Shown: positions 1 to 64,000, numbered from the stretch's first letter. The stretch is DNA of 64,000 nucleotides from Verrucomicrobiota bacterium (GCA_039818205.1 JBCBUK010000007.1:160001-224000), one strand, 5' to 3'. Made by a program: numbers and translations. The notes: generated by a model from the letters alone, not told the origin.

Positions 1-1
1 A

Positions 2-1060
2 GCCTACTACTTTTATCTATCCGAGAACGGCGACTTAATGAATTGGAGCGGCTGTGGAAACACGCTTAACGCCGAGGCCGCGATGGCAAAGCATCTGATC
101 ATTGAGAGTCTTCTGCACCTTGTCCGCGCCTACGACATTGATGGCTTCCGCTTCGATCTCGCCGAACTCATCACCATTGAGACCCTCAAGGAAATTGGCG
201 ATGCGCTAAAAGCCGAAAAAGAGTCGATCATATTGATCGCTGAGCCTTGGAGCTTTCGCGGTGGCATCCAATGGGACACACGACTTGCTGGCTACGCCTT
301 CTGGAACGATGGGTTCCGCAATACAATCGCCGACTTTATCAAAGGTAATAGTAATGGCGATGCCCTCGCCTACTACATGAAGGGTTGTTTGGATCATATG
401 GCGGCTTGGCCATCCCAATCGATCAATTATACGGAATCACACGATGACCGCTGCTGGCTGGACAGGATCACGACCAACGCTGGTCACGATGGCACCAATC
501 CCTCCCAACTCGATATCCAGCGGACCCACATGATGGGCGCCATCCTGATGTGCTCAGTTGGAGTGCCCATGATTTCCGAGGGTCAGGATTTCCTCCGCAG
601 CAAACAAGGGATCAATAACACGTATCAGCGCGGCGATATCAACGCTTTGGACTATGGCCGCTTACAACGCTTCGGTAAAACTCACCTATATTTCCAGCAG
701 CTTATTGCCTTCCGCCGCTCCGAATGGGGCGAGCTTCTCCGACTGTGGGATTCACCCTCGCCCGGATACATGCGCGTTTTCAAAGTGGACAACGGACAAA
801 ACAGCGCAACTGCCCTACTCTTCAACGCGGATTGCGCACTGGGCCAGCGGCAGATTCTCTTCGCAGTCAACCCGCACGAGCAGCCCACCAGCATACGCAC
901 GCACGATATCGACGGCATGCATTGGCAATGCCTCGCAGATGCCGACAATCTGAATTTTGAAGGCATTATCGACAATCGCTTTGATGGCTATCAACACCAA
1001 CTGAATCTGAAGCCAATGGATATCGGCATCTGGGTCCGCGAGTTTCCTGAGAGCAAATAA
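2..1060 (+). CDS. GH13 alpha-amylase-family debranching enzyme (pullulanase/isoamylase-like), 5'-partial
   Basis: Frame is open from the window start. GH13 catalytic motifs DGFRFDL, AEPW and ESHDD are present, along with NWSGCGN and GQDFLRSK. Confidence 0.85.
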   Translation, partial: AYYFYLSENGDLMNWSGCGNTLNAEAAMAKHLIIESLLHLVRAYDIDGFRFDLAELITIETLKEIGDALKAEKESIILIAEPWSFRGGIQWDTRLAGYAFWNDGFRNTIADFIKGNSNGDALAYYMKGCLDHMAAWPSQSINYTESHDDRCWLDRITTNAGHDGTNPSQLDIQRTHMMGAILMCSVGVPMISEGQDFLRSKQGINNTYQRGDINALDYGRLQRFGKTHLYFQQLIAFRRSEWGELLRLWDSPSPGYMRVFKVDNGQNSATALLFNADCALGQRQILFAVNPHEQPTSIRTHDIDGMHWQCLADADNLNFEGIIDNRFDGYQHQLNLKPMDIGIWVREFPESK

Positions 1061-1196
1061 GCGTTCAGGGGCACTCGTTGGTTTTGAACCGGATCCCAAT
1101 GCGCGTTCATTTGAGCCCCGCCCAAATCCCTATGCAGCATCCTTCAAAAAAAACGCTGGCCCTACTGGGCAGCATTAGTTGAACTGTGGTTCCATA

Positions 1197-2942
1197 GTGG
1201 CTACTACTAAAGAATATTGGAACTCCCGCCTGGGCGTAATCCTAGCGGTTGCCGGAAGTGCGGTCGGCTTAGGAAATTTTTTGCGATTCCCGGGCCAGGC
1301 GGCTCAACATGGCGGTGGAGCGTTCATGCTCGCCTACTTCATCTCCTTTCTCCTGATCGGCCTACCCATTTGTTGGGCAGAATGGACCATGGGGCGTCAT
1401 GGTGGCTCAAAGGGCTATAACTCGAGCCCCGGCATCTTCAACGCAATATGGCGCAGCCCTGCCGCCAAGTATGTCGGCATCATTGGCGTGATCATCCCGG
1501 TGGTGATCTACATGTACTACGTCTACATCGAGGCCTGGTGCCTTGGCTATGCGCTCAATTTCCTAAACGGTAACCTTAATTTTGATTCGGTGGATCAGTC
1601 CACGGATTGGTGGGCAAACTTTATTGGCGTGGGGGCCGATGGCTCAGCATTCAGCCACTTCGGCATCGATAGCGTTGGGTGGTATCTCATCATCGCTTTT
1701 TCCCTCAACTTTTTCCTGATCTACCGCGGGTTGTCCGGCGGTATCGAGTTCTTTTGTAAGATCGCCGTCCCAACCCTCGTGTTACTAGCCGTTATCGTAC
1801 TGATCCGCGTCCTAACCTTGGGCGCACCAGTTGCCGACGAACCCACCGAGAACATCAACAATGGACTCGGCTTCTTGTGGAACCCAAACAAGCACTTCCT
1901 AGTCGTGTCCGACGCAACGACCGGCGATATCATCCATCAACGTGAGATCGTCGACAAGGGCTTGATCGCCGAATACCGAGCTCAAGCCGGAACGAGCATC
2001 GACGGCAAACTCTACGCAGTTGAAATTGTTCCCCTTTGGAAGCAAATGCTGAATCCTCAGCTTTGGCTCGCGGCCGCTGGGCAAATTTTCTTTTCGTTGT
2101 CGGTCGGTTTCGGCGTGATCATTACCTATTCAAGCTACATGCGGAAAAAGGATGACGTCGTCCTCAGTGGCCTCGCGGCAACCAGCGCCAACGAGTTCTG
2201 CGAAGTCGCGCTGGGTGGTTTGATCACCGTTCCCGCCGCCGTAGCATTCATCGGAGTTGCCGGCTTGGCTGGCGCCGGTTTAGGGACTTTCGATCTTGGC
2301 TTCAAGGTGCTTCCATTGGTTTTTTCGGAAATGCCGCTGGGGCACATCTTTGGGTTCCTTTGGTTCTTCCTGCTCTTCCTGGCCGCAATGACGAGCTCCA
2401 TCTCGATGCTCCAACCCGGCATTGCGTTTATCGAAGAAACCATGCGCACCAACCGAAAACGTTCCTGCGCAATCCTGGGCCTGATCACCGCAATTGGTTG
2501 CACAATGGTCGTCTACTTCAGCAAAGACGTCAAAGTCCTCGATACACTGGATTTCTGGATCGGCACATTCTTGATCTTCGTTCTCGCAACAATTCAAATT
2601 ATTGTATTCGGCTGGGTCTTTGGGATCGATCGCGGGTTTAACGAGGCCCATAAAGGTGCCGCAATCAAGATTCCTGCGATCTTTAAGCCGATCATGAAGT
2701 ATGTCTGCCCGGCATTCCTGTTGATCGTATTCTTTTTCTGGGTTTTGATGAATGTATTCGGCGTCAGCCTAAGCGGCGAAGAGGCCCAAATCAGTGGGTA
2801 TGTGAAAGACCTCTTCGGCAAAGAGCCGAGTATTGCCGCCTGGTTGAGTATCGGTCTAGTCGCATTAATGTTCATCTTTTTCGCCGTGCTGGTCTCAACC
2901 GTCGACCGGTACCGCGAGGAACACGCAAATTGGAAGGAATAG
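1197..2942 (+). CDS. Sodium-dependent transporter, NSS/SNF (LeuT-like) family
   Basis: [19 protein letters not shown] and [10 protein letters not shown] motifs with many TM helices. GTG start chosen at 1197. Confidence 0.95.
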
Positions 2943-2944
2943 GT

Positions 2945-3094
2945 ATGACGATTGGTGGCTGGATAATTATGTTGATGTCAGTATGCACCGTTTGCACGCT
3001 CTTTGCGTGGTGCATGTATAAAGTCATGTCCACCCCGGGCGAGTCGGAGCACATGCATGGATTCGGTGCGGAAAAGACCCCCGATGTCGAGTAG
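2945..3094 (+). CDS. Small single-TM protein, likely MetS-like small subunit of the NSS transporter
   Basis: Not in the ORF track. MTIGGWIIMLMSVCTVCTLFAWCMYKVMSTPGESEHMHGFGAEKTPDVE (49 aa) starts 2 nt after the transporter stop. Confidence 0.7.
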   Translation: MTIGGWIIMLMSVCTVCTLFAWCMYKVMSTPGESEHMHGFGAEKTPDVE

Positions 3095-3124
3095 AAGTAA
3101 TCGCTCTTCACGCTATTTAGTGAT

Positions 3125-3158
3125 GTTCAAAGAGCCGGAAAACTCCGGCCCTTTGAAC
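3125..3158. terminator. Hairpin between convergent genes, probable terminator
   Basis: GTTCAAAG-AGCCGGA-aaac-TCCGGCC-CTTTGAAC inverted repeat. Confidence 0.6.
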
Positions 3159-3196
3159 GCTCCATCTAGACTTATGGAAAAAAAATCTCTGCGCTC

Positions 3197-4345
3197 CTAA
3201 TCTGACTCAACGACAAAACCGCGGTGCCGTATTGCGAAAAACAGGACGCCGTATCCGACAAGCGCCAACACAAGGCCAAAAGAAACCCAACGCATTCCCG
3301 TAACAAGCAGGTAGGTCGTTAGAGCCAGTCCAACCGACCAAAAGGCCCAGTCTAAACGCGTACGGATGCTCTGATTCAGGTCGTTGATCAAACCGTCCAA
3401 GATTGGCAATGATAACGCCAAGAGCAAAATCATCCATGCCATTCCATGCTTAATGTCGGAGGCGAATACATCGATGTCCTGACTAAGAACGTCTCTCAGT
3501 TGCCCCATACCCTCAGGAAAGTTGTTCGAAACTCCATGACCTCCGAGCTGCTGACTATACTCTTGAATCTGATTCTGCATACCTCCAGCAAGACGCCCCA
3601 ATTCATTCTCCAGGTTTACCTGATACCATGGAAACAGTAAGCTGGTAAATACGATCCCTGCTCCGAGGCACCGCATGACCATCGACTTGGAGATCTTCTT
3701 GGTTTGCGACTCTGGCGCTGCGCCCAACGCGCTCATAAGTTCCGCTCCTTCGTGCGGGGAAACGGTGCCCGATTCAACCATCTGCATCACCCGCTCACGC
3801 TCACTCAGTGTAACCCGACGGCCATCGGAACTCTGAACCTTCGCTTCGACCTGAAAACTCAGCATTGTCGGATACAGTCCGAATAAAATGACCACTGCGA
3901 TCAGGGTAACCCAAGGGTTCCAAGAAAGTGCGATCCAAGCGGACACCGATAAGCCGATTGCGATAAATATGGTTCCTGGACTTAGCCAAGCCGCAAACCC
4001 GACCCGACCAGGAGACTTCTCCGCTTCGGTCAGTTCCCCCTGTATCCATGCCTTGTAGAGCCGGATTATTCCTGGTATTGCGAACAGCCATACACCAACC
4101 ATCGGCAAAACGAACTCCTTGCCTCGGACCGACCAATTGGGCCCTGGAGCCACCATTCCCCGTTCTACCATGTAGGCCAAGATGAAGGCATTGAAAACAC
4201 CACAAAAGAAACCAAGCAGGATCCAGAGGAAGCCAAAAAACCATTTGGTTCGGATATACTTCGCGTAAAAGGTGGTTCCAAACGTGATAGCAATAAACGC
4301 TGGCACGAAGAATACTATGAATCGAATACCGGGATCTTCATTCAT
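3197..4345 (-). CDS. Multi-pass membrane protein with a central SHOCT-like helical module
   Basis: Several TM segments. ERERVMQMVESGTVSPHEGAELMSAL resembles the module at the C-terminus of the upstream DUF2089 protein. Confidence 0.65.
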   Translation of the reverse strand: MNEDPGIRFIVFFVPAFIAITFGTTFYAKYIRTKWFFGFLWILLGFFCGVFNAFILAYMVERGMVAPGPNWSVRGKEFVLPMVGVWLFAIPGIIRLYKAWIQGELTEAEKSPGRVGFAAWLSPGTIFIAIGLSVSAWIALSWNPWVTLIAVVILFGLYPTMLSFQVEAKVQSSDGRRVTLSERERVMQMVESGTVSPHEGAELMSALGAAPESQTKKISKSMVMRCLGAGIVFTSLLFPWYQVNLENELGRLAGGMQNQIQEYSQQLGGHGVSNNFPEGMGQLRDVLSQDIDVFASDIKHGMAWMILLLALSLPILDGLINDLNQSIRTRLDWAFWSVGLALTTYLLVTGMRWVSFGLVLALVGYGVLFFAIRHRGFVVESD

Positions 4346-4347
4346 GA

Positions 4348-4734
4348 CTAGAGTCGTTTCAGTTGTTTCGCAGCTTCTCGGGTGGACAGTTCTCCGGACT
4401 CAACCTGAGACAGGATTGATTCGCGGGTAACGGCCGGCGGAACGTCCTCCGTGGTACTTGGATTAAATGTTTGCCCCAACCGCTCGTTCACCAGATCGAG
4501 CCGCTTACAAACGGTTGGATAGGAAATTCCTAATTGTTTGCCGACCTCGCGAATATTCCCGCGGCACTGAAGGAATATTAAAACAAACTCCTGCAAATCG
4601 GTCGGGAGTCGGAAAAATGCTGGGACCCCAACAGTCGTCGTCAACTGAGTGTCGCAACTCGTGCAATGCAAGTGCGTGATTTCTAGGGTGCCCTCACAAA
4701 ATGGGCAAGATGATGTCAAATGCTTCGCCGACAT
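4348..4734 (-). CDS. DUF2089 family protein (Zn-ribbon + HTH)
   Basis: CPFC...CTSC, then F..CRGNIREVGKQLGISYPTV, and a C-terminal ILSQVESGELSTREA. Confidence 0.85.
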   Translation of the reverse strand: MSAKHLTSSCPFCEGTLEITHLHCTSCDTQLTTTVGVPAFFRLPTDLQEFVLIFLQCRGNIREVGKQLGISYPTVCKRLDLVNERLGQTFNPSTTEDVPPAVTRESILSQVESGELSTREAAKQLKRL

Positions 4735-4864
4735 ATTCAATTCGTTAACTTAAAACTTAAATTATTTAACTTTTCAATGAAATATCTTAAAAATCTCTAA
4801 AAACCGGTACACACCGAAACAACGCTCTTCAAAGAGCGCGGTAGCGAGACACTGAGACACTCGT

Positions 4865-5722
4865 CTATTCCGTCTGGTCGTCCAGCAATGCCTCGGGCTC
4901 ATCACCGGTTCCCAAAGCATTGTAGCGAGCATACACAGGCTCGGATCCGTGTTTGCGCTCCAGTCGGCGAACGATGAAGTGTCCGAGCGCCATATTCTGA
5001 AAGTAACCGGTGAAGTAAGTGTTTACCACAGCACCGCTGACCGCCCCGATAACCGGGACCATCACCGCGCCCGCCTTCTGCGTCACGGTGATGCTAAAGC
5101 GCTCCGCGATTTGCCCAACAAATCGGGTCAATGGAGGCGAAGCCGCATCGATCGCCCCCTTCTCAGCAACGTATTTGGCCGCCTCAGAAACCCGTTGGGC
5201 CAAGAGTGTCCGGATGGCGATATAGCTGGCATCCGTGCTATCGTCATCGCGCTTGCGGGTATTCCCCAGGGCAAAAACCTCGACACAAGCCAAACGCGCC
5301 TCGGTTTCATTGAGATCCTCGCCCTGACTTCGGGCCACATCCGCAATCGAACGTAGCATGATCGTAGTCGAAACCGGTAGCTCGATCGGCAAGGCCATCC
5401 AGCCAAAAGCGCCTCCGGCACCGCCAGTTGCGGCGGTTGCAAACTTGTGCATTAGGTCCCGACTCGCCTTCACCCGATCCTTATCGAGGGTCATCAATGC
5501 GATTCCCAAAGCGGTCTTAAGTGCCTTATCTGTCGCGCCAACAATTACACCCTGCGCCTTGTCGGGCATCAAATCGATCCCCTTTTCAATTGGCGCACCA
5601 ATCAGGTTGACCAGCTGCTGACCAAAGCTCTTGCCCTCCAAGATCCGGTGGGCGAGCTGCAAATCCTGCTCGTCTTCGTCATTCCATTCAACCGGGAACG
5701 GGGGTGGTACTTCTATTGGCAT
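4865..5722 (-). CDS. EcsC family protein
   Basis: TGGAGGAFG..LPIELPVSTTIMLRSIADVARSQGEDL and VPVIGAVSGA motifs. Confidence 0.85.
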   Translation of the reverse strand: MPIEVPPPFPVEWNDEDEQDLQLAHRILEGKSFGQQLVNLIGAPIEKGIDLMPDKAQGVIVGATDKALKTALGIALMTLDKDRVKASRDLMHKFATAATGGAGGAFGWMALPIELPVSTTIMLRSIADVARSQGEDLNETEARLACVEVFALGNTRKRDDDSTDASYIAIRTLLAQRVSEAAKYVAEKGAIDAASPPLTRFVGQIAERFSITVTQKAGAVMVPVIGAVSGAVVNTYFTGYFQNMALGHFIVRRLERKHGSEPVYARYNALGTGDEPEALLDDQTE

Positions 5723-5728
5723 AACGCG

Positions 5729-6628
5729 CTATTTCTCCGACAATTTCTTGAGGGTTTCCTTGAGGCTTTTGATCTCGGCTTCAAGGCGATCGATCCCGTG
5801 GTGGATCTCCGCTTGCTCCCCAATGGCATCAACGAGCCGGGTCGGCTCTGCAGGTTTCTCGCGCTGTTCAAGCTTGGCATCATTCATACTACTGAGAATT
5901 ACACCGATAAAGAGGTTGATCATCACCATTGCTCCAACAACGACAAACGTAATAAAATAAAGCACCGCCCAAATACCGAAGGCATGCGGATCGGGGCCAA
6001 TCGGGATGGCTCCCTGAGCATGATAGACATTCGATCCATAGACCGCCGTGTACATGACGTCAGTCCAGTCCTCCAGTGTGACCACCCGAAACAGCGTAAT
6101 CAAGGACAGGCCCAGATCGCCGAAGTGTCCCGGATCGTTCCCTCGGAAGAACATCGTCCCCATCACCGCATAGACATAAAAGTGTAAGCCGAGGAGGATC
6201 GACACATAGAACATCGACGGAATGCTATGCAAAAGAGCCGCGACGAGGACCTGCAACCGTGGAACGGCAGTGATGAGACGCAGCGCCCGCAAGATCCGAG
6301 CTAAGCGCACGACCGCCACCCAGCTACCCGCCGCCGGGACAAAGCACACCGCCACGATCGAGAAATCAAAGATGTTCCATCCACTCTTGAAGTATCGCCA
6401 CGGCTTGCGGCCTTCCGCGCCCACCTTGATGATGACCTCTGCGACGAAAATCCACAAAATCGTTCGGTCCAATACGTGCATCAGCGTGTGAAACCGCTCC
6501 ATGACTGTCACGGAGGTTTCCAAACCAACGACGATGCCCGCCAGAACGATCACGCCGATGATAAATCGCTCAAACCAGCTGGAATCTCGAACGCTAACGC
6601 AAAACGACTGGAGCTTCTCAATTGTCAC
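5729..6628 (-). CDS. Bacterial voltage-gated cation channel (BacNav-like, 6TM)
   Basis: WNIFDF (S3), RLARILRALR (S4), filter TLEDWTD, NLFIGVI (S6) and a C-terminal coiled coil. GTG start is inferred. Confidence 0.9.
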   Translation of the reverse strand: MTIEKLQSFCVSVRDSSWFERFIIGVIVLAGIVVGLETSVTVMERFHTLMHVLDRTILWIFVAEVIIKVGAEGRKPWRYFKSGWNIFDFSIVAVCFVPAAGSWVAVVRLARILRALRLITAVPRLQVLVAALLHSIPSMFYVSILLGLHFYVYAVMGTMFFRGNDPGHFGDLGLSLITLFRVVTLEDWTDVMYTAVYGSNVYHAQGAIPIGPDPHAFGIWAVLYFITFVVVGAMVMINLFIGVILSSMNDAKLEQREKPAEPTRLVDAIGEQAEIHHGIDRLEAEIKSLKETLKKLSEK

Positions 6629-6702
6629 GGCGAACTCTGTTGAAGGAAATTGTCGCAGGATTCTTGAAGCGCAACTGTTCTTTTTCGAATTAGCCAACAA
6701 AC

Positions 6703-6731
6703 AAAAAATCCCCGGCCAAAAACCGGGGATT
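6703..6731 (-). terminator. Rho-independent terminator after rpmE2
   Basis: AATCCCCGG-N7-CCGGGGATT followed by a T-run on the minus strand. Confidence 0.75.
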
Positions 6732-6757
6732 AGAAAAAATCAAGAAATACGCAGATC

Positions 6758-7012
6758 CTAGCCGCGGCGGCGCTGGCGGCTGAACTTCTTCTCGAACTTC
6801 TCCACACGACCAGCAGTGTCGACGAAACGCTTTTCGCCGGTGTAGGCCGGGTGTGAGTCCATGGTCACATCGCAAACGAGCACGTTGTATTCAACGCCGT
6901 CGATGGTTTCCTTTTGCTTGGACTTCAACGTGGAGTTAGTGAGGAACTTCTTGCCGCTGGAGACGTCGACGAAGCAAACAGGATTGTATGCGGGATGGAG
7001 CTCAGTTTTCAC
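6758..7012 (-). CDS. rpmE2: 50S ribosomal protein L31, type B
   Basis: HPAYNPV.FVDVSSG...SHPAYTG...DTAGRVEKF; 84 aa, no CxC/CxxC zinc motif. Confidence 0.93.
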   Translation of the reverse strand: MKTELHPAYNPVCFVDVSSGKKFLTNSTLKSKQKETIDGVEYNVLVCDVTMDSHPAYTGEKRFVDTAGRVEKFEKKFSRQRRRG

Positions 7013-7034
7013 GGTGCAATAAATTGGTTGGAAA

Positions 7035-7160
7035 CTAACCCTGGCGTGCTTTAAAACGCGGGTTGGTCTTGTTAATAACGTAAATACGGCCGCGACGGCG
7101 AACCACTTGGCAATCCGGGTGGCGATTCTTAAGCGACTTAATGGAAGATACTACTTTCAT
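7035..7160 (-). CDS. ykgO: 50S ribosomal protein L36, type B
   Basis: Not in the ORF track. Translates to [41 protein letters not shown]. Confidence 0.95.
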
Positions 7161-7328
7161 GACCTCTGAAATTTGGGAAAACGAGGAAAAAAGCTCGTAT
7201 CGCCGCCCCTGTCAACGGATTTTTCACCGAAGCTCGGATATTTTTCAAAAATTGATCTTGCCTTCCCGCAATCTCACACCCATTTTCCTCCGCTTTTCAT
7301 TGAGCAAACTTTCAACACACGAGAAACC

Positions 7329-7559
7329 ATGTCCCGAATTTGTACCGTAACCGGCAAGCGCCCTGTGAAAGGCCGCCGAATTCACCGCAGTGGTCTGACC
7401 AAGAAAAGTGGTGGTATCGGAACCCACGTCACCAAGACTGTAAAGCGCACTTTCCGCCCAAATCTCCAGCATATCCGAGTGAAGCTGCCAAGCGGTCAAG
7501 TCAAGCGCATGTGGGTCTCCGTTAAGGCGATCAAGGCTGGCAAGATCGAGAAGGCCTAG
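7329..7559 (+). CDS. rpmB: 50S ribosomal protein L28
   Basis: MSRICTVTGKRP...TKTVKRTFRPNLQ. Confidence 0.95.
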   Translation: MSRICTVTGKRPVKGRRIHRSGLTKKSGGIGTHVTKTVKRTFRPNLQHIRVKLPSGQVKRMWVSVKAIKAGKIEKA

Positions 7560-7776
7560 TCAACCGATCCTTCAATCAAATTTCCCAAGCGACTCGCGTC
7601 TATGCCAGTCGCTTTTTTGTGTCGCAAGCGGTCTTTGAATCTTGAGATTGCATTTTTTCACGAGAAAAGTATCAGAGTTGAAGATCATTCTTTCCTCAAA
7701 CACACGTCTTGGTTTGACCGTGAGTTTGACTTGCAACCTAGTGGAAAAGCACTGAATCTGCCACGAGATAATCCTC

Positions 7777-8739
7777 ATGCCCGCCAAAAGCCTGCATCGT
7801 CACTATTCAATTCCGTATCTCGATTTCACCGATTTCTGGGATATCTGCGGATACTTTCTTCGTGTGCAACCCCAGTTCAAGAAGATCCGCTACAGTATCT
7901 TTACCGCGGAAGCCCCAATCATCGAGGACGAGCAAGACATTTCGCTGATACTCAAAGTCTTGCACGACAAAGCTCAGTCCGTTGCGCGTTTTCACGCGAC
8001 GCTCTATGATGGGGGTGATGATTTCGGGCCCGTCGCAAAAGTTGACTACGTTACCGAGGCTGGCGATACCGCCGCGACCCCGATGGGCCTCACCGTCCAG
8101 ACGCCTGAGATCACCCGGATGAATACCTTTGAGTTTGAGGAAGTGCTCTTCGAGAAATACAATCTCGATGAGGACCTCGAACCACGAATTGAATTTGGGA
8201 TCCCCTGCGAGGTGTTGGCCGCGATCATTGACCTACGTGGGTTCTCTGCCTTCTGTGAACAGCCCCAAATTGAGAGCCCATACACCTGCGGGCTCATGTA
8301 CGCATTTTACCAAAGCGTTGAACAACGCTTTCATAAATACCGCCCCGACCTGATCAAGTATCTGGGCGATGGTGTGCTGGTCCTCTGGGAGACCACCTAC
8401 GAAGATCGCGCCGCAGCGCTAAATGTCTGCCTCAACGGCATGCGCGAACTCCAGGACAAGTGGAACTCAGTCCGCCGCAGCCCGCAGTTCAGCCATGGTG
8501 CACCCGAACAAGTTGCGGTCGGTATTTCATTTGGACTAGCGAGCCAAATTCCTGGTGCCGACGACTATATTGGCCGCCCGCTCAACGTCGCAAGCCGCCT
8601 TTGCAGCGTTTGTGGAGGTTCCGATATCTTGATCGACAAATCAGTGCCAGGCCTGGATGACACCATTCCAAAGGACGATATTTCCGTCCACATCAAATCC
8701 TTCGGCCGCTACCACGTCTGGCGCGTGCGAACACGCTAG
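7777..8739 (+). CDS. Class III adenylate/guanylate cyclase domain protein
   Basis: DLRGFS, KYLGDG and DYIGRPLNVASRL motifs in the C-terminal half. Confidence 0.85.
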   Translation: MPAKSLHRHYSIPYLDFTDFWDICGYFLRVQPQFKKIRYSIFTAEAPIIEDEQDISLILKVLHDKAQSVARFHATLYDGGDDFGPVAKVDYVTEAGDTAATPMGLTVQTPEITRMNTFEFEEVLFEKYNLDEDLEPRIEFGIPCEVLAAIIDLRGFSAFCEQPQIESPYTCGLMYAFYQSVEQRFHKYRPDLIKYLGDGVLVLWETTYEDRAAALNVCLNGMRELQDKWNSVRRSPQFSHGAPEQVAVGISFGLASQIPGADDYIGRPLNVASRLCSVCGGSDILIDKSVPGLDDTIPKDDISVHIKSFGRYHVWRVRTR

Positions 8740-8769
8740 AGCACTCAATTTCGGTCGTTGAATCCTCGT

Positions 8770-9159
8770 TTAAGTCGACTCGCAACGAGCCGAATCGGCT
8801 TCATCCGATTCTTCAACAACCGGGAACTCTGCAACGAACGCGTAATCGTTGGCGTCAAACTGAAGTGACTTAAACAGTGCGATCAATCGCTTCCAACGAA
8901 ACAGCGGGTCGGGGCCGTAGCTCCTGCGCTTTGCCTCTTGCTCGAGCTCCGCGTAGAGTTGACCAATCTCATCCTCAAGGCCCGCACGGTTCGCGGCGGT
9001 GACCTCGAGGCGATCCTGAATTGCCTGATCTAAGAGAGGTAGAGCGAGCGCCTCGATCTTGGGCACAACAACCGCTTCCAGCTCCTGATCAAGGCAGACC
9101 AGCAACCGATGTGTCATCCGATCTGGCTCTTTGCGCGAAATCTGTAAATAGAAACTCAC
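8770..9159 (-). CDS. Hypothetical protein
   Basis: 129-aa ORF filling the gap between convergent and divergent neighbours; no motif recognised. Confidence 0.5.
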   Translation of the reverse strand: MSFYLQISRKEPDRMTHRLLVCLDQELEAVVVPKIEALALPLLDQAIQDRLEVTAANRAGLEDEIGQLYAELEQEAKRRSYGPDPLFRWKRLIALFKSLQFDANDYAFVAEFPVVEESDEADSARCEST

Positions 9160-9381
9160 CGTGATTCCAAACCCTAAGACCTAACGGTTCCCCAGCGGGT
9201 TTCAAAGCACAAAAACCCGCACATCAAAGGGCCCGATCTGATAGTCCGTCATCACTTTTCAAAAGGCTTTAAAGAATCACTATTGTCACTTATTCGTTGC
9301 ACTAGAACCGCTTAGCAAAGGAAATTATCCTTGGCTTTGAACAGCTTATGCGAGATACGTGACCTAGCACATTCCTTGGCA

Positions 9382-11499
9382 ATGACCCGTAAAACCACTC
9401 GCTCAAAAAAAGTCGCTTACTTTAACCGTGAACTCAGCTGGCTGGCCTTCAATCGCCGCGTGCTGGAGTTATCGTTAAGCGAGAAACAACCGCTACTCGA
9501 GCGCCTCAAATTCCTTTCGATCGTCAGCTCAAACCTCGACGAGTTTTTTGAGATTCGCGTCGCTGGGCTAGTCCAACAGGTTGAGTCGGGAGTCCTTGAG
9601 GTTGGCATCGATGGCCTGGGCCCCAAAGAGCAGCTCCGTCGCATTCACAGTATCACGGGCTCGCTCGTGAAAGACCAGTATGAGTGTTGGCACGATCAAC
9701 TCGTGCCCGCGATGAAGAAGGAAGGAATCCTTTTCAAAGGTCGAAAAGATCTGACTCGCCGCGAACTGGCCTGGGCGAAAAAGTATTTTGAAGAACAAGT
9801 TTACCCGGTGCTGACTCCGATGGGGCTCGACCCGTCTCATCCATTCCCCCAACTCGCCAACAAATCGCTCAATATTTTGGTCAAACTGGTTGATCCTGGG
9901 CGTGGACGCAAAGAACACCGTGTCGCGGTGATTCCGGTACCCCGCATTCTTCCGCGCGTGGTTCCCATCGAGCTTGAGGGAGAGGACAGCACCCAGACGT
10001 ACATTTTCCTGAGCGACCTGATAAAAATGTTCGATGAAGCTCTCTTCCCGGGCTACCGAATGAAAGGGGCATGGGCCTTCCGCATTACGAGGAATAGCGA
10101 CCTCTACATCGACGAAGAAGAGGTCGAAAACCTTCTCACGAAGATCGAAGAAGAGCTCCACAAAATCCGCAAGGGTGCCCCCGTCCGCTTAGAGATCGAA
10201 CACGACGTCGATGAGGACATGCTGGAGAGCCTGCTGCGCGCCAACGACATTCCATCGGAATATGTATTTCGCATTGATGGACCGATCAATATGATGCGCC
10301 TGATGAGTGTCTATGGGATGGTTGAACGCCCGGACCTCAAAGACAAGCCGCTCCAAACCCGCACCCCAGAAGGGCTCTGCCATGCGTCCGACATTTTCAA
10401 AAACATCCGTGAACGGGACTACCTGCTTCATCACCCATTCGATTCCTTTACCCCGGTTGTTGAGTTCCTTTATCAAGCGGCCCGCGACCCCAAGGTGTTT
10501 GCGATCAAACAAACACTCTATCGTACCAGTGGTGACTCGCCGGTAATCGAGGCGCTCAAACTCGCGTCCAACAATGGCAAGCAAGTCACCGCATTGGTTG
10601 AGCTCAAAGCCCGCTTCGATGAAGCCAATAATATCCAATGGGCTCGCGAACTCGAGGAAGTCGGCGTCCATGTGGTTTACGGACTGGCCGGCCTCAAGAC
10701 TCATTGCAAATGCAGCCTAGTCGTTCGACGGGAAGGCAATGGCTTGCGCCGCTACGCACACCTCGGCACGGGAAATTACAACCCGAAGACTGCGAAGCTT
10801 TATACTGACCTAAGCCTGATGACCGCCAACGAGGCGCTTACCAGCGAAATCGCGGATTTGTTCAATACGCTAACCGGTTTTTCGCGCTCGCCGCATTTCG
10901 AGAAATTGTTGGTAGCCCCTTTCACCCTGCACTCCGAAATTCAAAAGCGTATTAAACGCGAAACGCGTAATGCCAAAGCCGGCAAACCGGCCCGAATCAT
11001 TGCCAAGTGCAATAGCCTCATTGAGAAAGAAACGATCAACAACCTCTACGACGCATCAAAGGCCGGCGTATCGATCGACCTCATTGTGCGCGGCATTTGC
11101 TCGCTAGTACCTGGCGTCAACGGAATGAGCGAAAACATTCGGGTGCGCAGCATCGTCGGTCGCTTTCTCGAGCACAGCCGCATCTACTATTTTGAAAACG
11201 GCGACAACGAACCTGAAGTCTATATTGGCAGCGCCGACTGGATGGCACGTAACTTCTTTCGCCGTATCGAATGCGTATTCCCGATCCAAGATCCCGATCT
11301 CAAGGCACGACTGATCAATGAGATCTTGCCGCCATACCTGAAGGATACTGATGCCAGAATTTTGAAACCAAATGGTGCCTACGGTCCCGTTCGGCGAACA
11401 AAGACTGACGAAGAATTTTTCTCCCAACAGTACTTCTTCGACAACCCAATTGGCTATCCGAAACCTACGGAGCCTCCGGCCGATGCCCCCAAGGCCTAA
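9382..11499 (+). CDS. ppk1: Polyphosphate kinase 1
   Basis: [41 protein letters not shown] and RFLEHSR. Confidence 0.97.
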
Positions 11500-11514
11500 G
11501 TCGAAGAACGGACC

Positions 11515-12285
11515 TCAGTTTCCTTCGTTATCAACAACCTTATAAGAGGTTGGCTTCGTAAAGTAGAAACTTAGCAAGCCTTCATTGGTATCGACCTCTC
11601 TCACGGTGGTCATCGCGATCATCTTATCGTCGAAATAAGTCCGGATCCGATGCGGTATGTTGATGCCCCTGACGGCACGATAATCTTCGAACAAAAACTC
11701 CAGTGGCTTTTCATCCGCTGACGGTCGATAGGCGCGGCGAGATTCCAAGAACGTCACCCCGTTAAGCCAAATATCGAGGATATCGCCCTCCCGAGGATTC
11801 GTCAGACGAATGTGATACTCCGCTTGGTCTTCACTACCAGCCTCGGGCATTTCCAAACCCAACAACTCCGCGCGAAATCCGTAAGCAAATGGCTTATCGA
11901 GCGGTGTTAGATACGAGTTCATTATTCGAAAAAAGCGAAGCGCTTTTGGATCGAGCTCCCTCGCACCCTTCTCGGGATTTCCTGCGACCCATCGCCAAGC
12001 CTTGGATCCGTCAAACACCTGGATGACTGACTCGCCATCACAAGAAACTTCGTACCGAATCTCTCCCGAGTCACGCTGATTCAGTTTGTAAGTGAAGGTC
12101 AGGTTTCCCTGGATCGTTTCACCTTCAATGCCAATACTTTTTAGGTTTCGCAGGCTTGCGTACTCACCCCGTGCACTTTGGTAGCGAATGATTAAATCAT
12201 TCAAGTCTTCATTCGTAACCCTGCCAGTAAGCGCGGTTGCGAACAGCAAGCTCAGACCAAGAAAATTTGTAAGCTGTTTAAACAA
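11515..12285 (-). CDS. Exported protein, LolA-like fold suspected
   Basis: Signal peptide. Q.FDG..AW and F.DYR.V.G..IPH patterns. Confidence 0.55.
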   Translation of the reverse strand: MFKQLTNFLGLSLLFATALTGRVTNEDLNDLIIRYQSARGEYASLRNLKSIGIEGETIQGNLTFTYKLNQRDSGEIRYEVSCDGESVIQVFDGSKAWRWVAGNPEKGARELDPKALRFFRIMNSYLTPLDKPFAYGFRAELLGLEMPEAGSEDQAEYHIRLTNPREGDILDIWLNGVTFLESRRAYRPSADEKPLEFLFEDYRAVRGINIPHRIRTYFDDKMIAMTTVREVDTNEGLLSFYFTKPTSYKVVDNEGN

Positions 12286-12399
12286 TAGGACTAATCAATT
12301 TTATAGTGTCCTGCAAACATACGCCATGTTTGCTGCAGCACAATGACTTTGATCGGGAAAAGCCAGCAATGATTAACCCCGCGAACTGGTGAAAGTTAG

Positions 12400-13989
12400 C
12401 TAAGCTTCGCCCTGATCGAGGGCAATCTTGTATTGGAACGCGTCCCGCAGGGCTTCCAACGATGCTTCAATGATATCATCGGAAGCTCCAACGGTTCCCC
12501 AAATATGTTCTCCATCCGTGGACTCAACCTGAACTCGGATGATCGCCTTAACGCCTTTTTGTCCGTCGAGAATCCGAACCTTGAAATCCGTTAACCGAAC
12601 ATCATGGACTTGCGGGAACTCCGCCTCCAATGCCTTGCGCAAGGCAGCATCCACGGCACCGACGGGACCCGTCGATTCACCGACGACATGGTAGATATTT
12701 TCGCCAATCTGCAATTTGATGGTCGCCTCGGCAGTCACGTCGTCCTTCCACTCACCATACTCATCGATGACCTTATAATTAAGGATTTTGAAAGGCTCGG
12801 CCTTTTGGTCGATATACTTGCGGATCAGGAGTTTAAACGAGGCATCGGCAGCTTCATATTCATAACCGCGAAACTCCAACTGCTTGAGCTCGTCAAGGAA
12901 GCCCTTCATTGCCGGAGAAGTCGACTCCACGTCCAAGCCCATTTCATGGGCCTTCATCATAATGGAAGCGCGACCTGACATATCGGACACAACCACTCGG
13001 GTGCGGTTGCCCACAGCCTCCGGCTCAATGTGCTCGTAGGAGTGTTTCACCTTGTTGACCGCATCAGCATGAACGCCGCCCTTATGCACGAAGGCCGAGG
13101 CTCCAACATAGGGTTGCTTGCTATCGTGGCGTTGGTTGGCCAGTTCTGCCGTAAACAATGAGAGATCGCGTAAACGGTTTAGCTGGTCCGAGCAATTCAT
13201 CGGATAGCCCATTTTCAGCGAAAGATTCGGGATAATCGTCGTCAGGTTGGCATTTCCAATGCGTTCACCATAGCCATTCATCGTTCCTTGCACCATCACC
13301 GCGCCGGCTTCGACACCCGCAAGGGAAAGCGCAACGCCCAAACCCGCATCATTATGGCAATGCATGCCAATCTTCGTATCAGGAAAACGGCCCTGGACTT
13401 GGGAAACGATCTCTTGGACCTCACTGACTAATGTGCCACCGTTGGTATCACAAGGAACCAGATACGATGCACCACCGCGCTGGGCCGCCTCCAAAGTCGC
13501 CAGAGCAAACTCCGGATTATCCTTGTAGCCGTCAAAAAAATGCTCCGCATCGTAAACGACCTCGCGCCCATTGTCTTTCAGATAGCGCACCGTGTCCTCA
13601 ATCATCTGGATGTTTTGCTCGGCCGTGGTCCGGAGAACCTCGGTCACGTGCAACAGCCAGGTTTTTCCAAAAATCGTGACCACCGGCGTCTCCGCCTCGA
13701 GCAACAACTTCACCTGCGGATCTTCCTCCACCGCAAATTTAGCCCGACGTGTCGAACCAAACGCAGCCACCTTGGCATGTTTCAGTGACACATTCTTGAT
13801 TTGCTCGAAAAATGCCATGTCTCGCGGGTTGGAACCTGGCCATCCGCCCTCAATGTAATCGATGCCAAACTGATCCAGTTTCTCGGCCAAGCGGACCTTG
13901 GAGCTAACGGTAAACGAAATACCCTCGCCCTGAGTGCCATCCCGGAGCGTGGTATCATAGAGGAAAACGTTGGGTTTCGCGGAGTCCAT
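12400..13989 (-). CDS. cimA: Citramalate synthase
   Basis: YDTTLRDGTQGEG, IEGGWPGSNP, YDAEHFFDG, HCHND, HKGGVH and a LeuA-type regulatory C-terminus. Confidence 0.92.
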   Translation of the reverse strand: MDSAKPNVFLYDTTLRDGTQGEGISFTVSSKVRLAEKLDQFGIDYIEGGWPGSNPRDMAFFEQIKNVSLKHAKVAAFGSTRRAKFAVEEDPQVKLLLEAETPVVTIFGKTWLLHVTEVLRTTAEQNIQMIEDTVRYLKDNGREVVYDAEHFFDGYKDNPEFALATLEAAQRGGASYLVPCDTNGGTLVSEVQEIVSQVQGRFPDTKIGMHCHNDAGLGVALSLAGVEAGAVMVQGTMNGYGERIGNANLTTIIPNLSLKMGYPMNCSDQLNRLRDLSLFTAELANQRHDSKQPYVGASAFVHKGGVHADAVNKVKHSYEHIEPEAVGNRTRVVVSDMSGRASIMMKAHEMGLDVESTSPAMKGFLDELKQLEFRGYEYEAADASFKLLIRKYIDQKAEPFKILNYKVIDEYGEWKDDVTAEATIKLQIGENIYHVVGESTGPVGAVDAALRKALEAEFPQVHDVRLTDFKVRILDGQKGVKAIIRVQVESTDGEHIWGTVGASDDIIEASLEALRDAFQYKIALDQGEA

Positions 13990-14100
13990 GGGAACAAAAA
14001 ACAGGTTAGTTTGCTGGATTAGCCGCCAAGGCCAAGCACGAAGTCACGTTTCCGCATTGCATCTTCGAACTTCCACATTCTATTGTAATACGTTTCGACC

Positions 14101-15405
14101 ATGATTCAAACCGACGACCTCAATCCGATGATCAAGCGCGCGATGCTCCTGGGCGTGCGGTTGCCGCGCATGCCCGAAGGCGAAGCGGAGGTCCTGTTGG
14201 AAGAGCTCGAAGAACTGGTCTCCAATTTAGGCATCGGAATCGGCACTAAACGCGTGGTCAAAATCCGCGAGCCCAACGCAGCCTTCCTGCTCGGCCAGGG
14301 CAAAATGCGGGAAATTGCCGAGGAGATTAAACTCCTGGAATGCGATTCACTCATTTTCGATGAGCCGCTATCCCCCGGCCAGCAACGCAATTGGGAACGT
14401 GAACTCGGCGGAAAAATCCTGGTGATCGACCGCCAGGAAATCATTCTGGATATCTTCAACAGCCGAGCGCAGACGCGGGAGGCCTCCCTGCAAGTCGAAT
14501 TGGCTCGGCTCGAGTATGAGCTGCCCCGGATGAAACGGGCCTGGTCCCACCTTGACCGGCAGCGCGGTGGTGGTGCCGTCCAGCGGGATGCGGGGGAAAC
14601 CCAGCTCGAGATGGACCAACGGATGATTCGCCAACGTATCTCCCGACTAAAATCTGAGCTGGATGAGGTGATCCAACATCGTGAGGTGCAGCGAAAACGC
14701 CGTGGCCGCGTCCCGCTGCCAACGGCATCGATCGTCGGCTACACCAACGCCGGCAAGTCCAGTCTGCTAAACCTCATGACCGATTCTGAGGTTTTAGCCG
14801 AAGACAAACTCTTCGCCACACTCGACCCAACAACCCGGCGAACCACCCTTCCCTCCGGCCAGACTCTACTGCTCACCGATACGGTCGGGTTTATTCGCCG
14901 TCTGCCTCACCGCCTGGTCGAAGCCTTTAAGGCGACGCTGGAAGAAGCCGTCGTTGCCACTTTTCTCATCCACGTGCTCGACGCATCCAGCCCCGATGTT
15001 GCCAAGCACTTTGAGACCACCATGAACGTCCTCAAAGAACTCAGCGCCGATGAAAAGCTCATCGTGACCGTGTTCAATAAAGTCGACCAGATTGAGGACC
15101 CGATGCAGCTCGCTATGCTGCGCCACGACTTCCCGGAAGCGCTCTTTGTGAGCGTTAAGACCGGCGAGAACATCGATAAACTCAAAGACAAATTCGAGGC
15201 CTGCATCACCGGCTGGGGTCACCCGGTCGAGCTGATGATTCCCCACGACCGCTACGACCTGGTCAACCGCCTCCACGAAGCTGGCGCTGTCAGCAGCAAA
15301 GAAATCCTCGATGAAGGTGTCCGAATCGAAGGCACCGTTCCCTCTCGAATGCTTGATCCCCTAAAGGCCTTTCTTGTAAACGGCTCAACAACCGCCATAA
15401 AATAG
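14101..15405 (+). CDS. hflX: GTPase HflX
   Basis: GETQLE, GYTNAGKS, LFATLDPT, DTVGF and NKVD. Confidence 0.97.
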   Translation: MIQTDDLNPMIKRAMLLGVRLPRMPEGEAEVLLEELEELVSNLGIGIGTKRVVKIREPNAAFLLGQGKMREIAEEIKLLECDSLIFDEPLSPGQQRNWERELGGKILVIDRQEIILDIFNSRAQTREASLQVELARLEYELPRMKRAWSHLDRQRGGGAVQRDAGETQLEMDQRMIRQRISRLKSELDEVIQHREVQRKRRGRVPLPTASIVGYTNAGKSSLLNLMTDSEVLAEDKLFATLDPTTRRTTLPSGQTLLLTDTVGFIRRLPHRLVEAFKATLEEAVVATFLIHVLDASSPDVAKHFETTMNVLKELSADEKLIVTVFNKVDQIEDPMQLAMLRHDFPEALFVSVKTGENIDKLKDKFEACITGWGHPVELMIPHDRYDLVNRLHEAGAVSSKEILDEGVRIEGTVPSRMLDPLKAFLVNGSTTAIK

Positions 15406-15413
15406 GGATCGAT

Positions 15414-16253
15414 ATGAAGAGGGTATTGCTATTAATCGCCGCCTTTTGCCTACTGTGCGGCTTTCGTAAAGTGTCTCCGGAGCAAATTGCCCGGGACGTC
15501 ATCCAGCGCACGGAATCGCATTTCAATGTCACCGAGCACGCTGAGCTCTATAAGTATGTCCGCATGGATTCCAAAGGCGTGGTCGCTCAAGGCGAAATGC
15601 TCATCATTTTCCGTTACGGCAAAGATGAAGCCCATGGAATCTTCCGCCTGCTCCCCGATGACGACAACGAGGGCGTCACGTTGATCAGTCGGCAGTCTCC
15701 CAACCAGCTCCCCGAACTCAGCCACTACGATGACAATACCGACAGTGGCGGTCGCATCGGAACCGCCCAAATGCACACCAAGCTCGGTGATACGGACTGG
15801 TTCTTCGAAGGCATCTACGATGATGACAAAATGGACTGGATTTACGAAAAAACCGGTTCCGGAAAATACCGTGGCCACCAGGTCCAAATCATCGAAGGCC
15901 GCTACCGCGATCCTCTGCTCCAGCATGCCTCCGGCTATTCATACCGCCGAATTTTGATTCGCCCAGACAATGACCTGCCAGTCGCCTCAGAGTTCTACAA
16001 TGACCGGGACGAAATTGTCTACACAATCGACCTGCTCCATCGGGAGCACTTTGAGTTCGACAATGATCCCCACGTCCGCACCCGCCAGTTTCAGATCATC
16101 AACTTTCGCGAAGGCTCGACCACAGTTATGACTCGAATCGCCAGCAACTGGGCGCCCAATCTGCCCCCCGAGCTCTACAACCTCGAATTCGCCGACGACT
16201 GGGATGAGGAAACCGACAAGATGATCAAGAATCAACTCATGCCGTTGAACTGA
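15414..16253 (+). CDS. Outer-membrane lipoprotein-sorting (LolA-like) protein
   Basis: Signal peptide and a beta-rich mature region containing GDTDWFFE. Confidence 0.55.
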   Translation: MKRVLLLIAAFCLLCGFRKVSPEQIARDVIQRTESHFNVTEHAELYKYVRMDSKGVVAQGEMLIIFRYGKDEAHGIFRLLPDDDNEGVTLISRQSPNQLPELSHYDDNTDSGGRIGTAQMHTKLGDTDWFFEGIYDDDKMDWIYEKTGSGKYRGHQVQIIEGRYRDPLLQHASGYSYRRILIRPDNDLPVASEFYNDRDEIVYTIDLLHREHFEFDNDPHVRTRQFQIINFREGSTTVMTRIASNWAPNLPPELYNLEFADDWDEETDKMIKNQLMPLN

Positions 16254-16311
16254 GAGCTACGATTTCGCTTGTGCTGAGATAGCACAAAGTAACCTTTCGG
16301 AAGTCAGGAAA

Positions 16312-16950
16312 ATGTACAAAGCGCTATTCGAGGCAGCTTCAAAGCACTTACGAACAAATGGGATAGAGCCATTGCTCATCGAGGGAGAACCAATTTCTGA
16401 AGCCAGATTGCTTGATGCGGAAAGAAAAATCGGTCGTCCAATCCCGCAAGACCTGAGAACCTTCTTCTTGGAAATGGGCGACGGCTTCCAATTTATCCCA
16501 GACCGTGAAAAGGAAAATTTATTCTTCATGGTAAGCTGGCTTGAAGACATTGTCGACAATGCAGATTTCCCGAAAATCTTGCAAGAGGAAGCCGAGGACA
16601 CAGGAGGAAATCCAAGTGATTTAGTAGCTGCTGAGCTCAAACGGAGGCAAAACTGGCTGCCCATTTATAATATCGGCGGAGGCGGCTATATGTTCTGCTT
16701 AGACCTAGAAGAATCGCCATCGCCAGTTCGATACTATGAAAGATGCTATTGGCCATCAGACGCCCCAGAGACATGGACATTTAAATTGGCGGATTCGTTT
16801 CACGATTTTGTCCTCCAATGGAGCCGGTATTGTTTCGAAGAAGCTAACGGTGCAACCTTGATCAACATTGCAATGGGTCTAACTGGAAAGTTCGATTGGG
16901 CGCCTACACGTTTCAACCCGATCTATGACCGCGGAAAAACCGACGTTTAG
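16312..16950 (+). CDS. SMI1/KNR4 (SUKH) family protein
   Basis: PISEARLLDAERKIGRPIPQDLRTF...DG, LPI..IGGG...CLD and LADSFHDF. Confidence 0.8.
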   Translation: MYKALFEAASKHLRTNGIEPLLIEGEPISEARLLDAERKIGRPIPQDLRTFFLEMGDGFQFIPDREKENLFFMVSWLEDIVDNADFPKILQEEAEDTGGNPSDLVAAELKRRQNWLPIYNIGGGGYMFCLDLEESPSPVRYYERCYWPSDAPETWTFKLADSFHDFVLQWSRYCFEEANGATLINIAMGLTGKFDWAPTRFNPIYDRGKTDV

Positions 16951-17338
16951 AAAACACCTCGTGCCCACTCCTACTGAAATCATCACACGGATCATAACCG
17001 GGCGTTGCCCGAAGTGTGGTGAGCGCGGATTGTTCGTGCACTGGTTCCGATTGCAGCGAGAATGCAAGCACTGCGGTTTGTCGCTGGCCAAAGAGGACGG
17101 ATTCTACTTGGGAACCACTTCGATTGGCTACGTCCTGGCCATCGTCGTTGTATTGATTCCGATCTGCGTGCTCGTCGTGTCCGATGTGATTGGCGTCTGG
17201 CTCGGAGTCACGATCGCCATTTTGGGCAGCCTGATCCTCGTCGCCGCCCTCTACCCCGTAATGCTCTGTGTACTGCTGGTGAGTTACTATCTGCTCAAGC
17301 CACAGGAGCTCGAAGACGAAGCATCCGCCGAACCATAG
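16925..17338 (+). CDS. DUF983 family membrane protein
   Basis: RCPKCG..GLF...CKHCGL....EDG followed by two TM helices. Confidence 0.8.
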   Translation: MTAEKPTFRKHLVPTPTEIITRIITGRCPKCGERGLFVHWFRLQRECKHCGLSLAKEDGFYLGTTSIGYVLAIVVVLIPICVLVVSDVIGVWLGVTIAILGSLILVAALYPVMLCVLLVSYYLLKPQELEDEASAEP

Positions 17339-17342
17339 GCAT

Positions 17343-17372
17343 AAAAAAAGCCCCGTCGATCGCGACGAGGCT
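17343..17372. terminator. Terminator between convergent genes
   Basis: AAAAAAAGCCCCGTCGatcgCGACGAGGCTT. Confidence 0.65.
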
Positions 17373-17398
17373 TCTCACAAAGTTATCCGGCAATCCGA

Positions 17399-18439
17399 CT
17401 ACTGGTTCTCCTTGTCGAAGGCACCGTCGAAAGCGACATCGCTGGTTGGGAAATCAACGCTGCGGACGAATTCGGCTGCTTCGGTGGCGCCGTGGAAGCG
17501 ATCCATGCGGATATCTTCCCACTCGACCGATAAGGGGCCAGCATAGCCAATGTCATTGAGAGCGACGATGATATCTTCGAACATGATGTCGCCATGGCCG
17601 AGGGAACGGAAATCCCAGAAGCGGCGGTGATCGCCAAAGTCAGTGTGGCCGCCAAAGACACCGACGGTGCCATCACCGTGATCCCACCAAGCATCCTTCA
17701 TGTGGACGTGGTAGATGCGATCGGCAAACTCACGAATAAACTTCACGTAATCGACTCCTTGATATCCCAAGTGCGACGGATCGTAATTGAAACCAAAGCG
17801 CTTGTGTCCCTTCAGGGCCTCGATCGCGCGCTTGGCGCTGGCGATATCGAAGGCGATCTCCGTTGGGTGCACTTCGAGCGCGAAATTCACATCGACTTTT
17901 TCAAAAGCGTCCAAAATGGGCTTCCAGCGCGTCGCGAAATCCTTGAAGCCGTCCACAATCATCTTTGGCGATACCGGCGGAAATGAGTAAATCAGGTGCC
18001 AGATACTGGATCCGGTGAAGCCATTGACTACCGCAGGAAAGGTCGAGGCACCCAGGCTTTCGGGCTTCGCGTCCATGAATTTGCGGCAAGCCTTACCGGT
18101 TGCGATCATCTCCTTGGCCGCCCGTTTGCGGACAGATTCCGGCTTTCCATCGCCCCAAACATGCTCGGGCAAAATCGCCTTGTGGCGCTCATCGATCAGG
18201 TCGCATACGGCCTGTCCTACGAGGTGCGTCGAAATCGAATAGCAGGTTAAACCGTTGTCAGCCAACAACTCCCATTTTTCTTTAAGATAGGTTTTTTTCG
18301 ATGCTTGGGCCACATCAAAGTGGTCTCCCCAGCAGGCGAGCTCCACGCCATCGTAACCCATTTCTTTGACGCGTGGGGCGAGTTTTTCAAGAGGGATATC
18401 GGCCCATTGGCCGGTGAAGAGCGTTACGGGTCGGGACAT
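17399..18439 (-). CDS. Sugar phosphate isomerase/epimerase (xylose isomerase-like TIM barrel)
   Basis: [33 protein letters not shown] and SVEWED. Confidence 0.9.
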
Positions 18440-18625
18440 GGTGGGAGTCAGGTTAGCAATTACAGAGTTGGTTAACTCGATATGTTCCAATGCTTTTCCA
18501 AAAAAGTTTCAACCGCAAATCGCTTATTTCTTAGGATTCAGTTCTCATGCGGGGCTAGAAAGCGCAATTTGGGCTGGCCAAACGGTTTTCGGGTCCCTTT
18601 AGTGCGCGGCTTTGTCCCATCCAAA

Positions 18626-19036
18626 ATGAGTCTCCAGATCGATATCGATAACGTCCTCGAGGTGTCTTGCGACGACGCCCAAAAACGCGAATCCGCCCTC
18701 TCCGCGGCAAAAGATTTGGTCTCCGAGGCAGGCGACAAAGTTCAGGTGAGCGACGATCGAATCTTTTTTCACTGCGAGTGGGAGCCCCCGTTCAAGCAGC
18801 TAAAAAAACTCTCCGCAGCACACACTGGCGTGACCTTCACCCTTTGGTCGGAGGCATTTCAGCAGCATCACTGGATTTCCAAAGTCGACTACGTCGATGG
18901 CAAAGGTGCAGAAGAGACGCTTTCCCGCATCGATGACGAATTTCCAGCGGTGTTCAAAGAGATTTTCTCGGCCGAAGAATCCTCTTGGGAAAAATCTCCG
19001 ACCCCAGGGTTTCAAACCTGGTTTCCATCACGCTAA
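18626..19036 (+). CDS. Hypothetical protein, possibly with a DUF1281/YubB-type ferredoxin-like domain
   Basis: F..EWEPP...LKKLS.....VTFTL pattern. Confidence 0.5.
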   Translation: MSLQIDIDNVLEVSCDDAQKRESALSAAKDLVSEAGDKVQVSDDRIFFHCEWEPPFKQLKKLSAAHTGVTFTLWSEAFQQHHWISKVDYVDGKGAEETLSRIDDEFPAVFKEIFSAEESSWEKSPTPGFQTWFPSR

Positions 19037-19092
19037 TCGGAGGAATCGTTCCATGGCTCCGCCGTGGAACACCACTGCCATCGCACCCAGCC

Positions 19093-19488
19093 TTAGTGTG
19101 CCGCACATTTCTTCGCGGCAAGGTATGCGAGTCCCTTTTGCAGTTTCCTAAATATCTGGGCTTCATAGGTTAGCCGACCGTGAACGTAGGCCAGCCAAAT
19201 ACGTCCAATGCCGTAGTCCAGTGGCTTGGACAGCAAGACGGATAAGCGTCCACCATCCATACTGTCGTTGAGGGTTTCGCAATAGGAAGCGATCGAACGC
19301 ACCCCCATAATCGGTATGTCACCGACCGAGGCCCGAGAATGATCCGCGAGAACATTTTTGACGCCGGAACGAAAGCAGGTCCCATTCAATTGATCAATCA
19401 TGTCGAAAATCTCATCGGTATTGAGATCGCCCAATGAAATGATTCGGACAATTTCCAGCGTATCGTCAACTTCGATTGTGTAGCTCAT
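19093..19488 (-). CDS. STAS/SpoIIAA-like protein
   Basis: 131 aa with VLADHS, YGIGR and QIFR....LAYL, typical of SpoIIAA-like domains. Confidence 0.65.
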   Translation of the reverse strand: MSYTIEVDDTLEIVRIISLGDLNTDEIFDMIDQLNGTCFRSGVKNVLADHSRASVGDIPIMGVRSIASYCETLNDSMDGGRLSVLLSKPLDYGIGRIWLAYVHGRLTYEAQIFRKLQKGLAYLAAKKCAAH

Positions 19489-19759
19489 AACGCAAAGGAA
19501 TGTTTTCAGCCTATCGTTAGATGATTACACTAAACAGGCTACAATCGTCCTATTAATAGCGCAAATAAGAACCGCCCATACAACCCTACCTTATACACCT
19601 ATTTAAGAGGGTATCGATCCCGCACCTAACCAATCGGTGACACCGAGAATGGGCGATTTCTCCGGCTGACGTTTCATTCCCGATACAACTTTGCCCTTGG
19701 GGCGTTTTAACCTTCCAGAGGTGGCAGGACTTGATATAAATCAGGGAAACCCGCAAGTT

Positions 19760-21400
19760 ATGTCCGACTCCGAAATTCTAATAGTTGGTGCAGGTCCCGT
19801 GGGACTTTGCCTCGCCTGCGAATTGGCCCGTTATCGCGTCCCTTTTCGACTGATCGAAAAACGGCCCGAGCCTTCTCGCAACTCGAAAGCCCTCGGGGTT
19901 CACGCGCGCTCCCTCGAAATGCTCGAGGATATGGGGATTGCCCACAAATTTGTAGAACGGGGTTTACCCGTGCAACAGATCAACTTCTATGCGAACGGGA
20001 AACGACTGACCCAGGTTGCACTGAGCGAAGTCGATAGCCCATTCAACTTCACTTTAGATATTCCGCAAAGTCTGACGGAGCGGCTCTATATCGAACACCT
20101 GGAACAACTTGGTCACCAAGTTGACCGTTACGTCGAACTCGAAGGTTTTGAGAATACGGAAAACGGCGTTGCGGTGGAGCTGCGCAAAACTGGCGGCATT
20201 ATCGAGAAACGTGAATACCGATACGTTGTTGGATGCGATGGCGCCCACAGTACGGTCCGTAAGCACCTCGGATTAGAGTTCAAAGGCGATGCCTACCCTG
20301 AGCACTTTGCGCTGGCTGATGTCCACATCAGCTCTGGCCTCGAGGCCAACCAGATGCACATGTTTTTCCACTCGGACGGCTTCTTAATCCTCTTTCCCAT
20401 GCGAGGTGAACGGTATCGCGTCATCGCCACGATTGCGGACGAGTCCGAACCCACCCTTGATGTGCCCTACATTCAGGAGCTCATGAATGCCCGCACGGGT
20501 GTTCAGACAACGGTCAGTGATGGCATCTGGTTTTCCAATTTCCGCATCCATCACCGCATCGTCTCGCAATACCGCAAAGGGAATGTCTTTTTGGCAGGCG
20601 ATGCTGCTCACATCCATAGCCCTGCCGGTGGGCAAGGCATGAACACTGGCATGCAAGACGCCTACAATCTCGCCTGGAAACTCGCGCTCAACCACGAGGG
20701 TCTAACCGATCTCCTGGACAGCTATTCACCCGAGCGAGTCCCAGTCGGGTCGAAGGTCGTTGAGCTCACCGACCGGATGACCAAGGTTGCGACGATGCAA
20801 AATCCCGTCGGAACCGCGGTGCGCAACACCATGATGCCCATCGTGGCGAGCCTCGGCGTGGTCCAGCACAAATTGGTCAACACGATCGAGGAGGTCGACG
20901 TGAATTACCGTGGAACAGACTGGGTTTCCGAACACATGGGCGACACCCGCGACGCCTCGACCCGTACCCCGTTTTCTCATGGCCCCAAACCAGGAGATCG
21001 TGCACCAGACGCCATTGTCACCCAAAGCGAAACAGGCTCAGCCAAGCGGTTATTCGAGCTTTTTCAAGGTCCCCACTACACCTTACTGGTCTTCATCTAC
21101 GGAAACCTGAAGGAGGGGGAACCCAAAGACATACTCACGCTGACCCAGGACCTGAAGAAGCGCCTTGGTAAATGGATCGAGTGCTATTTCATTTCCGATC
21201 GCCAGGTCCCCACTGAGCTAGGCAATGGCTCCGATATCTATCTGGACGCCCGGATGAAAGCACACTCCTCCTACGGGGTTACGCTCGCCAGCTCGCTCTA
21301 CCTGGTTCGCCCAGATGGTTACGTAGCATTCAGAAGCCTCCCCTTCAGTGGAAAGGCCCTGGGCGATTATCTTGATCGGATCGGATTGGGAGCTCGCTAG
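19760..21400 (+). CDS. FAD-dependent monooxygenase (PheA/TfdB-like)
   Basis: GAGPVG, GCDGAHS, LAGDAAHIHSPAGGQGMNTG and C-terminal LVRPDGYV. Confidence 0.92.
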   Translation: MSDSEILIVGAGPVGLCLACELARYRVPFRLIEKRPEPSRNSKALGVHARSLEMLEDMGIAHKFVERGLPVQQINFYANGKRLTQVALSEVDSPFNFTLDIPQSLTERLYIEHLEQLGHQVDRYVELEGFENTENGVAVELRKTGGIIEKREYRYVVGCDGAHSTVRKHLGLEFKGDAYPEHFALADVHISSGLEANQMHMFFHSDGFLILFPMRGERYRVIATIADESEPTLDVPYIQELMNARTGVQTTVSDGIWFSNFRIHHRIVSQYRKGNVFLAGDAAHIHSPAGGQGMNTGMQDAYNLAWKLALNHEGLTDLLDSYSPERVPVGSKVVELTDRMTKVATMQNPVGTAVRNTMMPIVASLGVVQHKLVNTIEEVDVNYRGTDWVSEHMGDTRDASTRTPFSHGPKPGDRAPDAIVTQSETGSAKRLFELFQGPHYTLLVFIYGNLKEGEPKDILTLTQDLKKRLGKWIECYFISDRQVPTELGNGSDIYLDARMKAHSSYGVTLASSLYLVRPDGYVAFRSLPFSGKALGDYLDRIGLGAR

Positions 21401-21519
21401 AACCAGCCCTCTGACGAGCGGACGACGCCGTGCTCATCCGTATCCGCTGAGGAACAACCGCTTGCGGTAAATCCGATAAGTGCCGCTAAGGCCAACAGAA
21501 AGATGTGGATTCGTTTCAT
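21397..21519 (-). CDS. Small lipoprotein (40 aa)
   Basis: Not in the ORF track. MKRIHIFLLALAALIGFTASG-CSSADTDEHGVVRSSEGWF has a basic n-region, an h-region and a lipobox Cys. Confidence 0.6.
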   Translation of the reverse strand: MKRIHIFLLALAALIGFTASGCSSADTDEHGVVRSSEGWF

Positions 21520-21574
21520 GATATTCTTGGTTTTAAACCATCGAAGCGAAAGGTTAAGTCAATGCGAAACCCAT

Positions 21575-22039
21575 CTAGCCTTTTTTCGAATGATGAATTT
21601 GCCGCAAAGCTTCGTACACGACGATACCAGCCGCCGTTGATAAATTGAGTGACCGGAGTTCCGGCGCAAACTGCGGAATCGTAATGCGGGTCTCCTGGAG
21701 TTCCTCGTGCAGAAACTCAGGGGCGCCCTGCCCTTCGTTGCCAAATACAAGCGCGTCTCCATCGGCAAAATCAGCATCCCACATCGTCTGTTCCGCATGG
21801 GTCGTCAACAACCAGCGACGGGGCGCAGGCGCGGCCTCCCTGTAGGCCGCCCAGTCGTCGTGGTGATGCACATCGAGCTGATGCCAATAATCCATACCGC
21901 TTCGGCGCACTTTCTTTTCCGAAATGGTGAAGCCCAGTGGGTGAATCAAATGCAACCGGCATTGGGTAATGGCACACATTCGGCCAATGTTGCCAGTATT
22001 TTGGGGAATCTGTGGTTGGTGCAGAACGACGTGCAGCAT
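21575..22039 (-). CDS. trmL: tRNA (cytidine34-2'-O)-methyltransferase
   Basis: PQIPQNTGNIGR, RRSGMDYW, FGNEGQG and RSLNLS. Confidence 0.95.
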   Translation of the reverse strand: MLHVVLHQPQIPQNTGNIGRMCAITQCRLHLIHPLGFTISEKKVRRSGMDYWHQLDVHHHDDWAAYREAAPAPRRWLLTTHAEQTMWDADFADGDALVFGNEGQGAPEFLHEELQETRITIPQFAPELRSLNLSTAAGIVVYEALRQIHHSKKG

Positions 22040-22098
22040 GAAAAACAGAACGACATCGAGACGTGCCTGGTCAACACCAAGATGCTAAACCGATCCGC

Positions 22099-23163
22099 CT
22101 ACACCCAATTTGCGGTGCGCCAGGAAAAGCCCTGCGCAAGATCCTTGGCAAAGAACGGCCCGCGATAGATCATTCCCGTGTAGATTTGGATCATCCGAGC
22201 ACCCGCATCGAAAAATTCTCCTGCGGTACGCTCATCAACAATACCGCCGACACCAATGATCGGGATCTTTCCTTCGGTGGAACGATGAATGTAGTTCACG
22301 ATATTGACCGCTCGGCGATGGATTGGGGCGCCACTCAGGCCACCCGTTTCATCCTTGTCGCCCAGGTCAATCGGGCGTTCAACAAGCGTGTTGGTCGCGA
22401 TAATTCCGGCTGCACCGGACTCGAGAATCGACTCCAGAACATCATCTAGCTCACGATAAGTCAGGTCCGGAGCAATTTTGACCAAAATTGGGATTGTCGG
22501 CTTGCTGAGTTTGCTGGCTCGCTCCTTATCCGCTGCAATCACCGCCCCGACCAGCTCGGTTAAATATTGGCGTTGCTGCAACTGACGCAGATCCGGCGTG
22601 TTTGGACTGCTAACGTTTATCGCAAAATAGTCCGCAAATTCCGCAAGCTTATGATAACTGGCCAAATAGTCTTCGACGGCCTCGTCAACTGGGGTCACCC
22701 GGCTCTTCCCGATGTTGATACCCAAGGGAATTGCACGCTTCGTGCCTTCGGGCTCTTCGGCGAGGCGCTTCGCCACCGCATCCGCGCCGTCGTTGGGGAA
22801 TCCCATCCGGTTGATCAACGCCTCATGCTCGGGAAGGCGGAAAATCCGTGGCTTCGGGTTGCCCGATTGTTCCTGGTTGGTGACAGTTCCGATCTCCACG
22901 TGGCCAAAGCCCAAAGCCGCCATTGCTGGCCAGAACACCGCATTCTTGTCAAAACCAGCCGCCAATCCAACCGGGTTCGGAAAACTCAGCCCAAAAAGAT
23001 CTATAGGCTCGCCCCGGTTTGGCCGATTATACATTTCCATCACTTTCAGCAGCGGTCCGGAATTGGAAAGCTTGCGAAGCCACTCTACGGCCCGCTCATG
23101 CACCTCTTCCGCATCGTTTTTAAATAAATACGGACGAACCAAAGACTCATAAAAGGTGCTCAT
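22099..23163 (-). CDS. pyrD: Quinone-dependent dihydroorotate dehydrogenase
   Basis: GLAAGFDKN, NRMGFPN, NVSSPNTP, KIAPD and GGLSG. Confidence 0.96.
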   Translation of the reverse strand: MSTFYESLVRPYLFKNDAEEVHERAVEWLRKLSNSGPLLKVMEMYNRPNRGEPIDLFGLSFPNPVGLAAGFDKNAVFWPAMAALGFGHVEIGTVTNQEQSGNPKPRIFRLPEHEALINRMGFPNDGADAVAKRLAEEPEGTKRAIPLGINIGKSRVTPVDEAVEDYLASYHKLAEFADYFAINVSSPNTPDLRQLQQRQYLTELVGAVIAADKERASKLSKPTIPILVKIAPDLTYRELDDVLESILESGAAGIIATNTLVERPIDLGDKDETGGLSGAPIHRRAVNIVNYIHRSTEGKIPIIGVGGIVDERTAGEFFDAGARMIQIYTGMIYRGPFFAKDLAQGFSWRTANWV

Positions 23164-23414
23164 AAGTGAAATCTAGCAGGTGAAAAAATGGATTCAGAGG
23201 CAATAATATGCAGCGGAGAGCTCTCTCAAAATTGGTTTTCCGCAGCAATCAGCAGGCCGCAAGCATTAGAAAAAAGGCATTCCTGTCCACTTTTTTGACT
23301 TGGAATCCGAAAATATCTTTTTGAATTCTTGACGACCGGCAAAAGAGCCCCAACGTCCATGACCATCTCTTTGCCCCAAATTAATTATCGCGAAAATCGC
23401 TTCTAAACAACAAC

Positions 23415-24179
23415 ATGCCAAAAACAGCTCCTAAACTCGAGTGGTGTATCGTCCGCCTTGGTACAGATATGAACTGGTGGGTCGAAGAAATTAGTGACGA
23501 CGTCCATTGGGACGTAGACGGTCTCAGCATTATTGATCCCCGTCAAATTAGTCACGTCATGGACCTGCTGGACCCCTTGCGCGATTACGATTTTGAGCCA
23601 TCCAATTTCGAAGATGCGTTCTTCAAATTCCGCATCGACAAGAAGATGGACGACCATCGTCTGCGCCTGGTTCGCACCAACGAATCCTTGTTTGAATCCG
23701 ACGAGTTGTTGTTTGCCCTGCCAGACATTATCGACGAGGAAAAAGGACCATATGCGGATTGCATCGACCACCTGACGGTGCTCCGCGTCAAGCTCCTCAA
23801 TGACTTGATCGAGTTTGAGCAGAAGTTTACTGTCGAAGAACTCGAGGATGATTTGCGAGAGGAGCAAAACGCCGACTTCATGGAAGGCCGCGCAATTCAC
23901 TGCTTCCGCGAGATGCTCGACATCATGGAATTCGTTCCCGATGGCTATGAGCTCGATGCCGACGAAGAGTCCAGCAGTGGCGACGAAATTGAAAAAGAAT
24001 TCCCCGACCTCGAAGAAGAAGACGAGAAGATCGAGGAAGACGAAACCATGAAGTGGGACGAGGACGAAGACGAGGAGGAAGGCGAGGAAGGCGAACTCGA
24101 CGAAGATTCCGAAGGTCTGCTCGATGGTGACGATGAAGAGGAAGCCGAAGAGAAATCCTCGAGCCCTTCGAATAAATAA
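23415..24179 (+). CDS. Hypothetical protein with a very acidic C-terminal tail
   Basis: Globular N-terminus; the last ~75 aa are dominated by D and E. Confidence 0.75.
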   Translation: MPKTAPKLEWCIVRLGTDMNWWVEEISDDVHWDVDGLSIIDPRQISHVMDLLDPLRDYDFEPSNFEDAFFKFRIDKKMDDHRLRLVRTNESLFESDELLFALPDIIDEEKGPYADCIDHLTVLRVKLLNDLIEFEQKFTVEELEDDLREEQNADFMEGRAIHCFREMLDIMEFVPDGYELDADEESSSGDEIEKEFPDLEEEDEKIEEDETMKWDEDEDEEEGEEGELDEDSEGLLDGDDEEEAEEKSSSPSNK

Positions 24180-24188
24180 TCCACGATT

Positions 24189-24797
24189 GTGAAGCGCAGC
24201 CAGCAGCAAACCCTCCCCGCCTTTTGGATTTTCTTTGTGGTGAGTTTGCTGCTTTCGGCCTGCGAGACGACCTCGAACAACGCAGCGGGCTCCGGCAACC
24301 CGAAGCCAGTCGAACCGAAATCTTCCGCCGTGCTCCGGCCGGGTGATACCCTGCAGGTTAACTTGCAAGGCATTCCCGACTCGAGCAGCAACGACGTGCA
24401 GATTGACGATGACGGCGCGGTCAGCCTGCCGTTTATCGGTCGATTACCCGCTGCGAACTTCACGGCCTCCGAGCTCGCCAACGACATTCGGCAGCGCTAC
24501 ATCGACAAGAAGATCTACCGCAACGTCGATGTTTCGGTTTACGTTACTGATCGCTACATCTACGTGGGCGGACAAGTCGCCAATCCTGGCCGCGTTATCT
24601 GGACCCCTGATCTAACCCTGACCAAGGCTGTTCAAGCTGCAGGAGGATTCACGCTCTATGCCCGCGAAGGTGCGGTCCAGTTGACCCGAGACCAACAGGT
24701 ATACATCATCGACGCCGACCTCGCGCTAGACTCGCCGAAAGAAGATCCAAAGCTTTTCCCGGGTGACTCAATTAATATCGAGCGCTCCCCCTTCTAG
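24189..24797 (+). CDS. Polysaccharide export lipoprotein (Wza/SLBB)
   Basis: Lipobox LSAC, LRPGD, DG.VSLPFIG, GQVANPG and AGGF. Confidence 0.9.
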   Translation: MKRSQQQTLPAFWIFFVVSLLLSACETTSNNAAGSGNPKPVEPKSSAVLRPGDTLQVNLQGIPDSSSNDVQIDDDGAVSLPFIGRLPAANFTASELANDIRQRYIDKKIYRNVDVSVYVTDRYIYVGGQVANPGRVIWTPDLTLTKAVQAAGGFTLYAREGAVQLTRDQQVYIIDADLALDSPKEDPKLFPGDSINIERSPF

Positions 24798-24799
24798 CG

Positions 24800-25894
24800 C
24801 TACTTGAGTAGTCGCTGTTTCTTGGCAGCAAAAGCCCAGCGGTAAAAGTCGATATACTCCGCTTCGCTTTCCCAAGCCCGGTCGTAGTAACGCTGATTCA
24901 GCAGGTTGAAATACTTGCGAGCCGCCTGGGCGTCCCCCGCCACACAAGCCAATCGCGCCGCATTGGATAGCAACGAAAGCGACTCGGGATACTTGCGAAT
25001 TATTTGGTCGAGCCCACGCTTGGTTTGAGGCCAGGAAGCGTCGGTTTCGCGAAACACATTGTCATAGTAGCGCTTCGTGTAGAGGACAATGCGAGCATAA
25101 GCCTCGTCTCCCAAACCATCGGGTAATCTCGCAACAGATTCGGCATAAGCCTCCCAATCACCCGATTCACCATACCAACGTGGCAAGAGTGAAAATGCCC
25201 GGATTGTATCAATGCCCCAATAGGTTGGATCATAGGCATGCCCATCATCCACCAGTTGGTCAAACGCGTCAGCATCCCAGCCGTCACCCATTGCAACCTG
25301 CAATGACACCCGCCACCAATGCGGATCCTGCTCTGACAAATCCGACGCTAGATCGAGTACCTCCTGGGCCTTGGCCAAGCGCTCGTAGAACAAGGCCCAA
25401 TCCTCATCGGAAACCGTATCCGCATAGCCACCGCCTCGCGCCTTCCAGGCATACTCCACCCAAAAGTTCGCATAAGCGACGTGGGCCGTGACCGATTCAG
25501 GATACTCCTCCAGCCACTGCTGATAAATCTCATCGTGGAGTTGCCACAGACTTTCCGGTTCGCTCCTGCGCGGCTCAAACGAACTATAAATCCCGAAAAT
25601 CTTCCGACCCCCGTGAGGAAAAACCGCTTTGTCTTCTCTAATCTGCTTCGCCAGTTTTTCCAATTCACCAAAGTCTCGCTTATTAAACAGGCTCCGTGTC
25701 TTGAATCGGAAGCGGCTAACTATTTCGTCAACGGGGTCCTCGGTTAAAACAGGCACTACCGAAATCGGCTGCCCCGACGCCACCTCATCAGCAGGCGGTT
25801 GACAAGCGCCCAGCGCCAACAACATGCCTACTCCCGCGATCCTCACTAACCTGCTAATCGAACACATCACCCGAGAGCCTACTAAACTCTGCAC
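24800..25894 (-). CDS. DUF4034-like helical lipoprotein
   Basis: Lipobox LGAC, AWKARGGGYA and LLPRWYG. Start codon uncertain. Confidence 0.75.
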   Translation of the reverse strand: MQSLVGSRVMCSISRLVRIAGVGMLLALGACQPPADEVASGQPISVVPVLTEDPVDEIVSRFRFKTRSLFNKRDFGELEKLAKQIREDKAVFPHGGRKIFGIYSSFEPRRSEPESLWQLHDEIYQQWLEEYPESVTAHVAYANFWVEYAWKARGGGYADTVSDEDWALFYERLAKAQEVLDLASDLSEQDPHWWRVSLQVAMGDGWDADAFDQLVDDGHAYDPTYWGIDTIRAFSLLPRWYGESGDWEAYAESVARLPDGLGDEAYARIVLYTKRYYDNVFRETDASWPQTKRGLDQIIRKYPESLSLLSNAARLACVAGDAQAARKYFNLLNQRYYDRAWESEAEYIDFYRWAFAAKKQRLLK

Positions 25895-25909
25895 GTATCA
25901 CAAGCTTGC

Positions 25910-26305
25910 ATGAGGCGGTTCAGAACCTCATCATTATTTTGTCCCATAACCCAAACGTGCGCAAACTATAGATCCGCAAACGCGAACACTCATTCTAACG
26001 CGACCTACCCCATACTGGCTCTCGCGGCCTATCATCAGGACCATAGCGAGCTACCGGAAACGCTCGATGCGCTCGTTCCCGACTACATTCCAACAGTGCC
26101 GCTCGATCCGTTTGACGGCGAACCGATGCGTTACGACCGCGACAAGCGCATCATCTATTCCGTTGGCGAAGACTTTGTCGACAATGGTGGCAGCGAATTC
26201 CCCTCGCAATTTGAGGCCAGCAACAATGATTCCAGTTTAGGCAACATTGCTGAAGAAGACAGGCTTGAACCCACCTACCATATTCGGTTTGGATGGACGG
26301 ACTGA
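25910..26305 (+). pseudogene. Probable 3' remnant of a protein with a GspG-like C-terminal module
   Basis: ALAAY..DH..LPETLDALVPDY..TVPLDPFDG.P.RY...YSVG.D..DNGG. The N-terminal part looks non-coding. Its stop overlaps the next ATG (TGATG). Confidence 0.45.
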
Positions 26306-26793
26306 TGCCTCGAGAATCTGCTGGTCTGTTAATGTTTGATGACACGGGTAACGAACTACGTGTCTTGGTCGTTCACCCGGGCGGCCCTTATTACGCCAAG
26401 AAGGATGGTGGCCATTGGTCCATCCCCAAGGGTGAGCCCAACCCCGGTGAAGAGGATTTACTCGAAGTCGCTCGGCGAGAATTTGGAGAAGAAACCGGAC
26501 TCCAACCACCCACCCAGGAAGACGTCGATTTCTGGCCGCTGGATACGATCCAACAAAAGGGCGGGAAAATCGTTCATGCCTGGGCGTTTCGAGGTCAATG
26601 GCCCGAGGACCACGAGCTGACTAGCAACCGGATCGACATTGTCTGGCCCCCAAAGTCCGATCGTGTCATCTCCATTCCGGAGGTCGACCGTGCCGAAATG
26701 GCCACCATCGAGCGAGCTCGCGAACTTCTCAAGGAAACCCAGCACCCACTACTCGACCGCCTGGTGGGCCTCCTTGGCCGCAACCCAACTTAG
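26305..26793 (+). CDS. NUDIX hydrolase
   Basis: VHPGGP, WSIPKGE...ARREFGEETG and PEVDR. Confidence 0.9.
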   Translation: MPRESAGLLMFDDTGNELRVLVVHPGGPYYAKKDGGHWSIPKGEPNPGEEDLLEVARREFGEETGLQPPTQEDVDFWPLDTIQQKGGKIVHAWAFRGQWPEDHELTSNRIDIVWPPKSDRVISIPEVDRAEMATIERARELLKETQHPLLDRLVGLLGRNPT

Positions 26794-27197
26794 AAAATCG
26801 ATCCCAAACTAAGAAATCCCACCAACATCAGCGTTTGGAATCGGAAAACCGGCATCTCAGGCGATGAGCAAAAGAAGAAGTCTGACCGCTTTCATAAAGA
26901 AAATCCGCAGCATCATTTCCAACTCACCCAGCTTGTTTTTCCCGCAAATGGCCGAAAATTGGCGCATTAAACGACACCCAAGATCAAAAAAATTCCGCAA
27001 TCCCGAAGAAAACTTTCCCTCCCTCCCGTGAATTCAGGTTCTAAACGGGGTATTTATCCCCCAATGAGGGAAATTGTTTGTAGAAAAGTGCGAAGTGATA
27101 AGGACTTGCGTGCATTTCCGCCTTTACACCGGGAGAGGAAACCCAAAACTACACGACTTGCCCACCTTTTAAACGTAGATCTTCTACCTATTTGCTT

Positions 27198-28931
<1,734 letters not shown>

Positions 28932-29049
28932 AAAAATGCAAATCGTAAAAGACAATTGGCAGAGCTCGAACCGGCACCTAGTGTGCTGCGGTGAAGATCT
29001 GGCTATGTCTTTCACTATTAGCGTTTCGAACCCTTAATATTTTTTCGCC

Positions 29050-30126
29050 ATGAGCTACGAAATGAATGAACTGCTCAATCTGATGTGTGATGAAGGCGCA
29101 TCAGACCTCCACGTTCAGGTTGGTCAACCACCGACACTCCGGACCGGTGGTACCATGGTTCCGGTCGACGGACCTGACCTTGAACCCGAGGACACCGAAG
29201 CGCTCATGGCTGCGATTACCTCCGATGCCCACCAGCAAAAGCTGAAAACGATGGGTGGAGCCGACTTCGGATTTGCCTTTATGGACCGTGCCCGATTCCG
29301 GGTTTCGGTGCTTAAATCCAAGGGCAATTACGGCATGGTTCTCCGGCAAATTCCGAACAAGATGTTCGGTCTCCGGGAAATCGGTCTGCCGGATAAGGTC
29401 AAAGACTTGCTCACTCGGCCACGGGGCCTGATCCTCGTAACGGGCCCTACGGGCTCTGGAAAGTCCACCACCCTCGCCTCGATGATCAACTGGATCAACG
29501 AGAACCAGGACGGGCACATCATTACGATCGAGGATCCGATCGAATATTACCACAACCATAAGCGCTGTATTGTCACCCAACGCGAAGTGGGCGTGGACGT
29601 TCCCAGTTTTGCTGATGCCATTCGTGGTGCGCTACGACAAGATCCCGACATCATCCTCGTTGGGGAAATGCGTGACTTGGAAACCATTGAGGCAGCGGTT
29701 TCCGCAGCGGAAACCGGTCACTTGGTTTTCGGCACCTTGCACACCACTGGTGCAGCCCGCACGGTTGACCGGATTGTTGATGCGTTTCCATCAGAAACCA
29801 AGGACCAGATTCGGACCCAACTTGCCTCATCGATTGTTTCGGTTATCTCGCAGGTGCTTTGCCGCAAAGTCGGCGGTGGTCGCGTAGCCAGCTACGAGAT
29901 CATGGTCACCACTGACTCGATTTCGGCGCTTATTCGTGAAAACAAGACCTACCGCATCAGTTCCGACATCCAGACCGGTGCGAATTTGGGTATGATTTCC
30001 CTGGATGCCCACCTGCTCAGCCTATTTAACCGCGGCATCATCACAGCCGAAACCTGCATCGAAAAATCTCAACTGCCGGACGAAATGCGCCAGAAGGTCG
30101 CTACCATGTCCCAACAGAAAAGCTAG
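29050..30126 (+). CDS. pilT: Type IV pilus retraction ATPase
   Basis: [31 protein letters not shown] and an AIRNLIRE-like SISALIRE. Confidence 0.93.
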
Positions 30127-30162
30127 CTGTTACTTTACTCCAATCGCGTTGCTTAACGACCC

Positions 30163-31857
30163 ATGTTTGAAGACCATAACGACACCATCTACGAAATTCT
30201 TCAGGAAAGCGATCTGATCGATCAGGCCCAACTTGACGATCTAAACCAAGCCCACATCAACACGGGTAAGGCGCTGGCTGAGGAAGCAATCGATTCGGAG
30301 CTAATTGAGCGCAAGGCACTCCTCCAGGCGATCGCTGACTTTCTTCAATACGAATTTCTCGAGTCTCCACCAACCGGTATCGACGAAGACGTCATCCTCT
30401 CGATGAAGGCCTCCGTCGCTCGAATGTATGCGGTCTTGCCAATGCGATCCGACGACCACTCGATCGACCTGCTCGCGAAGGACCCTTTCAATAACAACAT
30501 TATTGACGATTTGACGTTCTCCCTCGGTAAGGATGTCAATTTGATCGTTACCGACCCTGACTACATCGATGGCCTGATCATTCAACACTACGGTAGTGAA
30601 GAAGCCTCGATTGATGACCTGTTGGATGAAATTCGCGCGAGTGAGCCAGAGGTCGACCTTGATGGCGACATGTCGGCGAGTGAGCTGACGAACCTTGCGA
30701 ACGAAACTCCGATCATTCGTTTCGTAAACCTCGTCCTCCAGCAAGCGATTCGGGACAAGGCTTCGGACATTCACTTTGAGCCTTTCGAAGACCAGTTCCG
30801 CATCCGCTACCGGATTGACGGTGCGCTCTACGAAATGGCGCCTCCGCCTTCGAATCTTGCAGTGCCGGTTATTTCGCGCATCAAGGTTCTTTCCAGCCTC
30901 AATATTGCAGAGCGACGCATCCCTCAAGACGGTCGGATCAAGATGACCATTGCGGGTCGTCCGGTCGACCTCCGGGTATCCACCCTGCCGACCCAGTTTG
31001 GTGAGTCGGTGGTTCTCCGGGTTCTTGACAAATCCGTCGTTAACCTCGACCTCGAGAACCTTTCATTGCCCGAAGACGTTCTCCACAGTATTCGGGTTTT
31101 GGTCGCCCGCCCAAACGGTATTTTCATCGTCACCGGTCCGACCGGTTCGGGAAAAACGACCACCCTCTACTCCGCGCTTCGCGAAGTAAATCAGGTGGAT
31201 ACAAAAATTTTGACCGCGGAAGACCCAGTCGAATATGAAATCGACGGGATCATGCAGGTGGCGATTAACCACGCTGTGGGGCTAAATTTTGCGGCTGCGC
31301 TGCGTTCCTTCCTGCGTCAAGACCCGGATAAAATCATGGTCGGGGAGATTCGTGACCTCGAGACCGCCCAGATCGCCGTTCAGGCATCCCTTACCGGTCA
31401 CGTGGTGCTTTCGACGCTTCACACCAACGATGCACCCGGTGCGGTCACGCGGATGATCGATATGGGCCTTGAGCCATTCCTAATTTCAGCATCGCTAGAA
31501 GGCGTTCTTGGTCAACGACTTGTGCGCCGAATTTGCCCTTCTTGTCGCACGGCCTACGAGCCAGACACCGAACTCATTGATGTCCTTGGCATCGATCCGT
31601 TGGAAATTGCGGACAAACAATTTTACTACGGAAAGGGTTGCGCAGAATGTAGCCAGACCGGTTATCGTGGCCGGCAAGGCTTGTTTGAGATGATGGCCAT
31701 CTCAGATTCCATCCGCGATCTCATCACCCAAAAGGCTCCAACGTTGGTTCTGAAACAGAAAGCTTTGGAGCAAGGTATGCGAACACTGCGAGATGATGGT
31801 CTCCGTGCAATTTTCGACGGCGCAACCTCTATCGAGGAAGTGTTAAAGTATACCTAG
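30163..31857 (+). CDS. pilB: Type IV pilus/T2SS assembly ATPase (GspE/PilB), copy 2
   Basis: [23 protein letters not shown] and CPSC...CAEC. Confidence 0.9.
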
Positions 31858-31946
31858 TCAATTCAGGGATTAGCGTTGTCACGGCTGCTCCTGAAGTTTA
31901 CACGATTCACTTTTTACTAACATTGTCACCCGCTTAAAACCTACCC

Positions 31947-33218
31947 ATGGCCAAATTCAGTTACACTGCCATCGACCCCTCTGGTAAACAAAAAACAGGC
32001 TCGATCGACGCTGCTACGCAGGACGACGCCCAAAATAAGTTGTCAGGCATGGGCCTGATGGTCAGCAAGCTTTCAAAGCAAGCCGATGCGGGCAAGCGCT
32101 CGCGACGGAGTTCGGCTAAAGCCAATGCCGGTGGTAAGAAGAAAGGCGGAATTCAATTTGGAAAGATCATTGGCCAGGAAGACCTGACGATCTTCACCCG
32201 CCAGATGGCGACTCTGCTTCAAGCGGGCCTTCCCTTGCTGCGAAGCCTCGAGGTCATGATCCGTCAGGAGAAAAACGCTGCCTTTAAGGACGTGTTGGTT
32301 CAAATCGCTGACAACGTTCGCTCGGGTAACAACCTCTCCGACGGTCTCGCGCAGCATCCAAAGATTTTCAAACCACTATTTGTTAACATGATCAAGGCTG
32401 GTGAGGCCGGTGGTGTACTCGACGTCGTCCTTTCGCGTCTGGCCCGCTTCATGGAAAAAGACCTCAAGACCAGCAAGAAGATCAAGTCTGCGATGATTTA
32501 CCCGATCGTGGTTATCTCCGTTGCCTTGATCATCGTTATGGGTCTGTTGATTTTCATCGTTCCGCGCTTCCAAAGCATCTTTGACACGATGCTCAAAGGA
32601 AAACCGATGCCAGCCCTCACTGAATTTGTTATCAATGCGGGTAACCTGGTGAAGCCATCGAGCTTCATTGATTTTCTGATCAAGTTTGGTGCTGCCATCG
32701 CGCTCTTCTTCATTTTCCGCTTCGTAGTCGGCACCGGTCCTGGTCAAAAGGCCAAGGATTGGTTAGCGCTCAACACCCCGAAAGTGGGCGAGCTCGTCAG
32801 CAAGGCAGCAATTTCACGTTTCACCCGTACCTTCGGCACCCTGCTCTCTTCTGGCGTGCCGATCCTTCAGTCGCTGACCATTACGCGCGACGTTATCGGA
32901 AATTCTCGAATCGCCCAGGCGCTGGACCGCGTCCACGACCGCGTTCGGGATGGTGAAAGTCTCGCAACGCCGCTTGAGCAGCAAAAGATTTTCCCGACAA
33001 TGGTTACCAGTATGATCGACGTTGGTGAAGAAACCGGTGAGCTCTCTGAGATGCTCAACCGAATTGCGGATAATTACGATGAAGACGTCGACAACGCGGT
33101 GAACAGTATCACCTCGATCATCGAACCAATCATGATTATCTTCCTCGCGTTGATTGTTGGAACCATCGTTATCGCGCTCTTCCTGCCGATCATCAGCATC
33201 ATCCAGAATCTTTCCTAA
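31947..33218 (+). CDS. pilC: Type IV pilus inner-membrane platform protein (GspF/PilC)
   Basis: [28 protein letters not shown] and IEPIM. Confidence 0.93.
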
Positions 33219-33251
33219 ACCCTCCGCGAACCCCATTTCGCGACAGTTTGC

Positions 33252-33283
33252 AAACAGGCTACCCAGATCGGGTAGCCTGTTTT
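33252..33283 (+). terminator. Rho-independent terminator after pilC
   Basis: AAACAGGCTACCC-agatc-GGGTAGCCTGTTTT. Confidence 0.85.
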
Positions 33284-33524
33284 CGTTGGCACCCTAAGGC
33301 TATGATTGAACGCATCTTGGGTAAGCTTAGTGCTCATCCGCATCAGTTTGCGATAGAGCTCCTGGTTTCGTCCAAACCGACTCAAAAGGGCCGGTGAAAA
33401 AATGCCCTAATGTGCCAATCGGTTAAAGAACCCCCAATATAAGCGGGATTTGTACTCAAGTCTGAGCGATTGCAAAATGTAGAAGTAACTTGAATTCAAT
33501 AGATTATTAGTGCAGTTTCTCAAC

Positions 33525-34688
33525 ATGTCCCTGCCGAGTGAGGATATTGAGCCAGTAAAGCATGAACCCCATACTGAGCGAACCCTCGAGCAGACAATTA
33601 CCCTTGGTAAGTTGTCGCGCGGCATCGCTCATGACATTAACAACCTCGTCACGAGCATCCATGGAAACGCCCAGTTAGCCGAGCGAGGCATCGACAACAC
33701 CAAGGAAGTCCGACGTTCCTTGTGCAATATTAAGTTAGCCGCCCGCCACATCACGGACCTTACGGCGCAGATCCAAGCATTTAGCCGCACCAACCAACTT
33801 CCGACACGGAATTTCGATCTTACGAAAATCGTCCGTGAGATTGAGGTGCTCATTGGTTCGACCCTCTCTCCGAATGTTGAACTTGAGGCCAAGATCGAAG
33901 ACAGGCAGCTCGTTGTTCATGGAACTCCGAGTCAACTGAGCCAGGCTGTCATGAATCTGTGCACCAACGCGCTTCAGGCGATTGGTGCGCATGACAACGG
34001 CCGCCTTGGAGTCAGTCTGGAATCCGACGAGGAAAACGCGCGGTTGGTCATTGAGGACAACGGCCACGGAATCGAGGCCGACAAGCTCGATCATATTTTC
34101 GATCCATTTTTCACGACCAAACATTTTGGGCTCGGAAGCGGCCTTGGACTCGCCGTGGTTAAAGGGGTCATCGACGCCCACCAAGGTCGGATTCATGTCT
34201 ACAGTGATCCCGGCGAATACACCCGATTCCTGATCGAGCTACCGCTTTCCGACGCGGAACCAATTTTCGAGGAGCAACCCTCGGTCGAAGGTTATGCCGC
34301 CGTGAACACGGACCGCAACCGCACGGTTCTCCTCGTCGACGACGAGCCGACCATCCGCGGGTTGGGTGTGGATATCCTCCATTCGCTGGGCTACCGAGTG
34401 ACCGTCGCCTGCGACGGCAAGGAAGCTTTGGAAATTTTCAATCGGCGCCCGGAATATTTCGACATCATTCTGAGTGATTCTCGTATGCCCGAGATGACTG
34501 GGCTTGAGCTCGCAGCCGAAGTCCGCAAGGTGCGCCCCGAGATGCCGTTTATCCTGATCACGGCTTTTGACGATACGCGGGATAACCCAATTCTAGCGGA
34601 TCTCTCGATTACCAATATTTTGCCAAAGCCATTTCGCATCGAGCAGCTCCAAACTTGCTTACGACAGGCAAGTATCGGCCTCCACTAA
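33525..34688 (+). CDS. Hybrid histidine kinase/response regulator
   Basis: GIAHDINN, NLCTNA, DNGHG, PFFTTK and GSGLGL; receiver domain LLVDDE...SDSRMP...KPF. Confidence 0.93.
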   Translation: MSLPSEDIEPVKHEPHTERTLEQTITLGKLSRGIAHDINNLVTSIHGNAQLAERGIDNTKEVRRSLCNIKLAARHITDLTAQIQAFSRTNQLPTRNFDLTKIVREIEVLIGSTLSPNVELEAKIEDRQLVVHGTPSQLSQAVMNLCTNALQAIGAHDNGRLGVSLESDEENARLVIEDNGHGIEADKLDHIFDPFFTTKHFGLGSGLGLAVVKGVIDAHQGRIHVYSDPGEYTRFLIELPLSDAEPIFEEQPSVEGYAAVNTDRNRTVLLVDDEPTIRGLGVDILHSLGYRVTVACDGKEALEIFNRRPEYFDIILSDSRMPEMTGLELAAEVRKVRPEMPFILITAFDDTRDNPILADLSITNILPKPFRIEQLQTCLRQASIGLH

Positions 34689-34709
34689 TCCACACCGAAG
34701 GATGCGAGC

Positions 34710-35201
34710 CTACTGATCTGCTTGAGGTAACCGCGATTCCGTTTGATCGTTGCTACTGGCTGGACGTTCGGCAATTTGCACGCGTGTATACCCGGCCTCA
34801 CGCGCCAAGTCAGAGATATTTAAGAATGCCTGGAGAGAGATGCGTGCATCAGCTTTCAAGAGCAAGATCGCATTGTTTGCACGGCGCTCCTTGCTATCTT
34901 GCTTTGCTAAGATCGACGCCCACGTATCCGCACTCATGAATTGCCCTTGATAGATCAAGCGATCATCCTGAAGTAGCGTCAATACATCCGCCGTAGGAAC
35001 TCCCGCTAGTCGAGTCTGTGAAGACTGCGGTAGGGTAAGCTCCTCCAGTGCGACCGTACTGCCAGGTGCGAAGACGAAGCGAGAACCCAGCAACGTGAGC
35101 ATGAAGGCAATCAGCAAAATATCGAACAGTGCAGCGACGTCGGCTCCCGTCGGTGGAGTACGCAGTCGGCGCTGAAGTTCCAGTGGCTGAACGAGAGACA
35201 T
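34710..35201 (-). CDS. exbD: ExbD/TolR family protein
   Basis: A.LFDILLI TM segment, LP.S and LLKADA. Confidence 0.8.
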   Translation of the reverse strand: MSLVQPLELQRRLRTPPTGADVAALFDILLIAFMLTLLGSRFVFAPGSTVALEELTLPQSSQTRLAGVPTADVLTLLQDDRLIYQGQFMSADTWASILAKQDSKERRANNAILLLKADARISLQAFLNISDLAREAGYTRVQIAERPASSNDQTESRLPQADQ

Positions 35202-35206
35202 GACAA

Positions 35207-35923
35207 CTAAACAGCTTGTCCGGTGGGAGGTTCTTCGGTGGTGCTGTGTGGGCTCTCAATTCCTGTTTCGCTGGAAGAGCTATCATCGGCAGCCACCTCC
35301 TGAGGCAGATCGAGAATCAGAAACTGCATGATCTCATTGGCAACCCACTCCATGTCGTGGACAATTGCGCGGACCCGACCATATAGAAAGTGGTGGGCAA
35401 GGTACGCCATCACCGCGATAGACAGGCCAGTTGCCGTAGAGATTAAGGCCTGAGCAATCTCGCCGGAAAACAAAGACGCGTTGGCATATGGACCTTCTGC
35501 CTGCATGACCGCAAACGCACGCATCAGCGCAACTACGGTTCCGAGCAGACCAAGAATCGGCGAAACTTTGGCAATGGCAGCAATGGTGCCAATACGCCGC
35601 TCGAGTGCCGGAATCTGGATGATCGCTGCCTCCTGCACAGCAGACCGAATCTTCGTTTCGGGCTGGTCGAAGTTCATGAGCGCCGCCTTAACCACCGAGG
35701 CGGTTGGCCCCGGAGTTTCTTCGCATACGGTCAACGCCTCCAAGACTCGTTGTTTACGAACCAGATTTTTAATTCCGTCAACGAAGGCGATCACCGGGAT
35801 TTGCCCGCGGTGCAGATACAAAGCCCGCTCTACAAAAAAGACAAAACCAAGCAGGCTGAGTACGAGTAGCGGCCACATGATCGGGCCACCACGTTCGACA
35901 AGCGATAAATCCAAAAAATTCAT
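35207..35923 (-). CDS. exbB: MotA/TolQ/ExbB proton channel protein
   Basis: GGPIMWPL, PILGLLGTV and I.QALISTATGL. Confidence 0.88.
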   Translation of the reverse strand: MNFLDLSLVERGGPIMWPLLVLSLLGFVFFVERALYLHRGQIPVIAFVDGIKNLVRKQRVLEALTVCEETPGPTASVVKAALMNFDQPETKIRSAVQEAAIIQIPALERRIGTIAAIAKVSPILGLLGTVVALMRAFAVMQAEGPYANASLFSGEIAQALISTATGLSIAVMAYLAHHFLYGRVRAIVHDMEWVANEIMQFLILDLPQEVAADDSSSSETGIESPHSTTEEPPTGQAV

Positions 35924-36018
35924 TGAGCCAGGATGAGGCGCGGTGCACAACACCGCGCAAATTCATCCGTAAGCATCGATCTTCAATCCTCCGGCGTCAA
36001 TCCTCGGATTGGAGGCAT

Positions 36019-38847
36019 CTACTCTACTTTCGAAACATCGACAGCTGAGCTCGCGGGCTTGATTATGACAGGTAATCCAGGCCCTGAACCGAGATACTCT
36101 GTTGCCAAAGCATTGACTTCATCGAGCGATACCGTGCCGTAATCCGTCGCCAAGGTTCGTGCCCAATCCAGCTGCTGTGGAAAAGTCGACGACCCCGAAA
36201 GGACTCGGCCGAGCCAATAGCTGTTTTTGCGAACATACTCCTCCACGAATTTCTGGATCGGCAACACCGCACGATCGAGCTCATCCTGCGTAATGTTGCC
36301 CTCGCCGACTCCGATACCGAGGTTGCGAATGATTTCGGCTACCGATTCAACTTTCGCTGGATCGGCGAAGTTCAAGCCAAACATGTAACCGTAGCCGTCG
36401 AAGGTGTCACTGGATTCGTTTCTGGCATAAGGGCTGTAACCCTCACCAAGCTTTTCCCGTACTTCGAGGCGCAGACGGTCACGGAATATGCTAGCGAGAA
36501 CGTTTAGGCGACGAGTGCGCTCAATGTCCCAAAAGTCGGTAGTTGGCCAAAGGACCGCGGCCATCGCCCGCGGAATGTCCGACTCAAACGTAAAGAGTTG
36601 CTCCTCGGTCGTCGTGGGAAACTCAACGCCCTTCCGCTCTGCCTTGAACAAATCCGCTTTATCGGCCCGCTTAGGCAGGGCGCCCAAGGTATCCGCTACT
36701 ACGGTCTTAGCGGTCTCGTAATCAATCTCTCCAACGATCGAGATTTCCAGAAAGTCACTGGTCAACGGCTGTTTAAGCCAGCCTTTGAGCTTGGACATAT
36801 CTTGCGCGGAGAACTCTTCCTCGGTGGGGAAGCCAAAGCGGAAATTGTCACCAGCCAAGTAGCTGGCCACTCGGTAACCCCAAACGCCCTCAACGGTTTT
36901 TTCGACCTTGATCGCCATTTCTTCGTAGGACTTGGCGGCAAGGCGAGCTGCTTCTTCGCGATAGCCTGGAGCGGTCAAGTAAGCGGCCACGAGTTCCAGT
37001 TGGCGACGGAAGTCCTTCGGGGTCGTTCCACCGGACAAAGCAAAGTGATCCTCGGCAACACTAAAACCAACGCCCACACTTTGACCGGCAAGCACCCGCT
37101 CAAGCTCATCGATCGAGAGCGCTTCGAGTCCGCCGGCGGTGAAGGCCAGATTGGCAAACGTGGCCAAGCCCTTCTGGCTCGGATCCATCTGCAAGTTTCC
37201 GCCGCCAAAACGAACGTAAACCTGAATCGAATTTGCCTCAAAATCCGTCTGTTTGAAATTGAGATGCACATTGTTGGCAAATACAGCCTGCTTCACGCCG
37301 ATATCAGGCGCCTCAGTTTCGGAGACAACCACTCCGGCTTCACCGAAGTTGCTATAAGGCCATTCCAGCTCGGCCTCAGCAGTGGGCGGCTCGACGGCCA
37401 CGCCAGCACTCTTCTTGTAGACACCCGACAACGCGGCGTCCGGGTTATCTAACTCCAAGTTGCCGCTCACGAATACAAAACGACCGCCATCCTTCCAAAG
37501 ATTGCTCAAGGACCGTTGGGCGGTCACCGGCGAAAGTGTCGAAAGTGCTTCACGGGCTATTTCGAGATCGGCTTCGGGAGCGGTAAATACGAGCTTGTTG
37601 GACATGCTGTCGACAATGCCTGCCGACAAGTCTCGGGACTTCCGTGTCGGCGCCGCCTTCACGGCCTTCTCGTATTCATTGAGCATCTTCGCTTTCACCT
37701 CAGCAACTTCAGCATCCGTAAAACCGTGCTCAATGGCGCGGCGAAGCTCTTGCTCAATGACCGTTAGGGCCTCCTCCCATTGGTCGGGCTGGCAGTTGAC
37801 CTCGATTCCCCCGAGCTCAAAGAAATTCAAATAGTCAAAGAAGTATGCGCTCCCGGTTTTAAACGGAGCTTCCTCGGCCTTGGACAGTTTTTCGAGGCGG
37901 CGAGAGACCATCCGATTGGCCGCTGAAGTCATGATATCCCGCATGCGAACCACCTTTGAATCCGGCAATCCATGGTGTTCCTTTAAAGTCATTAAGGCGA
38001 CTTCGGTGGCCGGTGCTTCCGGTTCGGAATGCAAGCGGGTTGCCAGCTCCGGCTTGGCAATGGTTCCGAGATCGATTGTTGGCAGATCTTTGTCCACGAC
38101 GGGCAAATCGCCGAACATCTTCTCGATATCCTTCGCGGCGGTCTTCGGGTCGACATCCCCGACGATCACGACGGCCATATTGTCTGACCGATACCACGTC
38201 TTGTAAAAATCGACGAACTCATCGCGATCCGCATTCTCGATAACCTCTTCGATGCCGATTGGGAAACGCTCTGGCATGCGGGCTTCCGGAAACAAAAACT
38301 CCCAATAAGCAACAAAGGTGCGATAGCCGACGGAATCGCGGTCACGCTTCTCGCTAAGGATAACCCCGCGCTCCTTTTCGATCTCTTCCTCACGGAGAAG
38401 CAGACCGCCCGCATAATCGCGGAGAACCTGAAGGCCCTCATCGATCATCTCGGCACTATTTTCAGGAAGCTCCAACTTGTAAACGGTTTCATCAAAGCTT
38501 GTATGCGCGTTGGTATCCGCCCCGAAGCTCATTCCCAGGCGCTGAAGGAATTCAATCAACTCGCCTGGCGGATAATTCTCCGAACCGTTGAATGCCATGT
38601 GCTCCAGGAAGTGCGCCAGGCCACGCTGAGCTTCCGTTTCCTGTAGCGAACCCGCCCGGACCAATAAACGAAGGCTTACCCGACCGGGTGGCTCGTTGTT
38701 GGGCATGATCGCCCACTCGAGGCCATTGTCCAACTGACCAGTAACAACATTGGGATCGGTGGGGAGACTACCGGGCTGCGCGGGTTTCTCCGCGTTAAGT
38801 GATAACATCGTTGCGACAAGGGCGGCCGCAACCGAGAAAATCTTCAT
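36019..38847 (-). CDS. M16 family zinc protease (PqqL-like)
   Basis: Signal peptide, HFLEH motif and NAHTSFDETVY. Confidence 0.93.
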   Translation of the reverse strand: MKIFSVAAALVATMLSLNAEKPAQPGSLPTDPNVVTGQLDNGLEWAIMPNNEPPGRVSLRLLVRAGSLQETEAQRGLAHFLEHMAFNGSENYPPGELIEFLQRLGMSFGADTNAHTSFDETVYKLELPENSAEMIDEGLQVLRDYAGGLLLREEEIEKERGVILSEKRDRDSVGYRTFVAYWEFLFPEARMPERFPIGIEEVIENADRDEFVDFYKTWYRSDNMAVVIVGDVDPKTAAKDIEKMFGDLPVVDKDLPTIDLGTIAKPELATRLHSEPEAPATEVALMTLKEHHGLPDSKVVRMRDIMTSAANRMVSRRLEKLSKAEEAPFKTGSAYFFDYLNFFELGGIEVNCQPDQWEEALTVIEQELRRAIEHGFTDAEVAEVKAKMLNEYEKAVKAAPTRKSRDLSAGIVDSMSNKLVFTAPEADLEIAREALSTLSPVTAQRSLSNLWKDGGRFVFVSGNLELDNPDAALSGVYKKSAGVAVEPPTAEAELEWPYSNFGEAGVVVSETEAPDIGVKQAVFANNVHLNFKQTDFEANSIQVYVRFGGGNLQMDPSQKGLATFANLAFTAGGLEALSIDELERVLAGQSVGVGFSVAEDHFALSGGTTPKDFRRQLELVAAYLTAPGYREEAARLAAKSYEEMAIKVEKTVEGVWGYRVASYLAGDNFRFGFPTEEEFSAQDMSKLKGWLKQPLTSDFLEISIVGEIDYETAKTVVADTLGALPKRADKADLFKAERKGVEFPTTTEEQLFTFESDIPRAMAAVLWPTTDFWDIERTRRLNVLASIFRDRLRLEVREKLGEGYSPYARNESSDTFDGYGYMFGLNFADPAKVESVAEIIRNLGIGVGEGNITQDELDRAVLPIQKFVEEYVRKNSYWLGRVLSGSSTFPQQLDWARTLATDYGTVSLDEVNALATEYLGSGPGLPVIIKPASSAVDVSKVE

Positions 38848-38965
38848 TGAGCGGGAAAACATAATGACCATAAACAATTGGGAGGTTTGGTTTGCGTGCA
38901 AGCGCCAAGGCGAAAGTTATTGTTTTGTTTGACGCCCAGCGCGTTATGAAGTTCCACCAATCGTC

Positions 38966-40261
38966 ATGATCATCTTCTACCGTATATTATTCCCGTTTCT
39001 TTTGCTGGCGGGCTTGCCCTACTACGGGTTGCGGATGATCAAGCGGGGCGGCTACAGCCGAGATTGGCATCACCGTTTTGGGCAAATCGGGCCCCTGCCC
39101 GCCAAACGCGCCGGCGTGAAGCGGGTATGGGTCCAGGCTGTCAGTGTGGGTGAAATTCGGGCGCTTCAACCAATCATGGAAGACCTGATTGCCCGCTCTG
39201 ACATTGAAGTCGTGCTCACGACCACAACAAGCACCGGTTACCTGCTTGTCCAAGAGCACTATACCGAAAAATGCCTCAAGACTGGCATTTTCCCGCTCGA
39301 TTGGGCCCCGTTTTGCGCCCAAACCTGGGATCGCATTGAGCCCGATATTTCACTACTCATGGAGGGCGACCTCTGGCCCGAACATTTACACCAAGCGAAA
39401 AAACGCAATGTGCCGGCGCTGCTGATCAATGGCCGCATGTCCAATCGTTCGTTTGGACGCTATCAAAAAATTTCCCGTCTGTCACACTGGCTCTTTGGAA
39501 AAATCAGCCACGTTTATGCCGCCTCCAACCGAGATGCACAACGATTTGCTGAACTTGGAATCCCCAAGGATCGGCTGCTGACGACCGGCAATGTGAAATT
39601 CGATGTGCGGGTAGAGCCGATTCTTGGCAGCGCAGAACGCCAGAATCTCCGCCGCGAAATGGGTTTCGACGACGCATCCCTGGTCATCATGGGCTCCTCA
39701 ACCTGGCCAGGGGAAGAGGCATTCCTCCTCAAGGTTTTGGCTGACGCTAAAAAACAGAACCTCGATGCGCGGCTCATCCTTACCCCGCGACACGCCGAAC
39801 GTCGGAAGGAAATCCGCAAGGAACTCGAGAAGCATCCAGTTGAGTTCGCTTTTCGCACCAAACAACCAAGATCTGATCGACCGTTGGATGTCTACGTGGG
39901 CGATACCACTGGAGAACTGGCGATGCTAACCCAGGCCGCCGATGTGGTTTTTGTGGGCAAAAGCCTGCCACCCCACAATGAGGGTCAAACCCCTATTGAG
40001 GCTGCTGCTTTGGGTATGCCGATTGTGTATGGTCCGGGCATGGCCAACTTCCATCAGGTATGCCAATCATTGGAGTCTGCACACGCTGCTTGGCGGGCCC
40101 TTGATGAAGCCGATGCCCGCAAAAAATTGATCCAGCTTCTCACCGACCATCAAGCGAGGAACTCACTGGCTCAGGCAGCCCACAGCTGGCACGCCCAAAA
40201 CCGGGGAGCCGCCGACCGAATCCTCCAATCCATGACCGAGCATTTTCTAAGTCCAGAATAG
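38966..40261 (+). CDS. waaA: Kdo transferase
   Basis: W..AVSVGE, TTTTSTG, NGRMS, GNVKFD, PRH.ER and DTTGEL. Confidence 0.93.
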   Translation: MIIFYRILFPFLLLAGLPYYGLRMIKRGGYSRDWHHRFGQIGPLPAKRAGVKRVWVQAVSVGEIRALQPIMEDLIARSDIEVVLTTTTSTGYLLVQEHYTEKCLKTGIFPLDWAPFCAQTWDRIEPDISLLMEGDLWPEHLHQAKKRNVPALLINGRMSNRSFGRYQKISRLSHWLFGKISHVYAASNRDAQRFAELGIPKDRLLTTGNVKFDVRVEPILGSAERQNLRREMGFDDASLVIMGSSTWPGEEAFLLKVLADAKKQNLDARLILTPRHAERRKEIRKELEKHPVEFAFRTKQPRSDRPLDVYVGDTTGELAMLTQAADVVFVGKSLPPHNEGQTPIEAAALGMPIVYGPGMANFHQVCQSLESAHAAWRALDEADARKKLIQLLTDHQARNSLAQAAHSWHAQNRGAADRILQSMTEHFLSPE

Positions 40262-40387
40262 CGATTGATCGCCTCGAACCGCGCTCTGCTAAGGCAGTTC
40301 ACAAAAAATTAGCTAATCGGATTTTACTTGAATGATGAAAAAGACTGATATCTAATCATCATTAGTTTTCACCCTCCTAACCTCGAG

Positions 40388-40591
40388 ATGTCCTACGTCA
40401 GAAGACGTCAAAGCCTGCACTATTACATCATCGGCCACCGCGTCCGGAAGGATTCGTTTTGGCGGGTAGTGACCTGCTTTACATTATTTTTGCTTGCAGT
40501 CTTAATAGGTGCGGGTTGGACTGTGTATCTTAAAGACCAGAACATCAATCAGGCGGCTTCTCGGTTGCTAGAGCAGACATTTAAGAAATAA
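40388..40591 (+). CDS. Small membrane protein
   Basis: 67 aa with one TM segment, followed by a terminator. Confidence 0.5.
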   Translation: MSYVRRRQSLHYYIIGHRVRKDSFWRVVTCFTLFLLAVLIGAGWTVYLKDQNINQAASRLLEQTFKK

Positions 40592-40630
40592 ACCTCATCT
40601 AGATTTTTTCTCCCAACACCCTCCCCATCA

Positions 40631-40670
40631 AGAAGGCCGTGCTCGCCCCCCGAGTGCGGCCTTCTCTTTT
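40631..40670. terminator. Terminator hairpin
   Basis: AGAAGGCCG.GCTCG-loop-CGAGT.CGGCCTTCT followed by T's. Confidence 0.7.
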
Positions 40671-40690
40671 CGAGAAGCCTTGGGGACGAA

Positions 40691-41488
40691 TTAGACGAGA
40701 CCGCTGATTAGGGAATCGGCCTTCGAACGCAATGCCTTTACGGCAATGTCCGCATCGGAATCGCTCGCGAGACTGTTGACCAATGCACTTCCGACCACGA
40801 CGCCGTCCGCTGCCTGACCAACCGCCCGAACATGCTCGGGACGGGACACCCCAAAACCAACCACAACCGGCAAATCGGTTTGAGCCTTGATCGAGGCCAC
40901 GGCATCGGAAAGCCCATCCGGGAGTTCTGCTCGCTCGCCAGTCACACCGGTGCGCGATACATAGTAAATGAATCCGCTAGTTGCATCACCAATAATCGGC
41001 ACCCGTTCGGGTGGGGTCGTCGGCGCAACAATGAAAACGGTTTTCAGTCCAAGCTGATCGCAAACATCCATCCACGTTTTGGCTTCCTCCGGGGGCAAAT
41101 CGAGGGTCAAACAACCATCGACTCCGGCCTCAACGGCCCGCTGCGCGTAGGTCATTTCTCCAGGCGCGAAGACTAAATTATAATAGGTGTAGAGAACGAT
41201 GGGCACTTCACTGAATTCACGGATCGCTTTGACCAGATCAAAGACTCGATCCTGGGTCATTCCCCCATCCAAGGCGCGCTGGGCTGCGAGTTGGTTCGGG
41301 AGACCATCAGCGAGCGGGTCAGAAAACGGTGCACCGAGCTCAAGGATATCCACCCCAGCTTCGATCAGTTCGCGGCAGGCGGCCAACGAGGTTTCGAAAC
41401 TCGGATCGCCCGCGCAAAGATAGGCAACGAATAGCGGTTTATCTTCTTTCTGTCCTTTGGCAAATGCCTCAGTTATGCGATCGCTCAT
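40691..41488 (-). CDS. trpA: Tryptophan synthase alpha chain
   Basis: ELGAPFSDPLADG, DLPPEE, SRTGVTG and VGFG. Confidence 0.97.
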   Translation of the reverse strand: MSDRITEAFAKGQKEDKPLFVAYLCAGDPSFETSLAACRELIEAGVDILELGAPFSDPLADGLPNQLAAQRALDGGMTQDRVFDLVKAIREFSEVPIVLYTYYNLVFAPGEMTYAQRAVEAGVDGCLTLDLPPEEAKTWMDVCDQLGLKTVFIVAPTTPPERVPIIGDATSGFIYYVSRTGVTGERAELPDGLSDAVASIKAQTDLPVVVGFGVSRPEHVRAVGQAADGVVVGSALVNSLASDSDADIAVKALRSKADSLISGLV

Positions 41489-41642
41489 GAAATATCGGAG
41501 GTTTGGAGAAAAGAAAAAGACTGAGATTCGACAGCGAAGTGACAATTGTTTTTTCAACTTGGGTGAAATTTGACCCAAAATAGGGATAATAGGTCCTTAT
41601 CGCTTGCGCCCTGCTGCTCGCTGGCGCTAGATGTTTTCCGCC

Positions 41643-43223
41643 ATGTCTTGGGAAAAATTTAAAAAACACTACTTATACGTCGACCACCTCGAGTTCGCGC
41701 TGGACATCAGCCGCATGAACTTCTCGGAGGACTACCTGGATTCCATGAAGCCGAAGATCGATCAGGCGATCTCGGACATGGAAACCCTAGAAAGTGGAGC
41801 GATTGCTAACCCAGACGAAAATCGGATGGTTGGCCACTACTGGCTACGGGATGCCAGTTTAGCACCGAGTTCGGAACTCACTTCCGCAATCAACGATTGT
41901 GTCGAAGACATCAAGGCGTTTGCCGCCAAAGTTCACTCCGGCGAATTCGTTGGCAAAAACGGCAAATTCGAACACCTGCTCTGCATCGGTATCGGTGGCT
42001 CGGCGCTCGGTCCGGAATTCGTCCACCAGGCACTCGGCAATCCTGCCATTGATCCGCTCAGCATTCACTTTTTCGACAACACCGACCCCGATGGCATGGA
42101 TAAGGTCCTTGCCGTATTGGAGGGCAAGCTCGGTAAGACTTTGGCGGTTGTCACTTCAAAGAGCGGTGGCACGCCTGAGACCCGCAATGGCATGGTCGAG
42201 GCCGAGAATGCCTGGAAGAACGCCAGCCTCGACTTCGGAGCCCACGCGGTCGCCATCACCGGCGAAGGATCTAAGCTCGATCAACACGCAATTGGAAACA
42301 ACTGGATCAAGCGCTTCCCCATGTGGGACTGGGTGGGCGGCCGCACGTCGGAACTCGCCGCAGTCGGCTTAGTTCCCGCCGCGCTATCGGGATATGACGT
42401 TGACGCGATGCTACTCGGGGCGCGCGAGATGGACGTCGTCACCCGTCGCAAGGAATTTCACAAAAATCCCGCCGCCCTTCTCAGCCTAATGTGGTTCTAC
42501 GCCACCGAAGGTGCTGGCAAGAAGGACATGGTCATCCTCCCCTACAAGGACCGCTTGGAGCTCTTTTCGCGCTACCTGCAGCAGCTGGTCATGGAATCTC
42601 TGGGTAAGGAACTCGACCTGGACGGCAACACCGTTCACCAAGGCATTGCCGTTTACGGTAATAAAGGATCAACCGACCAACACGCGTATGTCCAACAGCT
42701 GCGCGACGGCGTTCTCAACTTCTTCGCAACCTTCATCGAAGTCCACCAAGACCGCAAAGGAGACTCTCCCCTGGTTGAAGATGAGTTCACGGCCGGCGAT
42801 TTCTTGCAGGGTCTCTATTTAGGCACCCGCGATGCTCTTTACGAGAAGGGCAGAGAGTCGATTACGATCTCTGTGAATGACGTCACCGCCCATTCCGTGG
42901 GGATGCTGATCGCTTTATATGAACGCGCGGTTGGTCTATACGGATCATTGGTGAACATTAATGCCTATCACCAACCAGGCGTTGAGGCAGGCAAAAAAGC
43001 CGCCGCAGGAACCCTTGAAATCCGCCAAAAAGTCGTTCATGCTTTAGCAGCAAAACCGGGCGAAACCTTTACCGCAGAACAACTTGCTGCAGAATTAGGC
43101 CTTGAAACCCAAACCGAACTCATTTTTAAGTTGCTAGAACACATGGCTGCCAATCAGAATCGTTCAATTAGAAAGCTTTCCGGCGACCCGTTCTACGAAA
43201 CAAAATACACCTTGGAGAAATAA
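41643..43223 (+). CDS. pgi: Glucose-6-phosphate isomerase
   Basis: [32 protein letters not shown] and QPGVEAGK. Confidence 0.97.
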
Positions 43224-43271
43224 TTTATCTCCGCCCCGTCCCCTGAAAAACAATCTCTCTTCACAAATACT

Positions 43272-44102
43272 ATGAAAGGTCTGTCAATCGCGCTTCGAAT
43301 CCTGGCCATCCTTGGTGCCATCGCTGCAGTCGTAGCTTGGCTACTCACTAACGGCAAAGTCGAAGAAATCACCGCTCAGAAAAATTCGGAGACTAATCGA
43401 GCAAATGTCTCCGCATCTCAGGTTGAGACCCTTGAGTCTGACATTCTGAGCATCCGGTCCGAAAATACCCAGCTTTCCAGCGACAACGCCGACCTCGATT
43501 CGCGAGTTAAAACGCTTCAGAGCGGTGCTTCGCGGGACAAACGCGAGATTTCGAACATCCGCAAGGACATGAAGTCCTTACAAGCCGAATACAACGAGCT
43601 GACCAGCGACTATGACGACTTGAAGAAGGAAGTTCAAATTACTGCTAACTCGCGCGACGGTGCGACCTCAATGGTTGATTCGGCTCAGATTCAAGAATAC
43701 GAAGACCGCATCCAAGCATTGAACGACGAATTGGACGGTGTGAAGGACAAGTTGGTGGTTGCAGAACGCCGTGCGCTTAATGCAACCGGTGGGCTCATTG
43801 CACCTGCTGGGGACACAACTGGCGGCGGTAGCGCTGCACCCGGTTCAGTTCCTCAGGTTGCCGTTCCAACCAAAACAGCTTCCATCCTTCGCTCCGACCT
43901 TGATCGTGGCATCCTGATCATCAGCCGTGGCCAGGTCGACGGCCTGCAAAAGCAGATGGAATTTAGTGTCGCTAAGGGCCTAAGCCGCAAAGTTCGCGTT
44001 AAAGTGGGCTCGGTTGCTCCGACCTACAGCGTCGCTTACGTGCTTCCCGGCGAAGATCCAAGTCACCTGCAAGAAGGTGATGAGGTGAAAATCACTCAAT
44101 AA
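43272..44102 (+). CDS. Membrane-anchored coiled-coil protein
   Basis: N-terminal TM segment, a long heptad region and a small C-terminal beta domain. Confidence 0.7.
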   Translation: MKGLSIALRILAILGAIAAVVAWLLTNGKVEEITAQKNSETNRANVSASQVETLESDILSIRSENTQLSSDNADLDSRVKTLQSGASRDKREISNIRKDMKSLQAEYNELTSDYDDLKKEVQITANSRDGATSMVDSAQIQEYEDRIQALNDELDGVKDKLVVAERRALNATGGLIAPAGDTTGGGSAAPGSVPQVAVPTKTASILRSDLDRGILIISRGQVDGLQKQMEFSVAKGLSRKVRVKVGSVAPTYSVAYVLPGEDPSHLQEGDEVKITQ

Positions 44103-44151
44103 GCCCTCGCGGCTTGCGATTCGCCCTATTTCAGTCATTGATAGGATTTCA

Positions 44152-44352
44152 ATGATGGATAAGAACAAACGTATCGTGCGCCTACTTGTATTAGGTGCGG
44201 TGGCAATGATTGGTGGCCTTTTCACATCCGGTTGTGAATCTGCCGATCCACATGAAAGTGGTCTTCCATGGGCTCGACCCGCCCAGTGGGAAGGTGGCGC
44301 ACCCGGATTGGGTGGCGGCGGTGGCCTGAATCAGGGCCGCACCGGCTACTAA
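44152..44352 (+). CDS. Small lipoprotein
   Basis: Signal ending TSGC, followed by LPWARPAQWEG. Confidence 0.65.
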   Translation: MMDKNKRIVRLLVLGAVAMIGGLFTSGCESADPHESGLPWARPAQWEGGAPGLGGGGGLNQGRTGY

Positions 44353-44401
44353 TCGAAAACATACCGTTGATTGCCCGCCCGTCGGTGGAAATGATGACTC
44401 C

Positions 44402-45127
44402 ATGACGACATCGGAGACCGCACCGACGGAAGGCAACCAGCCCGAACCTGGATTATACCTTGTTTCCACCCCCATCGGAAACTTGGGCGATATTTCGCAG
44501 CGTGCGATCGAGATTCTAGGCAGTGTCGACCTAATCGCGTGTGAGGATACCCGCACGACCGGCCGCCTCCTAAAGCATATAGGCTCGGGCCGCCCGACCC
44601 TATCCTACCACGATCACAACGAACGTGCTCGAGCGACTGAGCTCGCCGATCGCATTGAAGCCGGAGAATCGATTGCCGTTGTTTCAGATGCTGGCACTCC
44701 AACTTTAAGCGACCCCGGATTCCGCATCACCCGAGAGTGCCACAAACGGGGTCTCCCAGTGATTCCCGTGCCCGGCGCATCTGCCTTGCTTGCCGCAGTC
44801 GCGGCCGCCGGATTACCGACCGACGCGTTTTTCTACACTGGTTTCCTACCACCAAAATCAGCTGCTCGCCGGACCTTTCTAGGTAAGTATCAAGATTTTC
44901 CCCATACCATTGTGCTCTATGAATCTTGCCACCGAATCGAGAAATTCTTGGCCGAGATGCTCGATATCCTTGGCCCAGACAGGGTTGTCTGCATTGCACG
45001 TGAAATTACGAAGCGCTTCGAATCCATCAGGACGAAAACACTTTCTGAACTTGCATCAGAAGGCCTAATTGGCCATAGTAAGGGCGAGTTCGTGATTTTG
45101 ATATCACCTAAAGGATTTACTTTATGA
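44402..45127 (+). CDS. rsmI: 16S rRNA (cytidine1402-2'-O)-methyltransferase
   Basis: LYLVSTPIGNLGD, CEDTR, SDAGTP..SDPG and REITK. Confidence 0.96.
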   Translation: MTTSETAPTEGNQPEPGLYLVSTPIGNLGDISQRAIEILGSVDLIACEDTRTTGRLLKHIGSGRPTLSYHDHNERARATELADRIEAGESIAVVSDAGTPTLSDPGFRITRECHKRGLPVIPVPGASALLAAVAAAGLPTDAFFYTGFLPPKSAARRTFLGKYQDFPHTIVLYESCHRIEKFLAEMLDILGPDRVVCIAREITKRFESIRTKTLSELASEGLIGHSKGEFVILISPKGFTL

Positions 45128-46194
45128 GACTTGGCATCATCGATATCGGCAGCAATTCCATTAAATTGCTTGTGGCCGAAACAGGATCAAATCTCGCCAT
45201 TCACTACGAAACCACCTGGGAAACCCGGATCGGGACCAACCTGGGTGAAAGCGCTGGACCCATTCTAACGAAAAGCGCCGTCGAAAATGCCTGCAACGCC
45301 GTCAAATCTTTGATCGACGAAGCGGGCGGTTATAGCGTCGAACGTTTCTTCATCGCCGCAACTTCTGCGGTTCGCGATGCTCCCAATCGCGATGACTTCA
45401 TTGAGGCCATTCATGAGACGACTGGCCAGAGGTTGCATATTTTGACGGGTGAAGAAGAAGCGGCCTACGTTGCCTGGGGAATCACCTCCGACCCAATCTT
45501 AAAACAATACAAGGAATTTTGCCTGGCAGACCTGGGCGGTGGAAGCCTCGAGCTCATCCATATACGCGACCGACAGACGGTGAAAAAGGTCAGCTTACCG
45601 CTGGGTGCCATTCGTTTGTCCAAGCAGCTGCTGGAAGACCGGCGACTACCGATGAAATCAACGGAAATGCGGCGCATTGTTCGCCGTGTCCGCTCTAGCA
45701 TTGATGATTCGGGTTTTATCTTTCCGCGTAATGTGAACGTTCTCGTTGGCACTGGCGGAGCGCTAACCGTAGCTCGAGCGATTCGGGCGGCGTGGTTAGG
45801 ACAGGATGCGCAAGACTGCGGGCATTCTCTCAATTTGACCTTCCTCCGCCTGCTCTACGTTGAGCTTGCGGCAATGACCCTTAAAGAGCGGATCTGCGTT
45901 CCCGAGCTTCCTGAAGAGCGTGCCGATATCATGCCCACGGCGCTATTGATTCTATTGACAGTCGCCGAGATGGCCGGGGTCGGATCCTACACCTACTCCG
46001 ACTACAACCTTCGATATGGAATTGCGGCCAAGCTTTCCTCGGATCGCGCGATTGGACGCGGAGCACCGCCCTCAATGCCCTATGGGCATGGTGGAAGCCT
46101 CAACAGCACCGCCGCCAGCAATTTATTTGCTGAGACGGAGAGCATTGTCCAACCGGGATCGATTACGCGAAGCGTCATCAAATACCCGAACTAG
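45124..46194 (+). CDS. ppx: Ppx/GppA family phosphatase (short form)
   Basis: IDIGSNS, ATSAVRDA, GEEEA, DLGGGSLE and RADI. Confidence 0.88.
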   Translation: MRLGIIDIGSNSIKLLVAETGSNLAIHYETTWETRIGTNLGESAGPILTKSAVENACNAVKSLIDEAGGYSVERFFIAATSAVRDAPNRDDFIEAIHETTGQRLHILTGEEEAAYVAWGITSDPILKQYKEFCLADLGGGSLELIHIRDRQTVKKVSLPLGAIRLSKQLLEDRRLPMKSTEMRRIVRRVRSSIDDSGFIFPRNVNVLVGTGGALTVARAIRAAWLGQDAQDCGHSLNLTFLRLLYVELAAMTLKERICVPELPEERADIMPTALLILLTVAEMAGVGSYTYSDYNLRYGIAAKLSSDRAIGRGAPPSMPYGHGGSLNSTAASNLFAETESIVQPGSITRSVIKYPN

Positions 46195-47138
46195 CCACGA
46201 AGTTTAATGAGCATTTGCTCGAACGCCCTTGGAATTCGACTGGTAAATCGAATGCTGTGCCCGGTAGTGGGATGCGGTAATTCGAGGCTAACGGCATGAA
46301 GAAAAACATCGGTAATCGGGGTATCGCCCGATCGAGCACGATAACCGTAGGTCGAATCGCCAAGTAGCGGGTGGCCCAAATGGCTCATATGAACGCGGAT
46401 CTGATGAGTTCGGCCCGTATGGATACGACAATGCATAAGCGTGGAACGAACGCCCAATCGTTCCACAACCTTCCAATCGGTGTGTGCGGGTCTTCCATCC
46501 TCCCGGACTTTCATCCGGGTGCGAAAATGAGGGTCACGCTCAATGGGTTCACGAATGCTGCCCGCCTCTAGTGCTGGACTGCCCGATACGATTGCCCAAT
46601 ATTCCTTTTTCGTTTTGCGCTCAGAAAATGATGAAACGAGCGAATAGTAAGCCTCGTCATTTTTGGCGAATACGATCACCCCGGTGGTTTGCTTGTCCAA
46701 GCGATGAACCACACCGGGACGCTCCTCCCCGCCTGCACGTGCAAGCTGCCCATTGGTATGGTGGAGCAAGGCATGGCAAAGGGTCGGCGGGACTACTGCG
46801 GCCCCTGGATGGGTGACAATACCACTGGGTTTGTCGATCGCGATGATGTCCTCATCCTCGTAAAGAACCTCCAAGGGATACGGCATCGGCAGTACGGTGG
46901 TATCAGGAATTGGCGGAAGCAGCACAGAGAGAACATCGCCCTCGGAGACTTTAGTTCGACGGCTAGCGACGACGCCATTCAACTGCACGGCGCCCTCATC
47001 AAATAAACCTTTCAAACGTTCCCGGCTCCAATCGGCCAGGGCATCAGCAAGTGCCTTATCCGCTCGCTTTTGATCGGATTCAGGCGGTACCGTGACCGAT
47101 ACCGCTTCCGGCACAGCCTCTGTTGGCTCGTTCTCCAA
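46191..47138 (-). CDS. RluA-family pseudouridine synthase (RluD-like, with S4 domain)
   Basis: HRLDKQTTG and TGRTHQIRVH. Confidence 0.93.
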   Translation of the reverse strand: MENEPTEAVPEAVSVTVPPESDQKRADKALADALADWSRERLKGLFDEGAVQLNGVVASRRTKVSEGDVLSVLLPPIPDTTVLPMPYPLEVLYEDEDIIAIDKPSGIVTHPGAAVVPPTLCHALLHHTNGQLARAGGEERPGVVHRLDKQTTGVIVFAKNDEAYYSLVSSFSERKTKKEYWAIVSGSPALEAGSIREPIERDPHFRTRMKVREDGRPAHTDWKVVERLGVRSTLMHCRIHTGRTHQIRVHMSHLGHPLLGDSTYGYRARSGDTPITDVFLHAVSLELPHPTTGHSIRFTSRIPRAFEQMLIKLRG

Positions 47139-47142
47139 AATA

Positions 47143-47646
47143 TTACATCCCCTTGTTCCGCAACTCTGTCTCGAGCGCGTTCTGAAAGTCCATCAGGTCT
47201 GCTTCCGATGGACGATATCCCTCCTCGGTGTCCGATCCAGGAATCAGCCCGAGGCGTCCCATCTGATCAACTTGCCATCCCATTGATTTTCCATCGCTGA
47301 AAGTAACGGAGCCGCTCACCATAGATCCGGGGCGCATGACCGCATCCAGCTCAACGGAAACCCCACCAATCGGGCCTTCTTCCAACAGGCTCGCATTTGC
47401 ATCAACGGGTGGTCCCGCGTCAACCGGGGCACTGGGTTCGGCAGGCGCCGTTGACGCCGGCTGCTCGGGTGCGGCCGCCTCTTCATCGACCAGATCTAGC
47501 TCCAGATCATCGACAAGAAATCGCACCTCCATGTAGGTCAACTGAGCGTTGAACTCGCTTTCGATGCGACGTTGGACCTCCGCCAAGCCTTCACCAGCTT
47601 GAACCCAAGATGCTACTTGTTTCTTTTGATCATCCGTCAATTCCAT
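47143..47646 (-). CDS. Hypothetical protein
   Basis: Two small domains joined by a Pro/Ala linker; lies just upstream of the RluA-family gene. Confidence 0.7.
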   Translation of the reverse strand: MELTDDQKKQVASWVQAGEGLAEVQRRIESEFNAQLTYMEVRFLVDDLELDLVDEEAAAPEQPASTAPAEPSAPVDAGPPVDANASLLEEGPIGGVSVELDAVMRPGSMVSGSVTFSDGKSMGWQVDQMGRLGLIPGSDTEEGYRPSEADLMDFQNALETELRNKGM

Positions 47647-47697
47647 AAACGAGGCATTGAAGCAGGGACCGCAGCTGAATCAACTGCAATCGCTTGA

Positions 47698-49896
47698 TTA
47701 TTCTTTCATCCGAAAGCCTTCGACGGCCTCATCATCAGCAAGCTCAGAACGGGCTCCGCTGGCCGGTTCCTTCGAGCGGGATGAATCTTGACTGCGATAG
47801 TAGGCGTAGTTGGCGTGGTAGTACTGGTATTCTCCATCGGCGCTGAGCGGAACGCGGTTGAGGACTAAGCCCGCGAGTTGGCCGGTGTATTTTTCGATGG
47901 TTTGCTTGGCCCGCATAACCATGCGGCGCGGGTGTCGGCGATGTTGAATCACCAGCATGACCGCATCTGCGAGGCTGGCAATCAGTCCGGCATCACTGAG
48001 TCCAAGAACCGGTGGCGAATCCAAAAAGATGGTATCGTAGCGATCCTTCAGTTGGCGCAGCTCAAGCTCCAACTTCTTAACTGACAGTCGATTAAGCGCT
48101 CGCCCGGAATCTCCACTTGATAATAAATCGAGCCCGGGGACCCCAGCGGGGCGGATTGCCTCATCAAGCGGCATCGTTCCATCAAAGACATCTGCCAGAC
48201 CCGGAGATACGGATAGGTTGGCATGGCGATGCTGAACTGGGCGCCGCAAATCGGAGTCAATGATCAGAACGCGTTGCCCGGAAAGCGCCATTACCGAGGC
48301 AAGGTTTCTCAGCGTAGTTGACTTCCCTTCGCCTGGCCCCGCACTTTGCAGTGCGATAACTTTGTGGGTACCCGAATCGCCAAGCAGCTCCAGGTTCGTT
48401 TGCAGAACCCGATAGGGTTCCGCCTGGGTGGTTTCGTAGGACTTGGGTTCAACCAGGTGAAATCCGCGTGGGATGATCCCGAGGGCCGGGAGCTCGGTGA
48501 GTCGCTCAATTTCCTCAACGCCACGGAAGCTATTGTCGCAAAGGTCCACCACCAACGCGACAACAATGCCGAGAACGGATCCGCAAAACAGTGCGGGGAA
48601 AATGATAAAATACCAGACGGGCCATGCGCTGTGTCGCGGTGCTTCCGCCGGGCTCAAAATCTCGATACTTTTCTTCGGTGCCTGGAAATCGATCTCTCGC
48701 TGGCGAAGGGTCAGCTTCATCGTTTGGTAAATTTTCTCCTCTTCACGGAGTTCCTCAACCGCGTCCTCAAATGGGCGCATACGGCTGGTCTCCGAGCTAA
48801 TCTGGGCGGTACGCATTTCTTTGAGCTGGCGTTGCAACTCACCAACACGTGCCTGCGCTTCCAGGTAACTGAGTTCCAACGAACGCTCATAGCCTCGAAG
48901 CATTTGATCCAGTTGCTGGCGAATGGTATCAATACTCCGTTGGGAGGCCTGTAATTCGGGATGCGCTTCGCCGAGTTGCGCTTCGAGCCGAGCATGTTCC
49001 TGTTGCTTAATCATGTAGGCCTCCAGGAGATCCTGAACGTTTTGATCGGAGATCAACTCGGAGTTCACGAGCATCAACCGATCCCCTTCGGGAATGGCTC
49101 GAAAATTCTCCCAACGGGACTTTCTTCCAATCGCATCCACCCGCAATTGTATCAGTGTGCGCTCCAACGAACGGAGGTTTTCGACATCTTGATTGAGCAC
49201 ATCGATATTAATATCGACGCCAGAAATATTCAGTGACTGCCGCAGGCGCTCCACTTCGTCTCGCTTGGCCGAAACGGTTGCGCCCTGCTTGGTCAATTCT
49301 TCCTTGAGGCGGTTGACCCCCTCCGTCTGGTTAGCAGTCGCAAACGCAATTCGATCGGCGGCATAGATCTGAACGGTGGCGTTGGCGATCGCAGCCGCGA
49401 GTTGGGGTTCCCCAATTGTCCAGGCCGACACTCGAATGAGCGAAGCACCTTGCTGGGTAGTTTCCACCTTGATCATGCTTTTGCTAAAGAACGGCCGCCC
49501 CTTCGAGAGCGGGATGCCATCGGCAAGAAAGTGATAGGCCTGCGATTCCGTCAGCGTATGGCCGTCAGCAAACATATCTCCCAATGCCTGCTTGAGCTCC
49601 AGCGCTTCAATCACCTGATAGAGGATTTGCTTACTGGTCAGGATTTCGACCTGCTCCTTCGAAAAGAAGGGATCGTATTGGCCACCTTCTCGTGAAAAGA
49701 GAGCAACCTGCTCCTCTGGCTTGTCGACCTTGATGACCGCCGTGGCCTGATACCAACGCGGCATGGCCCACATGCCGAGGGTGGCACTCATTACGGTTAG
49801 GGCAACGATTGTGATGATCAGCCATCGGCGCAAATACAAGGCGCGCAGATAGAAGCTGAGCGTTCCACTGTCATCTTCTGTATGAGTCGATGGCAT
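47698..49896 (-). CDS. Wzc/GumC-like polysaccharide co-polymerase and tyrosine autokinase
   Basis: Two TM segments around a coiled coil, GEGKST, DSDLRRP, DSPP and a Tyr cluster (EYQYYHANYAYY). Confidence 0.9.
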   Translation of the reverse strand: MPSTHTEDDSGTLSFYLRALYLRRWLIITIVALTVMSATLGMWAMPRWYQATAVIKVDKPEEQVALFSREGGQYDPFFSKEQVEILTSKQILYQVIEALELKQALGDMFADGHTLTESQAYHFLADGIPLSKGRPFFSKSMIKVETTQQGASLIRVSAWTIGEPQLAAAIANATVQIYAADRIAFATANQTEGVNRLKEELTKQGATVSAKRDEVERLRQSLNISGVDINIDVLNQDVENLRSLERTLIQLRVDAIGRKSRWENFRAIPEGDRLMLVNSELISDQNVQDLLEAYMIKQQEHARLEAQLGEAHPELQASQRSIDTIRQQLDQMLRGYERSLELSYLEAQARVGELQRQLKEMRTAQISSETSRMRPFEDAVEELREEEKIYQTMKLTLRQREIDFQAPKKSIEILSPAEAPRHSAWPVWYFIIFPALFCGSVLGIVVALVVDLCDNSFRGVEEIERLTELPALGIIPRGFHLVEPKSYETTQAEPYRVLQTNLELLGDSGTHKVIALQSAGPGEGKSTTLRNLASVMALSGQRVLIIDSDLRRPVQHRHANLSVSPGLADVFDGTMPLDEAIRPAGVPGLDLLSSGDSGRALNRLSVKKLELELRQLKDRYDTIFLDSPPVLGLSDAGLIASLADAVMLVIQHRRHPRRMVMRAKQTIEKYTGQLAGLVLNRVPLSADGEYQYYHANYAYYRSQDSSRSKEPASGARSELADDEAVEGFRMKE

Positions 49897-49985
49897 CTAA
49901 AAGATCAATAAAAGCAGAAGCATAGCCCCTCCACTGGAGGCGCGCAACCCCGTATCATGCCGATAACTTTGGCCCTGAACCAAGA

Positions 49986-51167
49986 CTAAAAGGAATAACG
50001 AGCATAGCCGCCAACCCGATTCCGGACTTGGTTGCGGCCATTGACCTGGGAATCAACAAAGTCGTAATCATAGTTGATCCAGATGGTCAGGTTATCGGTA
50101 GGCAGGTAGGAAATCCCTACCCCAGCACGGTAAGTGTATTCATCGGCGTCGGCAACAAATGTGCGACCATTGAGTTGAGCATACTGGAAAAACCCAGAAC
50201 CCGAGACGGCGACTTTAGGTAAAACAAAATACTCGATATTCAACTGCAGGTCCAAGTTCTCCTGATCGAGGAAGGAAAGTGTGTCGGTAGTCTCAAAGAT
50301 ACCATAGGTGAGAGCTCCCGAGATATAAGACCGCTCAGTTAGCGAATAAACCGCAGTCAATTCACCATAGGGCGAATTGCGGTTCGGGTTGTTCTCGCGG
50401 ATACGGAATTCGGCTCCGACGCGGGCGAGGATGAACAGGCGCTCCGCAAAATTGTAGTCAAAACCCGCGAGTACAAAGTTGCTATAGTTGCTCTTGGGCG
50501 GCGAGTTGTCGGTGTAGTCGTTATACTCGAAACGATACTCTCCGACGAGGGTCAACTCCGGGAGGAAGACATAACCCGCCTCGATACCCGCAATGTGCTG
50601 GAAGCGATCCAATTGATCCGCCAAAATGTTATCATCATAGAACCAAAACTGGTTACGGTATTTTGCGCCGAGCGACCAGATTTCCGTCACATCCCACTCA
50701 ACGGCGAGTTCAACATTATTTGTGAGGTAGGATTGGTCGCTTTGCAAAGCCGCTCCGGCAACAACGGCGGACTCTGGATTTTGAATGTAAGCAAATCGAT
50801 TGCTGATGCTCGCGAAAATATTTGGGGCAAACGTGTGGTCTACTCGCGCCCCCAGGCGGTTGTTGCTCAGCCAGCTTTTGTCGCCTGGACGGTTCTCGAA
50901 AATCAGGATCTCCAGGTCGTAGTCGGCTGAGAAAAATGTCTGATCCGTCAACGACTGATTGTAGTCGAAATGCGGCTGGACCTGACCAACGACACTCGAC
51001 ACTCGGCCGTCCTGTGCTCCAAAAATGTTGGAGTCATAATAAACGCCACCGGTGACCGAGGCGTTGAAGGCATCCCCGCGCTCCTGCGTCGGAATAGGTG
51101 CGTAAACAGCGAACGTGACGGGCGCGAAGCTCGTCAGGAATAGAGACCCGAGCAGTAGTGGCTTCAT
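49986..51167 (-). CDS. Outer-membrane beta-barrel protein (EPS-associated)
   Basis: Signal peptide, YDSNIF, amphipathic strands and a terminal YSF. Confidence 0.85.
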   Translation of the reverse strand: MKPLLLGSLFLTSFAPVTFAVYAPIPTQERGDAFNASVTGGVYYDSNIFGAQDGRVSSVVGQVQPHFDYNQSLTDQTFFSADYDLEILIFENRPGDKSWLSNNRLGARVDHTFAPNIFASISNRFAYIQNPESAVVAGAALQSDQSYLTNNVELAVEWDVTEIWSLGAKYRNQFWFYDDNILADQLDRFQHIAGIEAGYVFLPELTLVGEYRFEYNDYTDNSPPKSNYSNFVLAGFDYNFAERLFILARVGAEFRIRENNPNRNSPYGELTAVYSLTERSYISGALTYGIFETTDTLSFLDQENLDLQLNIEYFVLPKVAVSGSGFFQYAQLNGRTFVADADEYTYRAGVGISYLPTDNLTIWINYDYDFVDSQVNGRNQVRNRVGGYARYSF

Positions 51168-51200
51168 GGAATGTAGTCAGTATGGAGGGAATTGAGCGAG

Positions 51201-52985
51201 CTAGTCAGAGCCAGGACGCCGCGCAAGCGGATCCAAACACACATATACGTTATCCCAAATTTTCATCGGTTTTTGCAAGGGGAAAAACGACGGAAGGCTC
51301 CCCGAGGCCAGGCCGTGGTAAACCGCTCCCCAACCGTAGGCGCGAGCCGCGTCCCTCCCAGCGGTGTTGTGGTCGGCCTTGAGAAGCTGCGTATAGAACG
51401 GACGGTCCAATCGAGTTGGGGTCAATACCAGTGCTCCGATGGGCTGGCGGTCGACAATTTGGGCAAAATCCCCCATAAGCGTTGGCTGCCCCCAGACATT
51501 TCCGCCGCCATACCAACATTGGCCCGCCGGCGAATCCGACATCAAGCCATAGCCTGGATAGAATTTTTTCGCGATATCTTGTTCAATCGACCGGAACACG
51601 ATTGGTGCGTAGGGCGGAAAAGAAAAGTGTGCTCGCACTCCGGGTTGCAAGATCCAGTGGATCAATGGCAGGGCCTGTAACAGGACCACCCCAGCGACCC
51701 ATCCTCGCTTGCTCCATACGGAATAGTCTCCGGCGCTTTCCATTAGGATGAAAAAGAAGCCGGCGCCAAAAATGATGAATAAGGGCGCCAACCAAACACC
51801 GGGAAGCAAGGGTGCCTCAGCTGAGTCCAGAAATGGAGCTCCGAAGGTGAGTACGGCAATCATCGCCAGCGAGTACCAGCGCAACGCATCGGTTTCGCTG
51901 CGCTTAAAACGGTAAAACAAAGCGGCCAAAAAGAAACCGACGAACAAAAACCCGCCACCTTCCCACAGCCCCTCGCTCAGACTGGCACCAATGCCATCCA
52001 AGCCCTTGTTGATTAGCTTGCGCCAGCTGATGGCGGTCATCTCAGCTGTGAAAGTGCTGCGCACAATGGCGGGCTCAGCCGTTGGATCATCGGCGCGCCA
52101 GGCAATCTCCTGCGCCGCCAGTCCGAGCGGATTGCCCGTTAGATCAATGTTCCGCCAAAGCCATGGCGCAATTGTCACCGAAAATGCAACGAGCATGAGC
52201 GCGCCCCAAATGCCGCCCAATCTCCAATTCGGGGACTCATCAGAAACGATCCGACGCCAGGCGAAGTAAGCGAGCGTTGGAATCAATGCAAGGCCCGCGG
52301 GGTAATCTGTCAGAAACAAGAGACCGCACAGTGATCCAGCTAAGACAGGCCAAAGCAGACTGATTCCAGGTTGGCGAATTCGTTCCACCGCAACCCCGAC
52401 AATGACGATCAACAGGATAAAGAAGCTCAAAAGAACGTTCCCGTTGACCCCGAGAACACCGCCCCAAACGCCAGCCGATAAAAGGTAACCCGTCCCCGCC
52501 AACCAGGCGGCCCGCGTGTTAAACAGCAGGTTGGCGATCAATGCAACCAGAGCCAAATTGATCCAGAACAGGAGCAGATTGACTCCGAGTAAGAAAAAGT
52601 CGGCTCGGTAGTAACTGTTCTCAGGATCACTTTCCAACCATGATCGAAGATCCACCGGCAGGACTCCAAGAACGGCTCCCAACACCACCGAATAAGCCGG
52701 TGCTGAATAGAGCTCGGGTAATCGCTCCTCGCCATCGGGGGTCCAGCCATGGCGCTCCTCCATCAGTGCAACGGGTTGGGGCCGCCACACTCCGGTGGTG
52801 AATCCCTGGCCATCGGCCAACGAACGGGCAAGAACCGCTTGATCCATCACGACCTCCCCACCCGGCCCCGTGTAGCGCTTGCCAGACAGGTAGATCGAGA
52901 AAACCACAATAAACAACGTGGCCCCCACATATCGGAAGACGGCACCACCCCGCCCTTCTTCCAGCCAGTGAATAAACTTCTGCAT
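51201..52985 (-). CDS. Integral membrane GT-C fold (ArnT/PMT-like) glycosyltransferase
   Basis: D...LARSL..G.G and PWLWRN..LTGNP motifs with many TM segments. Confidence 0.7.
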   Translation of the reverse strand: MQKFIHWLEEGRGGAVFRYVGATLFIVVFSIYLSGKRYTGPGGEVVMDQAVLARSLADGQGFTTGVWRPQPVALMEERHGWTPDGEERLPELYSAPAYSVVLGAVLGVLPVDLRSWLESDPENSYYRADFFLLGVNLLLFWINLALVALIANLLFNTRAAWLAGTGYLLSAGVWGGVLGVNGNVLLSFFILLIVIVGVAVERIRQPGISLLWPVLAGSLCGLLFLTDYPAGLALIPTLAYFAWRRIVSDESPNWRLGGIWGALMLVAFSVTIAPWLWRNIDLTGNPLGLAAQEIAWRADDPTAEPAIVRSTFTAEMTAISWRKLINKGLDGIGASLSEGLWEGGGFLFVGFFLAALFYRFKRSETDALRWYSLAMIAVLTFGAPFLDSAEAPLLPGVWLAPLFIIFGAGFFFILMESAGDYSVWSKRGWVAGVVLLQALPLIHWILQPGVRAHFSFPPYAPIVFRSIEQDIAKKFYPGYGLMSDSPAGQCWYGGGNVWGQPTLMGDFAQIVDRQPIGALVLTPTRLDRPFYTQLLKADHNTAGRDAARAYGWGAVYHGLASGSLPSFFPLQKPMKIWDNVYVCLDPLARRPGSD

Positions 52986-54377
52986 TTACTCGGTGTCCAG
53001 TTCCGGCCAGCGGGCCAGCTTGCGGTGGAGGGTTCGCCGGGAAATACCCATTAGCTGGGCCGCCTTGGTTCGGTTTCCTTTTGCCTCCTGGAGGGCTCGG
53101 CGCAGTAACCGCTTCTCGCTTTCTTCCTTCGAAAGAGGTGGTTGACCCTCCGCCGTACCGCTACCCGCGCCACCGGATTCGTCCGTGAGGCGAGCCGCCG
53201 TTTCACCATCACCGAGGAAGCGCGGATCGAGATCGTACTCAGTGATCTCGCCCCCCCGTTTCATGACCACGAGGTTTTCGCAAAAATTGCGCAACTCCCG
53301 AATATTACCAGGCCAGGGATAGCGTTGAAGAACGCTCAACGCGGAAGTCGTCAAACGCGGCTTGGCCAGATCATTCTCTTTTGCGAACGCACCAATAAAG
53401 TGATCGAGCAACATTGGAATATCGTCCAACCGGTCGCGCAAGGGCGGCAACACGATCGGAACCACATTGAGCCGGAAATACAAGTCTTCGCGAAATCGGC
53501 CCGCATCGACCTCCGCCCGAAGGTTTCGGTTAGTCGCACAGACGAGGCGGACATCCACCGCAATCTGTTTCATACTACCCAAGCGCTCCACGGTTCTAGT
53601 CTCCAGAAAGCGAAGCAACTTTACCTGAGTCGGTGCATCGATTTCTCCGATTTCATCAAGGAAGAGTGTGCCACCGTCGGCGGCCTCAAACCGACCAATG
53701 CGACGTTCCGTGGCACCCGTAAACGCACCCTTCTCGTGGCCAAAGAGTTCACTCTCAAGCAAGTTAGCGGGAATCGCGGCACAATGAACCGGTACGAATG
53801 CACCTCGGCTACGAGAACTGTTTTGATGGATCATTTGCGCGATGAGTTCCTTACCCGTGCCCGTTTCGCCATTGAGCATGACGGTGGCCTTAGTCGGCGC
53901 GACCTGCTTGACCTCATCCAGGACGCGTTGCAGCGGTTCGCTGTTGCCGATAATTCCCTGGAAGCTGAATTTCTGATCGAGCCGCTCGTGAAGAACCCGG
54001 TTCTCCGCCTCCATATTTCGCGTCTTGAGCGCCCGCTTGATGAGAATATCGAGCTTTTCAAGATTCAAAGGCTTTGTCACAAAATCGTAGGCACCCCGCT
54101 TCATCGCTTCCACCGCGGTTTCGACATTGCCGTATGCGGTCATCATGATCACCACGGGGTGGTAGGCCATCTTCACGGCTTTATCGATAACCGACAAGCC
54201 ACTCTTGCCGGCCATACGGAGATCCGTCAGGACTACCGTAAACTCATCGGCTTCCAGTAAGCGAAATGCCTCGTCGGCATCACGCGCGACTGACACTTCG
54301 TAGTCGTCTTCGAATGCGGCCAATAAGCCTTCACGGGTATGCTTCTCGTCGTCAACGATGAGGAGGCTTTGCATCAT
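52986..54377 (-). CDS. Sigma-54-dependent response regulator (NtrC family)
   Basis: Receiver domain, [22 protein letters not shown] and a Fis HTH. Confidence 0.96.
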
Positions 54378-54514
54378 GCCAGCCGAGCTTGCTCGAAATC
54401 AGTTCGCTGGCAAACCCTATTGCGCCAGAATGGCGCATTTTTCACGTTAACAAAACCTCAAAAGCCCGCTGTCGCCCATGTCCACATCTTTTCGAAATTT
54501 TCCCGTTTTCCCCC

Positions 54515-54543
54515 TTGACTGGCAATACCCACAAACATACTTT
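54515..54543 (+). promoter_or_regulatory. Sigma-70 promoter of tRNA-Thr
   Basis: TTGACT-N17-TACTTT, ending 15 nt before the tRNA. Confidence 0.7.
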
Positions 54544-54558
54544 CCTCGGCTTTTCTTG

Positions 54559-54634
54559 GCCACCTTAGCTCAGCTGGTAGAGCGGTTGATTTGTAATCTC
54601 CAGGTCGTCGGTTCGACTCCGACAGGTGGCTCCA
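54559..54634 (+). tRNA. tRNA-Thr(TGT)
   Basis: Acceptor stem GCCACCT/AGGTGGC, D stem GCTC/GAGC, anticodon loop TTTGTAA, T arm GTCGG-TTCGACT-CCGAC and an encoded CCA. The anticodon stem has two mismatches. Confidence 0.9.
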
Positions 54635-54669
54635 TTTTTCCTGAAGGCTGAATCGCCTTTGAATATGCC

Positions 54670-54710
54670 AAAACCCGCATCATTACTAAGATGGCGGGAT
54701 TTTTTGTTTT
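54670..54710 (+). terminator. Terminator downstream of the tRNA
   Basis: CCCGCATC-loop-GATGGCGGG followed by a T-run. Confidence 0.6.
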
Positions 54711-54793
54711 CCAACCCCAGAGAGCGACTCGATTGAGATAGGAATTTCAAAATTGTTGAAAAATCCAGTATATTGGTCTATTCAGGTCTACCT

Positions 54794-55903
54794 ATGGGAC
54801 GAAAGAAGAAAGGCGCACGGGTATACAGAATTAAGCATCCCACAATGAACTGGCAGGTAACGCTTACTCAGTCAGACGGACGCAAAATACGGGAATACTT
54901 CAAAAAGGAGTCGGACGCTAACAAACGAGCTGAAGAGCTCAACCAGAGAATACTGATCGAAGGAGTTGATGGGGTTTTATTTGGAGCCGAAGCTCGTGCG
55001 GAATACGCTGCTTGCAAACGCAAGCTAGCTGGACGAGATGTTTCCCTCCTCGCAGTCGTCGACGAATGGTTGAACAGCCATCCGAAAACAATCAAAAAGG
55101 ATTTTAGAGACGCGATTGACGAGTTTTGCGAGGCGAAACGGTCCGCAAATCGAAGAGAAATCACCATATCGAAGTACGCTCGGTGTCTCAAAGAGTTCCA
55201 GCTATTTTCGCTCCTATCAAGCATTGACCAAATCCAACCGCAACATTGCAGGAACTACCTACTACGGCCATCGTTAGCTCCTGCAACTATGCAAAATTAC
55301 CGAGCCACACTGAGCAGTTTCTGTAGCTACTGCAGGAAGCGAGGCTGGCTAGAGACCGATCCATTAAAGTCGATTGATCGTCCGACATTGGATGCAAACA
55401 ATCCGGTTGTATTGTCCCCTGATGAGGTGGCGAGATTCATGGCTTGCTGCGCGAAGCTCAGCGATGGACGGATTGTTCGGGCGGTAGCTCTTCGACTTTT
55501 CGCGGGTTTACGCCCTGGGGAGCAAGAAGTGTTAACTGAGCGAGATATTCTAAAAGATGGGATTCGCGTTGGGGCGGGTAAGATTCGGGGCCGACGCTCG
55601 GTACGCATAGTGCCAATTTCATCAATCCTCAAGGGTTGGCTGGATGCGTTTCCTGATGCTTCGCTCCAACCAACGAACTTCCGCAAGTTGCAGGAGCAAG
55701 CGATTGAGCAAGCTGGACTATCGAAGATTTGGGCAAAGGATATTCTCCGCCATACCTGGATCTCTTACCGGCTGGCCGAAACGAACGACGAACGGCTTGT
55801 CGCGCGGGAGGCAGGAAATTCGCCGGATATCATCTACCGGCACTACTTCCAGCTGGTTTCGGCTGACGACGTCGAGCGATTTGGGAAGTATTGCCTGCTT
55901 TAG
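54794..55903 (+). CDS. Tyrosine recombinase/integrase
   Basis: Three-domain layout. GLRPGE (Arg I), K, DILRHT (Arg II), AGNS and RHY (catalytic Tyr). Adjacent to the tRNA. Confidence 0.92.
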   Translation: MGRKKKGARVYRIKHPTMNWQVTLTQSDGRKIREYFKKESDANKRAEELNQRILIEGVDGVLFGAEARAEYAACKRKLAGRDVSLLAVVDEWLNSHPKTIKKDFRDAIDEFCEAKRSANRREITISKYARCLKEFQLFSLLSSIDQIQPQHCRNYLLRPSLAPATMQNYRATLSSFCSYCRKRGWLETDPLKSIDRPTLDANNPVVLSPDEVARFMACCAKLSDGRIVRAVALRLFAGLRPGEQEVLTERDILKDGIRVGAGKIRGRRSVRIVPISSILKGWLDAFPDASLQPTNFRKLQEQAIEQAGLSKIWAKDILRHTWISYRLAETNDERLVAREAGNSPDIIYRHYFQLVSADDVERFGKYCLL

Positions 55904-56400
55904 CTTCCTGAATCCTCGAAGGAAACAATCGTTTTGTCGCCTTGGAATTGGTCATGTCCGGTGAGCGATGCGAAATCGTCTCCCTGGAAGATCATCTGTT
56001 GTGGACGATCTTCTTGAGCAAAGACAGATTGAGCGTTGTAGGCCCGCCACGGCCAATCGTTAGGACGGTTTTCCCGAATGAACTCTTTCAGGGCTTCCAT
56101 TCGATTGCATAGGCGCAATCCGTTATGGAGATTCTCGTTTGAATCGCTCGAATCCAATACCGGCGACTCCCATTCCGGAAGGGTCAGGTCAAGGTAGCTG
56201 ATTTGCTGCTCTAGTAGCATGATTTCCTCGGTGAGCATTAGCAGGATTCGACGCCGCTCACTGAGATCGCTGTTTGCCCACAGCGCGCAGCGAAAATACC
56301 ACGCAGCCGGGCGCATTGAGTGTTCTGCATTTGTGTCCGTCATGTTACAAAGTATTGGACGAAGAATTGAAGTCTTGAGCTGTTTAGCGGTCAACGACAA
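55900..56400 (-). CDS. Hypothetical element protein (start TTG 56400 or ATG 56343)
   Basis: Abuts the RHH gene stop and overlaps the integrase stop by 4 nt. Confidence 0.6.
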   Translation of the reverse strand: MSLTAKQLKTSILRPILCNMTDTNAEHSMRPAAWYFRCALWANSDLSERRRILLMLTEEIMLLEQQISYLDLTLPEWESPVLDSSDSNENLHNGLRLCNRMEALKEFIRENRPNDWPWRAYNAQSVFAQEDRPQQMIFQGDDFASLTGHDQFQGDKTIVSFEDSGS

Positions 56401-56676
56401 TCAGCTGGCGGCCTTCTTTGCTTTGCCTGACCGTGATTTCCTCTTGTAGGGGCTGGCCGCATCCGTTGGCTCGGCCTGCGTCGTTTTTGCGGCTTTGGTA
56501 GTGGGAACCACCTTGAGTGGGCTGCTGATGTAGCCGTTTTCCTTGTAGAACTCAATTATGGCCCGCGCGGCGTGCCTGAGGAGCATGCCAGCGGGCATAT
56601 CAACCTCTGCGCAAATTGCTTCGAACTCCTCTTTGAGGTCATCTTCCACGGTAACATTGATCTGTTTTCGAGCCAT
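56401..56676 (-). CDS. Ribbon-helix-helix transcriptional regulator (putative repressor)
   Basis: KQINVTV beta-strand followed by the helices DDLKEEFEAIC and AGMLLRHAARAII. Divergent from the replication operon. Confidence 0.7.
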   Translation of the reverse strand: MARKQINVTVEDDLKEEFEAICAEVDMPAGMLLRHAARAIIEFYKENGYISSPLKVVPTTKAAKTTQAEPTDAASPYKRKSRSGKAKKAAS

Positions 56677-56826
56677 GGTATAGAAAACCTACAATTTTTT
56701 TTCGAATTGTCGAGTTTTCTAAGTCAGTGATCCTTCGCGCCTTATCTGTATAGAGAAACTATATCGCGAGTAGGATGTATATTTTTCTATTGTGAATATA
56801 GGTATCCTACGCATAAGTTTTCTTCC
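56677..56826. promoter_or_regulatory. Divergent promoter/operator region of the element
   Basis: AT-rich, with the inverted repeat GTAGGAT.TATATT...AATATA..ATCCTAC at 56770-56810. Confidence 0.5.
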
Positions 56827-57072
56827 ATGAGCAAGAAGAACGAACTGAAGGACTGGGTAACGCCGGCATTTGTGGCTCGGCGGTTTTGTCTTAGTCCATC
56901 CACAATTTTGAAACACATCATCGCCGGAAACATTGAAGCGTTTCCGAGCCGCTTAAACAAAAAGGGCCGCCCGTCTGGTTTCCGCATAAAGCGGACTGAG
57001 GTCATGCGTTTGGATCGGTGCGGGATTCGTCCGCGCATCCACAATTTCAACAACGGCCTTCGCGCCATTTGA
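56827..57072 (+). CDS. Excisionase-like helix-turn-helix protein
   Basis: WVTP..VARRFCLSPSTI...I..G.I.A......FRI...EV, the MerR/Xis-like winged-HTH pattern. Confidence 0.7.
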   Translation: MSKKNELKDWVTPAFVARRFCLSPSTILKHIIAGNIEAFPSRLNKKGRPSGFRIKRTEVMRLDRCGIRPRIHNFNNGLRAI

Positions 57073-57079
57073 GGGCCTT

Positions 57080-57283
57080 GTGATGCTGGACGAGAAAACA
57101 GACTACAACGTTATCATCTGCGAGCAATGCGGCGGCGTTGGTTATCACTGGTTCGAGGAACGGCTAGACGGGTACGGAAAGAACACCCGCCAGCACAAGG
57201 AGGAGTGCTGCGCATGCCAGGGCTCGGGCCGTTTGTCCGTGGAGACCACGACACGCATCAAACCATTCGGAGTATCCAGATGA
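57080..57283 (+). CDS. Small DnaJ-type zinc-finger protein
   Basis: CEQCGGVG and CACQGSG (two CxxCxGxG repeats). Confidence 0.7.
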   Translation: MMLDEKTDYNVIICEQCGGVGYHWFEERLDGYGKNTRQHKEECCACQGSGRLSVETTTRIKPFGVSR

Positions 57284-57639
57284 TCTCTACAGCATACCAC
57301 TTTGGGCGACAGCAATTGGGCACAAAGCGTTTCTTGGCGCGAGGTCCTGAATCCCACATCGAGGAAAGAAGAGGAGCGAGCGCGATGAATCATTCTTCCT
57401 TTCTGCTCGTTGCAGTTACCCCGCTGGGTGGGTCTTTGGCTTTGCCAGGCCTGCCCAGCACTGACTTTTGCGCTCAACTCGTGTCAACCCGTCCGGCTTC
57501 GCAGGATGCGACCGGGCGGGATCAGGAGAGATTTCAGAATGACTTTATCACGGAGGGCTTGTTACCCCGTTTAATCCAACTATTCGCACCCCCACTGCGG
57601 GTCGCAGGCGTAGCCGAAGACGGGAAGGCTCCTCAATGA
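57280..57639 (+). CDS. Hypothetical ORF overlapping the putative replication origin
   Basis: ATGA-coupled to both neighbours; no motif recognised. Confidence 0.4.
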   Translation: MISTAYHFGRQQLGTKRFLARGPESHIEERRGASAMNHSSFLLVAVTPLGGSLALPGLPSTDFCAQLVSTRPASQDATGRDQERFQNDFITEGLLPRLIQLFAPPLRVAGVAEDGKAPQ

Positions 57640-58598
57640 AACTTAACAAGATGGACCGCGGCGAAGCGTACTCGATGGGTCGCACCGAAACCGCCTACGC
57701 CGACGAATACGCCAACAACGATTTACCTTCAGGTGAGATTCAAGTTCTGCCGTACCGGGCTAAGAGTTACCTTTGCGATGGTGGCGGACGATTGATTCAT
57801 CGTGACATGGTGCGCCGGGGTATGCCGACCGATTTTACGGGCTGGTTGTTCGTTACGCTCACGCTCGATCGCGAGTTCTTCGACCACGACCCCGAGCTCG
57901 GATACTTAGTTGGCAAGGAGCGTATGCGACGCTTCTTCGATTACTTAAAGAAGCATGGTCACAAAATCGAAAAGTGGATTTGGAAGCTCGAGTTTCATCC
58001 CGAATCTCCCGAGTGGGTGCACTGGCATCTGCTATTGGATCATCGGAAGTTTGTGCCTTGGGAATTGATTCAGCGCGCTTGGAATCTTGGACGCGTCAAC
58101 GTCGAGCGAGTCGAGAGTTACGCTCAGGGTCAACGCATCGGCGAGTATGAGTTTAAGTATGTCTTCAAGGAAGGCATGGGCCCGCCCAAGTGGCTGCTGA
58201 AGTATAAGCGCATTCGCTTCATCCAAACGAAGGGCATCTTCGAAAAGAAGTCTAAGACCAAAGATGAGACCGTCGAAGAGGAGCTAAACCGCAAAGAGGA
58301 ACAGCACGCTTACGAAGGCAAAGACAACCGTAGCGAGTCGCCCACGATCGGTGAGCGCATGCAGATGTGGAAGCGCAAGATTACGGCGGTCTACGACACC
58401 GCTGAAGGTAAGCAAGTGCGGTCCTATGAACTCGTAACGACCGCCGAACGTTTCTTCGGCCACCTTTGGAATTTACCAACTAACCTTCGGTGCTTGATGG
58501 CACCGTTTCACGCGATTGTTCGCAAACATCAAATAATACTAGATTATGTCAGAGTTAACAACCACCTCGCCACGCATCTCCAAGGCGCTCTTGGATAA
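57636..58598 (+). CDS. HUH-superfamily rolling-circle replication initiator (Rep)
   Basis: Motif I FVTLT (57849-57863), motif II HWH (58020-58028) and motif III YEFKYVFK (58146-58169). Confidence 0.88.
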   Translation: MKLNKMDRGEAYSMGRTETAYADEYANNDLPSGEIQVLPYRAKSYLCDGGGRLIHRDMVRRGMPTDFTGWLFVTLTLDREFFDHDPELGYLVGKERMRRFFDYLKKHGHKIEKWIWKLEFHPESPEWVHWHLLLDHRKFVPWELIQRAWNLGRVNVERVESYAQGQRIGEYEFKYVFKEGMGPPKWLLKYKRIRFIQTKGIFEKKSKTKDETVEEELNRKEEQHAYEGKDNRSESPTIGERMQMWKRKITAVYDTAEGKQVRSYELVTTAERFFGHLWNLPTNLRCLMAPFHAIVRKHQIILDYVRVNNHLATHLQGALG

Positions 58599-59046
58599 GT
58601 TCTTCATCCAGCCTGAGGCTGAGAAGCTCAAAGGAAAACACCACGTCGAAGGGCTACTGCTTGCCGGACGCGTTACCACGATCAAGCACACGCCGCATAC
58701 GAGCGAGAGAAATGGCGAGACCATCTTCAAAGTGCAAACGGCGATCGAGATCGAATCCGACGGGCGCAAGTATCAATACTCCAGTTGGTCGAACCTCAAC
58801 GAGGGACAAGAACCCATCGAGCTTAAGCGCGATACGCATTACATCTTTAGCGTCGGAGGACTCAAGAGCCACCGAGTTACCGATGGCACTTATACCGATC
58901 GCAACGGAAACGAACGGGCTAACACGGTCGCCGAACTCACCGAGGTTCGCCGGCTAGAAGTAGCCGAGTTGGAAATTCGCCCGAAGGGCGCGAGCTCCAC
59001 GCCTTCGGATGCGGATGCGCGGCAGCGCGCCGCGACGAAGTCGTGA
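58546..59046 (+). CDS. Putative ssDNA-binding protein (pV-like position)
   Basis: Beta-rich and soluble; lies between rep and the coat gene as gene V does. The call rests mostly on position. Confidence 0.5.
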   Translation: MSELTTTSPRISKALLDKFFIQPEAEKLKGKHHVEGLLLAGRVTTIKHTPHTSERNGETIFKVQTAIEIESDGRKYQYSSWSNLNEGQEPIELKRDTHYIFSVGGLKSHRVTDGTYTDRNGNERANTVAELTEVRRLEVAELEIRPKGASSTPSDADARQRAATKS

Positions 59047-59120
59047 GCTCCTTTCCTTGTTATACCTGTCGTAACTGACGCCAAATTTCGTCGACGAACC
59101 AAACCAAAACCAAGATCAAA

Positions 59121-59321
59121 ATGAATCCATTCAAAAACATATGGGCCGTCTTCTTCTGCATGATGGCAACGACGTTTGCCCAAGTAACCACATCGGACCT
59201 AAGCGCGGTTGAAACCGCCGTGGGCGATGTCGAAACCATCTGGGGAACAATCGCTACGATCATCATCGGCGTTGCTGCCGTGATGGTGGGTAAGAAGTTC
59301 CTCCGAAGGGCAGGCTCCTAA
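59121..59321 (+). CDS. Inovirus-type major coat protein (pVIII-like procoat)
   Basis: 20-aa signal ending TFA. The 46-aa mature part has an acidic amphipathic N-terminus, the TM segment IWGTIATIIIGVAAVMVG and the basic tail KKFLRRAGS. Confidence 0.85.
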   Translation: MNPFKNIWAVFFCMMATTFAQVTTSDLSAVETAVGDVETIWGTIATIIIGVAAVMVGKKFLRRAGS

Positions 59322-59329
59322 ATCAACAC

Positions 59330-59362
59330 AGGGGCGGGCCATAAACCCGCCCCTTTTATTTT
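59330..59362 (+). terminator. Rho-independent terminator after the coat gene
   Basis: AGGGGCGGG-ccataaa-CCCGCCCCT-TTTATTTT. Confidence 0.85.
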
Positions 59363-59691
59363 CGACTCGCGATGCGCGATGGAAATTGGTCTAACTTGGT
59401 TAGTGTGTGCCACCGGCGTGTTTCATTATGCAAATACTCGATAATCTAACTTCCGAGAAAAGAGATCAAGTCTCACCATAAAGGCGTTGAATTTGAGAAT
59501 GAAATTGCTCCCAAGTCGAAAACGCCTGCGGCCCAAATCGAAATTATCTATTGTTGTAAACCCTAGAAAAATAACGATTTGCGTGAATCAAAAATACCAA
59601 AACTGAGAAAGAACCTAATTAGTCCTCCGAAAAGCAACCGCTATCACTACACATTCTATTATTTCGTCAAACGATTGCTAGTCCAATTACA

Positions 59692-59713
59692 TTGACAAGC
59701 GACTTAGTCTCAA
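59692..59713 (+). promoter_or_regulatory. Candidate -35 box with an overlapping Fur-like palindrome
   Basis: TTGACA at 59692-59697. AAGCGACT-T-AGTCTCAA is an imperfect 8-1-8 palindrome upstream of the iron ABC operon. Confidence 0.35.
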
Positions 59714-59869
59714 TTTCATAAAGTCACAGTATCGAGACCACCGTAACAAAAATTTAACCAAAAATTTTCGATTCGGTATCGGGCTTTGGACGATCTTCCG
59801 AGACTGATTGATCATACGACCCCTCTAGCAAACAAATCTCTGAACACTTTTATATTGAGCGCGCCTACG

Positions 59870-60880
59870 ATGAAACGAAGCAGTATCTCCCTTGTAATAT
59901 TTGGTCTAATAGGATTTTCACTATCCTTAGATGCGCTGACGGTTTACAGCTTCCGACATTATCCAGCCGACGATGCTTTGTTTGAAAAATTCACCGAGCA
60001 AACTGGCATTCCGGTAGAGGTTGTTAAAGCCAAAGCGGGAGCGCTCTTGGAACGCCTAGAAGCAGAAGGTGATCAGTCACCGGCGGACATTCTGATTACC
60101 TCTGACGCAGCCCGCCTGCACATAGCGACTGAGAAAGGTCTTTTGCAACCAATCGACTCACCGATCCTTAAAGAGCGGATTCCTCCTTACCTGCGTGACC
60201 CGAACGACAACTGGTTCGGTTTTACACAGCGAGCTCGAGTCTTCGTATACAATCCGGAATCTGTTTCTAGTAAAGACCTGACGACCTATGAAGATCTCGC
60301 CAATCCAGAGTGGCGAGGTCGGATTGTATGCCGTTCATCCTCTAACGTTTATAATCAGTCTTTGTTGGCATCAGTCATCGCAGCGGACGGAAAAGACGCT
60401 GCGATCAATTGGGCAAAAGGTGTAAGAAAGAACATGGCGCGCGCACCGCAGGGCAATGACCGGGACCAAATCCGCGCAGTAGCAAAGGGCTTAGCCGATC
60501 TCGCAATCGTGAACACCTACTACGTCGGTCTAATGTTGAATTCAGATGACCACAAAGACCGAAAAATCGCCCAACGGCTAAAAATATTCTTCCCTAACCA
60601 GGCTAACCGCGGCACTCACATAAATATCAGCGGAGCAGGCATCACCAAAGCTTCGAAAAACATTGAGGATGCCAAAGCCTTTCTAGAATTTTTGGCATCC
60701 GATGAAGCCCAAAGCACATTCCCAAACGCAACTTACGAATATCCTGTAGTAAATGAGGTTGAGTGGTCCGAACAACAAAAGGAGTGGGGCCAGTTTAAAT
60801 CAGACACCCTATCACTAGACCTCCTAGGCGAGAATAACGCCAACGCGATTCGCGTATTCAACCTAGCGGGTTGGGAGTAA
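59870..60880 (+). CDS. Fe(III) ABC transporter substrate-binding protein (FbpA/FutA-like)
   Basis: VYS.RHY, EG.QSPAD, SSNVYNQS, PQGNDR, NTYY and GTHINISG. Confidence 0.92.
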   Translation: MKRSSISLVIFGLIGFSLSLDALTVYSFRHYPADDALFEKFTEQTGIPVEVVKAKAGALLERLEAEGDQSPADILITSDAARLHIATEKGLLQPIDSPILKERIPPYLRDPNDNWFGFTQRARVFVYNPESVSSKDLTTYEDLANPEWRGRIVCRSSSNVYNQSLLASVIAADGKDAAINWAKGVRKNMARAPQGNDRDQIRAVAKGLADLAIVNTYYVGLMLNSDDHKDRKIAQRLKIFFPNQANRGTHINISGAGITKASKNIEDAKAFLEFLASDEAQSTFPNATYEYPVVNEVEWSEQQKEWGQFKSDTLSLDLLGENNANAIRVFNLAGWE

Positions 60881-60882
60881 AC

Positions 60883-62487
60883 GTGAATCGCCAATTGCAG
60901 CTGCGCCGAGCAGTTGACAGCTGGTCGATTAGCACGGTCGTCGTTTGTTTGGCGATCTTGACCCCGTTGGCAGTCATTTTCCTATCGGTTTTTAAGACAG
61001 CCCCCGACTGGCAGCACATCCAGTCTACTGTTCTCACCCTCTATATAGGCAATACACTCTTCCTAGTTTTCGCAGTAGGATTTGTCGCGTTTCTTTTCGC
61101 TGCACCGACTGCTTGGTTTGTGGTCTACTACGATTTCCCTGGCAAACGGTGGCTATCATGGGCCTTGGTCTTGCCCTTGGCGATTCCCACGTACGTCGCG
61201 GCCTTCACCTACTACGATTTATTAGACCACACGATACCCTTGATAGTTGCTGCAAGGAAAGCCTGGGGGTTTGAGGCCTCCCAAAGGTTGGAACAAATTC
61301 TTCGATACGGCTTGCTCGTCCTCCTGATGAGCAGTGTCCTCTACCCATACATCTTCTTTACTCTCCGGGCGTCATTTATGCGCCAGCAAGCGGTTTTCCT
61401 AGAGGCAGGCCGTATGCTGGGCAAATCAACTGGCAGTATTTTCTGGCAGATCGCACTCCCCCTATCCAGACCAGCATTGGTGGCAGGCCTCGGCCTAGTG
61501 GCGATGGAAGTAATCAATGATTATGGCGCCGTCAATTTCTTTGGAGCTCCGACACTGACAGAAGGGATATTCCGAACTTGGTTCGGACTGGAGGATCAAG
61601 CATCGGCAATGCGCCTGGCCTTATCAATGACCGTGCTCGTCCTCATTTTGCTTGGATTTGAATTGTGGACCCGTCGACGGGTGCGCTTCGCGGCCGGAGA
61701 ACTCGAAGGGCATAGCCTCATGCCAGTCCGAATTCGCGGGTACAAGGGTTGGCTGATTACATTCATATGTATTGTTCCTCTTTTCACAGGATTTCTTTTC
61801 CCTGTCTTCCGCCTGCTACATTGGGCCGTGCTTTCATTTGGAGATTTTGACTTTTCTACCATTGGCCCACAGATAACCAAAAGCTTAATACTCGCGGCCA
61901 CAACTACCGTTATACTCGGAGCTGTCGCATTACTATTCGCGTTTTGCGGACGAGTACACCCTAGTCTAAGTCTTCGCCGAATAATTCGTGTAGCAACCAT
62001 AGGATATGCGATACCTGGTGCAGTCATTGCAGTCGGCGTTATGACCTTGTTCGGCACGGTCGACCAAATGGTTTCTCATCACATCCTTGGCGGAAGCCTA
62101 TTTGCGCTTGGGTTCGCTTACCTCATTCGGTTCCTCACGATTGCATACCAACCACTTGATGCGGGGATGAATAGCGTTGGTCAAAGCCTTCTTGATGCAT
62201 CGTTCATTCTAGGCAGGTCGAGAATTCAAACGCTTCTAAGAATACACCTCCCTTTGTTGATGCCAGTGCTGCTTGCGGCATCAATTCTCGTCTTTATCGA
62301 TATCCTTAAAGAACTTCCGCTTACTTTGATCCTGCGGACAAGTGACTTTGAAACACTAGCAACCTATGCTTTCGGATTTGCAAAAGAGGGCGCAATCTAT
62401 GATTGTTCCATACCGTCGCTTTGTATTATCTTGGCCGGCAGCGTTGGTTTGATTCTGGCCAATCGTTGGATGCGGCCTAGCACATAG
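60883..62487 (+). CDS. Fe(III) ABC transporter permease (FbpB/FutB-like)
   Basis: LPLAIPTY, LYPY, LPLSRPA, GYAIPG and KELP. Confidence 0.92.
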   Translation: MNRQLQLRRAVDSWSISTVVVCLAILTPLAVIFLSVFKTAPDWQHIQSTVLTLYIGNTLFLVFAVGFVAFLFAAPTAWFVVYYDFPGKRWLSWALVLPLAIPTYVAAFTYYDLLDHTIPLIVAARKAWGFEASQRLEQILRYGLLVLLMSSVLYPYIFFTLRASFMRQQAVFLEAGRMLGKSTGSIFWQIALPLSRPALVAGLGLVAMEVINDYGAVNFFGAPTLTEGIFRTWFGLEDQASAMRLALSMTVLVLILLGFELWTRRRVRFAAGELEGHSLMPVRIRGYKGWLITFICIVPLFTGFLFPVFRLLHWAVLSFGDFDFSTIGPQITKSLILAATTTVILGAVALLFAFCGRVHPSLSLRRIIRVATIGYAIPGAVIAVGVMTLFGTVDQMVSHHILGGSLFALGFAYLIRFLTIAYQPLDAGMNSVGQSLLDASFILGRSRIQTLLRIHLPLLMPVLLAASILVFIDILKELPLTLILRTSDFETLATYAFGFAKEGAIYDCSIPSLCIILAGSVGLILANRWMRPST

Positions 62488-62488
62488 T

Positions 62489-63220
62489 ATGCTCGAGATA
62501 GCGAACATTCGTAAAGTCTACGAGAACGACAGCCATGCAGCCGTCGAGGATGTCTCGTTGGAGCTCCCAGCGGGCAAAATCATTACGCTGCTTGGTGAAA
62601 GCGGATGTGGTAAAACTACCCTGCTCCGAATGATCGCTGGACTCGCTGTTCCAAACGAAGGAGAAATTCGCTTGAACAACGAATTGATGGTCGGGCCATC
62701 GACTTGGGTCCCACCACAGAAGCGAAAAATCGGTATGGTCGCACAAGGCGGTGCTCTCTTTCCCCACATGACGGTTTTCAAAAACATCGCTTATGGACTC
62801 TCACATTTGAACAAAAATGAACGCCTGGACCGCATTCGCCAGAAGCTCGAGCTGGTCGGGCTAGCAGACAAACAACATCGCTATCCCCATGAACTCTCGG
62901 GCGGCGAGCGCCAGCGTATTGCACTCATTCGTGCCCTAGCCCCTAGCCCACGATTGATCTTATTGGACGAGCCATTCAGCAACCTAGACACGACGCGAAA
63001 GAAACTCTTGCGAACTGAAGTTCGGTCCATCCTAAAGCGAGAGAATATGACTGCGATCCTCGTTTCTCACGATCCACAAGACGCACGACACTTCGGCGAT
63101 CTTATCGCTATCATGCGCTCCGGAAGAATTAGTCAAAGCGGAACAAAAGAAGAGATCATCAGCCATCCATGCAATGAATATTGCTCCGAACTAATCGGTG
63201 AGATCGGTAAAGACTCTTAA
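62489..63220 (+). CDS. Fe(III) ABC transporter ATP-binding protein (FbpC-like)
   Basis: GESGCGKT, ALFPHM, LSGGERQR and LLDEPFSNLD. Confidence 0.92.
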   Translation: MLEIANIRKVYENDSHAAVEDVSLELPAGKIITLLGESGCGKTTLLRMIAGLAVPNEGEIRLNNELMVGPSTWVPPQKRKIGMVAQGGALFPHMTVFKNIAYGLSHLNKNERLDRIRQKLELVGLADKQHRYPHELSGGERQRIALIRALAPSPRLILLDEPFSNLDTTRKKLLRTEVRSILKRENMTAILVSHDPQDARHFGDLIAIMRSGRISQSGTKEEIISHPCNEYCSELIGEIGKDS

Positions 63221-63238
63221 AGCGTTCATAGTAGAAAT

Positions 63239-63265
63239 GGGCCGACGGATTTTCTCCGTCGACCC
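63239..63265 (+). terminator. Hairpin after the iron ABC operon
   Basis: GGGCCGACGGA-tttt-cTCCGTCGACCC. Confidence 0.55.
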
Positions 63266-63382
63266 TGGTCATGCTTGGCTTATTTGCGTATGGATGTAGA
63301 GTAGCAGGTGATCGCAAAATTGAACGTGCAGATTCATTGGATCTGCACCAAACGCGTTGAGGGTAGAACGAACAAAATCAGT

Positions 63383-63416
63383 GTCCGTTGACGGGGGCTG
63401 ACTCCCGCCAACGGAC
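63383..63416 (-). terminator. Hairpin after the PEP-CTERM gene
   Basis: GTCCGTTG.CGGG...CCCG.CAACGGAC. Confidence 0.5.
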
Positions 63417-63422
63417 GGTGCA

Positions 63423-64000
63423 TTATCGACGCATACGGCGCATCAAGAGAAGTCCACTGGCAACACCAAAGATAAGCGCATAAGTCGAGGGTTCTGGAAT
63501 GACAGTTCCTTCGAATGCGTTTCCGCTATCAAGTTGCATCGCGAAACTCGCAGAATGGGCGATCGAATCCCATTCTATGGTAAAGTCAGAAATCGTTACG
63601 CCAATAGCAGAGAGATCCCACTGATATGCATTAATCGTGGAGGGGCTTCCGCCAAAAGCGAAATTTCCAGACATATTTTCTGAAATATCTGCAGCGAGCT
63701 CTTGCGCTCCACCATTATAGCTCAATGTCGGGCCACCAGAAATCGCGCCGACCATATCAATCTGAAAAACGACTGTTTCGAGACCTGAGATTGGAGAAGA
63801 CGCACTAATGAAGAACGAACCAGGAGTGTCGAAATTATAGATCGAAGTCGAAGCCGGGTATCCACCGCCCCCAGCAACCTTGTCAAACGTGACAGATCCG
63901 ACGTCCGCGGAAATTGGAGTGCTCCATCCAGCCGTGTTCGTAAAGAAGCTATTGTAGCCCGATGAGGTAGGATAGTTTGATGAGTTCAGATCCTCCCAGC
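63423..64000 (-). CDS. PEP-CTERM sorting domain protein, 5'-partial
   Basis: C-terminus VIPEPSTYALIFGVASGLLLMRRMRR. The frame is open to the window end. Confidence 0.9.
   Translation of the reverse strand, partial: WEDLNSSNYPTSSGYNSFFTNTAGWSTPISADVGSVTFDKVAGGGGYPASTSIYNFDTPGSFFISASSPISGLETVVFQIDMVGAISGGPTLSYNGGAQELAADISENMSGNFAFGGSPSTINAYQWDLSAIGVTISDFTIEWDSIAHSASFAMQLDSGNAFEGTVIPEPSTYALIFGVASGLLLMRRMRR

Follow-up and report, generated by a model that had tools for sequence, protein, structure and literature searches.

A likely defective inovirus prophage joined to an accessory island at a tRNA-Thr gene of a marine Cerasicoccus bacterium

The 64,000-nt stretch of DNA analysed here (the window; GCA_039818205.1, JBCBUK010000007.1:160001-224000) comes from a marine bacterium of the genus Cerasicoccus (Verrucomicrobiota, Opitutia); the source genome shares this genus with Cerasicoccus frondis, in line with the preliminary description, which had recognized a Verrucomicrobiota host from the sequence. 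All the features which that description had listed for the block at 54635..59362, namely, tRNA-Thr, an integrase, an RHH/Xis-like pair, an HUH Rep, a 166-aa protein, a procoat, and a terminator, were recovered at the same positions. The integration target is an intact tRNA-Thr(TGT) gene (54559..54634, plus strand, as are all features below unless indicated otherwise; ARAGORN). The attL core (54585..54636) consists of 52 nt, tRNA positions 27-76 plus TT, and is identical at 52 of 52 positions (blastn-short) to an attR copy at C7:239143-239194, 15.1 kb past the window end. The unit between the intact tRNA and this exact repeat of its 3' part spans 24.6 kb, not the 4.7 kb originally proposed. As expected of a tRNA-linked island, the integrase adjoins the intact tRNA, and a direct repeat lies at the far end; the repeats of related integrases in the source genome and in C. 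frondis also begin at tRNA positions 27-30. A search of the relatives examined for the empty tRNA-Thr site that had been anticipated yielded no clean one, because the neighbours of tRNA-Thr(TGT) differ there.

The tyrosine integrase (376 aa; 54773..55903) matches phrog_1 over residues 19-337 (4.1e-29) and contains Pfam SAM-like N-domains (PF02899/PF13102) above the cut-off; PF00589 was not matched at E<=1 in Pfam, and a weak XerA match (E 0.0064) aligns the GLRPGE arginine motif. Two paralogues in the source genome, with 76% and 60% identity, adjoin tRNA-Lys(CTT) and tRNA-Thr(CGT). The integrase gene is followed, on the minus strand, by an ORF of 166 aa (or, possibly, 147 aa if translation starts at Met20; 55900..56400), for which no Pfam or PHROG family and nothing usable in Atlas was found; a homologue search shows that this ORF is kept in sister elements, with identities of 51% (L025), 42% (C45), 37% (C42), and 30% (G008). 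Next to it lies the gene of a putative RHH/Arc-like repressor (91 aa; 56401..56676, minus strand), which is weakly similar to RHH_1 (E 0.15) and to the Arc-like phrog_3180 (E 0.015) and is 76% identical to its homologue in a C. frondis prophage. Divergent from this gene is that of an HTH_17/excisionase-like protein (81 aa; 56827..57072), again with weak family matches (HTH_17, E 0.016; phrog_66, E 0.021) and 87.5% identity to the C. frondis homologue. An ORF encoding a double CxxC zinc finger (67 aa; 57080..57283) comes next, with a below cut-off match to DnaJ_CXXCXGXG (E 0.0025) and matches to phrog_7429 (6.6e-6) and phrog_20107 (1.5e-5), neither with an annotated function.

The HUH rolling-circle Rep (320 aa; 57636..58598) scores above the curated cut-off for PF23343, REP_ORF2-G2P (1.3e-8, 35.4 bits against 27.8), a family that is present in all 26 clusters of Rep homologues. 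Its motifs FxTLTxD, HxH, and YxxKY (F72/T74/L75/T76/D78, H129/H131, and Y171/K174/Y175) are invariant in 8 sequences, and no tblastn match at E<=1e-3 was found among 50,697 deposited phage records. Just 5' of the gene lies a conserved non-coding block (57590..57630) with a small hairpin, CTGCG-GGT-CGCAG, at 57595-57607; 39 of its 41 positions are shared with C. frondis, and the DNA around it is much more diverged. We consider this block a candidate origin or regulatory site; the folding of the whole intergenic region 5' of Rep is no better than that of shuffled sequences (z -1.22). Overlapping the 3' end of rep is the gene of a beta-rich protein of 166 aa (58546..59046), which lacks a sequence family in Pfam and PHROG and has 2 homologues besides itself among 5.8 billion proteins. 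Its AF2 model, based on an alignment of 4 sequences, has five long strands and a mean pLDDT of 64 (block means of 66-87 over core residues 36-142). The top Foldseek matches of this model are OB domains, SSB, and RPA (best E 6.2e-3, prob 0.99), PriB is matched as well, and the best VIA-align match is a small SSB, 4dam (Z 7.0). The predicted OB fold fits the gene-V position, suggesting a putative ssDNA-binding function.

The major coat protein precursor, of the pVIII type (66 aa; 59121..59321), also passes the curated cut-off of its family (PF05356, 9.7e-6, 26.0 bits against 23.5), and the Coat_B profile had no match over the cut-off in 14 control genomes. The protein has a procoat layout, in which a signal-like N-terminus precedes a mature part that is acidic at its N-terminal end, hydrophobic in its core, and basic at its C-terminus. 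In the predicted mature coat of 46 aa, the first 20 residues include 4 acidic and 0 basic ones, and the last 12 include 4 basic and 0 acidic ones. Downstream of the gene is an intrinsic terminator (59330..59362), whose stem contains 8 G-C pairs and is followed by a T run (59330-59354); it was detected on both strands and is kept in a sister copy on contig C35. After the terminator, the first 5 codons of an adsorption (pIII-like) gene remain (59372..59386; alignment with the C35 end), reading MRDGN where C35 has MRYGN; the 605-aa ORF of C35 starts at the matching ATG. Similarity to this full-length sister copy ends at 59386, which places the truncation junction between 59386 and 59387. The end assigned previously, 59362, is close to this boundary, at which homology to full-length relatives stops, but the integrated unit extends further.

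To the right of the junction begins an accessory segment of 19.8 kb in total (59387..64000 in the window, then on to attR; Pfam). Within the window, it encodes an Fe-type ABC transporter (SBP_bac_6, BPD_transp_1, and ABC_tran), whose host-type genes begin at 59786 in the ORF list, and a PEP-CTERM protein; beyond the window, Pfam matches include flavodoxin, HemS, Fur, 4 N_methyl pseudopilins, 2 T2SSE, T2SSF, and a secretin. The Fe-binding protein was found in none of the 4 same-genus genomes searched (96-97% complete; E<=1e-10), and the best secretin match in these genomes is 28% identical, compared to 59-85% for the flanking core genes. Judging by these searches, the accessory content is strain-specific and absent from close relatives. 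No second integrase or middle repeat was found inside the att-bounded unit, and the 19.8 kb may be either a second tandem island or cargo.

The genes missing beyond the junction are found in sister copies and relatives. When C35 is read backwards, the C-terminus of the coat, identical in all 37 of its 37 residues to that of the window coat, is followed by proteins of 605 aa (pIII-like) and 119 aa (pVI-like) and by a 388-aa Zot (1.8e-21). Within the source genome, Zot (PF05707) is encoded on C35 and C42 only, and not on C7; the Zot-bearing structural modules of these two contigs are 94% identical to each other. A filamentous phage with related structural genes is thus co-resident with the element if these small contigs, as assumed, stem from the same cell. 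C. frondis NBRC 105381 (L025/L056) carries a complete 13.6-kb prophage at tRNA-Thr(CGT), with a 106-nt att repeat 13.6 kb apart that starts at about tRNA position 30. The gene order is the same as in the element (int; orf and RHH leftward; HTH, Zn, Rep, OB, coat), with 57.6% identity for the integrase, 76% for RHH, 87.5% for HTH, 71% for Rep, and 77% for the OB protein. Unlike the element, this prophage targets tRNA-Thr(CGT), has two tandem coat paralogues and 4 extra genes after int (AAA_28, nucleoside deoxyribosyltransferase-like, thymidylate-synthase-like, and a 308-aa ORF), and continues with complete structural genes (483 aa, 115 aa, and Zot, 1.1e-11). In G013, Rep (54%), OB (52%), and coat are followed by a 581-aa protein and Zot. 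In all close relatives examined, pIII-like and Zot genes lie directly 3' of the coat gene, with a pVI-like gene also present in C35 and C. frondis.

Taken together, the block at 54635..59362 is probably the left 4.75 kb of a tRNA-integrating, defective prophage of an inovirus (Tubulavirales) joined to an accessory island. The inovirus derivation proposed in the preliminary description holds: coat and Rep exceed the Pfam curated cut-offs, and the gene order continues to pIII-like, pVI-like, and Zot genes in the sister copy and relatives; neither of the outcomes that would have spoken against it, a match of the coat ORF to a host membrane-protein family with Rep grouping solely with plasmids or transposons, or synteny of the whole block with core DNA of relatives, was observed. 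By its gene content, the element appears to have kept modules for integration, regulation, rolling-circle replication, putative ssDNA binding, and the major coat. However, the phage is incomplete: pI/Zot, pIII, and pVI are absent, and the interval from the coat to the first ABC transporter gene contains no candidate ORF for them. Truncated past codon 5 of the adsorption gene and devoid of genes for the morphogenesis ATPase, adsorption, and pVI-like proteins, the element does not amount to a self-sufficient phage. The pIII-like, pVI-like, and pI/Zot genes would have been lost at this point by deletion or illegitimate recombination, an event that would also have fused what is left of the phage to the strain-specific 19.8-kb segment with its iron-uptake and type II secretion-like genes. 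The integrase and the Xis-like HTH protein may still excise and re-integrate the att-bounded unit; the RHH protein would repress the rightward operon; and Rep would nick an origin close to its own gene, with the OB protein coating the displaced strand. Assembly and export of virions by the element alone would be impossible, because the assembly ATPase and the tip proteins are missing, so that virion-borne spread could only occur with a helper phage.

Pf phages use tRNA sites for integration, and the element shares with Pf-type prophages a tyrosine integrase of its own by a tRNA gene, repeats of the tRNA 3' part, and a divergent regulator pair, followed by HUH Rep, a (here, putative) ssDNA-binding protein, a pVIII-type coat, and a terminator in one direction. 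The full-length relatives go on with the adsorption protein, the pVI-like protein, and the Zot-type ATPase; the element, in contrast, lacks the hallmark pI gene and would therefore escape pI-based detection. Roux et al. 2019 (PMC6813254) used the pI/Zot-type morphogenesis ATPase as a marker and direct repeats at tRNAs as att criteria in predicting inovirus prophages across phyla; supplementary file 5 of that work gives 4 species for Verrucomicrobia. The preliminary description had presented the phylum as one with no known well-characterised filamentous phage; given this catalogue, the phylum-level novelty is modest.

The main alternative is an active helper-dependent satellite (a natural phagemid), in which, upon induction of the co-resident full-length inovirus, the truncated element or the whole 24.6-kb island would excise, replicate by its own Rep, and be packaged and exported by the pIII-like, pVI-like, and pI proteins of the sister phage. 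The integrase, att repeats, Rep, the conserved block 5' of it, and the OB protein are all kept, the C-terminal part of the coat is that of the sister, and two Zot-bearing structural modules are present in the same genome. Furthermore, 12 of the 19 Rep matches found outside G000 lie on contigs where PF05707 is not matched within 10 kb, including a compact unit in G035 (tRNA, int, HTH, Rep, and a 105-aa ORF) that lacks both coat and Zot. RS1 and TLC exploit CTX-phi, KSF-1, or fs2 in this way. Filamentous satellites without morphogenesis genes are established in Vibrio (reviewed in PMC3545932). RS1-phi and TLC-phi of V. cholerae, as treated in that review, resemble the element in being integrated and derived from filamentous phages, in keeping replication, regulation, and integration without morphogenesis genes, and in having complete helper phages adjoining or alongside; unlike it, they lack a coat gene and integrate via the host XerCD at dif. 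The element, for its part, keeps the coat and putative ssDNA-binding genes, its own integrase, and a tRNA site, is truncated in mid-gene, and carries 19.8 kb of cargo, with helper packaging being putative. Against the satellite reading, the junction cuts a gene past 5 codons, which looks accidental rather than a stable design, and none of the relative searches turned up this truncated form in another genome. In addition, the k-mer depth of window-specific contigs (20.7-22.1) is not above that of the flanks (20.7-35.9), so that contig depth, a weak measure, gives no hint of additional copies in that sample. We consider this possibility plausible yet unlikely.

A bolder variant is that the att-bounded 24.6 kb is a natural phagemid island, in which excision and rolling-circle replication would rely on the inovirus-derived module of integrase, Rep, origin, and coat. 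The length of filamentous capsids is not fixed, and a co-resident helper inovirus could therefore package the 20-kb cargo of iron-uptake and secretin/type II secretion genes. If true, which appears quite improbable, this would amount to a filamentous-phage route for large adaptive gene clusters in marine Verrucomicrobiota.

An assembly artefact, in which the junction of coat and host genes or the 3.5 kb in the middle would be a chimeric repeat path and the true locus a full-length prophage, is very unlikely. The 3.5 kb between 55684 and 59219 are multi-copy in the assembly graph, so that linkage to this tRNA locus is supported by the path of the assembler and by gene order conservation rather than by spanning reads; the junction and depth evidence likewise comes from assembled contigs of one run, not from raw reads. 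The end of C2 overlaps C7:215655-215731 exactly (77 nt), variant contigs of 87-92% identity cover 55636-59386 at higher depth, one with a loose end at 59386 that goes on as C35 does, and C35 itself ends inside the coat gene. However, an 11,284-nt Logan contig from a second, independent assembler, which starts at 59219 inside the coat gene and carries the window-specific silent bases, spans 59219-61500 with 0 differences, crossing 59386 into the ABC transporter genes. Moreover, the last 77 nt of C35 differ from C7 at 3 positions, which makes C35 a different copy.

A non-viral integrative rolling-circle plasmid or mobilisable island resembling a phage would account for the Rep homologues that lack a nearby Zot match, but is most unlikely given that the coat passes the inovirus Coat_B cut-off, which nothing in the control genomes did, and that gene order and 52-87% amino acid identity match complete Zot-bearing prophages. 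A self-sufficient minimal inovirus of ~4.7 kb that relies on host factors for assembly and export, the reading implied by the preliminary description and one that the Ff-like II-V-VIII order of Rep, putative ssDNA-binding protein, coat, and terminator could suggest, is hardly credible, being already contradicted by the missing pI/Zot-like ATPase and tip genes with no more ORFs ahead of the host-type genes, by the pIII-like and Zot genes after the coat in its close relatives, and by the 5-codon stub.

As for the present state of the defective prophage, we lean slightly towards an inert but young remnant; its retention for immunity or another host benefit seems unlikely. Weighing against a defective remnant, all eight ORFs of the element are intact, and, among the 40 listed differences from the sister copy (258 in total), those in the coat gene are 6 synonymous and 0 non-synonymous, and those in the OB gene 8 synonymous and 3 non-synonymous. 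With intact ORFs and mostly silent differences, which would also suit a satellite, the genes of the element do not look decayed, although the divergence from the sister copy may be older than the truncation. Complete sister phages, amenable to testing, reside in the source genome and in the cultured relative C. frondis.

The preliminary description of the region 3' of tRNA-Thr(TGT) (54559-54634 in the tRNA scan) was reproduced by the ORF list together with that scan. The tRNA is followed by an integrase of 376 aa (54773-55903) that matches phrog_1 (4.1e-29) and, above the cut-off, the SAM-like N-domains of Pfam; the Pfam catalytic-domain model gave no match at E<=1, and the GLRPGE arginine motif was aligned in a weak XerA match. 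Next to the 3' end of the integrase gene are two leftward ORFs, one of 166 aa and unassigned function (55900..56400, minus strand; no family match in Pfam, PHROGs or Atlas) and one encoding a 91-aa RHH/Arc-like protein. The rightward operon that comes after them encodes an 81-aa HTH/Xis-like protein, a 67-aa double-CxxC protein, a 320-aa Rep, a second 166-aa protein (58546..59046) and a 66-aa protein, and is closed by a strong terminator (59330-59354). Rep matches PF23343 (REP_ORF2-G2P) with 35.4 bits versus the Pfam curated cut-off of 27.8, and its FxTLTxD, HxH and YxxKY motifs are invariant in an alignment of 8 homologues. The 66-aa ORF matches PF05356 (Inovirus Coat protein B; 26.0 bits versus the curated cut-off of 23.5) and starts with a hydrophobic leader; the predicted mature part of 46 aa consists of an N-terminus with 4 acidic and no basic residues, a hydrophobic middle and a C-terminus with 4 basic and no acidic residues. 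Judged from its sequence, the architecture is that of an integrase-bearing, tRNA-targeting inovirus prophage.

The 166-aa protein encoded between Rep and the coat belongs to no sequence family in Pfam or PHROGs; only 2 homologues besides itself were found among 5.8 billion proteins, and a profile search of 1.84 billion proteins gave one family representative. Its AlphaFold model, built from a 4-sequence alignment (mean pLDDT 64; block means of 66-87 for residues 36-142), is an all-beta barrel. The Foldseek comparison that had been suggested for this beta-rich protein put OB-fold ssDNA-binding domains (SSB, RPA, PriB) on top, with best scores of E 6.2e-3 and probability 0.99 in Foldseek and Z 7.0 in VIA-align. 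With middling confidence, the modeled fold appears compatible with a gene-V-like role. As for the replication origin, folding of the intergenic region between the double-CxxC gene and the Rep gene was not above shuffles (z -1.22). A 41-nt block with a small hairpin at 57590-57630 is shared with Cerasicoccus frondis at 39/41 positions, the neighboring DNA having diverged. Positions 57599-57611 of this block, 5' of Rep, have a 13-nt inverted copy (12/13 complementary) at 59522-59534, in unique DNA just past the junction at 59386/59387; this may be due to chance.

Within 54635..59362, the interval of the preliminary description, no ORF resembles a pI/Zot assembly ATPase, an adsorption protein or pVI, and the host-side genes (solute-binding protein, permease and ABC ATPase) start at 59786. 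Elsewhere in this genome, PF05707 (Zot) matches were found on two small contigs only, C35 and C42, which represent co-resident complete structural modules with 94% identical Zot proteins. The end of C35, which carries a full-length sister copy broken inside the coat gene, is 91.7% identical to window positions 59207-59386 at the nucleotide level, with 37/37 identical residues in the C-terminus of the coat. In the phage direction, the C35 coat gene is followed by ORFs of 605, 119, 388 (Zot, 1.8e-21), 98, 489 and 255 aa. In a base-by-base alignment, both copies have the last part of the coat gene, the terminator and the first 5 codons of the 605-aa gene (from its ATG at 59372), which read MRDGN in the window versus MRYGN in C35; past 59386, the two are wholly different. 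Because the similarity ends at this position, the adsorption gene of the window copy is cut behind its fifth codon, and the phage cannot be regarded as complete, with pI/Zot, adsorption and pVI genes all absent. The 8-mer TTCGACTC at 59362, which C35 also has, was ruled out as an att site.

The inovirus origin itself stands, given that Rep and the coat both exceed the Pfam curated cut-offs and the same gene order is found in complete, Zot-bearing relatives. Rep homologues are present in 12 of the 60 related genomes searched (10/15 in the same family), the closest one, 71% identical, being that of Cerasicoccus frondis NBRC 105381, of the same genus. The C. frondis unit, 13.6 kb long and lying between two 106-nt copies of the tRNA-Thr(CGT) 3' region, consists of the integrase, four cargo genes, the leftward pair, HTH (87.5%), Zn protein, Rep and OB protein (77%), followed by two coat paralogues, a 483-aa ORF, a 115-aa ORF and Zot (1.1e-11). 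A genome of the same family (G013) encodes Rep (54%), the OB protein (52%), a 93-aa coat, a 581-aa ORF and Zot (3.2e-11). Among the 19 Rep matches outside the window's own genome, 7 are followed on the same strand by a PF05707 match 3-5 kb downstream; for the remaining 12, the contig shows no such match within 10 kb, some of these contigs being short. The Zot of C35 shares 21-25% identity with those of Vibrio and Pseudomonas inoviruses over about half its length.

Rep belongs to a small family: among 5.8 billion proteins it has 26 clusters, each of which matches PF23343; the few named clusters are all from Puniceicoccales. No close relatives of Rep were found in the genome, viral or metagenome contig collections (genome contigs by a single-protein pattern scan), and a genome-contig scan with a 3-sequence Rep alignment recovered only C. 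frondis and one spurious 21-residue match. There was no tblastn match in 50,697 deposited phage records, and the only match of the Rep profile among PDB sequences was one 97-aa 'Rep' chain (E 0.045). The four genes in the integrase-regulator gap of the C. frondis prophage (L025:2836-6247) encode an AAA_28 kinase-like protein, a nucleoside 2-deoxyribosyltransferase-like protein, a 456-aa thymidylate-synthase-like protein and a 308-aa ORF, and could represent a nucleotide-modifying or anti-phage cassette on a filamentous prophage. The compact unit of another related genome, G035 (L030:5082-8424), one of the 12 Rep matches without PF05707 within 10 kb, comprises a tRNA, an integrase, a 206-aa ORF, HTH, Rep (43% in the best segment) and a 105-aa ORF, with neither a coat nor a Zot match close by; it may be a satellite or a minimal integrative rolling-circle element. 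In three related genomes (L026:14860-18000, L027:20-2800, L029:331-3570), a second structural module (coat, pIII-like, pVI-like, Zot) lies less than 10 kb from the first, so inovirus prophages are clustered or in tandem in this family.

The junction was traced in Logan contigs of a public run (X1) that contains the stretch. An 11,284-nt contig matches 59219-61500 with 0 differences and therefore spans the junction; in a variant contig, the match to the window stops at 59386 and is followed by exactly the C35 sequence. The run is probably the same data as the source assembly, so these contigs control for the assembler and not for the sample. The assembly graph is multi-copy between about 55684 and 59219, and the last 77 nt of another contig of this genome, C2, are identical to positions 215655-215731 of the window's contig, C7. 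The k-mer depth is 20.7-22.1 in window-specific contigs, 35.9 in the left flank and 52-115 in the variant contigs (87-92% identical) that span the middle of the element; in contigs from a metagenome, such depths do not tell additional chromosomal copies from other strains or from episomes. Thus, the linkage of these 3.5 kb to the locus rests on the assembler path and the conserved gene order. Compared with the sister copy, silent changes prevail (6 synonymous and 0 non-synonymous in the coat gene, 8 and 3 in the OB gene, counted from 40 of 258 differences and the coat-end alignment with C35), so both copies diverged as working genes. The truncated copy shows no visible decay, and the divergence gives no date for the truncation.

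The boundaries had to be revised as well: no repeat of the tRNA end was found within 54400-60000, and tRNA positions 27-76 plus TT (52 nt) recur without a mismatch at C7:239143-239194, 15 kb past the window, which makes the integrated unit 24.6 kb. The repeats of related integrases begin at tRNA positions 27-30, both in this genome (tRNA-Lys(CTT) and tRNA-Thr(CGT)) and in C. frondis (tRNA-Thr(CGT)), which makes it plausible that an integrase of this family produced the far repeat. The segment from the junction to the far repeat holds genes for an Fe-type ABC transporter, a PEP-CTERM protein, flavodoxin, HemS/ChuX and Fur, and for four pseudopilins, a T2SS-M-like protein, two T2SSE ATPases, T2SSF and a 742-aa secretin. 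The iron/haem/Fur set and the complete type II secretion/type IV pilus-like cluster lie wholly inside the repeat-bounded island (C7:219387-239194; window 59387-64000 and L031:1-15194). The binding protein of this right part was not found in 4 of 4 same-genus genomes searched, and the best same-genus secretin match is 28% identical versus 59-85% for flanking core genes; by these sequence comparisons, the right part is accessory. The element is one half of a phage, intact but not autonomous, which is joined to 20 kb of accessory cargo and coexists with complete sister phages.

The island may have arisen in either of two ways, from two tandem elements fused by deletion or from one element with cargo captured within it. 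No second integrase or middle repeat was found between the junction and the far repeat, and no prophage right-end genes near that repeat; the only thing in common with the right ends of the complete prophages is a dispersed ~100-nt repeat (L031:14306-14404; 81-86% identical to copies on C26, C16, C38 and C24). The GC and tetranucleotide distances of the phage module and the right part are near those of control segments and therefore uninformative. An empty-site comparison gave no match in 5 same-genus genomes, where tRNA-Thr(TGT) lies elsewhere and the sigma-54 regulator flank is kept; the regions right of the junction and right of the far repeat had no DNA-level match in 5 same-genus genomes, and protein-level synteny at the locus was likewise absent in relatives. 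In the same-genus genome G001 (L051/L052), tRNA-Thr(TGT) and a partial copy of it are 24.8 kb apart (C13:2772-2821 and 27584-27662), after which comes an apparently frameshifted homologue of the window integrase (62-65% identity). An unrelated second integrase lies on the other side of this repeat, so tandem islands occupy tRNA-Thr(TGT) there.

In the mechanism that we propose, the integrase and the Xis-like HTH protein would excise the att-bounded unit, the RHH protein would govern the divergent promoter region (56677-56826), Rep would nick an origin close to its own gene, with the 57590-57630 block as the candidate, and the OB protein would coat the displaced strand. As it lacks pI, pIII and pVI, the element presumably would be unable to assemble or exit the cell alone. 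We slightly favor an inert, young remnant as its present state. A helper-dependent satellite seems rather unlikely, and retention for immunity or another benefit is somewhat less likely still. The nearest functional analogues are the Vibrio satellites RS1-phi and TLC-phi, which, according to excerpts of PMC3545932, have no morphogenesis genes and use helper phages. The window element likewise lacks morphogenesis genes; however, RS1-phi and TLC-phi have no coat gene and use host XerCD, whereas the window element has its own coat gene and integrase.

In excerpts of Roux et al. 2019 (PMC6813254), inoviruses were detected via pI and via att repeats that lie within tRNAs or beside integrases, and 4 inovirus species from Verrucomicrobia (supplementary file 5) were validated as prophages in large contigs, so that novelty at the phylum level is not supported. 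For the sister phylum Lentisphaerae, excerpts of an eLife paper report filamentous particles and inovirus genomes. No characterized verrucomicrobial filamentous phage was among the matches listed in a literature search on inoviruses and Verrucomicrobia; in the literature found, such phages of Verrucomicrobiota are known as database predictions only. The lineage defined here, so far confined to Puniceicoccales, has its own Rep clade, a near-orphan OB-fold protein, tRNA-specific integrases and several copies per genome, and its complete, att-bounded 13.6-kb copy in C. frondis NBRC 105381, a cultured strain from a type collection, provides a practical lead. The truncated copy shows that pI-based detection overlooks inovirus-derived elements and is, outside Vibrio, a concrete example of a candidate filamentous satellite that would depend on a helper.

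Additional elements were observed in the window's own genome. Two have paralogous integrases (76% and 60% identity) adjoining tRNA-Lys(CTT) and tRNA-Thr(CGT), at the right end of C2 and the left end of C16, where the contigs break inside them; C26 and C21 hold copies of the 3' parts of these tRNAs. C45 (L010) encodes a distant second Rep lineage (33-36% identity) together with a homologue of the leftward 166-aa ORF, and a DNA copy of this second Rep, 87% identical, adjoins tRNA-Arg(CCT) on C48 (L011). On C35, directly 3' of the last ORFs of the sister prophage, lies a gene for a protein of more than 1755 aa with an RHS repeat (L008:3-5267, minus strand) that runs off the contig.
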